The notes under the pieces: model-generated | What the model saw: only the letters and a program-made list of their open reading frames with translations | Databases searched by the model: none | Told to the model about the DNA's origin: nothing | Shown here: in pieces, positions 1 to 64,000 of the stretch | Position numbering within the stretch: the stretch's first letter is position 1 | How the letters are laid out: the number at the start of each line of letters is the position of its first letter | Position numbers and translations under genes: made by a program | Assembly: GCF_000026545.1 (NCBI RefSeq) | Contig: NC_011601.1 | Direction: 5' to 3' (one strand) | DNA: 64,000 nt | Source of the DNA: Escherichia coli O127:H6 str. E2348/69 | GTDB taxonomy: Bacteria > Pseudomonadota > Gammaproteobacteria > Enterobacterales > Enterobacteriaceae

Positions 1-1790
1 CGCTCACCGGCCGTTTTCTGCAGGCAAGTGTCATTGAACCGAATTGTAGCCTGCGTGCACAGTATCTGGCGTCACTACAAACAACGCTGCAACCCTATAT
101 GTGGAACGCGGTTATTCTTGGATTAGGTATGGGGGAACGGTTATCCGTCCCCAAAGAAATCAAAAATATCATGCGTGATACTGGAACGGCGCATTTAATG
201 GCAATATCAGGATTGCACATCGCTTTTGCGGCGTTGCTGGCTGCAGGACTCATTCGCGGTGGGCAAGTTTTTCTGCCTGGGTGCTGGATCCACTGGCAAA
301 TGCCATTAATTGGTGGAATCTGCTGTGCTGCTTTTTATGCCTGGCTTACGGGAATGCAACCTCCTGCATTGCGTACTGTGGTGGCGCTTGCCATTTGGGG
401 AATGCTTAAGTTAAGTGGACGACAATGGAGTGGCTGGGATGTATGGATATGTTGTCTGGCGGCAATTTTGCTGATGGATCCTGTTGCCATTCTCTCGCAA
501 AGTTTATGGCTCTCTGCCGCTGCGGTCGCGGCACTGATTTTTTGGTATCAGTGGTTTCCCTGTCCGGAGTGGCAGCTGCCGCCGGTATTGCGCGCGGTTG
601 TTTCCCTCATCCATCTGCAACTGGGAATCACCCTCCTGCTTATGCCCGTGCAAATTGTCATATTTCATGGCATTAGTCTGACCTCATTTATTGCAAATCT
701 TTTTGCAATTCCCCTGGTGACATTTATCACGGTTCCGTTGATTCTCGCCGCGATGGTTGTGCATTTAAGCGGGCCGTTTATTCTGGAACAAGGGGTATGG
801 TTTCTTGCCGACCGGTCTTTGGCTTTACTTTTCTGGGGGTTAAAGAGTTTGCCGGAAGGGTGGATCAACATTGCTGAACGTTGGCAATGGCTAACATTTT
901 CCCCATGGTTCTTACTGGTGGTATGGCGATTAAACGCCTGGCGAACGTTGCCAGCAATGTGTGTGGCTGTAGGCTTGCTGATGTGCTTGCCGCTGTGGCA
1001 AAAACCTCGACCTGACGAGTGGCAAGTGTACATGCTTGATGTCGGGCAAGGGCTGGCAATGGTCATTGCGCGAAACGGCAAAGCGATTCTCTATGACACG
1101 GGACTGGCCTGGCCCGAAGGGGATAGTGGGCAACAACTGATTATCCCCTGGCTCCACTGGCATAATCTTGAACCGGAAGGCGTTATTTTGAGTCATGAAC
1201 ATCTGGATCACCGGGGAGGGCTGGACTCAATATTGCACACATGGCCGATGTTATGGATCCGAAGTCCGTTAAACTGGGAACATCATCAGCCCTGTATGCG
1301 TGGCGAAGCGTGGCAATGGCAAGGATTGCGTTTCAGCGCGCACTGGCCTTTACAAGGAAGCAACGATAAAGGAAATAACCATTCCTGTGTGGTTAAGATT
1401 GATGACGGGACGAATAGCATTCTTCTAACCGGTGATATTGAAGCCCCCGCTGAACAAAAGATGCTAAGCCGTTACTGGCAGCAAATGCAGGCAACATTAC
1501 TTCAGGTACCTCACCATGGCAGTAATACCTCATCATCGTTGCCATTAATTCAGCGAGTGAATGGAAAAGTGGCACTCGCATCGGCATCGCGCTATAACGC
1601 ATGGCGACTGCCCTCAAGCAAAGTTAAACATCGCTATCAACAACAGGGTTATAAGTGGCTTGATACTCCACATCAGGGTCAAATAACGGTCAATTTTTCA
1701 GCGCAAGGCTGGTGGATTAGCAGCCTCAGAGAGCAAATTTTACCTCGTTGGTATCATCAGTGGTTTGGCGTGCCAGTGGATAACGGGTAG
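1..1790 (+). CDS. ycaI: ComEC/Rec2-family competence protein homolog, C-terminal part (5' end lies upstream of the window)
   Basis: ORF 99..1790 runs open to the window edge in the same frame; polytopic membrane region followed by a metallo-beta-lactamase-like domain with SHEHLDHRGG motif; position immediately upstream of msbA as in E. coli. Confidence 0.85.
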   Translation, partial: LTGRFLQASVIEPNCSLRAQYLASLQTTLQPYMWNAVILGLGMGERLSVPKEIKNIMRDTGTAHLMAISGLHIAFAALLAAGLIRGGQVFLPGCWIHWQMPLIGGICCAAFYAWLTGMQPPALRTVVALAIWGMLKLSGRQWSGWDVWICCLAAILLMDPVAILSQSLWLSAAAVAALIFWYQWFPCPEWQLPPVLRAVVSLIHLQLGITLLLMPVQIVIFHGISLTSFIANLFAIPLVTFITVPLILAAMVVHLSGPFILEQGVWFLADRSLALLFWGLKSLPEGWINIAERWQWLTFSPWFLLVVWRLNAWRTLPAMCVAVGLLMCLPLWQKPRPDEWQVYMLDVGQGLAMVIARNGKAILYDTGLAWPEGDSGQQLIIPWLHWHNLEPEGVILSHEHLDHRGGLDSILHTWPMLWIRSPLNWEHHQPCMRGEAWQWQGLRFSAHWPLQGSNDKGNNHSCVVKIDDGTNSILLTGDIEAPAEQKMLSRYWQQMQATLLQVPHHGSNTSSSLPLIQRVNGKVALASASRYNAWRLPSSKVKHRYQQQGYKWLDTPHQGQITVNFSAQGWWISSLREQILPRWYHQWFGVPVDNG

Positions 1791-1826
1791 AATATGTGGC
1801 TATTTCAACAAATGCTGGTTTTTTGA

Positions 1827-3575
1827 ATGCATAACGACAAAGATCTCTCTACGTGGCAGACGTTCCGCCGACTGTGGCCAACCATTGCGCCTTTTAAAGC
1901 GGGTCTGATCGTGGCGGGCGTAGCGTTAATCCTCAACGCAGCCAGCGATACCTTCATGTTATCGCTCCTTAAGCCACTTCTTGATGATGGCTTTGGTAAA
2001 ACAGATCGCTCCGTGCTGATGTGGATGCCGCTGGTGGTGATCGGGCTGATGATTTTACGTGGTATCACCAGCTATATCTCCAGCTACTGTATCTCCTGGG
2101 TATCAGGAAAGGTGGTAATGACTATGCGTCGCCGCCTGTTTGGTCACATGATGGGAATGCCGGTTTCATTCTTTGACAAACAGTCAACGGGTACGCTGTT
2201 GTCACGTATCACCTACGATTCCGAACAGGTCGCTTCTTCTTCTTCCGGCGCACTGATTACTGTTGTGCGTGAAGGTGCGTCGATCATCGGCCTGTTCATC
2301 ATGATGTTCTATTACAGTTGGCAACTGTCGATCATTTTGATTGTGCTGGCACCGATTGTTTCGATTGCGATTCGCGTTGTATCGAAGCGTTTTCGCAACA
2401 TCAGTAAAAACATGCAGAACACCATGGGGCAGGTGACCACCAGCGCCGAACAAATGCTGAAAGGCCATAAAGAAGTATTGATTTTCGGTGGTCAGGAAGT
2501 GGAAACGAAACGCTTCGATAAAGTCAGTAACCGAATGCGTCTTCAGGGGATGAAAATGGTTTCAGCCTCTTCTATCTCTGATCCGATCATTCAGCTGATC
2601 GCCTCTTTGGCGCTGGCGTTTGTTCTGTATGCAGCAAGCTTCCCAAGTGTCATGGATAGCCTGACTGCCGGTACGATTACCGTTGTTTTCTCTTCAATGA
2701 TTGCACTTATGCGTCCGCTGAAATCGCTGACCAACGTTAACGCCCAGTTCCAGCGTGGTATGGCGGCTTGTCAGACGCTGTTTACCATTCTGGACAGTGA
2801 GCAGGAGAAAGACGAAGGTAAGCGCGTGATCGAGCGTGCAACTGGCGACGTGGAATTTCGCAATGTCACCTTTACTTATCCAGGACGTGACGTGCCCGCA
2901 TTGCGTAACATCAACCTGAAAATTCCGGCAGGGAAGACGGTTGCTCTGGTTGGACGATCTGGTTCAGGTAAATCAACCATCGCCAGCCTAATCACACGTT
3001 TTTACGATATTGATGAAGGCGAAATCCTGATGGATGGTCACGATCTGCGCGAGTATACCCTGGCGTCGTTACGTAACCAGGTTGCTCTGGTGTCGCAGAA
3101 TGTCCATCTGTTTAACGATACGGTTGCCAACAACATTGCTTACGCAAGGACTGAACAGTACAGCCGTGAGCAAATTGAAGAAGCTGCGCGTATGGCCTAC
3201 GCCATGGACTTCATCAATAAGATGGATAACGGTCTCGATACAGTCATTGGTGAAAACGGCGTGCTGCTCTCTGGCGGTCAGCGTCAGCGTATTGCTATCG
3301 CTCGAGCCTTGTTGCGTGATAGCCCGATACTGATTCTGGACGAAGCTACCTCGGCGTTGGATACCGAATCCGAACGTGCGATTCAGGCGGCACTGGATGA
3401 GTTGCAGAAAAACCGTACCTCTCTGGTGATTGCCCACCGCTTGTCTACCATTGAAAAGGCAGACGAAATCGTGGTTGTCGAGGATGGTGTCATTGTGGAA
3501 CGCGGTACGCATAACGATTTGCTTGAGCGCCGTGGCGTTTACGCGCAACTTCACAAAATGCAGTTTGGCCAATGA
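1827..3575 (+). CDS. msbA: Lipid A/LPS flippase, ABC transporter permease-ATPase MsbA (582 aa)
   Basis: 582-aa ORF; N-terminal transmembrane domain, Walker [13 protein letters not shown] signature LSGGQRQR, Walker [14 protein letters not shown] overlap with lpxK. Confidence 0.97.
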
Positions 3576-4558
3576 TCGAAAAAATCTGGTCTGGTGAATC
3601 CCCTTTATGGCGGCTATTGCTGCCACTCTCCTGGTTGTATGGCCTGGTGAGTGGCGCGATCCGTCTTTGCTATAAACTAAAACTGAAGCGCGCCTGGCGT
3701 GCCCCCGTACCGGTTGTCGTGGTTGGTAATCTCACCGCAGGCGGCAACGGAAAAACCCCGGTCGTTGTCTGGCTGGTGGAACAGCTGCAACAGCGCGGTA
3801 TTCGCGTGGGGGTTGTATCGCGGGGATATGGTGGTAAGGCTGAATCTTATCCGCTGTTATTGTCGGCAGATACCACCACAGCACAGGCGGGTGATGAACC
3901 TGTGTTGATTTATCAACGCACTGGCGCACCTGTTGCGGTTTCTCCCGTGCGTTCTGACGCGGTAAAAGCCATTCTGGCGCAACACCCTGATGTGCAGATC
4001 ATCGTAACCGACGATGGTTTACAGCATTATCGTCTGGCGCGTGATGTGGAAATTGTCGTTATTGATGGTGTGCGTCGCTTTGGCAATGGCTGGTGGTTGC
4101 CGGCGGGGTCAATGCGTGAGCGAGCGGGGCGCTTAAAGTCGGTTGATGCGGTAATCGTCAACGGCGGTGTCCCCCGCAGCGGTGAAATCCCCATGCATCT
4201 GCTGCCGGGTCAGGCGGTGAATTTACGTACCGGTACGCGTTGTGACGTTGCTCAGCTTGAACATGTGGTGGCGATTGCGGGGATTGGGCATCCGCCGCGC
4301 TTTTTTGCCACGCTGAAGATGTGCGGCGTACAACCGGAAAAATGTGTACCGCTGGCCGATCATCAGTCTTTGAATCATGCGGATGTCAGCGCGTTGGTAA
4401 GCGCCGGACAAACGCTGGTAATGACTGAAAAAGATGCGGTGAAATGCCGGGCCTTTGCAGAAGAAAATTGGTGGTATTTGCCTGTAGACGCACAGCTTTC
4501 AGGTGATGAACCAGCGAAACTGCTTGCGCAACTAACCTCGCTGGCTTCTGGCCACTAG
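3572..4558 (+). CDS. lpxK: Tetraacyldisaccharide 4'-kinase LpxK (328 aa)
   Basis: 328-aa ORF with P-loop [12 protein letters not shown]; start overlaps msbA stop (translational coupling); conserved msbA-lpxK arrangement. Confidence 0.95.
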
Positions 4559-4594
4559 TTACGCCGCGGCAGCGTTCGATTGATGGAGTCATGA

Positions 4595-5827
4595 ATGTCG
4601 CTGCCGCACCTCTCCCTTGCTGATGCGCGTAATCTTCACCTTGCCGCGCAAGGCCTGTTAAACAAACCCCGCCGTCGAGCCTCGTTGGAGGATATTCCGG
4701 CAACGATCTCCCGCATGTCCTTGCTGCAAATCGATACCATCAATATTGTTGCCCGTAGTCCATATCTGGTGCTTTTCAGTCGTCTGGGAAATTATCCTGC
4801 CCAGTGGCTGGATGAGTCTCTGGCGCGTGGCGAATTAATGGAATACTGGGCGCATGAAGCCTGCTTTATGCCGCGTAGCGATTTTCGTCTTATTCGCCAC
4901 CGCATGCTGGCACCTGAAAAAATGGGCTGGAAATATAAAGACGCCTGGATGCAGGAACATGCGGCGGAAATTGCACAGTTAATTCAGCATATTCATGATA
5001 AGGGGCCAGTACGTTCAGCCGATTTTGAGCATCCTCGTAAAGGGGCGAGCGGCTGGTGGGAGTGGAAGCCGCATAAACGACATCTGGAAGGTTTATTTAC
5101 TGCCGGAAAGGTGATGGTGATTGAACGGCGCAACTTCCAGCGCGTTTATGATTTAACTCACCGTGTCATGCCTGAGTGGAATGATGAGCGCGATCTCGTT
5201 TCGCAAGCAGAAGCAGAAATCATCATGCTGGATAACAGTGCGCGTAGCCTGGGAATATTTCGCGAACAGTGGCTGGCAGATTACTACCGGCTAAAACGTC
5301 CGGCACTGGCGGCGTGGCGTGAAGCGAGGGCTGAACAGCAGCAAATCATTGCTGTGCATGTTGAAAAATTGGGCAATCTTTGGCTGCATGCTGATTTGCT
5401 GCCGCTACTCGAGCGTGCGCTCGCCGGAAAGCTCACTGCAACGCACAGCGCGGTACTTTCGCCTTTTGATCCTGTTGTCTGGGATCGCAAACGCGCGGAG
5501 CAGCTTTTTGATTTTAGCTACCGGCTGGAGTGCTATATCCCAGCGCCGAAACGCCAGTATGGCTATTTTGTTCTGCCGTTATTACATCGTGGGCAATTAG
5601 TTGGGCGAATGGATGCCAAAATGCATCGCCAGACAGGCATCCTGGAAGTTATCTCTCTGTGGTTACAGGAAGGCATTAAGCCAACGACAACGCTGCAAAA
5701 AGGGTTACGTCAGGCGATTACTGATTTCGCTAACTGGCAGCAGGCAACGCGGGTGACATTACGACGCTGCCCGCAAGGCCTCTTTACTGATTGCCGCGCC
5801 GGCTGGGAAATAGACCCCGTCGCATAA
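4595..5827 (+). CDS. ycaQ: Winged-helix DNA glycosylase YcaQ (410 aa)
   Basis: 410-aa ORF matching recalled YcaQ length and position between lpxK and ycaR. Confidence 0.88.
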   Translation: MSLPHLSLADARNLHLAAQGLLNKPRRRASLEDIPATISRMSLLQIDTINIVARSPYLVLFSRLGNYPAQWLDESLARGELMEYWAHEACFMPRSDFRLIRHRMLAPEKMGWKYKDAWMQEHAAEIAQLIQHIHDKGPVRSADFEHPRKGASGWWEWKPHKRHLEGLFTAGKVMVIERRNFQRVYDLTHRVMPEWNDERDLVSQAEAEIIMLDNSARSLGIFREQWLADYYRLKRPALAAWREARAEQQQIIAVHVEKLGNLWLHADLLPLLERALAGKLTATHSAVLSPFDPVVWDRKRAEQLFDFSYRLECYIPAPKRQYGYFVLPLLHRGQLVGRMDAKMHRQTGILEVISLWLQEGIKPTTTLQKGLRQAITDFANWQQATRVTLRRCPQGLFTDCRAGWEIDPVA

Positions 5828-5878
5828 ATGATTATGATAAGATTTATGCATTCATAACCCGATCCATCTGGAGGAACT

Positions 5879-6804
<926 letters not shown>

Positions 6805-6810
6805 TTTCAC

Positions 6811-6846
6811 TTCACGACACTCCAGCCAATTTTGGGAGGAGTGTCG
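6811..6846 (+). terminator. Possible stem-loop downstream of kdsB (weak intrinsic terminator candidate)
   Basis: Inverted repeat cgacactcc...ggagtgtcg at 6815-6846 directly after the kdsB stop; no strong adjacent T-run. Confidence 0.3.
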
Positions 6847-6957
6847 TACCGTTACGATTTTCCTCAATTTTTCTTTTCAACAATTGATCTCATTCAGGTG
6901 ACATCTTTTATATTGGCGCTCATTATGAAAGCAGTAGCTTTTATGAGGGTAATCTGA

Positions 6958-7851
6958 ATGGAACAGCTGCGTGCCGAATTAAGCCATTTACTGGGCGAAA
7001 AACTCAGTCGTATTGAGTGCGTCAATGAAAAAGCGGATACGGCGTTGTGGGCTTTGTATGACAGCCAGGGAAACCCAATGCCGTTAATGGCAAGAAGCTT
7101 TAGTGCGCCCGGAAAAGCCCGACAACTGGCATGGAAAACCACCATGCTGGCAAGAAGTGGGACTGTCCGTATGCCGACTATTTATGGTGTGATGACGCAT
7201 GAAGAACACCCCGGCCCCGATGTCCTGCTACTGGAGCGAATGCGTGGTGTTTCGGTGGAGGCACCAGCCCGAACACCAGAACGCTGGGAACAACTCAAAG
7301 ATCAAATCGTTGAAGCCTTACTGGCCTGGCACCGTCAGGACAGTCGTGGTTGCGTCGGCGCGGTCGACAATACTCAGGAAAATTTCTGGCCCTCATGGTA
7401 CCGGCAACATGTTGAAGTGCTATGGACCACGCTCAATCAGTTCAATAACACCGGTCTAACGATGCAGGATAAGCGGATCCTGTTTCGCACTCGCGAATGT
7501 CTCCCGGCATTATTTGAAGGCTTTAACGACAATTGTGTACTGATTCACGGTAACTTCTGTTTACGTAGCATGCTGAAAGATTCGCGCAGCGATCAGTTAC
7601 TGGCGATGGTCGGACCGGGACTAATGCTTTGGGCACCGCGAGAATACGAACTGTTCCGACTAATGGATAATTCTCTGGCGGAAGATTTGCTCTGGAGTTA
7701 TCTGCAACGCGCGCCAGTGGCGGAGTCGTTCATCTGGCGGCGTTGGTTGTATGTGTTATGGGATGAAGTTGCGCAACTGGTCAACACCGGACGATTTAGT
7801 CGGCGTAACTTCGATCTGGCATCAAAATCACTCTTGCCGTGGCTCGCCTGA
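6958..7851 (+). CDS. ycbJ: Conserved kinase-like protein YcbJ (297 aa)
   Basis: 297-aa ORF, length and position match YcbJ; 3' end overlaps the convergent elyC by 24 bp. Confidence 0.82.
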   Translation: MEQLRAELSHLLGEKLSRIECVNEKADTALWALYDSQGNPMPLMARSFSAPGKARQLAWKTTMLARSGTVRMPTIYGVMTHEEHPGPDVLLLERMRGVSVEAPARTPERWEQLKDQIVEALLAWHRQDSRGCVGAVDNTQENFWPSWYRQHVEVLWTTLNQFNNTGLTMQDKRILFRTRECLPALFEGFNDNCVLIHGNFCLRSMLKDSRSDQLLAMVGPGLMLWAPREYELFRLMDNSLAEDLLWSYLQRAPVAESFIWRRWLYVLWDEVAQLVNTGRFSRRNFDLASKSLLPWLA

Positions 7852-8607
7852 CGAACCTTTCAGCCACTGCCAGATCCGGCCAAGCGTTTCATAGCCAACG
7901 CGGTCGCTATGCATCAACCAAACCGGAGAAGGGATTGCCCGTTCCCACGGATTAAGCGGCGAGTCGATGGCCAACTGATTCGCCGGGGCTGGTAGCGGAT
8001 TTAACCCTTCCTGCTGAAAAAAGATCATCGCCCGCGGCAGATGTGATGCGGAGGTCACCAGCAGGAAAGGTGCGTCACCAATCGCCTGTTTCACTGCTGC
8101 AGCTTCTTCTTCGGTATCTTTTGGCAAATCCAGGGTGATAATTTGCTCGCGCGGCACGCCCAGCGATTGCGCAACTCTGGCACCTACTTCGGCTGTGCTC
8201 ACCGTATTGGTTTTAGCTACGCCTCCCGTAAAGATCAGTTTTGATCCCGGATTTTCGCGCCATAAGCGAATACCTTCATTCAGGCGTGGCAGACTGTTAT
8301 TGATTAAATTAGAGCTCGGCGCCCACTGCGGGTTCCAAGTATAACCACCTCCGAGCACCACGATATAGTCCACTTTTTGCGAATTATTCCATGTCGGATA
8401 AGTGCTTTCGATGGGACGCAACAGGCGGTCGGCTATCGGTTGCAAACTCAATAACAAGAGCGCCAGCCACCCAATGCTAATAAAAATCTTCCCGGTTTTT
8501 TGAAAACGGCTAAACCACAGCAGCGCCAGGCCAGCGCCAATAATCAACAACATCAGCGGAAGTGGCAGCAACATATTGCCAATCACTTTTTTCAGTGTAA
8601 AAAGCAT
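7828..8607 (-). CDS. elyC: Envelope biogenesis factor ElyC (YcbC), DUF218 membrane protein (259 aa)
   Basis: 259-aa ORF with N-terminal transmembrane segment; conserved position divergent from cmoM. Confidence 0.85.
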   Translation of the reverse strand: MLFTLKKVIGNMLLPLPLMLLIIGAGLALLWFSRFQKTGKIFISIGWLALLLLSLQPIADRLLRPIESTYPTWNNSQKVDYIVVLGGGYTWNPQWAPSSNLINNSLPRLNEGIRLWRENPGSKLIFTGGVAKTNTVSTAEVGARVAQSLGVPREQIITLDLPKDTEEEAAAVKQAIGDAPFLLVTSASHLPRAMIFFQQEGLNPLPAPANQLAIDSPLNPWERAIPSPVWLMHSDRVGYETLGRIWQWLKGSSGEPRQE

Positions 8608-8742
8608 CCTTTCTGGTTCCTTTTTTGACCATATAGCAAGGGATCGCCAGCGATATTACACCAGACGGGTTCATTCTCGCCGTGGCTGTGACAAAATAGC
8701 GTCTTTATCAGAAAACGTCTTAGCCAACCGGTGGAGAAAGCA

Positions 8743-9528
8743 ATGCAGGATCGCAATTTTGATGATATTGCGGAAAAGTTTTCCCGTAACATTTACGGCA
8801 CCACCAAAGGGCAGCTTCGACAGGCTATTCTGTGGCAGGATCTCGATCGCGTGCTGGCGGAAATGGGCCCGCAAAAACTGCGTGTGCTGGATGCTGGCGG
8901 TGGAGAAGGGCAGACCGCAATCAAAATGGCCGAGCGTGGGCATCAGGTCATTTTATGCGATCTTTCTGCGCAGATGATCGACCGCGCAAAACAGGCGGCA
9001 GAAGCAAAAGGTGTGAGCGACAACATGCAATTTATACATTGCGCCGCTCAGGATGTTGCTTCGCATTTGGAAACGCCCGTTGATCTGATATTGTTCCATG
9101 CGGTGCTGGAGTGGGTGGCCGATCCCCGCAGCGTATTGCAGACCCTGTGGTCAGTGTTGCGTCCAGGCGGCGTGTTGTCGTTAATGTTCTACAATGCGCA
9201 TGGTTTGTTGATGCATAACATGGTCGCCGGGAATTTTGATTACGTGCAGGCGGGAATGCCGAAAAAGAAAAAACGGACGCTTTCGCCAGATTATCCACGC
9301 GACCCGGCGCAGGTTTATCTGTGGCTGGAAGAAGCTGGTTGGCAAATTCTGGGTAAGACAGGCGTTCGCGTGTTTCATGATTATCTGCGCGAGAAGCATC
9401 AGCAGCGCGACTGCTATGAAGCATTACTTGAATTAGAAACGCGTTATTGCCGTCAGGAACCGTATATTACCCTGGGGCGTTATATTCATGTCACCGCGCG
9501 CAAACCGCAGAGCAAGGATAAAGTATGA
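8743..9528 (+). CDS. cmoM: SAM-dependent methyltransferase CmoM (formerly SmtA), tRNA mcmo5U methyltransferase (261 aa)
   Basis: ORF-track entry 8731..9528 starts at GTG; ATG at 8743 gives a 261-aa product; SAM-binding motif VLDAGGGEG; stop overlaps mukF start. Confidence 0.85.
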
Positions 9529-10847
9529 GTGAATTTTCCCAGACAGTCCCCGAACTGGTTGCCTGGGCCAGAAAAAATGACTTCTCCATCTCGCTGCCGG
9601 TAGACCGACTCTCTTTTCTGCTGGCGGTTGCCACGCTGAACGGCGAGCGTCTGGATGGTGAGATGAGTGAAGGCGAGCTGGTGGATGCATTCCGCCATGT
9701 GAGTGATGCGTTTGAGCAAACCAGCGAAACCATCGGCGTGCGCGCCAACAACGCGATCAACGACATGGTGCGTCAACGTCTGCTGAACCGCTTTACCAGC
9801 GAGCAGGCGGAAGGGAACGCAATTTACCGTCTGACGCCGCTCGGCATCGGCATCACTGACTATTACATTCGTCAGCGCGAGTTTTCTACGCTGCGCCTTT
9901 CTATGCAGTTGTCGATTGTGGCGGGTGAGCTCAAACGCGCAGCAGATGCCGCCGAAGAGGGCGGTGATGAATTTCACTGGCACCGTAATGTTTATGCGCC
10001 ACTGAAATATTCGGTAGCAGAAATTTTCGACAGTATCGACCTGACGCAACGTCTGATGGATGAACAGCAGCAGCAGGTGAAGGATGATATCGCCCAGTTG
10101 TTGAACAAAGACTGGCGGGCGGCGATTTCCAGCTGTGAATTGTTGCTTTCAGAAACTTCCGGCACGCTGCGTGAATTGCAGGATACGCTGGAAGCGGCAG
10201 GCGATAAATTGCAGGCCAACCTGTTACGCATTCAGGATGCGACGATGATCCATGACGATCTGCATTTTGTCGATCGTCTGGTATTCGATCTGCAGAGCAA
10301 ACTTGACCGTATTATCAGCTGGGGCCAGCAATCCATCGACTTGTGGATTGGCTACGACCGCCACGTACACAAATTTATTCGTACTGCGATCGATATGGAT
10401 AAAAACCGCGTCTTTGCTCAGCGGTTACGTCAGTCGGTACAAACCTATTTTGATGAGCCGTGGGCGCTAACTTATGCCAATGCCGATCGTCTGCTGGATA
10501 TGCGTGATGAAGAGATGGTACTGCGCGATGAAGAAGTGACTGGGGAACTTCCTGAGGATCTGGAGTACGAAGAGTTTAACGAGATCCGCGAACAGCTGGC
10601 GGCGATCATCGAAGAACAACTTGCCGTGTACAAAACCAGACAAGTGCCGTTGGATCTTGGTCTGGTGGTACGCGAATATCTGTCACAGTATCCGCGTGCA
10701 CGTCACTTTGACGTTGCGCGCATTGTTATTGATCAGGCGGTACGTCTTGGCGTAGCGCAAGCAGATTTCACCGGACTGCCAGCGAAATGGCAGCCGATTA
10801 ATGATTACGGAGCCAAGGTACAGGCGCATGTCATCGACAAATATTGA
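9525..10847 (+). CDS. mukF: Chromosome partition protein MukF (kleisin, 440 aa)
   Basis: 440-aa ORF; first gene of the mukFEB cluster; overlaps mukE. Confidence 0.95.
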
Positions 10848-11532
10848 ACAAGTGATGCCGGTTAAGCTGGCGCAGGCGCTGGCGAATCCGTTATTTCCGG
10901 CGCTGGATAGCGCCTTACGTTCAGGCCGCCATATTGGCCTCGACGAACTGGATAATCATGCATTCCTGATGGATTTTCAGGAATATCTGGAAGAGTTTTA
11001 CGCGCGTTATAACGTTGAGCTTATTCGTGCACCGGAAGGGTTCTTCTATCTACGCCCACGTTCCACCACGCTGATCCCTCGTTCCGTCTTGTCGGAACTG
11101 GATATGATGGTCGGGAAAATCCTCTGTTATCTCTATCTCAGCCCGGAACGGCTGGCGAATGAGGGGATTTTTACTCAACAGGAACTGTACGACGAACTGC
11201 TCACCCTGGCCGATGAAGCGAAACTGCTGAAACTGGTGAACAACCGTTCAACCGGTTCAGACGTTGACCGTCAGAAGTTGCAGGAAAAAGTACGTTCTTC
11301 GCTCAACCGTTTGCGTCGTTTAGGCATGGTGTGGTTTATGGGCCACGACAGCAGCAAGTTCCGCATTACCGAATCGGTGTTCCGCTTCGGAGCCGATGTG
11401 CGTGCTGGCGACGATCCCCGTGAAGCACAGCGTCGCCTGATTCGTGATGGTGAAGCAATGCCGATTGAAAATCATCTGCAACTCAACGATGAAACCGAAG
11501 AGAGTCAGCCAGATAGCGGAGAGGAAGAATAA
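10828..11532 (+). CDS. mukE: Chromosome partition protein MukE (234 aa)
   Basis: ORF-track entry starts at 10801; ATG at 10828 gives the [15 protein letters not shown]-terminus (234 aa); acidic C-terminus; TAATG overlap with mukB. Confidence 0.9.
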
Positions 11533-14500
11533 TGATTGAACGCGGTAAATTTCGCTCACTGACGCTGATTAACTGGAACGGCTTTTTTGCCCGAACTTTT
11601 GACCTTGACGAGCTGGTCACGACGCTTTCTGGCGGTAACGGGGCGGGTAAATCCACCACCATGGCGGCGTTCGTTACGGCGCTTATCCCCGATCTGACCC
11701 TGCTGCATTTCCGTAACACTACGGAAGCCGGGGCCACCAGCGGTTCGCGCGATAAAGGTCTGCACGGTAAGCTGAAAGCGGGTGTCTGTTATTCGATGCT
11801 CGACACCATTAACTCGCGCCACCAGCGCGTAGTGGTCGGTGTGCGTCTGCAACAGGTTGCCGGACGCGATCGTAAAGTGGATATCAAACCATTTGCCATT
11901 CAGGGCCTGCCGATGTCGGTGCAGCCGACACAACTGGTGACCGAAACTCTGAACGAACGCCAGGCGCGCGTGCTGCCGCTTAACGAGCTGAAAGACAAGC
12001 TCGAGGCGATGGAAGGCGTGCAGTTTAAGCAGTTCAACTCCATTACCGATTACCACTCGCTGATGTTCGATCTGGGCATCATCGCGCGTCGCCTGCGTTC
12101 AGCGTCTGATCGTAGTAAATTCTATCGTCTGATCGAAGCCTCGCTGTATGGCGGGATCTCCAGCGCCATTACTCGTTCTCTGCGCGACTACCTGTTGCCG
12201 GAAAACAGCGGGGTGCGGAAAGCGTTCCAGGACATGGAAGCGGCGCTGCGTGAAAACCGCATGACGCTGGAAGCGATTCGTGTCACCCAGTCGGACCGTG
12301 ACCTGTTTAAGCATCTGATTAGCGAAGCCACCAATTACGTGGCGGCGGACTACATGCGTCACGCCAACGAGCGCCGTGTTCATCTCGATAAGGCCCTGGA
12401 GTTTCGTCGCGAGCTACATACTTCGCGTCAGCAACTGGCGGCTGAGCAGTACAAACACGTCGATATGGCGCGTGAGCTGGCAGAGCACAACGGTGCCGAA
12501 GGCGATCTGGAAGCGGATTATCAGGCGGCCAGCGATCACCTGAACCTGGTGCAAACCGCACTGCGTCAGCAGGAGAAGATCGAACGCTACGAAGCGGATC
12601 TCGATGAGCTGCAGATCCGTCTGGAAGAGCAAAACGAAGTGGTGGCAGAAGCCATCGAACGCCAGGAAGAGAACGAGGCTCGTGCGGAAGCTGCCGAACT
12701 GGAAGTGGACGAGCTGAAAAGCCAGCTTGCTGACTACCAGCAGGCGCTGGACGTCCAGCAAACGCGCGCGATCCAGTATAACCAGGCGATTGCTGCGCTT
12801 AATCGTGCCAAAGAACTGTGCCATCTGCCGGACTTAACCGCCGACAGCGCTGCCGAATGGCTGGAAACCTTCCAGGCGAAAGAGCTGGAAGCGACCGAAA
12901 AAATGCTCTCTCTTGAGCAGAAAATGAGCATGGCGCAAACCGCGCACAGCCAGTTTGAGCAGGCTTATCAGCTGGTGGTGGCAATCAACGGCCCGCTGGC
13001 GCGTAACGAGGCGTGGGATGTCGCTCGCGAACTATTGCGCGAAGGGGTCGATCAGCGTCACCTGGCAGAGCAGGTTCAGCCGTTGCGGATGCGCTTAAGC
13101 GAACTGGAACAGCGTCTGCGTGAGCAGCAAGAAGCTGAGCGTCTGCTGGCAGATTTCTGCAAACGTCAGGGCAAGAATTTTGATATTGATGAACTGGAAG
13201 CTCTGCATCAGGAGCTGGAAGCACGCATTGCCTCTCTTTCCGATAGCGTCTCTAACGCCCGAGAAGAGCGGATGGCACTGCGCCAGGAGCAGGAACAGCT
13301 TCAGTCTCGCATTCAGAGTTTGATGCAGCGTGCGCCGGTTTGGCTGGCAGCGCAAAACAGTCTCAACCAGTTGAGCGAACAGTGCGGCGAAGAGTTCACC
13401 TCCAGCCAGGATGTCACCGAATTTCTGCAACAGTTGCTGGAGCGTGAGCGCGAGGCAATTGTTGAACGCGATGAAGTAGGCGCGCGCAAAAACGCCGTCG
13501 ATGAAGAGATCGAACGTTTAAGCCAGCCAGGTGGTTCTGAAGATCAGCGTCTGAACGCGCTGGCGGAGCGTTTTGGTGGTGTGCTGCTGTCAGAAATTTA
13601 TGACGACGTTAGCCTGGAAGATGCGCCGTACTTCTCAGCGCTGTATGGCCCGTCACGCCACGCCATCGTGGTGCCAGATCTGTCACAGGTAACCGAACAC
13701 CTGGAAGGCTTGACCGATTGCCCGGAAGATCTCTATTTGATCGAAGGGGATCCGCAGTCATTCGATGACAGCGTGTTCAGCGTTGATGAGCTGGAAAAAG
13801 CGGTGGTGGTGAAAATCGCCGATCGTCAGTGGCGTTATTCACGTTTCCCGGAAGTGCCGCTGTTTGGTCGTGCTGCGCGTGAAAGCCGTATTGAAAGCCT
13901 CCATGCCGAGCGGGAAGTGCTTTCCGAACGCTTCGCCACGCTCTCCTTTGATGTACAGAAAATCCAGCGTCTGCATCAGGCGTTCAGCCGCTTTATCGGC
14001 AGTCATCTGGCGGTGGCGTTTGAGTCTGACCCGGAAGCAGAAATCCGTCAACTGAACAGCCGTCGCGTCGAACTGGAACGGGCGTTGAGTAATCATGAAA
14101 ATGATAACCAGCAGCAGCGTATTCAGTTTGAGCAGGCGAAAGAGGGCGTTACGGCGCTGAACCGCATTCTGCCGCGTCTCAACCTGTTGGCTGATGACAG
14201 CCTGGCGGATCGCGTCGATGAAATCCGCGAACGTCTGGATGAAGCCCAGGAAGCCGCGCGTTTTGTTCAGCAGTTTGGCAATCAACTGGCGAAACTGGAA
14301 CCGATCGTTTCGGTATTGCAGAGCGACCCGGAACAGTTCGAACAGTTAAAAGAAGATTACGCGTACTCTCAGCAGATGCAGCGCGATGCCCGTCAGCAGG
14401 CGTTTGCCCTGACGGAAGTGGTGCAGCGTCGCGCGCACTTTAGCTACTCTGACTCGGCAGAAATGCTTAGCGGTAACAGCGATCTCAACGAAAAACTGCG

Positions 14501-15992
14501 TGAACGTCTGGAACAGGCGGAAGCGGAGCGTACCCGCGCTCGTGAAGCGTTGCGCGGACACGCAGCGCAGTTGAATCAGTACAACCAGGTGCTGGCTTCG
14601 CTGAAAAGTTCGTATGACACCAAAAAAGAGCTACTTAACGATCTGCAACGTGAATTGCAGGATATCGGCGTGCGTGCTGATAGCGGGGCAGAAGAGCGGG
14701 CACGTATTCGCCGTGACGAGTTGCACGCGCAACTGAGCAATAACCGTTCACGACGCAATCAACTGGAAAAAGCGCTTACCTTCTGCGAAGCGGAGATGGA
14801 CAACCTGACCCGTAAACTGCGCAAGCTGGAGCGGGATTACTTTGAGATGCGCGAGCAGGTAGTGACCGCCAAAGCGGGCTGGTGTGCGGTGATGCGCATG
14901 GTGAAAGATAATGGCGTTGAGCGTCGCTTACACCGTCGTGAGCTGGCTTATCTCTCCGCTGATGATTTGCGTTCCATGTCGGATAAGGCGTTAGGTGCGC
15001 TGCGTCTGGCGGTGGCAGATAACGAACATCTGCGCGACGTGCTGCGGATGTCGGAAGATCCAAAACGTCCGGAACGTAAAATTCAGTTCTTCGTGGCGGT
15101 TTATCAGCATCTGCGTGAACGTATTCGTCAGGATATTATTCGTACCGATGATCCGGTGGAAGCTATCGAACAGATGGAGATCGAGCTTAGCCGTCTGACC
15201 GAAGAATTAACCTCCCGTGAACAGAAACTGGCGATCAGTTCCCGCAGCGTGGCGAACATCATTCGCAAAACCATTCAGCGCGAGCAGAACCGTATCCGTA
15301 TGCTCAACCAGGGGTTGCAGAACGTATCGTTTGGCCAGGTGAACAGCGTACGTCTGAACGTGAACGTACGTGAAACGCACGCCATGCTGCTGGATGTGCT
15401 CTCTGAACAGCACGAGCAGCATCAGGATCTGTTTAACAGCAACCGCCTGACCTTCTCAGAAGCGCTGGCGAAACTGTATCAACGTCTTAACCCGCAGATT
15501 GATATGGGGCAGCGCACGCCGCAGACCATCGGTGAAGAACTGCTGGATTACCGCAACTATCTGGAAATGGAAGTTGAGGTTAACCGTGGTTCCGATGGCT
15601 GGTTGCGTGCAGAGTCTGGTGCATTGTCGACCGGTGAGGCGATTGGTACCGGTATGTCGATTCTGGTGATGGTGGTACAAAGCTGGGAAGATGAATCTCG
15701 CCGCCTGCGCGGTAAAGATATCTCTCCTTGCCGCCTGCTGTTCCTCGATGAAGCAGCGCGACTGGACGCCCGTTCCATCGCCACGCTGTTTGAATTGTGT
15801 GAACGTTTGCAAATGCAGCTCATTATCGCAGCGCCGGAAAATATCAGCCCGGAGAAAGGCACCACCTATAAACTGGTGCGTAAAGTCTTCCAGAATACCG
15901 AACACGTTCACGTCGTCGGCCTGCGAGGATTTGCGCCGCAACTTCCTGAAACGCTTCCAGGAAGTGACGAAGCGCCTTCTCAGGCTAGTTAA
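11532..15992 (+). CDS. mukB: Chromosome partition SMC-like protein MukB (1486 aa)
   Basis: 1486-aa ORF, Walker [10 protein letters not shown] near N-terminus, long coiled-coil middle region, C-terminal head domain. Confidence 0.97.
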
Positions 15993-15996
15993 AATT

Positions 15997-16028
15997 AAGG
16001 CGGCAGCAATGCCGCCTTTTCTTTTTCC
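15997..16028 (+). terminator. Rho-independent terminator after mukB
   Basis: GC-rich hairpin ggcggcagcaatgccgcc (15999-16016) followed by ttttcttttt. Confidence 0.8.
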
Positions 16029-16252
16029 GAAAACTCCGTTTCTGCACTAAAAAAGTGGCACATTACGGCGCGCTTTTCTTTAAACTTCTTTACATTAGGT
16101 TATGTAAAAACGTATCGGCGTTTATATACTGAAGATAAGCCTGATGAGTAACAGGCTTGCTCGTCATACTTTCGTGAGTATTGGCGTTGTACAGGCAAGT
16201 CGTAAAATAACAGCCTGGCTATTCAGAGTATGATAAAAACAGGGGGCAAGGG

Positions 16253-18100
16253 ATGTTGCTTAATATGATGTGTGGTCGTCGGCTGTCGGCAATCAGTTTG
16301 TGCCTGGCCGTAACATTCGCTCCACTGTTCAATGCGCAGGCCGATGAGCCTGAAGTAATCCCTTGCGACAGCCCGGTGGCTGTCAGTGAACAGGGCGAGG
16401 CACTGCCGCAGGCGCAAGCCACGGCAATAATGGCGGGGATCCAGCCATTGCCTGAAGGTGCGGCTGAAAAAGCCCGCACGCAAATCGAATCTCAATTACC
16501 CGCAGGTTATAAGCCGGTTTATCTTAACCAGCTTCAATTGTTGTATGCCGCACGCGATATGCAACCCATGTGGGAAAACCGTGATGCTGTTAAAGCCTTC
16601 CAGCAACAGCTGGCAGAGGTGGCGATTGCCGGTTTCCAGCCGCAGTTTAATAAATGGGTAGAGTTACTGACCGATCCTGGTGTTAACGGGATGGCACGCG
16701 ACGTGGTGCTCTCTGATGCGATGATGGGCTATCTCCATTTCATTGCAAATATTCCGGTCAAAGGCACTCGCTGGCTATATAGCAGTAAACCTTATGCGCT
16801 TTCAACGCCGCCGCTTTCGGTGATTAACCAATGGCAGCTGGCGCTGGATAAAGGTCAATTGCCTACGTTTGTTGCAGGATTGGCACCGCAGCATCCGCAA
16901 TATGCGGCGATGCATGAATCGTTACTGGCCTTACTCAGTGACACCAAACCGTGGCCCCAACTGACCGGCAAAGCAACGTTGCGCCCAGGACAGTGGAGTA
17001 ACGACGTACCGGCGTTGCGCGAAATATTGCAACGTACAGGCATGTTGGACGGGGGACCGAAAATTACGCTACCTGGCGATGACACGCCAACTGACGCGGT
17101 AGTCAGCCCATCCGCTGTTACTATTGAAACAGCAGAAACTAAGCCGATGGACAAGCAAACTACGTCTCGTAGTAAACCTGCGCCTGTCGTTCGTGCCGCC
17201 TACGATAATGAACTGGTGGAAGCCGTTAAACGTTTTCAGGCATGGCAAGGATTGGGGGCAGATGGTGCTATTGGCCCGGCAACGCGTGACTGGTTAAACG
17301 TAACGCCCGCCCAGCGTGCTGGCGTGTTGGCACTCAACATCCAGCGATTGCGCTTGCTGCCAACAGAGCTTTCTACCGGGATCATGGTTAACATTCCGGC
17401 CTATTCGCTGGTCTACTATCAGAACGGCAATCAGGTGCTGGATTCGCGAGTCATTGTCGGTCGCCCCGATCGCAAAACGCCGATGATGAGTAGTGCCCTT
17501 AACAACGTGGTGGTAAACCCGCCGTGGAACGTCCCACCAACTCTGGCACGCAAAGATATTCTGCCGAAAGTGCGCAATGATCCTGGGTATCTCGAAAGCC
17601 ATGGCTATACATTGATGCGCGGCTGGAACAGCAGAGAAGCGATTGACCCATGGCAGGTTGACTGGTCTACAATCACGGCCTCGAATTTACCGTTCCGCTT
17701 CCAGCAGGCTCCAGGCCCACGGAACTCACTGGGGCGCTATAAATTCAATATGCCGAGTTCAGAGGCCATTTATTTGCATGACACGCCGAACCACAATCTG
17801 TTCAAGCGTGATACACGCGCATTGAGCTCAGGCTGTGTACGAGTGAATAAAGCTTCCGATCTGGCGAATATGCTGTTGCAGGATGCAGGATGGAATGACA
17901 AACGTATTTCTGATGCGCTGAAGCAGGGCGATACGCGTTACGTCAATATTCGGCAGTCGATTCCGGTGAATCTCTACTATCTGACGGCCTTTGTTGGTGC
18001 AGATGGTCGTACCCAGTATCGTACAGATATTTACAATTATGATCTGCCTGCGCGATCCAGCTCGCAAATCGTATCGAAAGCGGAACAATTAATCAGGTAA
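16253..18100 (+). CDS. ldtD: L,D-transpeptidase LdtD (YcbB), 615 aa
   Basis: 615-aa ORF with signal-like N-terminus and C-terminal YkuD-type catalytic region containing the SSGCVR cysteine motif. Confidence 0.9.
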
Positions 18101-18280
18101 ATGAAGCAGTTCGGGGAAATCAGTTGTCGTAATAATTAGCGTGATCGGGGGCGATTCTCTGCAGCCCCCGTCACTGCTGGGGTTGAGTCATCTTGACGTC
18201 TGCTTTACGGGCGGTTAAGGTGCCTCTTGTGCGCCAGAAGTGCATATAAACGATAACATTGACCTGTAGACTTGATTATC

Positions 18281-18829
18281 ATGGACAAATTCGACGCTAA
18301 TCGCCGCAAACTGCTGGCGCTTGGTGGCGTTGCACTCGGTGCCGCCATCCTGCCGACCCCGGCGTTTGCAACACTCTCTACCCCACGCCCGCGCATTTTG
18401 ACACTCAATAATCTTCATACCGGAGAGTCAATCAAAGCGGAGTTTTTCGATGGCAGAGGCTATATTCAGGAAGAATTGGCAAAACTTAACCATTTTTTCC
18501 GCGATTACCGCGCGAACAAAATAAAGTCCATCGACCCAGGATTATTCGACCAGTTGTATCGCCTGCAAGGGTTGTTAGGCACCCGCAAACCGGTGCAACT
18601 CATTTCCGGTTATCGTTCCATTGATACCAACAATGAACTACGCGCCCGCAGCCGTGGAGTAGCGAAGAAAAGCTATCACACTAAAGGCCAGGCGATGGAT
18701 TTCCACATTGAAGGTATCGCGTTAAGCAATATTCGCAAAGCCGCGTTATCTATGCGCGCAGGTGGTGTAGGATATTACCCACGTAGTAACTTTGTGCATA
18801 TTGATACCGGGCCAGCACGGCACTGGTAG
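18281..18829 (+). CDS. mepK: Murein endopeptidase MepK (YcbK), Tat-exported (182 aa)
   Basis: ATG at 18281 gives MDKFDANRRKLLALGG (twin-arginine signal); 182-aa product matches YcbK. Confidence 0.85.
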   Translation: MDKFDANRRKLLALGGVALGAAILPTPAFATLSTPRPRILTLNNLHTGESIKAEFFDGRGYIQEELAKLNHFFRDYRANKIKSIDPGLFDQLYRLQGLLGTRKPVQLISGYRSIDTNNELRARSRGVAKKSYHTKGQAMDFHIEGIALSNIRKAALSMRAGGVGYYPRSNFVHIDTGPARHW

Positions 18830-18855
18830 TAATCGCTTAACGAAACAGGGGCAGT

Positions 18856-19503
18856 ATGAACTATCGTATTATTCCGGTCACCGCATTCTCCCAGAACTGT
18901 TCATTGATCTGGTGTGAACAAACCCGTCTGGCCGCACTGGTCGATCCTGGCGGCGATGCGGAAAAAATCAAACAGGAAGTTGATGCCAGCGGCCTGACAC
19001 TGATGCAGATCCTGCTGACTCATGGTCATCTGGACCACGTTGGCGCAGCGGCGGAACTGGCGCAACATTACGGCGTGCCGGTTTTTGGCCCGGAAAAAGA
19101 AGATGAGTTCTGGCTGCAAGGCTTGCCTGCGCAAAGTCGTATGTTTGGTCTGGAAGAGTGCCAGCCGCTGACGCCAGATCGTTGGCTGAACGAAGGCGAT
19201 ACCATCAGCATAGGGAATGTGACTTTACAGGTGTTACATTGCCCTGGGCATACGCCGGGTCATGTCGTGTTTTTTGATGATCGGGCAAAGCTGCTGATTT
19301 CTGGCGACGTTATTTTCAAAGGTGGAGTAGGGCGCAGTGACTTCCCGCGTGGCGATCATAATCAACTGATTTATTCAATCAAAGATAAATTGCTGCCACT
19401 GGGGGATGACGTGACATTTATTCCGGGTCACGGACCATTATCCACACTTGGTTATGAGCGCCTGCATAATCCCTTCCTGCAAGACGAAATGCCCGTCTGG
19501 TAA
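18856..19503 (+). CDS. ycbL: Metallo-beta-lactamase fold hydrolase YcbL (glyoxalase II-like, 215 aa)
   Basis: 215-aa ORF with THGHLDH metal-binding motif. Confidence 0.85.
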
Positions 19504-19511
19504 AGGTGCAT

Positions 19512-19538
19512 AAAAAAGCCCGCTTTCAAGCGGGCTTC
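19512..19538 (-). terminator. Rho-independent terminator of aspC (shared intergenic hairpin with ycbL)
   Basis: Hairpin agcccgctttcaagcgggct (19517-19536) flanked by an A-run on the + strand (U-run for the minus-strand aspC transcript). Confidence 0.7.
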
Positions 19539-19552
19539 ATCGGTTTTAACGC

Positions 19553-20743
19553 TTACAGCACTGCCACAATCGCTTCGCACAGCGGCGCCATGTTATCTGG
19601 TGTCATCCCGGCCACGTTTACGCGACCAGAAGCAACAGCATATACGCCAAACTCTTCGCGCAGACGCAGCACTTGTTCTTTTGTCAGGCCACTGAAGGAG
19701 AACATGCCGTTCTGTTTGATGATAAAGCTGAAGTCGCGATTTGCGCCTTTTTCCTGCAGCGTATTGACGAACAACTGACGCATACGCTGAATACGCTGGC
19801 GCATATCAGTCAGTTCTTGTTCCCAAATCGCACGTAACGCATCGTTGCTCAGGATGGTGGCAACAACAGAAGCGCCGTGTGCTGGTGGGTTAGAGTAGTT
19901 AGCACGAATCGCCGCTTTCATTTGGCTGAATGCGCGTTCAACAGTTTCACTGTCAGCAGCAACCAGAGTACAAGCGCCAACACGCTCGTTGTACAGGCCA
20001 AAGTTTTTAGAGTAGGAACTGGCAACAATCAGCTCCTTATGCAGAGCCGCGAAAGCGCGCAGTCCTTCAGCATCTTCTTCCAGACCACGGGCAAACCCCT
20101 GGTAAGCGAAGTCAAACAGCGGTAACCAGCCTTTCTCAACGGAGAGTTGTGCCAGTGTCTGCCATTGTTCCAGCGTAGGGTCAATGCCGGTTGGGTTATG
20201 GCAGCAGCCATGGAACAGCACTACGTCGCCAGCCTGAGCTTCGTTCAGGCTGTTAATCAGTGCATCGAAGTCAAGAGTGTGATTTTCCGCATCATAATAA
20301 GCGTATTCACGAACTTCCAGACCTGCAGAGTTAAAGACGCTCTTATGGTTCGGCCAGCTTGGGTTGCTCACCCACACACGCTTAACGCTGGTATTTTTTG
20401 CCAGGAAATCGGCAGCCACGCGTAGTGCGCCAGTGCCACCCGGAGTCTGTGCCGTGCGAGCACGTTTGTCATTGATCAGGGCGCTACCTTTACCAAACAG
20501 CAGTTCCTGAGTGCAGCGACCAAATTCAGGGATGCCGTCAATGCCGAGGTAATTTTTGGTGGTTTCATTTTCGAGCAGATACTGTTCAGCCTTTTTCACG
20601 CTGGTCAGTACCGGGGTTTTACCCGTCTCATCTTTATAGACACCAATCCCGAGGTTAATTTTGCCAGGACGTTCATCGGCTCGAAACAGATCGGCCAGGC
20701 CCAGAATCGGGTCGGCAGGAGCGGCGGTAATGTTCTCAAACAT
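19553..20743 (-). CDS. aspC: Aspartate aminotransferase AspC (396 aa)
   Basis: 396-aa ORF; PLP-lysine motif [14 protein letters not shown]. Confidence 0.97.
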
Positions 20744-20871
20744 GACGAGGTTCCATTATGGTTACAGAAGGGAAGTCCGCTATCAGGGTAACGGGAGATT
20801 TACAAAATTCCAACTATTACTGATGAAAACGCAGGCTGTTTTTGCAAGACGTGAGATTGCTCTGGAAGGCA

Positions 20872-20902
20872 TAAAAAAACAGGACCAAAGTCCTGTTTTT
20901 TC
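20872..20902 (-). terminator. Rho-independent terminator of ompF
   Basis: Hairpin acaggaccaaagtcctgt (20879-20896) flanked by A-run and T-run, 25 nt downstream of the ompF stop. Confidence 0.8.
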
Positions 20903-20926
20903 GGCATTTAACAAAGGGGTATGCTA

Positions 20927-21997
20927 TTAGAACTGGTAAACGATACCCACAGCAACTGTATCGTCGGAACCTACGCCCAACTTGTTGTCAGAATCGATTT
21001 GGTTAATCGCATAGTCAACATAGGTAGACATGTTTTTGTTGAAGTAGTAGGTTGCGCCCACTTCAATGTAGTTCACCAGATCAACATCACCGATACCTTC
21101 TACATCTTTCGCTTTAGATTTGGTATAGGCGATGGACGGACGCAGACCGAAGTCGAACTGGTATTGCGCAACTAACAGGATATCTTGCGTTTTGTTGGCA
21201 AAGCCACCAGTGATCGGCGTAGCATTACGGGTTTCACCGTAGTTAGCTGCCAGATAGATGTTGTTAGCATCATACTTCAGGCCAGTAGCCCACTGTTCAG
21301 CTTTTTTGCCTTTGCCAAGGGTAGAGTCTTCCTGCAGGTTGGTACGGTCAGCGGCGCCATAAGCACCAACGATACCAAAGCCTTCGAATTCGTAGCTGAC
21401 AGAGCCGCCAACACCGTCGCCGTTAGAACGACGTGCAGTGTCACGCTCGTTTTTACCCAGGTACTGAACAGCGAAATTCAGACCGTCAACCAGACCAAAG
21501 AAGTTGGAGTTACGGTAAGTTGCAACGCCGCCAACACGACCTACGAAGAAGTCATCGCTGTAAGCGGTATCACCACCAAACTCAGGCAGCATATCGGTAT
21601 AACCCAGGGCATCATAAACCACGCCGTAGTTACGACCATAATCGAAAGAACCCGCATCAGCGAATTTCAGACCAGCAAATGCCAGACGCGTTTTATTGCC
21701 ATTCTGAGCATCATCACCTTCAGAGTTATTACCCTGGAAGTTGTATTCCCACTGACCGTAGCCAGTCAGATCGGAGTTAATCTGAGTTTCCCCTTTAAAA
21801 CCAAGACGGGCATAGGTCTTATCGCCATTGCCACCGTAACTGTTTTCACCATTACCCTTGGAGAAATAATGCAAACCGACAGCTTTACCGTATAGATCCA
21901 GTTTGTTGCCATCTTTGTTATAGATTTCCGCAGCGTTTGCGGTACCTGCTACCAACAGAGCAGGGACGACCACTGCCAGAATATTGCGCTTCATCAT
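20927..21997 (-). CDS. ompF: Outer membrane porin OmpF (356-aa precursor; allele appears divergent from K-12)
   Basis: Signal peptide [22 protein letters not shown], mature [10 protein letters not shown]..., C-terminal VAVGIVYQF; 356 aa versus recalled 362 aa for K-12. Confidence 0.95.
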
Positions 21998-22107
21998 TAT
22001 TTATTACCCTCATGGTTTTTTTATGACACCTGCCACTGCCGTCAATAAGTTCTGTCAATAAAAATTTACGGAATTATTGATGAGAGTTTGGTGTCTTTAT
22101 GTGTCTG
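21998..22107 (-). promoter_or_regulatory. ompF 5' leader including the region recalled as the MicF sRNA pairing site
   Basis: Minus-strand sequence upstream of the ATG reads ...AAAAAAACCATGAGGGTAATAAATAATGATGAAGCGC, matching the recalled ompF leader/RBS; leader length (~110 nt) from memory. Confidence 0.5.
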
Positions 22108-22144
22108 CAGGCATCTTTCCATTCAAACTAACGTTTCGCTACCG

Positions 22145-22206
22145 TGAAAGTGCTACAAAGATAAAGATTTGGTTTCAAAAAGAAAAAATATGTGACAAAA
22201 AGTAAA
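22145..22206 (-). promoter_or_regulatory. OmpR binding sites F1-F3 of the ompF promoter
   Basis: Three tandem ~20-bp units on the minus strand (TTTACTTTTTGTCACATATT / TTTTCTTTTTGAAACCAAATC / TTTATCTTTGTAGCACTTTC) about 150-210 bp upstream of the ompF ATG. Confidence 0.6.
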
Positions 22207-22556
22207 AATTAAGGAACTTTGTGAACACCGTCATATTTCCATAGAAGCGTGATGATATTTACAGCAATTTTTATCTATTTATATGATTTCCTTATATTTA
22301 AATTAACTAAACGGAAATTTTGTTTCTGATGGAAACTTTATCGACCAGGCACAAAATCTTCTTTCAGACATCCAGAACGCCAAAAAATTGTATGAAAATT
22401 GTGCTATCAGCTAAGAAAAAACTAATCCGCAATAAGAATGCAGATTATTTTTTTGTGCGTAAATGTTGCAGTGTAATATTCCGTAACAGGATGATCGTTA
22501 TGGCGGGGTTGCAAATAGATTGCTTGACTTAACAAACAGATAACTTGACAGAAAGG

Positions 22557-22588
22557 ATAAAAAAAGAGCCAGCGGGCGCTGGCTCTTG
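22557..22588 (-). terminator. Rho-independent terminator of asnS
   Basis: Hairpin agagccagcgggcgctggctct (22565-22586) preceded on the + strand by an A-run (U-run on the asnS transcript). Confidence 0.65.
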
Positions 22589-22599
22589 AAGACACTAAA

Positions 22600-24000
22600 T
22601 TAGAAGCTGGCGTTACGCGGAGTACGTGGGAACGGAATAACATCACGTACGTTTTGCACGCCAGTTACGTAAGCTATCAGGCGTTCAAAACCAAGACCGA
22701 AACCTGAATGCGGAACAGTACCGTAGCGACGCAGATCGCGATACCACCAGTAATCTTCTTTGTTCAGGCCCATTTCCAGCATACGCTCGTCCAGCACGTC
22801 CAGACGTTCTTCACGCTGGGAGCCACCGATGATCTCACCGATGCCCGGAGCCAGAACGTCCATAGCCGCAACGGTTTTACCGTCTTCGTTAAGGCGCATA
22901 TAGAACGCTTTAATATCTTTCGGATAGTTTTTAACCACTACCGGTGCTTTAAAGTGTTCTTCCGCCAGATAACGCTCATGCTCAGAAGAGAGATCTACGC
23001 CCCAGTAAACCGGGTTTTCAAACTTCCTGCCGCAGTTTTCGAGAATGGTCACTGCGTCGGTGTAATCCACCTGCGCAAAATCGGCCTCAATGAAGCGTTC
23101 CAGACGTGAAACGGCATCTTTATCTACGCGTTCAGCGAAGAATTTCATGTCGTCAGCGCGTTCTTCGAGAACCGCTTTGAAGACATATTTCAGCATGGCT
23201 TCAGCCAGACCCGCGATATCGTTCAGGTTAGCAAACGCCACTTCCGGCTCCAGCATCCAGAATTCCGCCAGGTGACGACTGGTGTTGGAGTTTTCAGCAC
23301 GGAAAGTCGGGCCGAAGGTATAAATTTTGGATAATGCGCAAGCGTAGGTTTCGCCGTTCAACTGGCCAGATACGGTCAGGAAAGACTCTTTACCAAAGAA
23401 GTCTTTGTCGAAATCTACTTTGCCCTGATCGTTACGCGGCAGGTTTTCCAGATCCAGCGTAGAAACGCGGAACATTTCGCCAGCCCCTTCGGTATCAGAC
23501 GCAGTAATCAGTGGCGTTGAAACCCAGAAGAATCCCTGCTCGTTAAAGAAGCGATGCAGCGCCTGCGCCAGCGTATGGCGAACGCGCGCGACGGCACCAA
23601 TCAGGTTTGTGCGCGGACGCAGGTGAGCGACTTCACGCAGATACTCAATGCTGTGGCGTTTTGCCGCCATCGGGTAAGTGTCTGGATCTTCAACCCAACC
23701 AGCAACTTCAACCTTGCTGGCCTGAATTTCAAATTGTTGCCCCTGGCCCGGCGACGCCACGACTTTACCCGTCACAATGACCGAGCAACCGGTGGTCAGA
23801 CGCAGGACGTCTTCATTGTAATTGGGCAGAGAATTATTGATGACAGCCTGTACAGGATCAAAGCAGGAACCGTCATAAACGGCGAGGAAGGAGATGCCAG
23901 CTTTTGAATCTCGGCGGGTACGTACCCATCCGCGCACGGTGACTTCGCTGTCAACGGCTACGCGGCCCTGGAGTACGTCGGCTACAGGCACAACGCTCAT
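22600..24000 (-). CDS. asnS: Asparaginyl-tRNA synthetase AsnS (466 aa)
   Basis: ORF-track entry extends to 24045; ATG at 24000 (minus) gives [15 protein letters not shown]-terminus and 466 aa; class II aaRS. Confidence 0.95.
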
Positions 24001-24134
24001 AATATTCTCTCTGTTAATAGTCGGAAAAAATAAACACTTGTCCACCCGTAAATGGGGGGATACCTATGTTACCTGGCATCTGCAATCAGACAAGCAGAAT
24101 TCGCAAATGCAGCGAAAGATTTCGGAATTAAAGG

Positions 24135-24160
24135 TAAAAAAAGGGAGCCGATTAGCTCCC
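24135..24160 (-). terminator. Rho-independent terminator of pncB
   Basis: Hairpin gggagccgattagctccc (24143-24160) with adjacent A-run on the + strand, just downstream of the pncB stop. Confidence 0.6.
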
Positions 24161-24168
24161 TGATGATA

Positions 24169-25371
24169 TTAACTGGCTTTTTTAATATGCGGAAGGTCGA
24201 ACGCTTTGCGCAGCGCCCGAACAAACGCTTTATCGTGGCAGATAGTTTTGCCAGGGCTGTCAGAAAGTTTCGCCACCGGTTTACCGTTACACTCTACCAA
24301 CTTAATGACAATATTCAGGGGTTTTACCTGGGGGATATCGCAGGTCAGGCGAGTCCCAATACCAAAACTTAATTGCACGCGGGAAGAGAAGTGGCGGTAT
24401 AGCTCAACCGCTTTGCGTAAATCCAGATTGTCAGAGAAAACCAGCGTTTTACTCTGTGGATCAATTCCCAGCTTTTCATAATGTGCAATGGCTTTTTCAC
24501 CCCATTCAACCGGGTCACCAGAGTCATGGCGCAGGCCCTGATAGCGACTGGCGAACTCGACACCGAAATCACGCAGGAAAGCATCCATAGTGATGCAGTC
24601 GGTTAACGCAATGCCAAGTTGGTCGGGATACTCTTCCAGCCAGGCAGCAAGTGCAGCTCGCTGGCTGTTGGCTAGATCCGGGCTGATTTGCTGATGCGCC
24701 TGGAACCATTCGTGTGCCTGTGTTCCCATCGGCGTGAGGGAAAGCCGACGCGCCAGATCGTAGTTGCTGGTGCCCACGAACCAGGATTCCTGGTGCAGAC
24801 GTTTCACGATGGTTTCTTGTACTTCGCGAGAAAAACGGCGGCGGGTGCCAAAATCCATCAGATGGAAGCGCGACATATCAAGACCGGCGGTTAATGCCGA
24901 GAAGTCGACTAATTTGTTTTCCAGCGTGTCGAGGGCTTGCGCAACGTCGGCCTGCGGTGAGCGATAGCGATGTACCATTTCACTGATAACCGCCAGCAAA
25001 GGAACTTCCCAGAGGATGACTTCACGCCACGGGCCGCTTAAACGAATATCCAGCTTGCCATTATCGTTGGACACGGTGACTTGTTCCGGGTTAAAGCGGA
25101 ACTCGCGTAGCCAGTTAAGATAGTCGGCCTTAAAGAAAGGCAGGGCAGAGAGCCACTGATATTCATCATCCTGCAGGCGCAGGTGCTGCATCGCCTGAAC
25201 CTGTTCACGAATAGCATCGGCATAAATACCCAGCAGATCGTCACCTCGGCAACGAAACTCCGCCGCGACATGCACATCGTAATAGTGATGAAACACGGCT
25301 TGCTGCATATGCAACTTATAAGCATCTGTATCCAGCAACGAGTGCAGAACAGGAGAAGCGAATTGTGTCAT
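24169..25371 (-). CDS. pncB: Nicotinate phosphoribosyltransferase PncB (400 aa)
   Basis: ORF-track entry extends to 25419; ATG at 25371 (minus) gives [20 protein letters not shown]-terminus and 400 aa. Confidence 0.95.
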
Positions 25372-25400
25372 AGGTGCGCAGTAGCGTCCTCGTACAGGAG

Positions 25401-25418
25401 CGTTTAGTACAATAAACA
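25401..25418 (-). promoter_or_regulatory. Candidate NadR operator in the pncB promoter
   Basis: cGTTTAgtacaaTAAACA approximates the NadR palindrome TGTTTA-N6-TAAACA, 30-47 nt upstream of the pncB ATG. Confidence 0.5.
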
Positions 25419-25636
25419 TCTTCAGGAACTGCTGGAGTATACCTTGTTTCGCAATTTATTGAACCCCGATCACACCATATGCCACCTTTCTGGTCGATGG
25501 CATAACGCGGTGTATGTTATAAAAATGTAGCAATAAAGGCGTTTGTACCTGAAAAGATGAAGATTCTGCATAGCGCGATTTACGCAATAGGAATAGACTG
25601 AACACCAGACTCTATAAAAGATGCTAAAGGTTATTT

Positions 25637-28249
25637 ATGACTCAACAGCCACAAGCCAAATACCGTCACGATTATCGTGCGCCGGATTACCAGATTACTG
25701 ATATTGACTTGACCTTTGACCTGGACGCGCAAAAGACGGTCGTTACCGCGGTCAGCCAGGCTGTCCGTCATGGTGCATCAGATGTTCCGCTTCGTCTCAA
25801 CGGCGAAGACCTCAAACTGGTTTCTGTTTATATTAATGATGAGCCGTGGACCGCCTGGAAAGAAGAAGAGGGCGCACTGGTCATCAGTAATTTGCCGGAG
25901 CGTTTTACGCTTAAGATCGTTAATGAAATTAGCCCGGCGGCGAATACTGCGCTGGAAGGGCTTTATCAGTCAGGCGATGCGCTTTGCACCCAGTGTGAAG
26001 CCGAAGGTTTCCGCCATATTACGTATTATCTCGACCGCCCGGATGTGCTGGCGCGTTTTACCACCAAAATTATTGCCGATAAAACCAAATATCCCTTCCT
26101 GCTTTCCAATGGTAACCGCGTTGCGCAAGGTGAACTGGAAAATGGACGTCATTGGGTACAGTGGCAGGACCCGTTCCCGAAACCGTGTTACCTGTTTGCG
26201 TTGGTGGCAGGCGACTTTGATGTGCTGCGCGACACTTTCACCACACGTTCTGGTCGCGAAGTAGCGCTGGAGCTGTACGTCGATCGTGGCAACCTTGATC
26301 GCGCGCCGTGGGCGATGACCTCGCTGAAAAACTCCATGAAATGGGATGAAGAACGCTTCGGCCTGGAGTATGACCTCGACATCTATATGATCGTCGCGGT
26401 GGATTTCTTCAATATGGGCGCAATGGAGAATAAGGGGCTGAATATCTTTAACTCCAAATATGTGCTGGCACGCACCGACACCGCCACCGACAAAGATTAC
26501 CTCGATATTGAACGCGTTATCGGCCATGAATATTTCCATAACTGGACCGGCAACCGTGTCACCTGTCGCGACTGGTTCCAGCTCAGTCTGAAAGAAGGTT
26601 TAACCGTCTTCCGCGATCAGGAATTCAGCTCTGACCTTGGTTCCCGCGCGGTAAACCGTATCAACAACGTGCGCACCATGCGCGGATTGCAGTTTGCGGA
26701 AGACGCCAGCCCGATGGCGCACCCGATCCGCCCGGATATGGTCATTGAGATGAACAACTTCTACACCCTGACCGTTTACGAGAAGGGCGCGGAAGTGATT
26801 CGCATGATCCACACCCTGCTGGGCGAAGAAAACTTCCAGAAAGGGATGCAGCTCTATTTCGAGCGCCATGATGGCAGCGCGGCAACCTGCGACGACTTTG
26901 TTCAGGCGATGGAAGATGCGTCGAATGTCGATCTTTCCCATTTCCGCCGTTGGTACAGCCAGTCCGGCACGCCGGTTGTGACCGTCAAAGACGACTACAA
27001 TCCGGAAACTGAGCAGTACACCCTGACCATCAGCCAGCGCACGCCAGCTACGCCGGATCAGGCAGAAAAACAACCGCTGCATATTCCGTTTGCCATCGAA
27101 CTGTATGACAACGAAGGCAAAGTGATCCCGTTGCAGAAAGGCGGTCATCCGGTGAATTCCGTGCTGAACGTCACCCAGGCGGAACAGACCTTTGTTTTTG
27201 ATAATGTCTACTTCCAGCCGGTGCCTGCGCTGCTGTGCGAATTCTCTGCGCCAGTGAAACTGGAATATAAGTGGAGCGATCAGCAACTGACCTTCCTGAT
27301 GCGTCATGCGCGTAATGATTTCTCTCGCTGGGACGCGGCGCAAAGTTTGCTGGCAACCTACATCAAGCTGAACGTCGCCCGTCATCAGCAAGGGCAGCCG
27401 TTGTCTCTGCCGGTGCATGTGGCTGACGCTTTCCGCGCGGTGCTGCTCGATGAGAAGATTGATCCGGCGCTGGCGGCAGAAATCCTGACGCTGCCTTCCG
27501 TCAATGAAATGGCAGAACTGTTCGATATCATCGACCCGATTGCTATTGCCGAAGTACGCGAAGCACTCACTCGTACTCTGGCGACTGAACTGGCAGATGA
27601 GCTGCTGGCTATTTACAACGCGAATTACCAGAGCGAGTACCGTGTTGAGCATGAAGATATTGCAAAACGCACTCTGCGTAATGCCTGCCTGCGTTTCCTC
27701 GCTTTTGGTGAAACGCATCTGGCTGACGTGCTGGTGAGCAAACAGTTCCACGAAGCGAACAATATGACCGATGCGCTGGCGGCGCTTTCTGCGGCGGTTG
27801 CTGCACAGCTGCCTTGCCGTGACGCGCTGATGCAGGAGTACGACGACAAGTGGCATCAGGATGGTCTGGTGATGGATAAATGGTTTATCCTGCAAGCCAC
27901 CAGCCCGGCGGCGAATGTGCTGGAGACGGTGCGTGGCCTGTTGCAGCATCGCTCATTTACCATGAGCAACCCGAACCGTATTCGTTCGTTGATTGGTGCG
28001 TTTGCGGGCAGCAACCCGGCAGCGTTCCATGCCGAAGATGGCAGCGGTTACCAGTTCCTGGTGGAAATGCTTACCGACCTCAACAGCCGTAACCCGCAGG
28101 TGGCTTCACGCCTGATTGAGCCGCTGATTCGCCTGAAACGTTACGATGCCAAACGTCAGGAGAAAATGCGCGCGGCGCTGGAGCAGTTGAAAGGGCTGGA
28201 AAATCTCTCTGGCGATCTGTACGAGAAGATAACTAAAGCACTGGCTTGA
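25637..28249 (+). CDS. pepN: Aminopeptidase N PepN (870 aa)
   Basis: 870-aa ORF; M1-family zinc motif HEYFHNWTGNRVT...E and GAMEN motif visible. Confidence 0.97.
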   Translation: MTQQPQAKYRHDYRAPDYQITDIDLTFDLDAQKTVVTAVSQAVRHGASDVPLRLNGEDLKLVSVYINDEPWTAWKEEEGALVISNLPERFTLKIVNEISPAANTALEGLYQSGDALCTQCEAEGFRHITYYLDRPDVLARFTTKIIADKTKYPFLLSNGNRVAQGELENGRHWVQWQDPFPKPCYLFALVAGDFDVLRDTFTTRSGREVALELYVDRGNLDRAPWAMTSLKNSMKWDEERFGLEYDLDIYMIVAVDFFNMGAMENKGLNIFNSKYVLARTDTATDKDYLDIERVIGHEYFHNWTGNRVTCRDWFQLSLKEGLTVFRDQEFSSDLGSRAVNRINNVRTMRGLQFAEDASPMAHPIRPDMVIEMNNFYTLTVYEKGAEVIRMIHTLLGEENFQKGMQLYFERHDGSAATCDDFVQAMEDASNVDLSHFRRWYSQSGTPVVTVKDDYNPETEQYTLTISQRTPATPDQAEKQPLHIPFAIELYDNEGKVIPLQKGGHPVNSVLNVTQAEQTFVFDNVYFQPVPALLCEFSAPVKLEYKWSDQQLTFLMRHARNDFSRWDAAQSLLATYIKLNVARHQQGQPLSLPVHVADAFRAVLLDEKIDPALAAEILTLPSVNEMAELFDIIDPIAIAEVREALTRTLATELADELLAIYNANYQSEYRVEHEDIAKRTLRNACLRFLAFGETHLADVLVSKQFHEANNMTDALAALSAAVAAQLPCRDALMQEYDDKWHQDGLVMDKWFILQATSPAANVLETVRGLLQHRSFTMSNPNRIRSLIGAFAGSNPAAFHAEDGSGYQFLVEMLTDLNSRNPQVASRLIEPLIRLKRYDAKRQEKMRAALEQLKGLENLSGDLYEKITKALA

Positions 28250-28261
28250 TACTTTTGAGCC

Positions 28262-28453
28262 AAAATGCCGGATGCGACGCTTGACGCGTCTTATCAGGCC
28301 TACAAGTCCGTTGAAAATGCTGGTTTTGTAGGCTGGATAAGGCGTTCACGCCGCATCCGGCAGCCGTGCCCAAATGCCTGATGCGACGCTTGACGCGTCT
28401 TATCAGGCCTACAATCCGTTGAAACTGCTGGTTTTGTGTGCCACATCCGGCAT
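28262..28453. repeat. REP/BIME-type repetitive extragenic palindromic cluster (two tandem copies of a composite unit)
   Basis: Near-identical blocks gatgcgacgcttgacgcgtcttatcaggcctacaa at 28270-28305 and 28379-28414, each followed by ccgttgaaa(a/-)tgctggttttgt; internal inverted REP ggctggataaggcgttcacgccgcatccggcag. Confidence 0.75.
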
Positions 28454-28454
28454 A

Positions 28455-29222
28455 TTAACCATGACGCCGAATCGGTTGTTCAGAGTGCCCACGCTGCATC
28501 ACCCGTTGCAAAACTTCCGCTTCCAGCTCCGCTAATCGCACCGACCCTAACCGGCGCGGACGGGGGATATCCACCGTCAAATCCAGACCAATTTTTCCCT
28601 CTTCAATTAACAATACCCGGTCAGCCATTGCTACCGCTTCGCTCACATCATGCGTCACCAACAGTACGGTAAAGCCGTGCTCCTGCCAAAGTGACACAAT
28701 CAAATCCTGCATCTCGAGCCGAGTCAGGGCGTCCAGCGCCCCGAGCGGTTCATCAAGCAATAATAAACCCGGTCGATGAATTAACGCTCTTGCCAGCGCC
28801 ACACGCTGTTTCTGCCCGCCAGAAAGTGCGGCAGGCCATTCCCCCGCGCGATTCTCCAGTCCTACCGCAGCCAGCGCCCGACGCGCGGCATCGCGCCACT
28901 GACCTTGAAGGCCTAACCCAACGTTATCAATCACCGATTTCCACGGTAGCAGACGCGCATCCTGAAACATCATTCGCGTGTCTTCCTGAATCTCAGCCAG
29001 CGGTGTGGTGCCGGCTAACACATCGCCTGCGGTTGGCGTTTCCAGACCTGCCAGCAGGCGCAGCAGGGTACTTTTGCCACCACCGCTGCGGCCCACCACC
29101 GCCACAAACTGACCAGCCGGAATATGTAAATCCAGTTGGTTCAGAACGATATTTTCCGCGTAATGCTTGCTTACTGCATTGAGCAACAATGGCGTGCCCT
29201 GGTTCAGACGAGCAGTATTCAT
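28455..29222 (-). CDS. ssuB: Aliphatic sulfonate ABC transporter ATP-binding protein SsuB (255 aa)
   Basis: 255-aa ORF; Walker [10 protein letters not shown], signature [15 protein letters not shown]. Confidence 0.95.
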
Positions 29223-30010
29223 ACCGTGGCCTCCTTCAAATGATAAGCCGGGTTCCAGCGCAACCAGAGGCGCTCTAACAGCTGCGCACTGACGTCAGCA
29301 AGTTTGCCGAGCAGGGCGTAAAGAATAATGGCGACAACCACCACGTCCGTTTGCAAAAACTCCCGCGCATTCATCGCCAGATAACCAATGCCGGAATTGG
29401 CAGAAATGGTTTCGGCAACAATCAACGTCAGCCACATCAGGCCCAATGCAAAACGCACGCCGACCATAATTGAGGGCAGGGCACCAGGCAGGATCACATG
29501 GATAAACAGCGGTATGCCGGATAATCCATAGCTACGCGCCATTTCCACCAGACCGCGATCGATATTACGGATGCCGTGCCAGGTGTTGATATAAATGGGG
29601 AATAGCGTGCCGAGCGCCACCAGAAAGATTTTTGCGGATTCATCAATGCCAAACCACAAAATCACCAGCGGGATCAGCGCCAGATGCGGCACGTTACGCA
29701 ACATCTGAATGGAGGTATCCAGCAGTCGTTCTCCCCAGCGAGATAGCCCGCTAATCAGTCCCAAAATCAACCCCAGCGATCCGCCAATTGAAAAGCCAAT
29801 GAGCGCCCGCCAGGAGCTGATCGCCAGATGCTGCCACAATTCGCCGCTAGCGGAGAGCGTCCAGAACGCCATCACCACTCCTTCCGGTGAGGGCAAAATA
29901 CGCGTTGACAGCCAGCCAACTGAGGAGGCCAGTTGCCACACCGCCACGATGCCCACCGGTAAAAACCAGGGGGCAACGCGCAATAACCACTTTTTCACTG
30001 GCGTTGCCAT
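29219..30010 (-). CDS. ssuC: Aliphatic sulfonate ABC transporter permease SsuC (263 aa)
   Basis: 263-aa polytopic membrane ORF; ATGA overlap with ssuB. Confidence 0.95.
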
Positions 30011-30021
30011 TATCGTATTCC

Positions 30022-31167
30022 TTAGCTTTGCGCGACTTTACGGGGGATAAAATCATTTGCCACCGCTTCGCCTTGCGGATTCAGCGGCTGCGGCTGGGGA
30101 ATTTCCGGGATGGCGACATCCAGATGCGGGAACAGCAACTCGCCAACCCGATACGCTTCTTCCAGATGCGGGTAGCCCGAAAGCACAAAGCTGTCGATGC
30201 CAAGCGCGGCGTATTCGTTGATTCGCGCAGCGACCGTCGGACCATCGCCCACCAGTGCCGTCCCGGCACCGCCGCGCACTAAGCCAACGCCCGCCCATAA
30301 ATTGGGGCTGATCTCCAGATTGTCGCGCTTGCCGTTATGTAGCGCCGCCATTCGCTGTTGTCCTACGGAATCCGTCCGGGCGAATGCGGCTTGTGCTTTG
30401 GCGATAGTCTCATCATCAAGATGCGAGATTAACCGCTCGGCGGCCTGCCACGCTTCGTCGTTGGTTTCACGAACAATCACATGCAGACGAATACCGAAAC
30501 GAATTTTGCGTCCATGCGCGGCAGCTTTCGCCCGCACGTGTTCGATTTTCTCTTTAACCAGTTCCGGCGGTTCGCCCCAGGTGAGGTAGAGATCAACTTG
30601 TTCTGCCGCCAGCTCCTGGGCGACATCTGACGATCCGCCAAAGTAAAGCGGAGGATACGGCTGTTGAATCGGCGGGAAGAGCAGTTTGGCTCCGCGCACA
30701 TGAATATGTTTACCGTTGAAATTGACGGTTTCCCCCAGCAATAAGCGCCGCCAGACCTGGGTAAATTCCGCCGAGGCTTCGTAGCGCTCGCTATGATCAA
30801 GGAACACGCCGTCGCCTGCCAGCTCTTGTGGATCGCTGCCTGTGACCAGATTAAACAACGCACGACCATTCGAGAGACGGTCAAGCGTGGCGGCCTGGCG
30901 GGCGGCAACGGTAGGTGAGGTTACGCTGGGACGCAGGGCGACAAGAAACTTCAGCCGTTGCGTCACCGGGATCATCGACGCGGCAACCAGCCACGCATCT
31001 TCACACGATCGTCCTGTTGGGATCAGCACACCGGTATAACCCAGACGATCCGCCGCTTGCGCAATTTGTTGCAGATAACCGTGATCAACCGGACGTGAAC
31101 CTTCTTCCGTTCCCAGATAATGCCCGTCACCGTGGGTCGGTAAAAACCAGAACATATTCAGACTCAT
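30022..31167 (-). CDS. ssuD: FMNH2-dependent alkanesulfonate monooxygenase SsuD (381 aa)
   Basis: 381-aa ORF starting [19 protein letters not shown] (luciferase-like monooxygenase). Confidence 0.95.
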
Positions 31168-32123
31168 AATTGTTTTCCTTCCAGTTGAGTGGGCTGCCAG
31201 ATGCGCTGGCGAATATCGACTTTTTTCGGCACCAGACGGTTTTCATAAAACAGATCTGCCGTTTGCTGCTGTAAGGCGGCAACTTCAGCGCTCAACGGTT
31301 TGATGGTGGTGGGAGGACGATGATCCAGATACGAGGCAATAACCGGTGCCGGTAAGCCCATCGTTTTTGCCAGTAAAGCGATGCTTTGTTCGCGCTGGCT
31401 GCGGGTTAACGCATCGGCCTCACTAAAGGTTGTCAGCACACCCTGAATAAAAGCGCCGTTTTTTTCTGCATACGGACGAGCTGCCAGATAAAACGATCCA
31501 GTTTGATTGAGATCGGTGCCGTCTTTCAGCACCCGCACGCCGCCCTGTAATAATGCAGCGGAGTAGTAGGGATCCCAGATAGCCCAGGCGTCAACGTTAC
31601 CTTGCTGGAACGCGGCGCGGGCATCGGCAGGCGTCAGGTAAGTGGGCTGAATATCCGTGAATTTAAGCCCGGCCTGGCGTAGTGCGCGTAGTAAAAGGTT
31701 GTGCGAACTGGAACCTTTCTGAAAGGCAACTTTGTGACCTTTAAGATCGGCTACGGTTTTGATCGGGCTGTTTTCTGCCACCAGAATCACTTCGGCTTTG
31801 GGCTTCGGTGGCTCGACGCCCACGTATACCAAATCAGCCCCGGCAGCCTGGGCAAAGATTGGCGGAATATCCCCGGTACTGCCGAGATCGATACTGCCAA
31901 CGTTTAACGCCTCCAGCATCTGTGGGCCAGCGGGGAACTCCACCCAGGAGATTTTTGTTTGCGGATAGCGTTTTTCCAGTAACTGGTGGCTTTTTGCCAG
32001 CACCATACCAATACTGCCTTTTTGATAGCCTATACGTAACGCCTCTGGCGAAGACTCCGCGGCAACAGCAAGTGTAGAGACGCTAAGTAAACCCGCCAGC
32101 GCCAGTTTAATGATCTTACGCAT
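31164..32123 (-). CDS. ssuA: Aliphatic sulfonate periplasmic binding protein SsuA (319 aa)
   Basis: ORF-track entry extends to 32165; ATG at 32123 (minus) gives [21 protein letters not shown] signal peptide; overlaps ssuE by 8 bp. Confidence 0.9.
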
Positions 32124-32691
32124 GGGCATTACCTCGCAGAGACAGAAGGTCAGGAACCTGAACATCGCGGCGGTGCAACGCCTGCCAGAAAGTTTCTAGC
32201 GCGGTATCAAGACGAGTTTGCAGATTTGGCGTGAACTGGGGTTTGTGGTGGTAATCAATTACTTGTGAGTCATCGGCAAACACGCCGTGTAGGATCTCCT
32301 GGGCTTTCAGCGTACTTAAAACTGGCTTAAGGGCATAATCGACCGCCAGCAGATGGGCCACGGTGCCGCCTGTCGCCAGCGGCAGCACCACTTTGCCTTG
32401 CAACGCACGTTCTGGCAGCAGGTCGAGCAGGGTTTTCAGTGCACCGGAATAGGCGGCTTTATACACAGGCGTGGCGACAATCAGCCCATCGGCCTGTTGC
32501 AGCTGTTCGGTGAAGGTCTTGAGTGCCGGACTATCGAAACGAGCATAAAGCAGATCTTCCGGGACGAAGTTTTGCAAATTCCAGTGATAAACCTCTACAT
32601 CCAGGCCATTTAGTTTTTCCCGCGCATATTCCAGCAAGGAGCTGGAGCGAGAAGGAAAGCGAGGACTACCCGCCAGGGTGATGACACGCAT
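32116..32691 (-). CDS. ssuE: NADPH-dependent FMN reductase SsuE (191 aa)
   Basis: 191-aa ORF; first gene of the ssuEADCB operon. Confidence 0.92.
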   Translation of the reverse strand: MRVITLAGSPRFPSRSSSLLEYAREKLNGLDVEVYHWNLQNFVPEDLLYARFDSPALKTFTEQLQQADGLIVATPVYKAAYSGALKTLLDLLPERALQGKVVLPLATGGTVAHLLAVDYALKPVLSTLKAQEILHGVFADDSQVIDYHHKPQFTPNLQTRLDTALETFWQALHRRDVQVPDLLSLRGNAHA

Positions 32692-32927
32692 ACTCTCTCC
32701 TTATAACCAATTGTTCTTTTTTTGTTAACATTGATAACAATTCGGTCAGTCTGACAGAGGGCGTCCGCGAGTCGAAATGATTTATCTGAGGAAGAAAAGC
32801 CAAAAAAAGCATAAAAAAAGCGCAATAAGAAAACGTTTGCTATTTATTGCCGCAGGTCAATTCCCTTTTGGTCCGAACTCGCACATAATACGCCCCCGGT
32901 TTGCACACCGGGAATCCAGGAGAGTTC

Positions 32928-33938
32928 ATGTACTACCCCTTCGTTCGTAAAGCCCTTTTCCAGCTCGATCCAGAGCGCGCTCATGAGTTTACTTTTCAGC
33001 AATTACGCCGTATTACCGGAACGCCGTTTGAAGCACTGGTGCGGCAGAAAGTGCCTGCGAAACCTGTTAACTGCATGGGCCTGACGTTTAAAAATCCGCT
33101 TGGTCTGGCAGCCGGTCTTGATAAAGACGGGGAGTGCATTGACGCGTTAGGCGCGATGGGATTTGGATCGATCGAGATCGGTACCGTCACGCCACGTCCC
33201 CAGCCAGGTAATGACAAGCCGCGTCTCTTTCGTCTGGTAGATGCCGAAGGTTTGATCAACCGTATGGGCTTTAATAATCTTGGCGTTGATAACCTCGTAG
33301 AGAACGTAAAAAAAGCCCATTACGACGGCGTTCTGGGTATTAACATCGGCAAAAATAAAGATACGCCGGTGGAGCAGGGTAAAGATGACTATCTGATTTG
33401 TATGGAAAAAATCTATGCCTATGCGGGATATATCGCCATCAATATTTCATCGCCAAATACCCCAGGATTACGCACACTGCAATATGGTGAAGCGCTGGAT
33501 GATCTCTTAACTGCGATTAAAAATAAACAAAATGATTTGCAAGTGATGCACCATAAATATGTGCCGATCGCAGTGAAGATCGCGCCGGATCTTTCTGAAG
33601 AAGAATTGATCCAGGTTGCCGATAGTTTAGTTCGCCATAATATTGATGGCGTTATTGCAACCAATACCACACTCGATCGTTCTCTGGTTCAGGGAATGAA
33701 AAATTGCGATCAAACCGGTGGCTTAAGTGGTCGTCCGCTTCAGTTAAAAAGCACCGAAATTATTCGCCGCTTGTCACAGGAATTAAACGGACGCTTGCCG
33801 ATTATTGGTGTTGGCGGCATTGACTCGGTTATCGCTGCGCGTGAAAAGATTGCTGCGGGTGCCTCACTGGTGCAAATTTATTCTGGTTTTATTTTTAAAG
33901 GTCCGCCGCTGATTAAAGAAATCGTTACCCATATCTAA
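32928..33938 (+). CDS. pyrD: Dihydroorotate dehydrogenase (quinone) PyrD (336 aa)
   Basis: ORF-track entry starts at 32901; ATG at 32928 gives [22 protein letters not shown]-terminus and 336 aa. Confidence 0.95.
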
Positions 33939-33970
33939 TTATTTTTTCAAATTCCTCTTTATAAGATAAT

Positions 33971-34002
33971 CAGGGCTTTATTTTCAGCCCTGGTTGTTTT
34001 AT
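33971..34002 (+). terminator. Candidate rho-independent terminator after pyrD
   Basis: Hairpin cagggctttattttcagccctg (33971-33992) followed by gttgtttta. Confidence 0.45.
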
Positions 34003-34111
34003 ATTCATCGCTGTTGCTTATTTAGACATTTTGTACTTTTATTGTTGAGGTTATTAAGCGAAGCGACAATGGATTGTGTCGCTGCGGTTTTATAAGGTTG
34101 GGGAGTGGCAG

Positions 34112-34654
34112 ATGCGAATTAAACCAGACGATAACTGGCGTTGGTATTACGATGAAGAGCACGATCGAATGATGCTCGATTTAGCCAATGGTATGCTATT
34201 TCGCTCACGTTTTGCGCGCAAAATGTTGACTCCAGATGCCTTTTCTCCCGCAGGTTTTTGCGTTGATGACGCCGCGCTCTATTTCTCTTTTGAAGAAAAG
34301 TGCCGCGATTTTAAGTTATCTAAAGAACAAAAAGCCGAACTGGTGCTGAATGCACTGGTAGCAATTCGTTATCTCAAACCGCAAATGCCGAAAAGCTGGC
34401 ATTTTGTATCTCATGGTGAAATGTGGATGCCCATGCCGGGCGATGCGGCCTACGTTTGGTTGAGCGACACTCATGAGCAAGTGAATTTACTGGTCGTTGA
34501 ATCTGGCGAGAATGCCGCGCTATGTCTACTGGCACAACCCTGCGTTGTTATTGCGGGTCGCGCGATGCAGTTGGGCGACGCCATTAAAATCATGAACGAC
34601 AGGCTGAAACCGCAGGTTAATGTTGACAGCTTCAGCCTCGAACAGGCAGTCTAA
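34112..34654 (+). CDS. zapC: Cell division protein ZapC (YcbW, 180 aa)
   Basis: ORF-track entry starts at 34076; ATG at 34112 gives [24 protein letters not shown] (180 aa). Confidence 0.85.
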
Positions 34655-35760
34655 CGCGCCAGCTTAAGCGCAGTCTTCGGTACACAACTACAGCAAAGAA
34701 TAGTGCCATCATCGCCTATTGCTGATTTTTTTAGCGGCGTGACTTCGCCTTCTAAAAGCTGAACACGGCAACTTCCACAAATGCCCGCGCGGCAAGAATA
34801 AGGGATACGAATTCCCTGATTTTCTAATTGCTCCAGCAGCACCTGTTGGTTATTTCCACGAAATGCCTGTCCCTGCCAGTCAATATCTACGTTTGCGTCC
34901 GGTTGTTGCGTGATGTTGGCAGTATCATCAGCGGCACCTGCGCCGTAAATTTTAGCCGGAGCCGTTGCCAGAATTTCCACCTCGTCGCCAACGCGAATCA
35001 CGCCGCTATTACGGGCAATTAAATTCTGACCAAAATCGACATCGCCGTTATCCTGGGCAGTACGGAAAGATTGCAGCGTTTTTAATGGTTCGCCTGCCGG
35101 ATGTTTTTGCCCTTTTTCTGGGCTGACGGTGGTGAAAATACAGCGGCTACAAGGCTTAACCACATCAAACACGACATCACCAATGCGAATCACTTTCCAG
35201 CTATCTTCTTCCCAGGCCGATGCACCGGAAACCACCAGATTGGGGCGGAATTGCTCCATTTTTACACTGGCCGGACAACGTTGTTGGAGATCACGTAACG
35301 AGGCCTCGTTAGCAAGAAGGTAAGGATAGCCATCAGCAAATGACAGGGGTACAGTGTTGTGGCGTTTCACGCGCCGGGTCATTTGTGGCCCCACCCAGCG
35401 TAATTGCACTTCGCGGGAGAAAAATCCACTTAGCCATTTGTTGATCGCGTCTGGCGCAATTCGCGCGGTAAAATGTGTGCCCCAAACTTCGGTTGGTGCG
35501 TCTTGTGTGGCGAAATCAGCAAAACGAACATATGCACTACTGCCATCTGGTGCGGTGAGATGCAAGCCATCATGCACGGGTGAAGGAGTAAACCGTACCA
35601 TTAGCGGAAACTGGCGAGCGGTAATAAACGTACCGTCAGGTTCCGTGATCATAAAGATGCGATCGAAGGCCAGACCACTGACATCTGCCAGGGTATGTGT
35701 AAGACCAATGCCGCGCATCGATTTAACAGGATGAATAAAAAGCCGGGTTAATGTCGCCAC
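34651..35760 (-). CDS. ycbX: MOSC-domain 2Fe-2S protein YcbX (369 aa)
   Basis: 369-aa ORF with C-terminal ferredoxin-like cysteine cluster (CRAGICGSC ... CCSC); stop overlaps zapC stop region. Confidence 0.85.
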
Positions 35761-35857
35761 GGTGCGGTCCTCAAATGAAAATAAGCCCTCAACTTTATGA
35801 CATGACGCGCTTATTAGCTATAATGCGCAACAATTTTCTTAGAGTAAAAGTGACAAT

Positions 35858-37966
35858 ATGAATTCTCTGTTTGCCAGTACGGCCCGTGGGCTGGAAGAGC
35901 TGTTAAAAACTGAACTGGAAAACCTGGGGGCCGTTGAATGCCAGGTGGTTCAGGGTGGGGTCCATTTCAAGGGCGACACACGGCTTGTTTACCAGAGCCT
36001 GATGTGGAGCCGCCTGGCCTCGCGTATTATGTTGCCGCTGGGCGAGTGTAAGGTTTACAGCGATTTAGACCTCTATCTCGGTGTTCAGGCGATCAACTGG
36101 ACAGAGATGTTTAATCCTGGCGCGACCTTCGCTGTCCACTTCAGTGGTTTGAATGACACCATACGCAACAGTCAGTACGGTGCGATGAAAGTGAAAGACG
36201 CGATCGTCGATGCTTTCACGCGGAAAAATCTGCCGCGTCCAAATGTTGATCGCGATGCGCCGGATATCCGCGTTAACGTCTGGCTGCATAAAGAAACCGC
36301 CAGTATCGCCCTTGATCTCAGTGGTGATGGTTTACATCTGCGTGGCTATCGCGATCGTGCTGGCATTGCGCCGATCAAAGAAACCCTGGCAGCCGCTATT
36401 GTGATGCGATCCGGCTGGCAGCCAGGAACACCGCTGCTCGATCCAATGTGTGGTTCAGGTACGTTGCTGATTGAAGCGGCTATGTTGGCGACCGACCGCG
36501 CACCGGGCTTGCACCGTGGGCGTTGGGGCTTTAGCGGCTGGACGCAGCATGATGAAGCTATCTGGCAGGAAGTGAAAGCGGAAGCGCAAACTCGTGCCCG
36601 TAAAGGCCTGGCGGAGTATAGCTCCCATTTCTACGGTTCGGACAGTGACGCACGGGTGATTCAACGTGCGCGCACTAACGCCCGTCTTGCGGGGATTGGT
36701 GAACTGATCACCTTTGAGGTGAACGATGTCGCGCAACTGGCCAATCCGCTGCCGAAAGGGCCGTACGGTACAGTGTTGAGCAACCCGCCATACGGTGAAC
36801 GTCTGGACAGCGAACCGGCGCTGATTGCGCTGCATAGTCTGCTGGGCCGAATCATGAAAAACCAGTTCGGTGGCTGGAATCTCTCTTTGTTTAGTGCCTC
36901 GCCGGATCTGCTAAGCTGCCTGCAGCTGCGTGCAGACAAACAGTACAAGGCGAAAAACGGCCCGCTGGACTGCGTACAGAAAAACTACCATGTTGCCGAA
37001 AGCACACCAGACAGCAAACCGGTAATGGCAGCGGAAGACTACGCCAACCGTCTGCGTAAGAACCTCAAAAAATTCGAGAAGTGGGCTCGCCAGGAAGGAA
37101 TTGAATGTTACCGCCTGTATGACGCCGATCTGCCGGAATATAACGTTGCCGTTGACCGTTATGCCGACTGGGTGGTGGTGCAGGAGTATGCGCCGCCAAA
37201 AACTATTGATGCGCACAAAGCGCGTCAGCGTCTGTTCGATATTATCGCTGCAACCATTTCGGTACTGGGGATTGCGCCAAACAAACTGGTGCTGAAAACC
37301 CGTGAACGCCAGAAGGGCAAAAATCAATACCAGAAACTGGGCGAGAAGGGCGAGTTTCTGGAAGTTACCGAATATAACGCTCACTTGTGGGTGAACCTGA
37401 CGGATTACCTCGATACCGGTCTGTTCCTCGATCACCGTATCGCCCGTCGTATGCTCGGTCAGATGAGCAAAGGCAAAGATTTCCTCAACCTGTTCTCTTA
37501 TACCGGCAGCGCCACCGTGCATGCGGGATTAGGCGGTGCACGCAGCACCACCACCGTGGATATGTCGCGTACTTATCTGGAGTGGGCAGAACGCAACCTG
37601 CGTCTGAATGGCCTAACCGGGCGTGCGCATCGCCTGATTCAGGCCGATTGCCTGGCGTGGCTGCGTGAGGCAAATGAACAGTTTGATCTGATCTTTATCG
37701 ATCCGCCAACCTTCTCTAACTCAAAACGAATGGAAGATGCGTTTGATGTTCAGCGCGATCATCTGGCGCTGATGAAAGATTTGAAACGTCTGCTGCGTGC
37801 AGGTGGGACGATCATGTTCTCGAACAACAAACGCGGCTTCCGTATGGATCTCGACGGCCTGGCGAAACTGGGACTGAAAGCACAAGAAATTACGCAAAAA
37901 ACGCTCTCCCAGGATTTCGCCCGTAACCGCCAGATCCACAACTGCTGGCTGATTACCGCAGCCTGA
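35858..37966 (+). CDS. rlmL: Bifunctional 23S rRNA methyltransferase RlmKL (RlmL/YcbY, 702 aa)
   Basis: 702-aa ORF, two SAM-MTase modules (DPMCGSGT and NPPYGERL motifs in the N-terminal half). Confidence 0.95.
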
Positions 37967-37977
37967 AAGGAATAGTA

Positions 37978-39885
37978 ATGTCATTAATCAGTATGCATGG
38001 CGCATGGCTGTCGTTCAGCGACGCGCCGCTTCTCGATAACGCCGAACTGCATATCGAAGATAACGAACGTGTTTGTCTGGTGGGGCGTAACGGTGCAGGC
38101 AAATCAACGTTAATGAAGATCCTCAACCGTGAACAGGGGCTGGATGACGGTCGCATTATTTATGAGCAAGATTTGATTGTAGCTCGTCTGCAACAGGATC
38201 CGCCGCGTAACGTTGAGGGTAGCGTTTATGATTTCGTTGCCGAAGGCATTGAAGAACAAGCGGAATACCTGAAACGCTATCACGATATTTCGCGCCTGGT
38301 GATGAACGACCCGAGCGAGAAAAATCTCAACGAACTGGCGAAGGTTCAGGAACAGCTGGATCACCACAACCTGTGGCAGCTGGAAAACCGCATCAACGAA
38401 GTGCTGGCGCAACTGGGATTAGATCCTAATGTTGCGCTGTCGTCGCTTTCCGGCGGCTGGTTGCGTAAAGCGGCATTAGGACGCGCGCTGGTGAGCAATC
38501 CGCGCGTATTGCTGCTCGACGAACCGACTAACCACCTAGATATTGAAACCATCGACTGGCTGGAAGGGTTCCTCAAAACCTTCAATGGGACAATTATTTT
38601 CATTTCCCACGACCGTTCGTTTATCCGCAATATGGCGACGCGCATTGTTGATCTCGATCGCGGCAAGCTGGTGACCTATCCAGGGAATTACGACCAGTAC
38701 CTGCTGGAAAAAGAAGAAGCCCTGCGCGTGGAAGAATTACAAAATGCCGAGTTCGAGCGCAAACTGGCGCAGGAAGAGGTGTGGATCCGCCAGGGGATCA
38801 AAGCACGTCGTACCCGTAATGAAGGCCGCGTACGCGCCCTGAAAGCAATGCGTCGCGAGCGTGGTGAACGTCGCGAAGTGATGGGTACCGCAAAGATGCA
38901 GGTGGAAGAAGCCAGCCGCTCCGGTAAGATCGTTTTCGAAATGGAGGACGTTTGCTACCAGGTTGACGGTAAGCAACTGGTGAAAGATTTTTCTGCCCAG
39001 GTTCTACGCGGCGACAAAATTGCCCTGATTGGTCCGAATGGGTGCGGCAAAACCACGCTGCTGAAACTAATGCTCGGTCAGCTTCAAGCAGACAGCGGGC
39101 GTATTCATGTTGGCACCAAACTGGAAGTGGCTTATTTCGATCAGCACCGCGCGGAACTGGATCCCGATAAAACGGTGATGGATAACCTTGCCGAAGGTAA
39201 GCAAGAGGTGATGGTTAACGGCAAGCCACGCCACGTATTGGGCTATTTGCAGGACTTCCTGTTCCATCCAAAACGGGCGATGACGCCGGTACGTGCGCTT
39301 TCTGGCGGTGAGCGTAACCGCTTGTTGTTGGCGCGTTTGTTCCTCAAACCAAGCAACTTATTGATTCTTGACGAACCGACCAACGATCTTGATGTCGAAA
39401 CGCTGGAACTGCTGGAAGAACTGATCGACAGCTATCAGGGCACGGTATTGCTGGTTAGCCACGATCGTCAGTTTGTCGATAACACCGTTACAGAATGCTG
39501 GATCTTCGAAGGCGGCGGTAAAATTGGTCGTTATGTCGGCGGTTATCATGATGCCCGTGGTCAGCAAGAACAGTATGTGGCGCTCAAACAGCCTGCGGTG
39601 AAAAAAAGCGAAGAAGCCGCTGCGCCAAAAGCAGAAACTGTAAAACGCAGCAGTAGCAAACTAAGCTATAAATTGCAGCGCGAACTGGAGCAGCTACCGC
39701 AATTGCTTGAAGATCTGGAGGCGAAGCTGGAAGCCCTACAGACGCAGGTGGCGGATGCTTCCTTCTTCAGTCAGCCCCATGAGCAGACACAAAAAGTGCT
39801 CGCCGATATGGCTGCTGCAGAGCAGGAGCTGGAGCAAGCCTTTGAACGCTGGGAGTATCTTGAAGCGTTAAAAAATGGTGGCTGA
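37978..39885 (+). CDS. uup: ABC-F family ATPase Uup (635 aa)
   Basis: 635-aa ORF with two ABC cassettes (GRNGAGKST / LSGGWLRKAALGRAL and GPNGCGKTT / LSGGERNRLLLARL) and C-terminal coiled-coil. Confidence 0.95.
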   Translation: MSLISMHGAWLSFSDAPLLDNAELHIEDNERVCLVGRNGAGKSTLMKILNREQGLDDGRIIYEQDLIVARLQQDPPRNVEGSVYDFVAEGIEEQAEYLKRYHDISRLVMNDPSEKNLNELAKVQEQLDHHNLWQLENRINEVLAQLGLDPNVALSSLSGGWLRKAALGRALVSNPRVLLLDEPTNHLDIETIDWLEGFLKTFNGTIIFISHDRSFIRNMATRIVDLDRGKLVTYPGNYDQYLLEKEEALRVEELQNAEFERKLAQEEVWIRQGIKARRTRNEGRVRALKAMRRERGERREVMGTAKMQVEEASRSGKIVFEMEDVCYQVDGKQLVKDFSAQVLRGDKIALIGPNGCGKTTLLKLMLGQLQADSGRIHVGTKLEVAYFDQHRAELDPDKTVMDNLAEGKQEVMVNGKPRHVLGYLQDFLFHPKRAMTPVRALSGGERNRLLLARLFLKPSNLLILDEPTNDLDVETLELLEELIDSYQGTVLLVSHDRQFVDNTVTECWIFEGGGKIGRYVGGYHDARGQQEQYVALKQPAVKKSEEAAAPKAETVKRSSSKLSYKLQRELEQLPQLLEDLEAKLEALQTQVADASFFSQPHEQTQKVLADMAAAEQELEQAFERWEYLEALKNGG

Positions 39886-40014
39886 TCGCAAAATAGTCGA
39901 TTTAAACAGAGACAGCTGACAACGGTAAAATTGCCTGATGAACTGGGTTTATCAGGCATGAAAACCAACACTTTGTTCGTCATCTGTAAAATAGCGCATC
40001 ATTAAGGAGTACCA

Positions 40015-41268
40015 ATGTGCGAACATCATCATGCCGCGAAGCACATCCTGTGCTCGCAGTGTGACATGCTGGTGGCGTTACCGCGCCTTGAGCATGGTCA
40101 GAAAGCGGCATGTCCCCGGTGTGGCACAACGTTAACCGTGGCGTGGGATGCCCCTCGGCAGCGTCCCACCGCCTATGCGTTGGCTGCACTGTTCATGCTG
40201 TTGCTGTCCAACTTGTTTCCTTTTGTGAATATGAACGTTGCAGGAGTTACCAGTGAAATTACATTACTGGAAATTCCCGGCGTGCTTTTTTTTGAGGACT
40301 ACGCCAGCCTCGGCACCTTTTTCCTGTTGTTTGTGCAACTGGTTCCCGCGTTTTGTCTGATAACCATTCTGTTACTGGTGAATCGCGCGGAATTACCGGT
40401 CCGTTTAAAAGAGCAACTGGCACGGGGGCTTTTTCAACTCAAAACCTGGGGAATGGCGGAGATTTTCCTCGCGGGTGTGCTGGTCAGTTTCGTTAAACTG
40501 ATGGCTTACGGCAGCATTGGTGTCGGCAGCAGCTTTCTCCCCTGGTGTTTATTTTGTGTCCTGCAACTGCGCGCCTTTCAGTGCGTTGATCGTCGCTGGT
40601 TATGGGATGACATCGCCCCGATGCCAGAGCTGCGCCAGCCGCTAAAACCAGGCGTCACGGGGATACGTCAGGGGCTGCGTTCGTGCTCCTGTTGTACGGC
40701 AATCCTTCCTGCTGATGAACCCGTGTGCCCGCGCTGTGGTACTAAAGGGTACGTTCGACGTAGAAACAGCCTGCAATGGACACTCGCGCTGCTTGTTACG
40801 TCCATCATGCTGTATCTTCCGGCTAATATTTTGCCCATCATGGTGACGGATTTATTAGGCTCGAAGATGCCGTCGACGATTCTTGCTGGGGTCATCCTGT
40901 TATGGAGCGAAGGCTCTTATCCCGTCGCTGCGGTGATCTTTCTGGCCAGTATTATGGTGCCAACGTTAAAGATGATCGCCATTGCGTGGCTGTGTTGGGA
41001 TGCCAAAGGACACGGCAAGCGCGACAGTGAAAGAATGCATTTGATTTATGAAGTTGTTGAGTTTGTAGGCCGCTGGTCGATGATTGACGTTTTCGTTATC
41101 GCGGTGCTCTCGGCGCTGGTGCGTATGGGAGGTTTAATGAGTATTTATCCGGCAATGGGTGCATTAATGTTTGCTTTAGTCGTCATAATGACAATGTTTT
41201 CTGCTATGACGTTTGACCCGCGTTTGTCGTGGGATCGTCAACCTGAATCAGAGCATGAGGAGTCCTGA
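40015..41268 (+). CDS. pqiA: Paraquat-inducible membrane protein PqiA (417 aa)
   Basis: 417-aa ORF with two CxxC zinc-ribbon-like motifs and multiple transmembrane segments. Confidence 0.9.
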   Translation: MCEHHHAAKHILCSQCDMLVALPRLEHGQKAACPRCGTTLTVAWDAPRQRPTAYALAALFMLLLSNLFPFVNMNVAGVTSEITLLEIPGVLFFEDYASLGTFFLLFVQLVPAFCLITILLLVNRAELPVRLKEQLARGLFQLKTWGMAEIFLAGVLVSFVKLMAYGSIGVGSSFLPWCLFCVLQLRAFQCVDRRWLWDDIAPMPELRQPLKPGVTGIRQGLRSCSCCTAILPADEPVCPRCGTKGYVRRRNSLQWTLALLVTSIMLYLPANILPIMVTDLLGSKMPSTILAGVILLWSEGSYPVAAVIFLASIMVPTLKMIAIAWLCWDAKGHGKRDSERMHLIYEVVEFVGRWSMIDVFVIAVLSALVRMGGLMSIYPAMGALMFALVVIMTMFSAMTFDPRLSWDRQPESEHEES

Positions 41269-41272
41269 CAGT

Positions 41273-42913
41273 ATGGAATCTAATAATGGGGAAGCCAAAA
41301 TCCAGAAAGTGAAGAACTGGTCTCCCGTGTGGATATTTCCTATCGTCACGGCGCTCATTGGGGCCTGGGTTCTTTTTTATCATTACAGCCATCAGGGACC
41401 GGAAGTGACCCTGATCACCGCGAATGCGGAAGGAATTGAAGGTGGCAAAACCACCATTAAAAGCCGTAGCGTTGACGTCGGCGTGGTTGAAAGCGCCACA
41501 CTGGCTGATGATTTGACGCACGTTGAAATCAAAGCGCGGCTGAATTCCGGTATGGAAAAATTGCTGCATAAAGATACCGTCTTTTGGGTGGTGAAACCGC
41601 AGATTGGTCGAGAAGGGATTAGCGGCCTGGGAACGCTACTGTCTGGGGTTTATATCGAACTGCAGCCAGGCGCGAAAGGCAGCAAAATGGATAAATACGA
41701 TTTGCTGGACTCGCCACCGTTGGCCCCGCCTGATGCGAAAGGTATCCGTGTGCTTCTCGATAGCAAAAAAGCCGGGCAGCTCTCGCCAGGAGATCCGGTG
41801 CTGTTCCGTGGCTATCGGGTAGGTTCGGTTGAAACCAGCACTTTCGATACGCAAAAACGCAATATCAGCTATCAACTGTTCATCAATGCACCTTATGACC
41901 GACTGGTGACCAGCAATGTTCGTTTCTGGAAAGATAGTGGCATTGCGGTTGATCTGACGTCAGCGGGAATGCGTGTGGAGATGGGCTCATTGACAACGCT
42001 GCTTAGTGGCGGTGTCAGCTTTGATGTGCCGGAAGGTCTGGATTTAGGGCAGCCAGTGGCACCGAAAACAGCTTTCGTTTTGTATGATGATCAGAAGAGC
42101 ATTCAGGATTCGTTGTACACCGATCACATTGATTATCTGATGTTCTTTAAAGATTCGGTACGCGGTCTGCAACCGGGAGCTCCGGTAGAATTCCGGGGTA
42201 TTCGCCTGGGTACCGTAAGCAAAGTGCCATTCTTTGCGCCGAATATGCGTCAGACATTTAACGATGATTACCGTATTCCGGTACTGATTCGTATCGAGCC
42301 AGAGCGGCTGAAAATGCAGCTTGGCGAAAATGCGGATGTTGTTGAGCACCTTGGCGAATTGTTGAAACGTGGTTTACGCGGATCGCTGAAAACCGGAAAC
42401 CTGGTCACTGGCGCACTGTATGTTGATCTCGATTTCTATCCAAATACGCCTGCAATAACCGGTATTCGTGAATTTAATGGTTATCAGATTATCCCGACCG
42501 TCAGCGGCGGCCTGGCGCAAATCCAGCAACGACTGATGGAAGCGTTGGATAAGATCAACAAACTGCCACTGAATCCGATGATTGAACAGGCAACCAGTAC
42601 GCTTTCTGAAAGTCAGCGCACAATGAAAAACCTGCAAACGACGCTGGATAGCATGAACAAGATCCTTGCCAGCCAGTCGATGCAGCAGTTACCGACGGAT
42701 ATGCAGTCAACGTTGCGTGAATTGAATCGCAGCATGCAGGGCTTCCAGCCTGGTTCCGCAGCCTACAACAAGATGGTGGCGGATATGCAGCGCCTTGATC
42801 AGGTGTTGCGAGAACTGCAACCGGTGCTGAAAACGCTCAACGAGAAGAGTAACGCGCTGGTATTTGAAGCGAAGGACAAAAAAGATCCAGAGCCGAAGAG
42901 GGCGAAACAATGA
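41273..42913 (+). CDS. pqiB: MCE-domain envelope-spanning protein PqiB (546 aa)
   Basis: ORF-track entry starts at 41213; ATG at 41273 gives MESNNGEAKIQKVKNWSPVWIFPIV (546 aa); overlaps pqiC (ATGA). Confidence 0.9.
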   Translation: MESNNGEAKIQKVKNWSPVWIFPIVTALIGAWVLFYHYSHQGPEVTLITANAEGIEGGKTTIKSRSVDVGVVESATLADDLTHVEIKARLNSGMEKLLHKDTVFWVVKPQIGREGISGLGTLLSGVYIELQPGAKGSKMDKYDLLDSPPLAPPDAKGIRVLLDSKKAGQLSPGDPVLFRGYRVGSVETSTFDTQKRNISYQLFINAPYDRLVTSNVRFWKDSGIAVDLTSAGMRVEMGSLTTLLSGGVSFDVPEGLDLGQPVAPKTAFVLYDDQKSIQDSLYTDHIDYLMFFKDSVRGLQPGAPVEFRGIRLGTVSKVPFFAPNMRQTFNDDYRIPVLIRIEPERLKMQLGENADVVEHLGELLKRGLRGSLKTGNLVTGALYVDLDFYPNTPAITGIREFNGYQIIPTVSGGLAQIQQRLMEALDKINKLPLNPMIEQATSTLSESQRTMKNLQTTLDSMNKILASQSMQQLPTDMQSTLRELNRSMQGFQPGSAAYNKMVADMQRLDQVLRELQPVLKTLNEKSNALVFEAKDKKDPEPKRAKQ

Positions 42914-43473
42914 AAAAGTGGCTAGTGACGATTGCGGCACTCTGGCTGGCCGGATGCAGCTCCGGCGAAATTAATAAAAACTATTACCAGTTACCTGTGG
43001 TGCAGAGCGGTACACAAAGCACCGCCAGCCAGGGTAATCGCCTGTTATGGGTTGAGCAGGTCGCTGTTCCTGACTATCTGGCGGGGAATGGTGTGGTTTA
43101 TCAAACCAGTGATGTGAAGTATGTGATTGCCAACAACAACCTGTGGGCCAGCCCGTTGGATCAACAGTTGCGCAACACCCTGGTTGCCAACCTGAGTACG
43201 CAACTGCCCGGCTGGGTGGTTGCCTCCCAGCCTCTGGGAAGCGCCCAGGACACGCTCAATGTTACCGTCACGGAGTTTAACGGTCGCTATGATGGCAAGG
43301 TCATTGTCAGTGGTGAGTGGCTGTTGAACCACCAGGGACAACTGATCAAACGTCCGTTCCGTCTGGAAGGAGTGCAAACTCAGGATGGTTACGATGAGAT
43401 GGTTAAAGTGCTGGCCAGTGTCTGGAGTCAGGAAGCCGCTTCTATTGCGCAAGAGATAAAGCGTCTACCTTAA
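42910..43473 (+). CDS. pqiC: Outer-membrane lipoprotein PqiC (YmbA, 187 aa)
   Basis: 187-aa ORF with lipobox LAGCSS after the signal peptide. Confidence 0.85.
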   Translation: MKKWLVTIAALWLAGCSSGEINKNYYQLPVVQSGTQSTASQGNRLLWVEQVAVPDYLAGNGVVYQTSDVKYVIANNNLWASPLDQQLRNTLVANLSTQLPGWVVASQPLGSAQDTLNVTVTEFNGRYDGKVIVSGEWLLNHQGQLIKRPFRLEGVQTQDGYDEMVKVLASVWSQEAASIAQEIKRLP

Positions 43474-43495
43474 TCATAAAGATTTGTAAATATAA

Positions 43496-43529
43496 CCGTC
43501 TCCGGTATGTTGCCTGAGGCGGTTTTTTT
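43496..43529 (+). terminator. Rho-independent terminator after pqiC
   Basis: Hairpin ccgtctccggtatgttgcctgaggcgg (43496-43522) followed by ttttttt. Confidence 0.65.
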
Positions 43530-43728
43530 GTTTCTAACGTGCGGAAAAAGTTGTTCCTCTTCACATTTTTTGTACAACCGACATGCCCGTGTAGTTCACA
43601 AATATGACAGTGGCGTGAATTTTGCGCATTGACGGCAGTTATGATTCGCGGTATTGCTTAACTGTGATTGCATATTTAGTAATCACTGTTTTCTTTTCCA
43701 CCAGAAACCAGTATGAGGGAAACGAGGC

Positions 43729-43896
43729 ATGAAGAGACAAAAACGAGATCGCCTGGAACGGGCACATCAACGTGGTTATCAGGCCGGCATCGCCGGACGC
43801 TCAAAAGAAATGTGTCCCTATCAGACGCTGAATCAAAGGTCACAATGGCTGGGAGGCTGGCGAGAAGCCATGGCGGACAGGGTAGTAATGGCCTGA
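43729..43896 (+). CDS. rmf: Ribosome modulation factor Rmf (55 aa)
   Basis: Hand-translated: MKRQKRDRLERAHQRGYQAGIAGRSKEMCPYQTLNQRSQWLGGWREAMADRVVMA; below the 60-aa ORF-track threshold; the track instead shows a spurious 65-aa ORF in another frame. Confidence 0.9.
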   Translation: MKRQKRDRLERAHQRGYQAGIAGRSKEMCPYQTLNQRSQWLGGWREAMADRVVMA

Positions 43897-43914
43897 TTCT
43901 GTCTCTTTAAAAAG

Positions 43915-43937
43915 AAACCTCCGCATTGCGGAGGTTT
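43915..43937. terminator. Bidirectional rho-independent terminator between convergent rmf and fabA
   Basis: Hairpin aaacctccgcattgcggaggttt with T-rich flank on the fabA side (ttaaaaag upstream on +) and cgccttt on the rmf side. Confidence 0.65.
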
Positions 43938-43965
43938 CGCCTTTATATACTCTGTCTGATTAAAA

Positions 43966-44484
43966 TCAGAATGCAGACGTATCCTGGAACAGACCTACTT
44001 TCAGGTCGTTGGCGGTATAGATCAAACGACCATCAACCAGCACTTCGCCATCAGCTAGGCCCATAATCAGACGACGGTTAACTATGCGTTTAAAGTGAAT
44101 ACGATAGGTCACTTTTTTCGCCGTCGGCAGCACCTGGCCTGTGAATTTCACTTCACCTACGCCCAGCGCGCGACCTTTACCTTCGCCGCCCAGCCAGCCG
44201 AGGTAGAACCCTACCAGCTGCCACATTGCGTCCAGGCCCAGGCATCCCGGCATAACCGGATCGCCGATAAAGTGGCATCCGAAGAACCACAGATCCGGAT
44301 TGATATCCAGCTCTGCTTCAACATACCCTTTGTCGAAGTTACCACCCGTTTCGGTCATTTTGACCACACGGTCCATCATCAGCATGTTTGGTGCTGGCAA
44401 TTGCGGGCCTTTAGCGCCAAACAGTTCACCGCGACCAGAGGCAAGAAGGTCTTCTTTTGTATAGGATTCGCGTTTATCTACCAT
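43966..44484 (-). CDS. fabA: 3-hydroxydecanoyl-ACP dehydratase/isomerase FabA (172 aa)
   Basis: ORF-track entry extends to 44682; ATG at 44484 (minus) gives [23 protein letters not shown]; active-site region [13 protein letters not shown]. Confidence 0.95.
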
Positions 44485-44522
44485 GTTCTCTGTAAGCCTT
44501 ATTTTATTGAAGCACGCAGGAT

Positions 44523-44558
44523 AGCTAACACGTGTACGCTGAACAAGTCCGATCAGTT
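44523..44558 (-). promoter_or_regulatory. fabA promoter operators: FabR palindrome (44523-44540) and FadR site (44541-44558)
   Basis: Minus strand reads AACTGATCGGACTTGTTC (FadR-like) directly followed by AGCGTACACGTGTTAGCT (perfect 18-bp palindrome, FabR-like), 40-75 nt upstream of the fabA ATG. Confidence 0.65.
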
Positions 44559-46313
44559 CGGAATAAACCAGTTCAGCCAACGTAATGGCCATGGAAAACG
44601 GTGACGTCCTTCCTGTTGCGATGCTTGTGCGATACGTTCCTGGATGGTTTGCATCAGCGTCGTTTGGCCTTCGCCATCCCACACCAGATTTAATAATAAC
44701 GGCAGTGCGTCAGTCACATCGTCTACTGCCCAGATGGTGAATTTGTCTTCTTCTACCGCTTTCACCAGTTCACTGTGAAGACTTAAATGGCGAACGTTAG
44801 CTGTGGGGATAATGACACCTTGTTTCCCCGTTAACTCACGTTGCTGGCAAATAGCAAAGAAGCCTTCGATTTTCTCATTTAAACCACCGACTGGCTGGGC
44901 GCGACCGAACTGATCGACTGAACCTGTGATAGCGATACTCTGATTCACCGGCACATCGGCGAGGGCGCTTATCAGGGCGCAGAGTTCAGCCATCGAGGCA
45001 CTATCGCCATCCACTTCACTGTATGACTGCTCAAATGTCAGCGATGCTGAGAAGGGGATCTGTTGCTCAAGCTGTAGTTCCGACATCAGGAACGCTTGCA
45101 TGATCATCATCCCTTTTGCATGGATATTGCCGCCAAGCTCCGCTTTGCGTTCGATGTCGGTGAATTCACCATCGCCAATATGTACAACGCAGCTAATGCG
45201 AGAAGGTTCGCCAAAAGCGCGTGGATGACCCGGAAATTCAATGACCGAAAGGGCGTTAATTTGCCCGATGCGTTCGCCTTCGGTTTCAATCAGGATTTGC
45301 TCCTGAAGGATCTCATCCTGCATGCGTTCAGCGAGGAAACCTTCGCGCCATTCACGCTGCTGTAGCATTAAGTTTAGCTGCTCGCCGGAGAAGGTGTCGC
45401 CATCACACAGGGAGGCGACCTCTTGACACTGGCGGAGGATCCACTGCGGGCTAAGCGGAAGTGTTTCTTGTTCACCAGTGTAGCGTGCTGCTTCGCGGAT
45501 AAGCACCGGCCAGGCATCCGCTCCCGGTGCAGGTAAGTGATTATGTCTGGCGGTAAATGTCACCCAGCGACACCACTGGCTTACTGACTCCGCATCGACA
45601 ATCTGCAGAGTATCTTCAAATTCGCTATAAATAGTCTGCTCTGAAAGCTCTGGTTCTATCTCCTGGAAATCAGCCAATGATTCGCGTTCGCCTACCAGAA
45701 TGACTTTCAGCTTCAATGGCATCGAAGGCACAGAGACGGGGAGAGGGCGCGACTCATCAAACGCAACCCAGTCAAAACGCTCGCGGTTAACGATATTTTT
45801 CAGCCGCATCCACAGCAGAGGTTGCGCCAGCAGTGTACGCAAAGAGATGATGAGAATACCGCCATTTGCCTGATGCACCAGACCAGGCTGCAGGGTAATA
45901 TCGCCATTAAACTGACGCAGGCAGCCAAAGAGTTGCTCTGCTTCTACCCAGTCGGCAGCGACAACTTGCGTTAAAGTCGCAAAATTATCATCTGCACTCA
46001 CTGCGTGACGTAAGCGGATGGTGTGGCCGGAAACCTCATAGTGACCGCCCACCAGTTGGCCTGCATCGCTTTGTAGCGTACGCGCGGCATCAGCAATAAG
46101 ATTCAGATACTCAGACTCTTCCGGGGCCTTCGCCAGCATAAAAGAGGAGGATGCTCGCGTATGCAGCAACTGCTCCAGCGCAAATTGCAGTCGCGGTTGA
46201 GTATCACTGAATAAAGGATCGTTTTCGTCAATCAAATGTGGCTGAGCAAATATTTCCTGATAGCTATCGGTATCAGGAACCAGGTCACGCCATGCAAGTT
46301 TCGTAATGGTCAA
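44553..46313 (-). CDS. ycbZ: Lon-like protease YcbZ (586 aa)
   Basis: 586-aa ORF; C-terminal Lon protease domain with putative Ser-Lys dyad ([17 protein letters not shown] ... GGLNEKIEG); no canonical Walker A seen in the translation. Confidence 0.9.
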
Positions 46314-46498
46314 AGTTGATGTTTTTTAGTCTGTTGTCAAAGCCGCGATTATACCGTAACCGGCACTGCAGCACACGTAGAAAGCAACGACAATACTCCT
46401 GGCATGGGCGTTAAAGCTCACAGGATGGAGATTCTTTTCTTCACTGGCCTAAAAAGCTGATATTCTGTAAAGAGTTACACGGTAACATTGAGATCGCT

Positions 46499-46951
46499 AT
46501 GAAATATCAACAACTTGAAAATCTTGAAAGCGGTTGGAAATGGAAGTATCTGGTGAAGAAGCACCGCGAAGGGGAGTTAATCACCCGTTACATAGAAGCC
46601 AGTGCCGCCCAGGAAGCCGTCGATGAGTTGCTCTCGCTGGAAAATGAACCCGTGCTGGTAAATGGTTGGATTGACAAGCATATGAATCCGGAACTGGTCA
46701 ATCGCATGAAGCAGACCATTCGGGCCAGACGGAAGCGCCATTTTAATGCAGAACACCAGCATACGCGCAAAAAATCGATCGATCTGGAATTTATCGTCTG
46801 GCAACGTCTGGCTGGCCTTGCGCAGCGTCGCGGTAAAACGCTTTCTGAAACGATTGTTCAGCTGATTGAAGATGCGGAAAACAAAGAGAAATACGCGAAT
46901 AAAATGTCTTCTTTGAAGCAGGATCTGCAGGCATTGCTGGGTAAGGAATAA
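46499..46951 (+). CDS. matP: Ter macrodomain organizer MatP (150 aa)
   Basis: 150-aa ORF starting [26 protein letters not shown]. Confidence 0.9.
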
Positions 46952-46983
46952 CTGTCAAAAGTCAGTTCAATTTACTAAAGGCG

Positions 46984-47014
46984 AAAAAAAAACCCCGCAG
47001 CTGCGGGGTTTTTC
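46984..47014. terminator. Bidirectional rho-independent terminator between convergent matP and ompA
   Basis: Hairpin ccccgcagctgcgggg (46993-47008) flanked by A9 upstream and T5 downstream. Confidence 0.85.
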
Positions 47015-47028
47015 TACCAGACGAGAAC

Positions 47029-48069
47029 TTAAGCCTGCGGCTGAGTTACAACGTCTTTGATGCCTTTAACTTCGATCTCTACGCGACGATCCGGAGCCAG
47101 GCAATCGATCAGTGCAGCACGCTGTTTCACGTTGTCACAGGTGTTGCCAGTAACCGGGTTGGATTCGCCCATACCACGTGCGGAGATTTTGTCTGCCGGG
47201 ATACCTTTAGAGATCAGGTAATCAACAACGGACTGAGCACGACGCTCGGACAGAGCCTGGTTATAAGCGTCAGAACCGATGCGGTCAGTGTAACCCAGAA
47301 CAACTACGGAACCGTCTTTCGGATCCAGGTTGCTCAGCTGGCTGTACAGCTGATCCAGAGCAGCCTGACCTTCCGGTTTCAGGGTTGCTTTGTTGAAGGT
47401 GAACAGAACGTCAGACTTCAGAGTGAAGTGCTTGGTCTGTACTTCCGGTGCCGGAGCTGGAGCCGGAGCAACTACTGGAGCTACTTCGCCCTGACCGAAA
47501 CGGTAGGAAACACCCAGGCTCAGCATGCCGTTGTCCGGACGAGTGCCGATGGTGTGTGCGTCACCGATGTTGTTGGTCCACTGGTATTCCAGACGGGTAG
47601 CGATTTCAGGAGTGATCGCATACTCAACACCGCCAGCGAAGACCGGAGAAACGCCGGTGTCGTGGTTTTTACCATAAACGTTGGATTTAGTGTCTGCACG
47701 CCATACCATACCACCCAGACGAGTGTATACGTCCAGATCGTCAGTGATTGGGTAACCCAGTTTAGCGGTCAGCTGAACGCCCTGAGCTTTATATGCACCG
47801 TTTTCAACGCTGCCTTTGTATGGCATACGACCTAACCAGTCATAACCCATTTCAAAGCCAACATACGGGTTAACCTGGTAACCACCAAAAGCACCAGCGC
47901 CCAGTTGGTTTTCATGGGTCGGACCATTGTTAGGAATAAAACCAGTGTCATGGTACTGGGACCAGCCCAGTTTAGCACCAGTGTACCAGGTGTTATCTTT
48001 CGGAGCGGCCTGCGCTACGGTAGCGAAACCAGCCAGTGCCACTGCAATCGCGATAGCTGTCTTTTTCAT
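47029..48069 (-). CDS. ompA: Outer membrane protein A OmpA (346-aa precursor)
   Basis: ORF-track entry extends to 48156; ATG at 48069 (minus) gives [21 protein letters not shown] signal peptide; APAPAPAP hinge; C-terminal OmpA-like peptidoglycan-binding domain. Confidence 0.96.
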
Positions 48070-48202
48070 TTTTTGCGCCTCGTTATCATCCAAAATACGC
48101 CATGAATATCTCCAACGAGATAACACGGTTAAATCCTTCACCGGGGATCTGCTCAATATTAACTCTACCGATATCTTCGGCTTATGCCGAGCACCCCTGG
48201 CG
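48070..48202 (-). promoter_or_regulatory. ompA long 5' untranslated leader (approximate extent)
   Basis: Non-coding stretch directly upstream of the ompA ATG; leader length (~133 nt) from memory of E. coli ompA, not measurable from sequence alone. Confidence 0.4.
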
Positions 48203-48424
48203 ATGTAAAGTCTACAACGTAGTTGAAAACTTACAAGTGTGAACTCCGTCAGGCATATGAAAAAAAAGTCTTGTATAAGGTACGTTTAATCTTTTTTGTC
48301 AGCGACAATTTACAGAAGAAAATCGCGGAAACCGCTTCAGACAAGCCTCCGCAAGGAAAATTAGTCACGACTGAAAGCATTGGCTGGGCGATAAAAAAAG
48401 TTCCAGGATTAATCCTAAATTTAC

Positions 48425-48934
48425 TTAATGATACAAATTAGAATGAATTTTTAGCCCGGAAAGTTGTCTCGTTGCGTGAGAGGATGCGCTTACCGGACGC
48501 ATAATAAACCCCATAGCGTTACCTTCATTTGCCGCATCAACAAGTTCAGCATGCTCTTCTGCAGTCAAATCATCTGCCAACCAACCGATCACCACGCTGT
48601 AATTGCCCGTGCGTAAAGCGCGAACCATTGACTCCACGGTGTGGCAAGGGGAGAGCTGGCTAATCTGCATTACTTTCGTTAAGGGTAGCCCAGATGCCTG
48701 AACCCATTCGCGACTCAGTTTTTGTTGCGGTGTTAACCAGAGTTGCCAGCGCGATTGCTGACCGAGTTGCTGTAACAATGGCAACAGTAGAAGTTGCGTC
48801 ATCATGGGCTGATCTTCGCGATAGACAACTTCACTGATAAGCCCGGCTGTAGTGTTTTCCGTAGAGACACGCGCAATTTTGCTTGCTGCGGATGAGAACG
48901 ACGAATCACGATGTGCATAGCCTGAAGTGTACAT
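48425..48934 (-). CDS. sulA: SOS cell-division inhibitor SulA (169 aa)
   Basis: ORF-track entry extends to 48991; ATG at 48934 (minus) gives [19 protein letters not shown]; LexA box immediately upstream. Confidence 0.95.
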
Positions 48935-48955
48935 AATCAATCCAGCCCTGTGAGT

Positions 48956-48975
48956 TACTGTATGAATATACAGTA
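48956..48975 (-). promoter_or_regulatory. LexA (SOS) box in the sulA promoter
   Basis: Perfect palindrome TACTGTATGAATATACAGTA (CTGT-N8-ACAG consensus), 22-41 nt upstream of the sulA ATG. Confidence 0.9.
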
Positions 48976-49151
48976 TATCCAGTGACGACAAAGATCAACC
49001 CTATTTTCGGAAAGAGCCTCGCAAATTTTGTCGTTGGTGGCGGGAAAACATAAATTAATCTTGCCCCTTAAGAATAAGTTGCCTATTTTCGTAGTTAACG
49101 GATCCGTTAATGTGAATCATTCTTTTATGTTATGATTTTAAAAGGAATTTT

Positions 49152-49781
49152 ATGAAAAGCCTCTCCTATAAGCGGATCTATAAATCACAAGAATACCTGG
49201 CAACGTTGGGCACAATTGAATACCGATCATTGTTTGGTAGTTACAGCCTGACCGTTGACGACACGGTGTTTGCGATGGTTTCTGATGGTGAGTTGTATCT
49301 TCGGGCTTGTGAGCAAAGTGCACAGTACTGTGTAAAACATCCGCCTGTCTGGCTGACATATAAAAAGTGTGGCCGATCCGTTACCCTCAATTACTATCGA
49401 GTTGATGAAAGTCTATGGCGAAATCAACTGAAGCTGGTGCGTCTGTCGAAATATTCTCTCGATGCAGCGCTGAAAGAGAAAAGCACGCGCAATACCCGGG
49501 AAAGACTGAAAGATTTGCCCAATATGTCTTTTCATCTGGAAGCGATTCTCGGGGAGGTGGGGATTAAGGATGTACGGGCGTTACGTATACTTGGGGCAAA
49601 AATGTGTTGGTTGCGACTGCGGCAGCAAAACTGTCTGGTGACAGAAAAGATTCTGTTTATGCTTGAAGGGGCCATTATCGGCATTCATGAAGCTGCGCTC
49701 CCGGTGGCACGCCGCCAGGAGCTTGCAGAATGGGCTGACTCTCTTACGCCAAAACAGGAGTTTCCTGCGGAACTTGAGTAA
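49152..49781 (+). CDS. sxy: Competence regulator Sxy/TfoX (209 aa)
   Basis: 209-aa ORF starting MKSLSYKRIYKSQEYLATLGTIEYRSLFG (TfoX N- and C-domains); 3' end overlaps the convergent yccS. Confidence 0.9.
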   Translation: MKSLSYKRIYKSQEYLATLGTIEYRSLFGSYSLTVDDTVFAMVSDGELYLRACEQSAQYCVKHPPVWLTYKKCGRSVTLNYYRVDESLWRNQLKLVRLSKYSLDAALKEKSTRNTRERLKDLPNMSFHLEAILGEVGIKDVRALRILGAKMCWLRLRQQNCLVTEKILFMLEGAIIGIHEAALPVARRQELAEWADSLTPKQEFPAELE

Positions 49782-51897
49782 TCTGGCGTTGCAGACGACC
49801 AATCTCTGGCAGTAATGCAATCAATAACCCAACTTGTTGTACGACCAGAGGTTCTTTGCTGTCTGCCCGTGGTTCAAGTTGCTGCATCCGCTGTTTCAGG
49901 CCAGCTAATGCCTGATTGACGCGTTCTTCATCAGCAGGTTGATGATGTAGCGCGTCATCAACATAGCAAACTGCGTCATCAAGAAACGCCAGAATTTCAG
50001 GATTAGTTAACTGCTCCCGGTGAGCACCGAGGGCTGAGATATAGCTGGTAAACGTATGGTTAAGGCACAGCAACCGAAACGCGGCTTCGCGAATTTGCGG
50101 GGTAACGTTCGGTTCGCTGGACATATTTGATACCACCGACGCCAGTTCAGCATCACGGTTGTGTGCATCGCGGCGGGCAATACGATACGCCAGACGGTTA
50201 TCACGCCCCTGATGGTATTGCTCCAGTATGGCATCGAGATACCGACAGTTGGCCTCGGTGGCGCGTTCGAGCATTCGCGGCAGATTGCGAAACTTCCAGT
50301 CAGGCCAGATGTAGCTCACTGCAGCCCACGCAATGGCACAACCAATCAGCGTATCGATTACGCGAGGTAACGCCACTTCAAAACCTTCACCCAGCAAGTT
50401 GAAACACAGTAGCACCAAAAGTGTGATGAACATCGTTGCATGGGCGTATTGCACGTTACGGAAGGCAAAAAAGAGCACGCCGGTAATAACCAGCAGCACC
50501 AGCTGCCCTTCCAGTGATGGCACAAACCACAGCACAGGAATGCCAATTGCGATACCTACCAGCGTACCAATAATCCTTAACTTCAGGCGGTGGCGCGTGG
50601 CGTTATAGTTTGGCTGGCAGACAAACAAACTTGTCAGCAAGATCCAATACCCGTGATGCATTCCGGTTATCTGAATGATGGCGTAGCCGAAGCACAACAC
50701 CAGCGACATTCTTACTGCATGACGGAAGAGGGCGGATTCCGGCGTGAAGTGACGGCTAAGACGCAGCCAGATATCACTCAATCCGTGCGGGCTGTCATCA
50801 GCGAGCTCATTTTCGTCATTATTATGGGGCAGTGCCTGGGCCTGTTCTGATTCAATTGTTGCCAGTTGGGCATCAATGGCACGTAAATTGTTCAGTAAAA
50901 ATCCCAGTGTTTTGAGTAAATCAGCAGGAGCGCCGTTATCGCGCATCCGCTCCAGCGCAGCATCAATATGCGTAAAAGCGCGCTCAAAATGCGGATCATG
51001 TTGATAAGGCTGACGCAGCAAAATACAGCGTGACAGTTGCTGGCACGCCTGGCCCTGCATCGACATCAGCCGCTGAAAACGGAACAGCACGTCGCTGTGG
51101 CGAAAATGTTCACGCAATGTTTGATATTGAATATGAGAAGAGCTGGCACGCTCGTGAATATCCTGTGCGACAAAGTAATAATGCAGTGTGCGACGCGTTC
51201 CCCGTTGACCACGATCGCCACGTAAGCGGGTCAGCAGCGAGAGTTTCGTCTGATTCAATGTCGCCATCAGCTGACCGTTGGCGAGAGCCAAATCGTACAG
51301 CGGTGCCTGGCTTTCATCTTCAATATCAGGATCAAACATGCGCGACTTGAGCTCAAGATAACGCGCCAGTTGTTCATAGCAACGCGCCAGGTTGTCCTGC
51401 AGCGGGCGGACCGGGAACAGCAGATGACCAATAAGTGTCAGGACGTTGTACCAGACGGCACCGGCCAGAAGATACATCGGCTGCTGATACCAGTGCTCAT
51501 ACAGTGATGTTCCCAACATAGTGTAAATGGCGATCAGCAATGCACCGAAGGCAATTGTTGCATAGCGTTGACCCAGACCGCCGAGCAAAATGAAGCCGCT
51601 GGTAGAGAGCGTTAAGCCAATCGCAAATAGCCAGGGCCAGGGAAACAGCAATTCTACTGAGGCTGAGGCGATAAAAAAGCAGAACAGCGTAATGATGAGG
51701 TTACGCAAACGTCCCGCCAGTCGGTCATCGAGATCGGTCAGCGCCGCTGCCACCATCCCCAGCGTCAGCGGAATCGTCAGTTTTACATCACCCAGCCACC
51801 ACGGAAACGCTGTGGTTCCACAAAGCGCAATAAAAATACGCGCGTAATACAGCCAGGCGCTGTTCCAGGTATAGCGTTTGAGCAAAGGACTTAGCAT
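49744..51897 (-). CDS. yccS: Inner membrane protein YccS (about 717 aa)
   Basis: Large polytopic membrane ORF; the track gives 720 aa (start 51906, MAFMLSP); recalled protein starts at MLSPLLKRYTWN (51897). The true start is uncertain by 9 nt. Confidence 0.8.
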   Translation of the reverse strand: MLSPLLKRYTWNSAWLYYARIFIALCGTTAFPWWLGDVKLTIPLTLGMVAAALTDLDDRLAGRLRNLIITLFCFFIASASVELLFPWPWLFAIGLTLSTSGFILLGGLGQRYATIAFGALLIAIYTMLGTSLYEHWYQQPMYLLAGAVWYNVLTLIGHLLFPVRPLQDNLARCYEQLARYLELKSRMFDPDIEDESQAPLYDLALANGQLMATLNQTKLSLLTRLRGDRGQRGTRRTLHYYFVAQDIHERASSSHIQYQTLREHFRHSDVLFRFQRLMSMQGQACQQLSRCILLRQPYQHDPHFERAFTHIDAALERMRDNGAPADLLKTLGFLLNNLRAIDAQLATIESEQAQALPHNNDENELADDSPHGLSDIWLRLSRHFTPESALFRHAVRMSLVLCFGYAIIQITGMHHGYWILLTSLFVCQPNYNATRHRLKLRIIGTLVGIAIGIPVLWFVPSLEGQLVLLVITGVLFFAFRNVQYAHATMFITLLVLLCFNLLGEGFEVALPRVIDTLIGCAIAWAAVSYIWPDWKFRNLPRMLERATEANCRYLDAILEQYHQGRDNRLAYRIARRDAHNRDAELASVVSNMSSEPNVTPQIREAAFRLLCLNHTFTSYISALGAHREQLTNPEILAFLDDAVCYVDDALHHQPADEERVNQALAGLKQRMQQLEPRADSKEPLVVQQVGLLIALLPEIGRLQRQITQVPQETPVLA

Positions 51898-51915
51898 AAA
51901 GGCCATATTAGTGGA

Positions 51916-52362
51916 TTATTCAAAACGACGACGTGCATTGGCTTCGCGCGCAGCTTGCGCTGTTTCTACCGATACCACGCGACGACCGACCGGCCATAGT
52001 GCAATAGCGGCAATTTTAAAGTTCGCAATACCGACAGGAATGCCAATGATGGAAATACATTGTGCGATGCCCGTTGCAATGTGCATCAGGCATAACCACC
52101 AGCCAAAGAAAATCAGCCAGAAAATATTCAATACCGTACCGCCAGTATTCAGCAGCACATTTTTGCCAGCCGGGTTCAGTTCATCGACATGAATAGCTTC
52201 ATTGCCATAAGGCACCAGAGACAGTTTAGTGATCTCCCAGCAGGATCGTGTCAGCGGTAAGGTAAAAATCAGCACAATACTGACCAGAGTCGCCAACAGC
52301 CAGCCCAGAGTGGTGGCAAATCCGCCAAGCACAAAGTTCAGAATGTTCAAAACGGTACGCAT
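51916..52362 (-). CDS. yccF: Inner membrane protein YccF (148 aa)
   Basis: 148-aa hydrophobic ORF; stop 10-19 nt upstream of the yccS start (likely co-transcribed). Confidence 0.85.
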   Translation of the reverse strand: MRTVLNILNFVLGGFATTLGWLLATLVSIVLIFTLPLTRSCWEITKLSLVPYGNEAIHVDELNPAGKNVLLNTGGTVLNIFWLIFFGWWLCLMHIATGIAQCISIIGIPVGIANFKIAAIALWPVGRRVVSVETAQAAREANARRRFE

Positions 52363-52484
52363 AAAACCTCGCTTTACTGTGGTTTTCAGTAATGGGCGGC
52401 AATTGTAACGTTTTTTTGGGCTGGAGCACGTTTTCTCTGACGGTTACACTGATAAGAAATAATTTCGTGTGGATCTACAGAGTC

Positions 52485-54539
52485 ATGGAACTGAAAGCGA
52501 CAACGCTTGGAAAACGTCTGGCACAGCACCCTTACGATCGGGCGGTGATCCTCAATGCCGGGATTAAAGTCTCCGGCGATCGCCACGAATACCTTATTCC
52601 TTTCAATCAATTACTGGCGATTCACTGTAAGCGCGGTCTGGTATGGGGCGAGCTGGAATTTGTACTGCCGGACGAAAAAGTGGTGCGTCTGCACGGCACC
52701 GAATGGGGCGAGACGCAGCGTTTTTACCATCATCTTGATGCTCACTGGCGGCGGTGGAGTGGCGAGATGAGCGAAATTGCGTCTGGTGTTTTACGCCAGC
52801 AACTGGATTTGATTGCCACGCGCACCGGAGAAAATAAATGGCTGACGCGTGAGCAAACCTCTGGCGTTCAGCAACAAATCCGCCTGGCTATGTCGGCGTT
52901 GCCGTTGCCGGTTAACCGACTGGAAGAATTCGATAACTGCCGTGAGGCGTGGCGTAAATGTCAGGCCTGGTTGAAAGACATTGAAAGCGCTCGGTTGCAG
53001 CATAATCAGGCGTATACCGAAGCCATGCTTACCGAGTATGCGGATTTTTTCCGCCAGGTCGAGTCTTCACCGCTGAATCCGGCGCAGGCCCGGGCAGTCG
53101 TTAATGGCGAGCATTCTTTGTTAGTGCTGGCTGGTGCAGGAAGCGGAAAAACGTCGGTGCTGGTGGCCCGTGCAGGCTGGTTGCTGGCGCGTGGTGAAGC
53201 GTCCCCTGAGCAAATTTTATTGCTGGCGTTTGGTCGCAAAGCCGCTGAAGAGATGGACGAGCGTATTCGAGAACGACTACATACCGAAGACATTACCGCA
53301 CGCACGTTTCATGCGCTGGCGCTGCATATTATTCAGCAGGGCAGCAAAAAAGTTCCGATAGTCAGCAAACTGGAAAATGATACCGCTGCCCGTCATGAAC
53401 TTTTTATTGCTGAGTGGCGCAAGCAATGCAGCGAAAAGAAAGCGCAGGCGAAGGGCTGGCGGCAATGGCTGACGGAAGAAATGCAGTGGTCAGTGCCAGA
53501 AGGTAATTTCTGGGATGATGAAAAATTACAGCGTCGTCTTGCCTCTCGCCTCGATCGCTGGGTAAGTCTGATGCGGATGCACGGTGGTGCACAGGCAGAA
53601 ATGATTGCCAGTGCACCCGAAGAGATTCGCGATCTGTTCAGTAAACGTATCAAGTTGATGGCCCCGTTATTAAAAGCCTGGAAAGGTGCGCTGAAGGCAG
53701 AAAACGCTGTCGATTTTTCGGGCCTTATTCACCAGGCGATTGTGATTCTGGAGAAAGGTCGCTTTATCAGCCCGTGGAAGCATATTCTGGTTGATGAATT
53801 TCAGGATATCTCGCCGCAGCGTGCAGCGTTGTTAGCGGCATTACGCAAGCAAAATAGTCAAACGACGTTGTTCGCTGTTGGTGATGACTGGCAGGCGATT
53901 TACCGATTCAGCGGTGCGCAAATGTCGCTTACCACGGCTTTCCATGAAAACTTTGGTGAAGGTGATCGCTGCGATTTAGACACGACTTACCGTTTTAACA
54001 GTCGTATCGGTGAGGTGGCAAACCGGTTTATTCAGCAGAACCCAGGCCAGCTGAAAAAGCCGCTAAACAGCTTAACCAATGGAGACAAAAAAGCCGTCAC
54101 ATTATTGGATGAGGGGCAACTTGACGCTTTGCTGGATAAGCTCTCTGGTTATGCCAAACCGGAAGAGCGCATTCTGATCCTGGCGCGTTACCATCACATG
54201 AGGCCTGCCAGCCTGGAAAAAGCGGCAACACGCTGGCCGAAGTTGCAAATCGACTTTATGACCATTCATGCCAGCAAAGGGCAACAGGCGGATTACGTCA
54301 TCATCGTTGGCTTGCAGGAGGGGAGTGATGGTTTTCCGGCTGCGGCGCGGGAGTCGATTATGGAAGAGGCGCTACTGCCACCGGTTGAGGATTTCCCGGA
54401 CGCTGAAGAACGGCGGTTAATGTACGTGGCGCTGACCCGGGCACGCCATCGGGTATGGGCACTGTTTAACAAAGAGAATCCCTCTCCCTTTGTGGATATA
54501 CTGAAAAATCTGGATGTGCCGGTGGCGAGAAAACCGTAA
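52485..54539 (+). CDS. helD: DNA helicase IV HelD (684 aa)
   Basis: ORF-track entry starts at 52392; ATG at 52485 gives MELKATTLGKRLAQHPYDRAV (684 aa); UvrD-like helicase motif LAGAGSGKTSVL. Confidence 0.95.
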   Translation: MELKATTLGKRLAQHPYDRAVILNAGIKVSGDRHEYLIPFNQLLAIHCKRGLVWGELEFVLPDEKVVRLHGTEWGETQRFYHHLDAHWRRWSGEMSEIASGVLRQQLDLIATRTGENKWLTREQTSGVQQQIRLAMSALPLPVNRLEEFDNCREAWRKCQAWLKDIESARLQHNQAYTEAMLTEYADFFRQVESSPLNPAQARAVVNGEHSLLVLAGAGSGKTSVLVARAGWLLARGEASPEQILLLAFGRKAAEEMDERIRERLHTEDITARTFHALALHIIQQGSKKVPIVSKLENDTAARHELFIAEWRKQCSEKKAQAKGWRQWLTEEMQWSVPEGNFWDDEKLQRRLASRLDRWVSLMRMHGGAQAEMIASAPEEIRDLFSKRIKLMAPLLKAWKGALKAENAVDFSGLIHQAIVILEKGRFISPWKHILVDEFQDISPQRAALLAALRKQNSQTTLFAVGDDWQAIYRFSGAQMSLTTAFHENFGEGDRCDLDTTYRFNSRIGEVANRFIQQNPGQLKKPLNSLTNGDKKAVTLLDEGQLDALLDKLSGYAKPEERILILARYHHMRPASLEKAATRWPKLQIDFMTIHASKGQQADYVIIVGLQEGSDGFPAAARESIMEEALLPPVEDFPDAEERRLMYVALTRARHRVWALFNKENPSPFVDILKNLDVPVARKP

Positions 54540-54568
54540 GAAACAGGTGGCGTTTGCCACCTGTGCAA
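54540..54568. terminator. Candidate shared terminator hairpin between convergent helD and mgsA
   Basis: Hairpin acaggtggcgtttgccacctgt (54543-54563); flanking U-runs are weak. Confidence 0.45.
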
Positions 54569-54570
54569 TA

Positions 54571-55029
54571 TTACTTCAGACGGTCTGCGAGATAACGCTG
54601 ATAATCGGGGATCAGAATATCGACCGCGTCGTTAAAATGCGGTGACTGGATAATGAAGTCTGCCGTTGCCACGTTGGTGGCGACCGGAATGTTCCATACC
54701 GTTGCCAGACGCAGCAAGGCTTTCACGTCAGGATCGTGCGGCACGGCATTTAGTGGGTCCCAGAAGAAAATCAATACATCAATTTTCCCTTCTGAGATCA
54801 ATGCGCCAACCTGCTGGTCACCCCCCATTGGGCCACTCAACATCGCGTTGACGTTCATGCCGGTCGCGCGGGAAATTAAGTTACCGGTAGTGCCTGTTGC
54901 ATACAGTACGTGTTGTTCCAGTAACGGTTGATGCCGTTCCACCCAGCTCATCAGCATTTGTTTGCAGTGATCGTGTGCCACCAGCGCAATATGTTTCCGC
55001 GAAGGTAAAGTGCGAGTCGTCAGTTCCAT
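54571..55029 (-). CDS. mgsA: Methylglyoxal synthase MgsA (152 aa)
   Basis: ORF-track entry extends to 55038; ATG at 55029 (minus) gives [21 protein letters not shown]. Confidence 0.95.
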
Positions 55030-55124
55030 AATGTACATCCGTAGTTAACTTTCCTACAGATTACTGTAAGTACTTATCGCTGCAAGATAAAGACTGAAAA
55101 AGCCTGCGCACAGGCACAAAAATC

Positions 55125-55787
55125 TCAGGAGGATGGTTGTTTTTCCGCCCATTGCAGGAAAGTATTTCGCGTTTGTGGGTCAGCCAGTTTAAACCAATAC
55201 TTCAGCCGTTGTTCTGTGAGCACCTGAGACTGCGGCGGAATAGCATCCAGCTCGGAAACACCCGAAAGCAGCGTACTGTCATCTGCCATCATCGTGGCAA
55301 ATTGCGGTAGTGAAGCGCGTTTCGCGGATTTGTTATAGCGTTCAACCTCGACCTCATAATCAATCGTTTTTGCCGTTGAGGTAATGGCGAGAATATCCAG
55401 CTTTACCGGAATCGGCGTCGCATCGCCATCCAACAATTCAAGGCGCGGCGCGGCATCAAAATGGTTAGCTTCCCGCTCATTCTCCAGGCGAGGCAGGCGA
55501 AAATTGACCTGGTTGATGAGCTGGGTATTAAAACTAACCACCAGTGGAGGGGAGATATAGAGCCGTTCTTCACTATTGGAAAGATGAATCGTCTTCTCAA
55601 CGCGAAACACTAACTGATGCGGTCCATTGTCCAGTTCAATGCTGTCCGCACCGCGCAGCAGAGAGCTGGAAACCTTCTTACCGTCGAGTACCAGAAGATC
55701 GACATCAGTAGAAAGCCGCAGCGTGGTGGCAAAAACGGATACCGGCAAACATAATGCAATCAAGGTGGTCACGATGCCGGTTTTCAT
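55125..55787 (-). CDS. yccT: Secreted DUF2057-family protein YccT (220 aa)
   Basis: 220-aa ORF with N-terminal signal peptide [20 protein letters not shown]. Confidence 0.85.
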
Positions 55788-55959
55788 AGATAGCTCCTGT
55801 TAAAAGACCGCCCGAATAATAATGTGTCAAAATTTTTCTTTAATCATACTTACTAACATATAGACATATTTCCCGCTTTTGCTTTCATTCATTCGTATTA
55901 GCTGCATGGTTGGCATGTCGGCTTTGTCGTACACTTTGTTAAACAGTCTGGAGGAAATA

Positions 55960-56373
55960 ATGAAAGAAACCGATATTGCAGGCATTTTAACGTCCACTCA
56001 CACCATTGCGCTGGTGGGGGCAAGCGACAAACCCGATCGTCCCAGCTATCGCGTGATGAAATATCTACTCGACCAGGGGTATCACGTCATTCCTGTTTCG
56101 CCAAAAGTTGCCGGCAAAACACTGCTGGGCCAGCAGGGGTATGGCACGCTGGCAGACGTTCCAGAAAAAGTCGATATGGTCGATGTTTTCCGTAATTCAG
56201 AAGCGGCGTGGGGCGTGGCGCAGGAAGCTATCGCCATTGGCGCGAAAACCCTCTGGATGCAACTGGGGGTGATTAATGAGCAAGCGGCAGTGCTGGCGCG
56301 TGATGCAGGGCTAAACGTGGTGATGGATCGCTGCCCGGCGATTGAGATCCCTCGCCTGGGCCTGGCCAAATAA
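55960..56373 (+). CDS. yccU: CoA-binding domain protein YccU (137 aa)
   Basis: ORF-track entry starts at 55879; ATG at 55960 preceded by GGAGGA gives [30 protein letters not shown] (137 aa). Confidence 0.85.
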
Positions 56374-56412
56374 AAAATCCCCGGAAGGCAAAAACCTTCC
56401 GGGGATTTGTTC
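56374..56412. terminator. Bidirectional rho-independent terminator between convergent yccU and hspQ
   Basis: Hairpin atccccggaaggcaaaaaccttccggggat (56377-56406) with A-run upstream and ttgtt downstream. Confidence 0.75.
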
Positions 56413-56417
56413 AGGGA

Positions 56418-56792
<375 letters not shown>

Positions 56793-57983
56793 TTACATGA
56801 CGCGACAGGCAAACCCTTTCAGATATAGCCCTTCCGGGTAGGTAGCGATCACCGGATGATCGGCTGCCTGACGGAACTGCTCTATAAATTGTACATCACG
56901 ACCGGCATCAATTGCGGCATCCGCGATGATTTTCTGAAATAAATCGCTGGTCATCAGACCGGAACAGGAGAAAGTCAGGAGAATACCGCCTTCATTCAGC
57001 AACTGAATCGCCAGCATGTTGATGTCTTTATAACCACGACACGCGCCCATCAACTGGCTTTTATTCTCAACAAACTTCGGCGGGTCCATCACGATAACAT
57101 CAAATTTTTCACCGCGATCGCGATAAGTACGCAGCAATTTAAAGACATCATCACGGACAAACTCTGCCTTGCTCAGATCCAGTTTGTTCAGCTCAACGTT
57201 CTGCCGTGCAATATCCAGCGCTTCGTGGGAGGTATCAACGCTGACAACCTGGCTGCAACCGCCCATCAATGCCGATACGGCGAAACCACCGGTATAGGAG
57301 AAACAGTTAAGTACGCGTTTATTTTCGACGTAGCGGCGGGTAGCCAGGCGGCTGTCACGCTGGTCCAGGTAGTAGCCCGTTTTGTGTCCGTGCTGAATAT
57401 CCACCAGCAGTTTCATGCCGTGTTCTTCAATCGGCAGCAGGGCAGGCGGCAACTCGCCGGTGATGGGGCCCTGAGTCAGCTCCATCCCTTCTTTTTTACG
57501 TACCGCGACGTCGCTGCGATCGTAAATAGCACATTCCGGGTACAGCGTTTGCAGGACACTAATTAATGCCGCGCGCTGATACTCTGCGCCAGCACTCAGC
57601 AGTTGCAGCACCAGAAAATTACCGAAACGATCGATAGTAATACCCGGCAGGCCATCAGATTCTCCGGCGATTAAACGATAGCTGTCGAGGCCATCTTTTT
57701 GCGCCAGCCAGTCACGCCATTTTTGTGCTTGCTGTAAACGGCGGGTAAAAAAAGCAATGTCGATAGACTCAGACGGGTCAAACGTCCAGACGCGCGCCCG
57801 GATTTGCGAAGCTGGCGAATAAGCGCCGCGTGCTAACCATTTTCCCTGATGATCAACAATATCGATGGTTTCACCGAGGCTGGCTTTACCTTCCATGCGG
57901 GCAACGGCCCCGGAAAAGACCCACGGATGGCGACGAAGTAATGATTTTTCGCGCCCTTTGGCTAACACTAAACGTACACTCAT
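56793..57983 (-). CDS. rlmI: 23S rRNA m5C1962 methyltransferase RlmI (YccW, 396 aa)
   Basis: 396-aa ORF; PUA-like N-terminus and SAM-dependent MTase C-terminal domain. Confidence 0.9.
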
Positions 57984-58077
57984 AATTTACTTTTCTGTCG
58001 ATGCAAAGAAATGGGCGTCATTGTCCGGAGTTTTCCATGGATTTGCAACGCGTCCATTAAGGATAAGGAGAGCAGCA

Positions 58078-64000: not shown

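Follow-up and report, generated by a model that had tools for sequence, protein, structure and literature searches.

The closest described counterpart of the locus analysed here is its own equivalent in Escherichia coli K-12, in which the divergent gene pair sulA and sxy, the SOS box of sulA and the CRP-S site of sxy are all already known, and which E. coli O127:H6 str. E2348/69 carries nearly unchanged. In the textbook arrangement of K-12, LexA bound over the -10 hexamer and the start site of sulA blocks RNA polymerase. Repression by LexA at the K-12 sulAp has been shown by reporter footprints, for the K-12 allele of the box (bioRxiv 10.1101/2025.05.13.653802). On the sxy side, autoregulation through a CRP-S site has been described (Jaskolska & Gerdes 2015; Sondberg et al. 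2019), RegulonDB lists a CRP-Sxy complex, and the requirement of sxy activation for both cAMP-CRP and Sxy has been published for a K-12 sequence identical to that of E2348/69. According to Sondberg et al. (2019), in the sxy CRP-S site TGCGA is the half nearer to the promoter and TTCCG the distal one, and activation depends on activating region 1 of CRP and is hence class I-like.

Further afield, E. coli sxy resembles the sxy/tfoX genes of Haemophilus influenzae and Vibrio in encoding a TfoX-family regulator under CRP control for which a structured leader has been proposed. The likeness does not extend to the details, since the tfoX promoters of Vibrio carry canonical CRP-N sites whereas E. coli sxy has a CRP-S site, and the stem in the 5' UTR of H. 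influenzae has genetic support, whereas the leader structure of E. coli sxy was not significant in our analysis. The divergent uvrA-ssb pair, which carries an SOS box, resembles sulA-sxy in having a LexA box between divergent genes. In that pair, however, the box lies among the promoters of ssb, whereas in sulA-sxy it lies far upstream of the sxy promoter. Like sxy, ssb is reportedly also a member of the CRP-S regulon. In one source, ssb shows little SOS control despite its box (PMC9505508).

The window studied here is the whole stretch of 64,000 nucleotides (64 kb) of contig NC_011601.1 that was analysed. An earlier sequence-only reading had noted that sulA, for the SOS inhibitor, and sxy, for a competence regulator, share a 217-bp intergenic region in this window; the observation is correct and the biology ordinary. 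What the spacer very probably holds is two independent, back-to-back promoters, tightly packed into a conserved 217 bp, with LexA acting on sulA only.

The sulA-sxy pair and its relatives

The genes that concern us are the following:

48425-48934, minus strand: sulA coding sequence, 169 aa, SOS-induced cell-division inhibitor, with its ATG at 48934 (open reading frame and annotation)
49152-49781, plus strand: sxy (tfoX) coding sequence, 209 aa, CRP co-activator (open reading frame and annotation)
1-1790, plus strand: ycaI (ComEC family), partial, the 3' 1790 of 2265 nt, cut by the window edge

Coordinates and domain content agree with the earlier proposal that sulA on the minus strand and sxy on the plus strand diverge from starts 217 bp apart, the spacer between them being 48935-49151. 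The sulA product matched the NCBIfam equivalog NF007892 end to end (residues 1-169; 273 bits versus a cut-off of 162) as well as Pfam PF03846 (SulA), and Sxy matched Pfam TfoX_N (PF04993, 89.6 bits) and TfoX_C (PF04994, 93.5 bits), with no match to Sxy among the NCBIfam models. The window matches the E2348/69 chromosome at 100% identity, and the annotation of this genome gives the gene order ompA, sulA, sxy, yccS. The 3' end of the convergent yccS overlaps the 3' end of sxy by 38 bp (49744-49781), as it also does in K-12, where sulA occupies 1020410-1020919 and sxy 1021138-1021767, with a spacer of 218 bp.

The same reading had counted two intact competence genes, sxy and ycaI. This stands for the genome as a whole, where the source annotation gives ycaI as intact with 754 aa, but not for the window, which opens 475 nt into ycaI and holds 595 aa of it, the N-terminal 158 codons lying outside. 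The part within the window is open from its first in-frame codon and encodes Competence and Lactamase_B domains. Farther along, ssuE directly adjoins pyrD (32692-32927), while K-12 has a 7-kb fimbrial operon, elfADCG-ycbUVF, between these two genes, and the distance from ycaI to sulA is shorter in E2348/69 because this operon is missing. Rfam matches elsewhere in the window were naRNA4 (28331-28409), the PyrD leader (32860-32933) and a tRNA annotated as tRNA-Ser (59643-59727).

Overall, 31 related loci were compared. A scan with the Sxy protein, taking one genome per species, yielded 20 usable close loci from Escherichia, Citrobacter, Intestinirhabdus, Enterobacter and Lelliottia, to which Salmonella was added to give 21, and a distant set was formed from Sxy homologues with 32-47% identity. 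sulA and sxy are divergent neighbours in 21/21 close loci, with a spacer of 216-218 bp, and likewise in K-12. Among 11 representatives, invariant columns make up 46% of the spacer versus 10-12% of the third codon positions of sulA and sxy. In the comparison of the 31 loci, the modules follow a conserved order of LexA box, sulA -35 TTGATC, CRP-S and the sxy hexamers TTGCCC-17-TATTTT. On the sulA side, the invariant blocks comprise the ribosome-binding region, both arms of the LexA box and AAAGATCAAC (48990-48999) at the sulA -35, the last of these being unchanged in 21/21 close orthologues. Within CRP-S the blocks ATTTTC.GAAA and TCGCA are invariant and the N6 between the half-sites varies. Toward sxy, an invariant ATCTTGC falls within the TTGCCC hexamer, a conserved block spans AAGTTGCCTATTTT with its AAGT and CTAT strictly invariant, the block ATAAGTTGCC lies just upstream of the sxy -10, and an invariant TGATTT is found inside the near-invariant TATGATTT.

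At greater distance the pairing of sulA and sxy is kept in Tatumella, Rosenbergiella and Providencia and in four contigs. In one of the latter, L030, the outer flanks differ and the spacer measures 416 bp, the extra DNA lying downstream of the sxy -10, in the leader. Enterobacteriaceae bacterium ESL0689 (L027) is without sulA and the LexA box and has CRP-S and TTGCTA-17-TATTTT at the same spacing, and Rosenbergiella (L029) keeps sulA and the LexA box with no recognisable TCGCA half-site upstream of sxy (2294-2500). In the place of the absent sulA, both ESL0689 (L027, 1709-2500) and Plesiomonas (L031, 1830-2500) have a long gene-free gap. One further match, a 276-bp contig (L022) 98% identical to the E. 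coli Sxy protein, comes from an assembly labelled Alkalicoccobacillus porphyridii and is probably a contamination of that assembly.

The LexA box and the sulA promoter

The sulA side of the spacer contains:

48956-48975: LexA (SOS) box, TACTGTATGAATATACAGTA, or TACTGTATATTCATACAGTA in the orientation of sulA
48970-48998, minus strand: sulA core promoter, with -35 TTGATC (48998..48993), a 17-bp spacer and -10 TACTGT (48975..48970)
48935-48963, minus strand: predicted sulA 5' leader of about 29 nt, its start site being placed from the position of the -10

As a LexA operator we counted CTGT-N8-ACAG inside a 20-bp, palindrome-like TACTGTATATATATACAGTA. The box fits CTGT-N8-ACAG exactly, as do its 8+8 palindromic arms the palindrome, and to this extent the perfect box that the sequence-only reading had placed at 48956-48975 is borne out. 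CTGT-N8-ACAG occurs a single time in the 64-kb window, at the sulA box; the minimal motif alone is not significant, with 0.66 occurrences expected by chance and at least one present in 49 of 100 shuffles. The form with 16 specified bases, TACTGTAT-N4-ATACAGTA, has 0 mismatches at the sulA box, and allowing up to three mismatches it is expected 0.09 times and was present in 8/100 shuffles. The four central bases of the box differ from the idealised LexA consensus.

The -10 hexamer TACTGT is made up of the first six bases of the LexA box as read on the sulA strand, and the centre of the box falls at about -2.5 from the predicted start site (near 48963); on these coordinates, the box would cover both the -10 and the start site. 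The Shine-Dalgarno region GCTGGA corresponds to the block 48941-48946, which is invariant in the 11 representative species. The arms of the box are kept in 21/21 close orthologues and in 7 distant sulA-bearing loci (Tatumella, Rosenbergiella, Providencia, L030 and L036-L038), and the box is conserved in Escherichia, Citrobacter, Salmonella, Intestinirhabdus, Enterobacter, Lelliottia, Tatumella, Rosenbergiella and Providencia. Our analysis bears on the sequence of this promoter and its conservation. As in the textbook account of K-12, PsulA (TTGATC-17-TACTGT) would drive sulA leftwards, and a LexA dimer on 48956-48975 would block RNA polymerase by covering the -10 and the start site. DNA damage would then lead to RecA-stimulated self-cleavage of LexA and to the release of sulA, whose product would block FtsZ.

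The sulA promoter of E2348/69 resembles that of K-12 in the gene itself, in the promoter hexamers and in the position of the box. The box alleles differ, TACTGTATGAATATACAGTA in E2348/69 versus TACTGTATGGATGTACAGTA in K-12, by two central bases, the centre reading GAATA in E2348/69 versus GGATG in K-12, and there is also a C-to-T change at 48976, beside the box, as well as a 1-bp deletion in the sulA leader. The E2348/69 allele is rare, being found in 41 of 5426 complete E. coli genomes, and the K-12 allele is found in at least 3637; no more than 3 genomes carry the whole 69-bp haplotype. E. albertii and the other Escherichia loci except MOD1-EC7003 share the E2348/69 form of the box, as do two Lelliottia and the distant contig L038.

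The CRP-S site, the sxy promoter and the sxy leader

The sxy side of the spacer contains, all on the plus strand:

49005-49026, plus strand: CRP-S 22-mer, with the core CGGAA-AGAGCC-TCGCA at 49008-49023 and its centre at 49015.5
49037, plus strand: start of sxy transcription as published, at a G that precedes the ATG by 115 bp (Sinha & Redfield 2012)
49061-49089, plus strand: predicted sxy core promoter, with -35 TTGCCC (49061-66), a 17-bp spacer and -10 TATTTT (49084-89)
49095-49110, plus strand: perfect 16-bp palindrome TTAACGGATCCGTTAA with a GATC centre, beginning 6 nt after the sxy -10
49142-49146, plus strand: AAGGA, Shine-Dalgarno sequence of sxy, separated from the ATG by 5 nt

The sequence-only reading had failed to find a CRP-S site by eye, but one is present at 49008-49023 and is, base for base, the site that was mutated in published work. 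A CRP-S site was understood as one TGCGA half-site (with C at position 6) together with a weaker second half-site 6 bp away, and the spacer holds just such a pair, CGGAA (49008-49012) and TCGCA (49019-49023), 6 bp apart, which on the minus strand read as distal TTCCG and proximal TGCGA. The mutagenic primers DDsxy, PPsxy and PDsxy of Sondberg et al. (2019) alter exactly these two pentamers, within a wild-type context of ...CCCTATTTT-CGGAA-AGAGCC-TCGCA-AATTTTG... By itself the pattern is undistinctive, with 12 sites in the window scoring at least 9/10 and 13% of spacer shuffles reaching at least 8/10, and we identify the site because of its literal match to the experimentally altered bases and its conservation. 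K-12 and E2348/69 have the same 16-bp core, CGGAAAGAGCCTCGCA, with the same flanks, and over the stretch from CRP-S to the sxy ATG the two strains differ by one base. The best canonical CRP-N match in the spacer, at 49128-49143 (7/10), overlaps the ribosome-binding region and was taken as a chance match.

The same reading had expected the sxy promoter and its leader in the rest of the spacer, and here it was right; the conserved hexamers of the predicted sxy promoter lie at 49061-49089. These hexamers are conserved with zero indels between them in 21/21 close orthologues, and the start site predicted from them is at about 49096-49097, giving a leader of about 55 nt. Shimada (2014) lists an identical hexamer pair for sxy and flags the spacer as bound by H-NS. 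A generic scan of 48300-49900 for sigma-70 promoters and terminators returned no promoter in the spacer, those of sulA and sxy both falling below its threshold. The Shine-Dalgarno sequence of sxy is kept as AAGG or AGGG in the sequences from Escherichia, Citrobacter and Intestinirhabdus and is not kept in the Enterobacter MAG or in Lelliottia (TGGTGA).

The geometry of CRP-S and the hexamers is constant. Measured from the centre of CRP-S, the sxy -35 begins after exactly 45.5 bp in eight lineages, among them E. coli, L027, L028, L030 and L036-L038, and after 35.5 bp in Providencia, where the distance is shorter by one helical turn. Fixed and helically phased spacing of this kind is to be expected of an upstream activator site and its promoter. 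It would put CRP-S of E. coli at about -81.5, which is compatible with class I activation and in line with the requirement for activating region 1 of CRP (Sondberg et al. 2019). The figure of -81.5 refers to the start predicted from the hexamers; counted from the published start, CRP-S lies at -21.5, and the conserved spacing with its 10-bp step favours the former position. Activation of sxy is already published, and what we infer here is the arrangement of CRP-S relative to Psxy, and the only addition to the published CRP-S is how this distance compares among relatives (45.5 bp from the -35, or a helical turn closer in Providencia). On this arrangement, cAMP-CRP and Sxy would bind the asymmetric site at 49008-49023 and activate Psxy in a class I-like manner, resulting in positive autoregulation, and a weak Psxy (TTGCCC-17-TATTTT) would drive sxy rightwards.

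The published start at -115, which is given in the Discussion of Sinha & Redfield (2012) with the data not displayed, is in conflict with the conserved promoter as predicted here. The leader of sxy, which the sequence-only reading had taken to be long, would measure 115 nt by the published mapping and about 55 nt by the conserved hexamers. The base at 49037 is a G in both E2348/69 and K-12. An RNA end at this position could be either a processing product, or due to the plasmid context, or the start from a second, Sxy-independent promoter.

Conversely, 49037 could be taken as the sole real sxy promoter, with TTGCCC...TATTTT, the palindrome and TATGATTT acting at the RNA level within a 115-nt leader through which translation is controlled, as in H. 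influenzae. We consider this unlikely. It is true that the -115 G was published together with a predicted stem-loop similar to the ones in H. influenzae and V. cholerae (Sinha & Redfield 2012), that RNAalifold pairs the leader GGAUCC (49100-05) with the coding GGAUCU (49174-79), with the Shine-Dalgarno sequence and the AUG in between, as well as AAAUCAU with AUGAUUU just before the Shine-Dalgarno sequence, and that the coding segment GGATCTAT of sxy is invariant among the aligned genera. However, a start at 49037 puts CRP-S at -21.5, from where it would be unable to activate, and 49037 falls in the least conserved stretch of the spacer (49027-49050), with no conserved -10 or -35 upstream of it. 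Moreover, a spacing of exactly 45.5 or 35.5 bp from CRP-S to TTGxxx is the geometry of an activator and its promoter, not of an RNA structure. The folding results point the same way: minimum free energy folding gave z = -0.99 for the 115-nt leader and z = +0.12 for the leader of about 58 nt, that is, no thermodynamic signal, and although about 81% of cells were paired in the leader-to-coding helix and the local hairpin (RNAalifold, explicit pair counts), covariation for the two was no better than in shuffles, which neither supports nor excludes the structure. A search of the whole window against Rfam with gathering thresholds returned nothing in the spacer.

With sxy transcribed from the conserved hexamers, as we prefer, the palindrome would lie at the very beginning of the transcript. 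A palindrome as long was found in 33 of 5000 spacer shuffles. In Salmonella the palindrome measures 14 bp, and ESL0689 has TTAGTGGAACCACTAA at the same offset as the E2348/69 palindrome, so that the arms differ by two compensatory changes; the variants in Citrobacter are C-to-T changes, with G-U pairs still possible. The left arm, TAACGGATC, is near-invariant across genera, and the CGGA in it strictly so. The pattern may point to a hairpin where the sxy mRNA begins, although the covariation counts are not significant, and an alternative pairing of the palindrome with the invariant coding GGATCT (49174-79) is, on the modelled structures, equally possible. The start site of sxy and the palindrome bear on the question of why competence in E. 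coli stays off, no natural inducing condition for E. coli sxy being known in the literature.

GATC (Dam) sites occur inside three of the conserved blocks, at 48993 (sulA -35), 49101 (the centre of the palindrome) and 49175 (the coding GGATCT). Those at 48993 and 49175 are kept in all close orthologues, and that at 49101 is lost in two Citrobacter loci (L009 and L012). A short upstream reading frame, MILKGIL (49132-49155), has seven codons and a TGA stop that overlaps the sxy ATG (ATGA). Its own ATG (49132) is invariant except in one close orthologue, Lelliottia nimipressuralis (L020); considered as a regulatory upstream reading frame, it was rejected as a conserved one, its frame and length changing in Citrobacter and Lelliottia.

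Shared control or independent promoters

The 20-mer of the LexA box ends at 48975, 29 bp from the CRP-S 22-mer (49005) and 85 bp from the sxy -35 (49061), and because of these gaps the box overlaps neither of them. The published Psxy reporters that were built with primers PDsxy, PPsxy and DDsxy start at the K-12 position corresponding to 48975 and so do not contain the LexA box, and the PD Psxy construct is still induced by Sxy (Sondberg et al. 2019). Together with the separability of the two modules in ESL0689 (L027) and Rosenbergiella (L029), these findings do not support the notion, put forward in the sequence-only reading, of a control region that is shared in a regulatory sense. LexA would then act on sulA alone, the anatomy of the spacer giving it no direct access to Psxy, and we infer from this anatomy that LexA has no influence on sxy in the native chromosome. 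The accessible literature yielded no paper linking sxy/yccR to LexA or SOS, and no test of sxy expression in lexA mutants.

It could be argued nevertheless that the LexA bound at 48956-48975 has a repressing or modulating effect on the sxy promoter as well, which would make sxy a cryptic SOS gene. The LexA box and Psxy do lie in one 217-bp spacer of conserved length, the centre of the box would be at -71.5 if sxy starts at 49037, and some genes are linked to both regulons, such as the SOS gene sbmC, which is 6-fold induced by Sxy. We regard such direct sharing as highly improbable, considering the two gaps, the Sxy-inducibility of reporters that do not carry the box, the silence of the accessible literature on a sxy/yccR-LexA link, and the fact that ESL0689 keeps the sxy promoter module after the loss of sulA and the box. 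In addition, LexA is not known to work from an upstream site.

A more indirect coupling could run through the polymerase at sulA, in which derepression of sulA and binding of CRP-Sxy would interfere with or stimulate each other, by competition for alpha-CTD or through the supercoiling that divergent transcription generates. Counted from the sulA start, CRP-S extends from -63 to -42 with its centre at about -52.5, inside the zone of polymerase alpha contacts, and the sulA -35 and the CRP-S 22-mer are just 6 bp apart. Moreover, six distant lineages keep 47-53 bp between the centres of the LexA box and CRP-S, and this despite a 200-bp longer sxy leader in L030 or an altered distance from CRP-S to the -35 in Providencia, and sulA and sxy remain paired where the outer flanks differ (L030). 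The argument is, however, purely geometric, and a constant distance is equally expected from tight packing with no dispensable DNA between the elements. That CRP-S or the LexA box persists alone in L027 and L029 also weighs against coupling, and at -52.5 a CRP site has the wrong helical phase for activation of either the class I or the class II type. All in all, we judge this coupling to be improbable, and keep to two independent promoters packed back to back.

A more elaborate reading would combine these elements, such that the LexA box, PsulA, CRP-S and Psxy form one functional unit in which the polymerase at derepressed sulA gates the autoactivation by Sxy, with the repeat at 49095-49110 as a silencing operator or hairpin. 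We hold this to be very unlikely. If it were true, the unit would link DNA damage to the competence regulon, and the inverted repeat at 49095-49110 would explain why sxy has stayed silent in every laboratory condition tried to date.

One further feature was seen on the sulA side of the region. The only sigma-70-like match there, GTGAGA-18-CATAAT at 48476-48505 on the plus strand, lies antisense inside the 3' end of sulA, and no plus-strand terminator was detected between this match and sxy. The match may relate to the stationary-phase antisense transcript described over sulA (Conway 2014).

Follow-up and report, generated by a model that had tools for sequence, protein, structure and literature searches.

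The convergent genes sxy and yccS of Escherichia coli E2348/69 share 38 bp at their 3' ends, and in all likelihood this is an ordinary tail-to-tail overlap that arose as stop codons drifted at a densely packed convergent junction, as a by-product of compaction. The product of sxy (tfoX) is the co-activator of the CRP-S regulon and a regulator of competence. A preliminary description of the locus had proposed that the overlap might couple expression of this competence regulator to that of its neighbour. Were it true, a coupling of Sxy to yccFS would add a layer to the control of the cryptic competence regulon of E. coli, which is poorly understood. The coupling is, however, unsupported by the material presented below, and nothing distinguishes sxy–yccS from the many other convergent gene pairs of E. 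coli whose transcripts overlap. We infer that the overlap has no dedicated regulatory role.

Genes and geometry of the junction

The analysis covered a 64-kb stretch of E2348/69 DNA (the window), in which the gene order at the locus is ycbZ, matP, ompA, sulA, sxy> <yccS, yccF, helD>. The features that meet at the junction are as follows (window coordinates):

49152–49781, + strand: sxy (tfoX), coding sequence of 209 aa (ORF list, RefSeq, Pfam)
49744–51906, − strand: yccS, coding sequence of 720 aa for a FUSC-family putative inner-membrane transporter (ORF list, RefSeq, Pfam)
49744–49781, both strands: 38-bp tail-to-tail overlap of the sxy and yccS coding sequences (sequence)
51916–52362, − strand: yccF, partner gene upstream of yccS in yccFS, the operon convergent with sxy (annotation)

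Both stop codons were read from the raw sequence: that of sxy is TAA at 49779–49781, and that of yccS is also TAA, appearing as TTA on the + strand at 49744–49746. The two genes, both of them real, thus form a convergent overlapping pair in which each stop lies inside the coding sequence of the other. The overlap encodes Sxy residues 198–209 and YccS residues 709–720, each with its stop, and the codon positions are paired as sxy1/yccS1, sxy2/yccS3 and sxy3/yccS2. The RefSeq coordinates of both genes in E2348/69 equal those of the ORF list, and the RefSeq record of K-12 MG1655 contains an identical 38-bp overlap (sxy, 1021138..1021767; yccS, 1021730..1023883). The extent of the overlap is thereby confirmed, and re-examination of the stop positions, a revision of which might have removed it, left both stops standing without ambiguity of annotation. 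When 3 kb around the junction (100% identical to E2348/69 NZ_CP059840.2) were used as the query in a genome comparison, the sxy–yccS locus was found in 5425 of 5426 complete E. coli genomes, at >95% identity in nearly all of them. An artefact of annotation or sequence, in which one of the stops would have been mis-called and the overlap would not be real, is refuted by the sequence and retains virtually no probability, given the direct reading of the stops, the same annotated overlap in K-12 and E2348/69, the uniformity of the locus among complete genomes and the recurrence of overlapping stops in independent genera.

As had been pointed out from the sequence, no intergenic DNA is available between sxy and yccS to accommodate a terminator. 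An intergenic terminator is therefore ruled out, and both transcripts have to end within the neighbouring gene. The expected mutual antisense relationship also holds, full-length sxy and yccS mRNAs being complementary over at least 38 nt, and published RNA-seq agrees on overlapping transcripts. There are practical consequences as well: an edit made at either 3' end changes the last 12 codons and the stop of the opposite gene and, since the 3' ends are shared, C-terminal tagging of Sxy and knockouts of yccS must allow for the tail and stop of the neighbouring gene.

The start of yccS (51898–51906) varies by record, the RefSeq entry of E2348/69 giving a protein of 720 aa (MAFMLSPLL...) and that of K-12 one of 717 aa; the later start of the 717-aa form is also used in gene calls of other genera. 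The gap from the yccF stop to the yccS start is 9 nt for the 720-aa form and 18 nt for the 717-aa form. A ComEC-family competence-gene homologue, ycaI, is also present in the window (1–1790, + strand, running off the window start), about 47 kb from sxy.

Conservation of the junction and of the two protein tails

Orthologues of sxy and yccS are present across Enterobacterales. The junction was compared in 28 additional loci, drawn from other lineages of Escherichia and from Enterobacterales outside that genus, and gene order and convergence were found to be kept in all 28. Including the E2348/69 locus, an overlap is present in 27 of the 29 loci examined, which are phylogenetically non-independent, and the extremes are a 44-bp spacer and a 47-bp overlap:

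E. coli, cryptic Escherichia clades and E. fergusonii: 38-bp overlap
E. albertii: 41-bp overlap
Salmonella: 14-bp overlap
Citrobacter: 11-, 23-, 32- or 47-bp overlap
Intestinirhabdus: 35-bp overlap
Lelliottia and an Enterobacter MAG: 44-bp overlap
Yokenella (TTAA) and Enterobacteriaceae strain ESL0689 (CTAA): 4-bp overlap
Tatumella (Erwiniaceae): 26-bp overlap
One metagenome contig: 2-bp gap
Chimaeribacter (Yersiniaceae): 44-bp spacer

Every overlap that reaches 11 bp has a length of 2 mod 3, which indicates that the phase has been inherited and that the stops alone slide, without frameshifts. The tight packing that persists in 27 of 29 loci could in principle be selected. Two of the sequences retrieved are of doubtful assignment: a 276-bp contig (L022) from an assembly named 'Alkalicoccobacillus porphyridii' shares 98% protein identity with E. 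coli sxy, which suggests contamination, and a 'Raoultella' MAG (L019) is identical to Citrobacter braakii in its junction and protein tails, which suggests mis-binning.

Protein alignment of the non-Escherichia genera to E2348/69 gave an identity of 0.69 for the body of Sxy versus 0.22 for its last 12 residues, the corresponding values for YccS being 0.86 and 0.41. Sxy is conserved to about '...RRQELAEWxxSL' and YccS to about '...LLPEIxRLQxQI', and in both proteins conservation ends just before the overlap. Both tails also lie outside all Pfam domains. Sxy matches TfoX_N (residues 14–106) and TfoX_C (residues 116–194 of 209), and YccS matches FUSC-like (69–348), FUSC_2 (408–528) and FUSC, the last of which ends at residue 685 of 720. 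At the nucleotide level, the columns invariant within Escherichia make up 17/38 (45%) of the overlap, 35/44 (80%) of the sxy-only flank and 112/179 (63%) of the yccS-only flank, and few local stretches of 38 nt are as poorly conserved as the overlap. Judged from these alignments, the functional cores of Sxy and YccS do not overlap, and the ∼25 bp between them are read both ways as unconstrained tails. Unconserved tails between separate cores are a signature of stop-codon drift and not of a selected dual-coding element. Functional work on Sxy by Søndberg (2019) concerned the truncation Sxy1-122 only and is silent on the last 12 residues.

The length of the overlap is likewise unremarkable. From the ends of the conserved protein cores, which lie ∼25 bp apart, each frame runs on for ∼9–10 codons to its first stop, a distance that is typical where, by our estimate, about one codon in 20 is a stop.

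Of the proteins encoded in this neighbourhood, Sxy evolves by a wide margin the fastest, with 69% identity between E. coli and E. fergusonii (L025, 3501–4130); for MatP, OmpA, SulA, YccS and YccF the identity between these two species is 89–96%. The Sxy proteins of E. coli and E. fergusonii are less similar to each other than those of E. coli and Salmonella (72%).

Overlaps of this kind are common. Among the 10 convergent pairs of coding sequences in the 64-kb window, 4 overlap (by 4, 4, 24 and 38 bp), the other three being the following:

58353–58356: tusE/yccX, 4-bp convergent overlap
34651–34654: ycbX/zapC, 4-bp convergent overlap
7828–7851: elyC/ycbJ, 24-bp convergent overlap

In E. coli as a whole, 75 convergent coding overlaps were counted by Huvet & Stumpf (2014; PMC4161906), and 276 of 370 convergent operons were found by Conway et al. 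(2014; PMC4161252) to have complementary 3' ends, with a mean overlap of 286 nt. The sxy–yccS overlap itself is already known, having been annotated, illustrated and catalogued. The yccFS operon is stated as such by Conway et al. (PMC4161252), where sxy and yccFS are shown as operons that converge, and sxy–yccS is among the 165 convergent transcript overlaps of MG1655 reported with ExcludonFinder (2025, NAR; PMC12288877), for which the overlap had to be present in at least 50% of 58 MG1655 transcriptomes. All four overlapping pairs of the window are in that list, and its authors argue that excludome pairs are more syntenic than other pairs. The evidence thus far favours a by-product of compaction of the genome; the catalogued tail-to-tail overlaps of E. 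coli run to dozens and its convergent transcript overlaps to hundreds.

Transcripts and termination signals around the junction

Read counts for the three genes are available from total RNA of K-12 (Huang et al. 2020, PMC7373196, Table S1c; gene-level values from a single condition). As reads per million (RPM), sense/antisense, they are:

sxy (yccR): wild type 32.7/9.7, rnc-14 21.6/5.0, rnc-38 16.0/3.6
yccS: wild type 63.0/20.9, rnc-14 40.3/13.0, rnc-38 26.5/15.4
yccF: wild type 17.0/0.5, rnc-14 14.35/0.49, rnc-38 8.06/0.74

Antisense reads amount to ∼30% of sense reads on sxy and yccS and to ∼3% on yccF (PMC7373196). When the wild-type values are computed per kb, antisense reads on sxy stand at ∼15 RPM versus ∼29 for yccS sense, and antisense reads on yccS at ∼10 versus ∼52 for sxy sense, with ∼1 for yccF antisense. 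Such densities are consistent with substantial bidirectional read-through that ceases before it reaches yccF. In neither rnc strain do the sense reads of sxy or yccS rise; in these gene-level RPM from one condition they fall. Double-stranded RNA captured by p19 maps to both genes, with hot spots in the body of yccS (old coordinates 1021518 and 1022410, ∼50309 and ∼51201 of the window) and none in the overlap; in the same study convergent operon overlaps yield ∼38-fold less p19-captured dsRNA than divergent ones (PMC7373196). The available part of the Term-seq tables of Adams (2021) holds no entry for sxy, yccS or K-12 positions 10215xx–10220xx, and literature matches to the name yccS alone were unrelated acronyms only.

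Antisense activity is higher at the nearby sulA (48425–48935; old K-12 coordinates 1019580–1020067) than at the sxy/yccS overlap: p19-captured dsRNA is abundant there (110–894 RPM, several hot spots; PMC7373196), and a stationary-phase antisense transcript over sulA was described by Conway et al. (PMC4161252).

Candidate termination elements were sought on both strands, and the following are referred to below:

49746–49789, both strands: inverted repeat ACGCCA...TGGCGT bracketing the overlap (folds; weak, not conserved)
49631–49644, − strand: 5-bp hairpin CTGTCACCAGACAG followed by TTTTGCTGCC, 100 nt past the yccS stop, a weak terminator-like match (consensus scan)
49889–49923, + strand: weak hairpin (dG −12.7) with the tail TTCTTCATC, 108–142 nt past the sxy stop and inside yccS (relaxed scan)
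49534–49630, − strand: C-rich, G-poor stretch (C 0.40, G 0.125), candidate rut (composition scan)

The inverted repeat spans both stop codons and includes an inner 6-bp hairpin, GCAGGAAACTCCTGT, at 49754–49768 on the − strand (dG −6.0 kcal/mol), which is followed by TTTGGCGTAA. Compared with shuffled sequences, folds of the junction gave z = −1.2 for 201 nt and z = −2.1 for 221 nt. Other E. coli lineages have lost the outer helix of the repeat, and other genera lack the structure altogether; no conserved hairpin in or near the overlap was detected in folds of both strands, folds of 21 relatives or the Escherichia alignment. Nor did a consensus scan reveal a canonical intrinsic terminator at the junction, a relaxed scan adding weak candidates only; the consensus scan returned 7 terminator-like matches in the region, versus 3.8 ± 2.0 expected from shuffles. 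Rfam gave no credible match in 48000–52500.

Two of these elements were considered as terminators and rejected. The inner hairpin with its U tract at the yccS stop (49754–49768) is weak (−6 kcal/mol), would leave a non-stop mRNA and is not conserved. The hairpin at 49889–49923 is the only terminator-like element for sxy read-through, and its stem is broken in K-12 (GCCTG to GCCTC) and in E. fergusonii, so that it is not a conserved sxy terminator. Elsewhere, the spacer of Chimaeribacter coloradensis (L032, ∼4137–4163) holds a perfect 11-bp GC hairpin, GGGTAGCCGGC-ACCCG-GCCGGCTACCC, that lacks a U tract. The hairpin is similar to bidirectional terminators that have been described for convergent genes and consist of a hairpin only, and it shows that a structured sxy–yccS junction exists in at least one distant relative.

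The C-rich stretch lies opposite sxy codons ∼128–160, on the antisense RNA 115–210 nt beyond the yccS stop, and ranks in the top 16 of the 127,842 80-nt windows of the 64-kb sequence. No C-rich region was found within 400 nt after the sxy stop. The excess of C over G in this stretch is greater than in synonymous-codon resampling of sxy (gene-wide maximum test, P = 0.002, the highest of 52 genes), and a skew beyond that predicted by codon usage hints at selection at the nucleotide level in E. coli. By taxon, the excess is seen in E. coli (P = 0.002–0.004) and marginally in Lelliottia (P = 0.03), and it is not significant in Salmonella (P = 0.79), Citrobacter (0.1–0.3), Chimaeribacter (0.57), Yokenella or Tatumella. 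Since the excess is absent from most other genera, the stretch is not regarded as a conserved device; its composition makes it a plausible candidate Rho site for yccFS in E. coli.

The junction can be accounted for as follows. Each reading frame runs through the ∼25-bp stretch between the cores, and slightly into the core of the other gene, until it meets a stop, and what might have been a spacer thus encodes, on either strand, a short C-terminal tail under weak constraint. The yccFS transcript would end inside sxy, probably in a Rho-dependent manner after ribosome release, and that of sxy well inside yccS, probably by diffuse or leaky termination. Both terminations would give the complementary 3' ends reported by RNA-seq.

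Alternative explanations and related systems

Three other readings assign the junction an active role. The pair could be a convergent excludon, in which sxy and yccFS would be mutually antagonistic through collision of RNA polymerases and/or RNase III cleavage of the 3' duplex, tying the induction of competence to the transporter operon. The duplex contains both stop codons, and its cleavage would leave non-stop mRNAs. Full-length sxy and yccS mRNAs must indeed pair over at least 38 nt, the pair is in the list of 165 convergent excludons (PMC12288877), and both genes carry antisense RNA at ∼30% of sense as well as p19 dsRNA reads (PMC7373196). We nevertheless consider this reading unlikely. 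The ExcludonFinder listing registers transcript overlap alone, with no anticorrelation or perturbation reported there for sxy–yccS, and in the gene-level counts from one condition neither gene is derepressed in rnc-14 or rnc-38 (PMC7373196). Collisions should be rare because both genes are lowly expressed, the length and sequence of the overlap are not conserved, the p19 hot spots fall in the body of yccS outside the overlap, and p19 dsRNA is far scarcer at convergent than at divergent overlaps. The overlapping convergent operons of Conway et al. (PMC4161252) and the excludons of ExcludonFinder (PMC12288877) do include this very pair and its converging, overlapping transcripts; the concept, however, implies mutually exclusive expression by interference or RNase III, and it is by overlapping transcripts that sxy–yccS is known here.

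Alternatively, the junction could act as an overlapping bidirectional terminator of the collision type, with the 49746–49789 hairpin pausing RNA polymerase in both transcripts and head-on collisions setting the ends inside the overlap. As the model of Ju (2019) is described in Wang (2022, bioRxiv 10.1101/2022.10.23.513370), a hairpin between convergent genes is needed and neither a U tract nor Rho is, which an inverted repeat with an inner 6-bp hairpin spanning both stops could satisfy, and the 44-bp spacer of Chimaeribacter with its perfect 11-bp GC hairpin is in line with such a model. The E. coli hairpin is, however, weak both in its inner stem (−6 kcal/mol) and relative to shuffles (z = −1.2 and −2.1), other E. 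coli lineages have lost its outer helix, other genera lack the structure altogether, and translating ribosomes would cover the hairpin. Transcripts ending there would be non-stop mRNAs, the antisense reads across both gene bodies argue for read-through, and the model works best for highly expressed pairs (Wang 2022), whereas sxy and yccS are lowly expressed. We regard this explanation as highly improbable. About equally slight is the chance of an E. coli-specific device formed by the junction and the C-rich stretch together, in which yccFS transcription would proceed 100–400 nt into sxy before being terminated by Rho, and the antisense RNA and polymerase traffic would damp sxy, thereby contributing to the fact that competence in E. 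coli is cryptic and hard to induce. Stop-codon drift at a compact junction remains the preferred explanation.

With overlapping bidirectional terminators, as far as Wang (2022) relates the work of Ju (2019), sxy–yccS shares the convergent arrangement, a small inverted repeat and the lack of a canonical intrinsic terminator, but its hairpin lies within both coding sequences, is weak and unconserved, and belongs to lowly expressed genes. A further parallel is offered by dnaQ–rnh and ilvA–ilvY of E. coli, which, as cited in Conway et al. (2014), are likewise convergent transcripts ending inside or beyond the neighbouring gene; going by that citation, these two pairs have been mapped experimentally, whereas sxy–yccS is known from genome-wide RNA-seq alone. 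The tail-to-tail overlapping pairs surveyed by Huvet & Stumpf (2014, PMC4161906) and Palleja (2009, PMC2716372) are of the same type as sxy/yccS, being protein-coding genes on opposite strands with shared 3' ends, and such pairs arise by 3' extension after loss or shift of a stop codon. As in these pairs, the overlap of sxy and yccS consists of C-terminal extensions and its length shifts between relatives as the stops move. With its 38 bp it exceeds the common 4-bp type (TTAA or CTAG), to which tusE/yccX, ycbX/zapC and the sxy/yccS junction of Yokenella belong; otherwise it does not differ from them.
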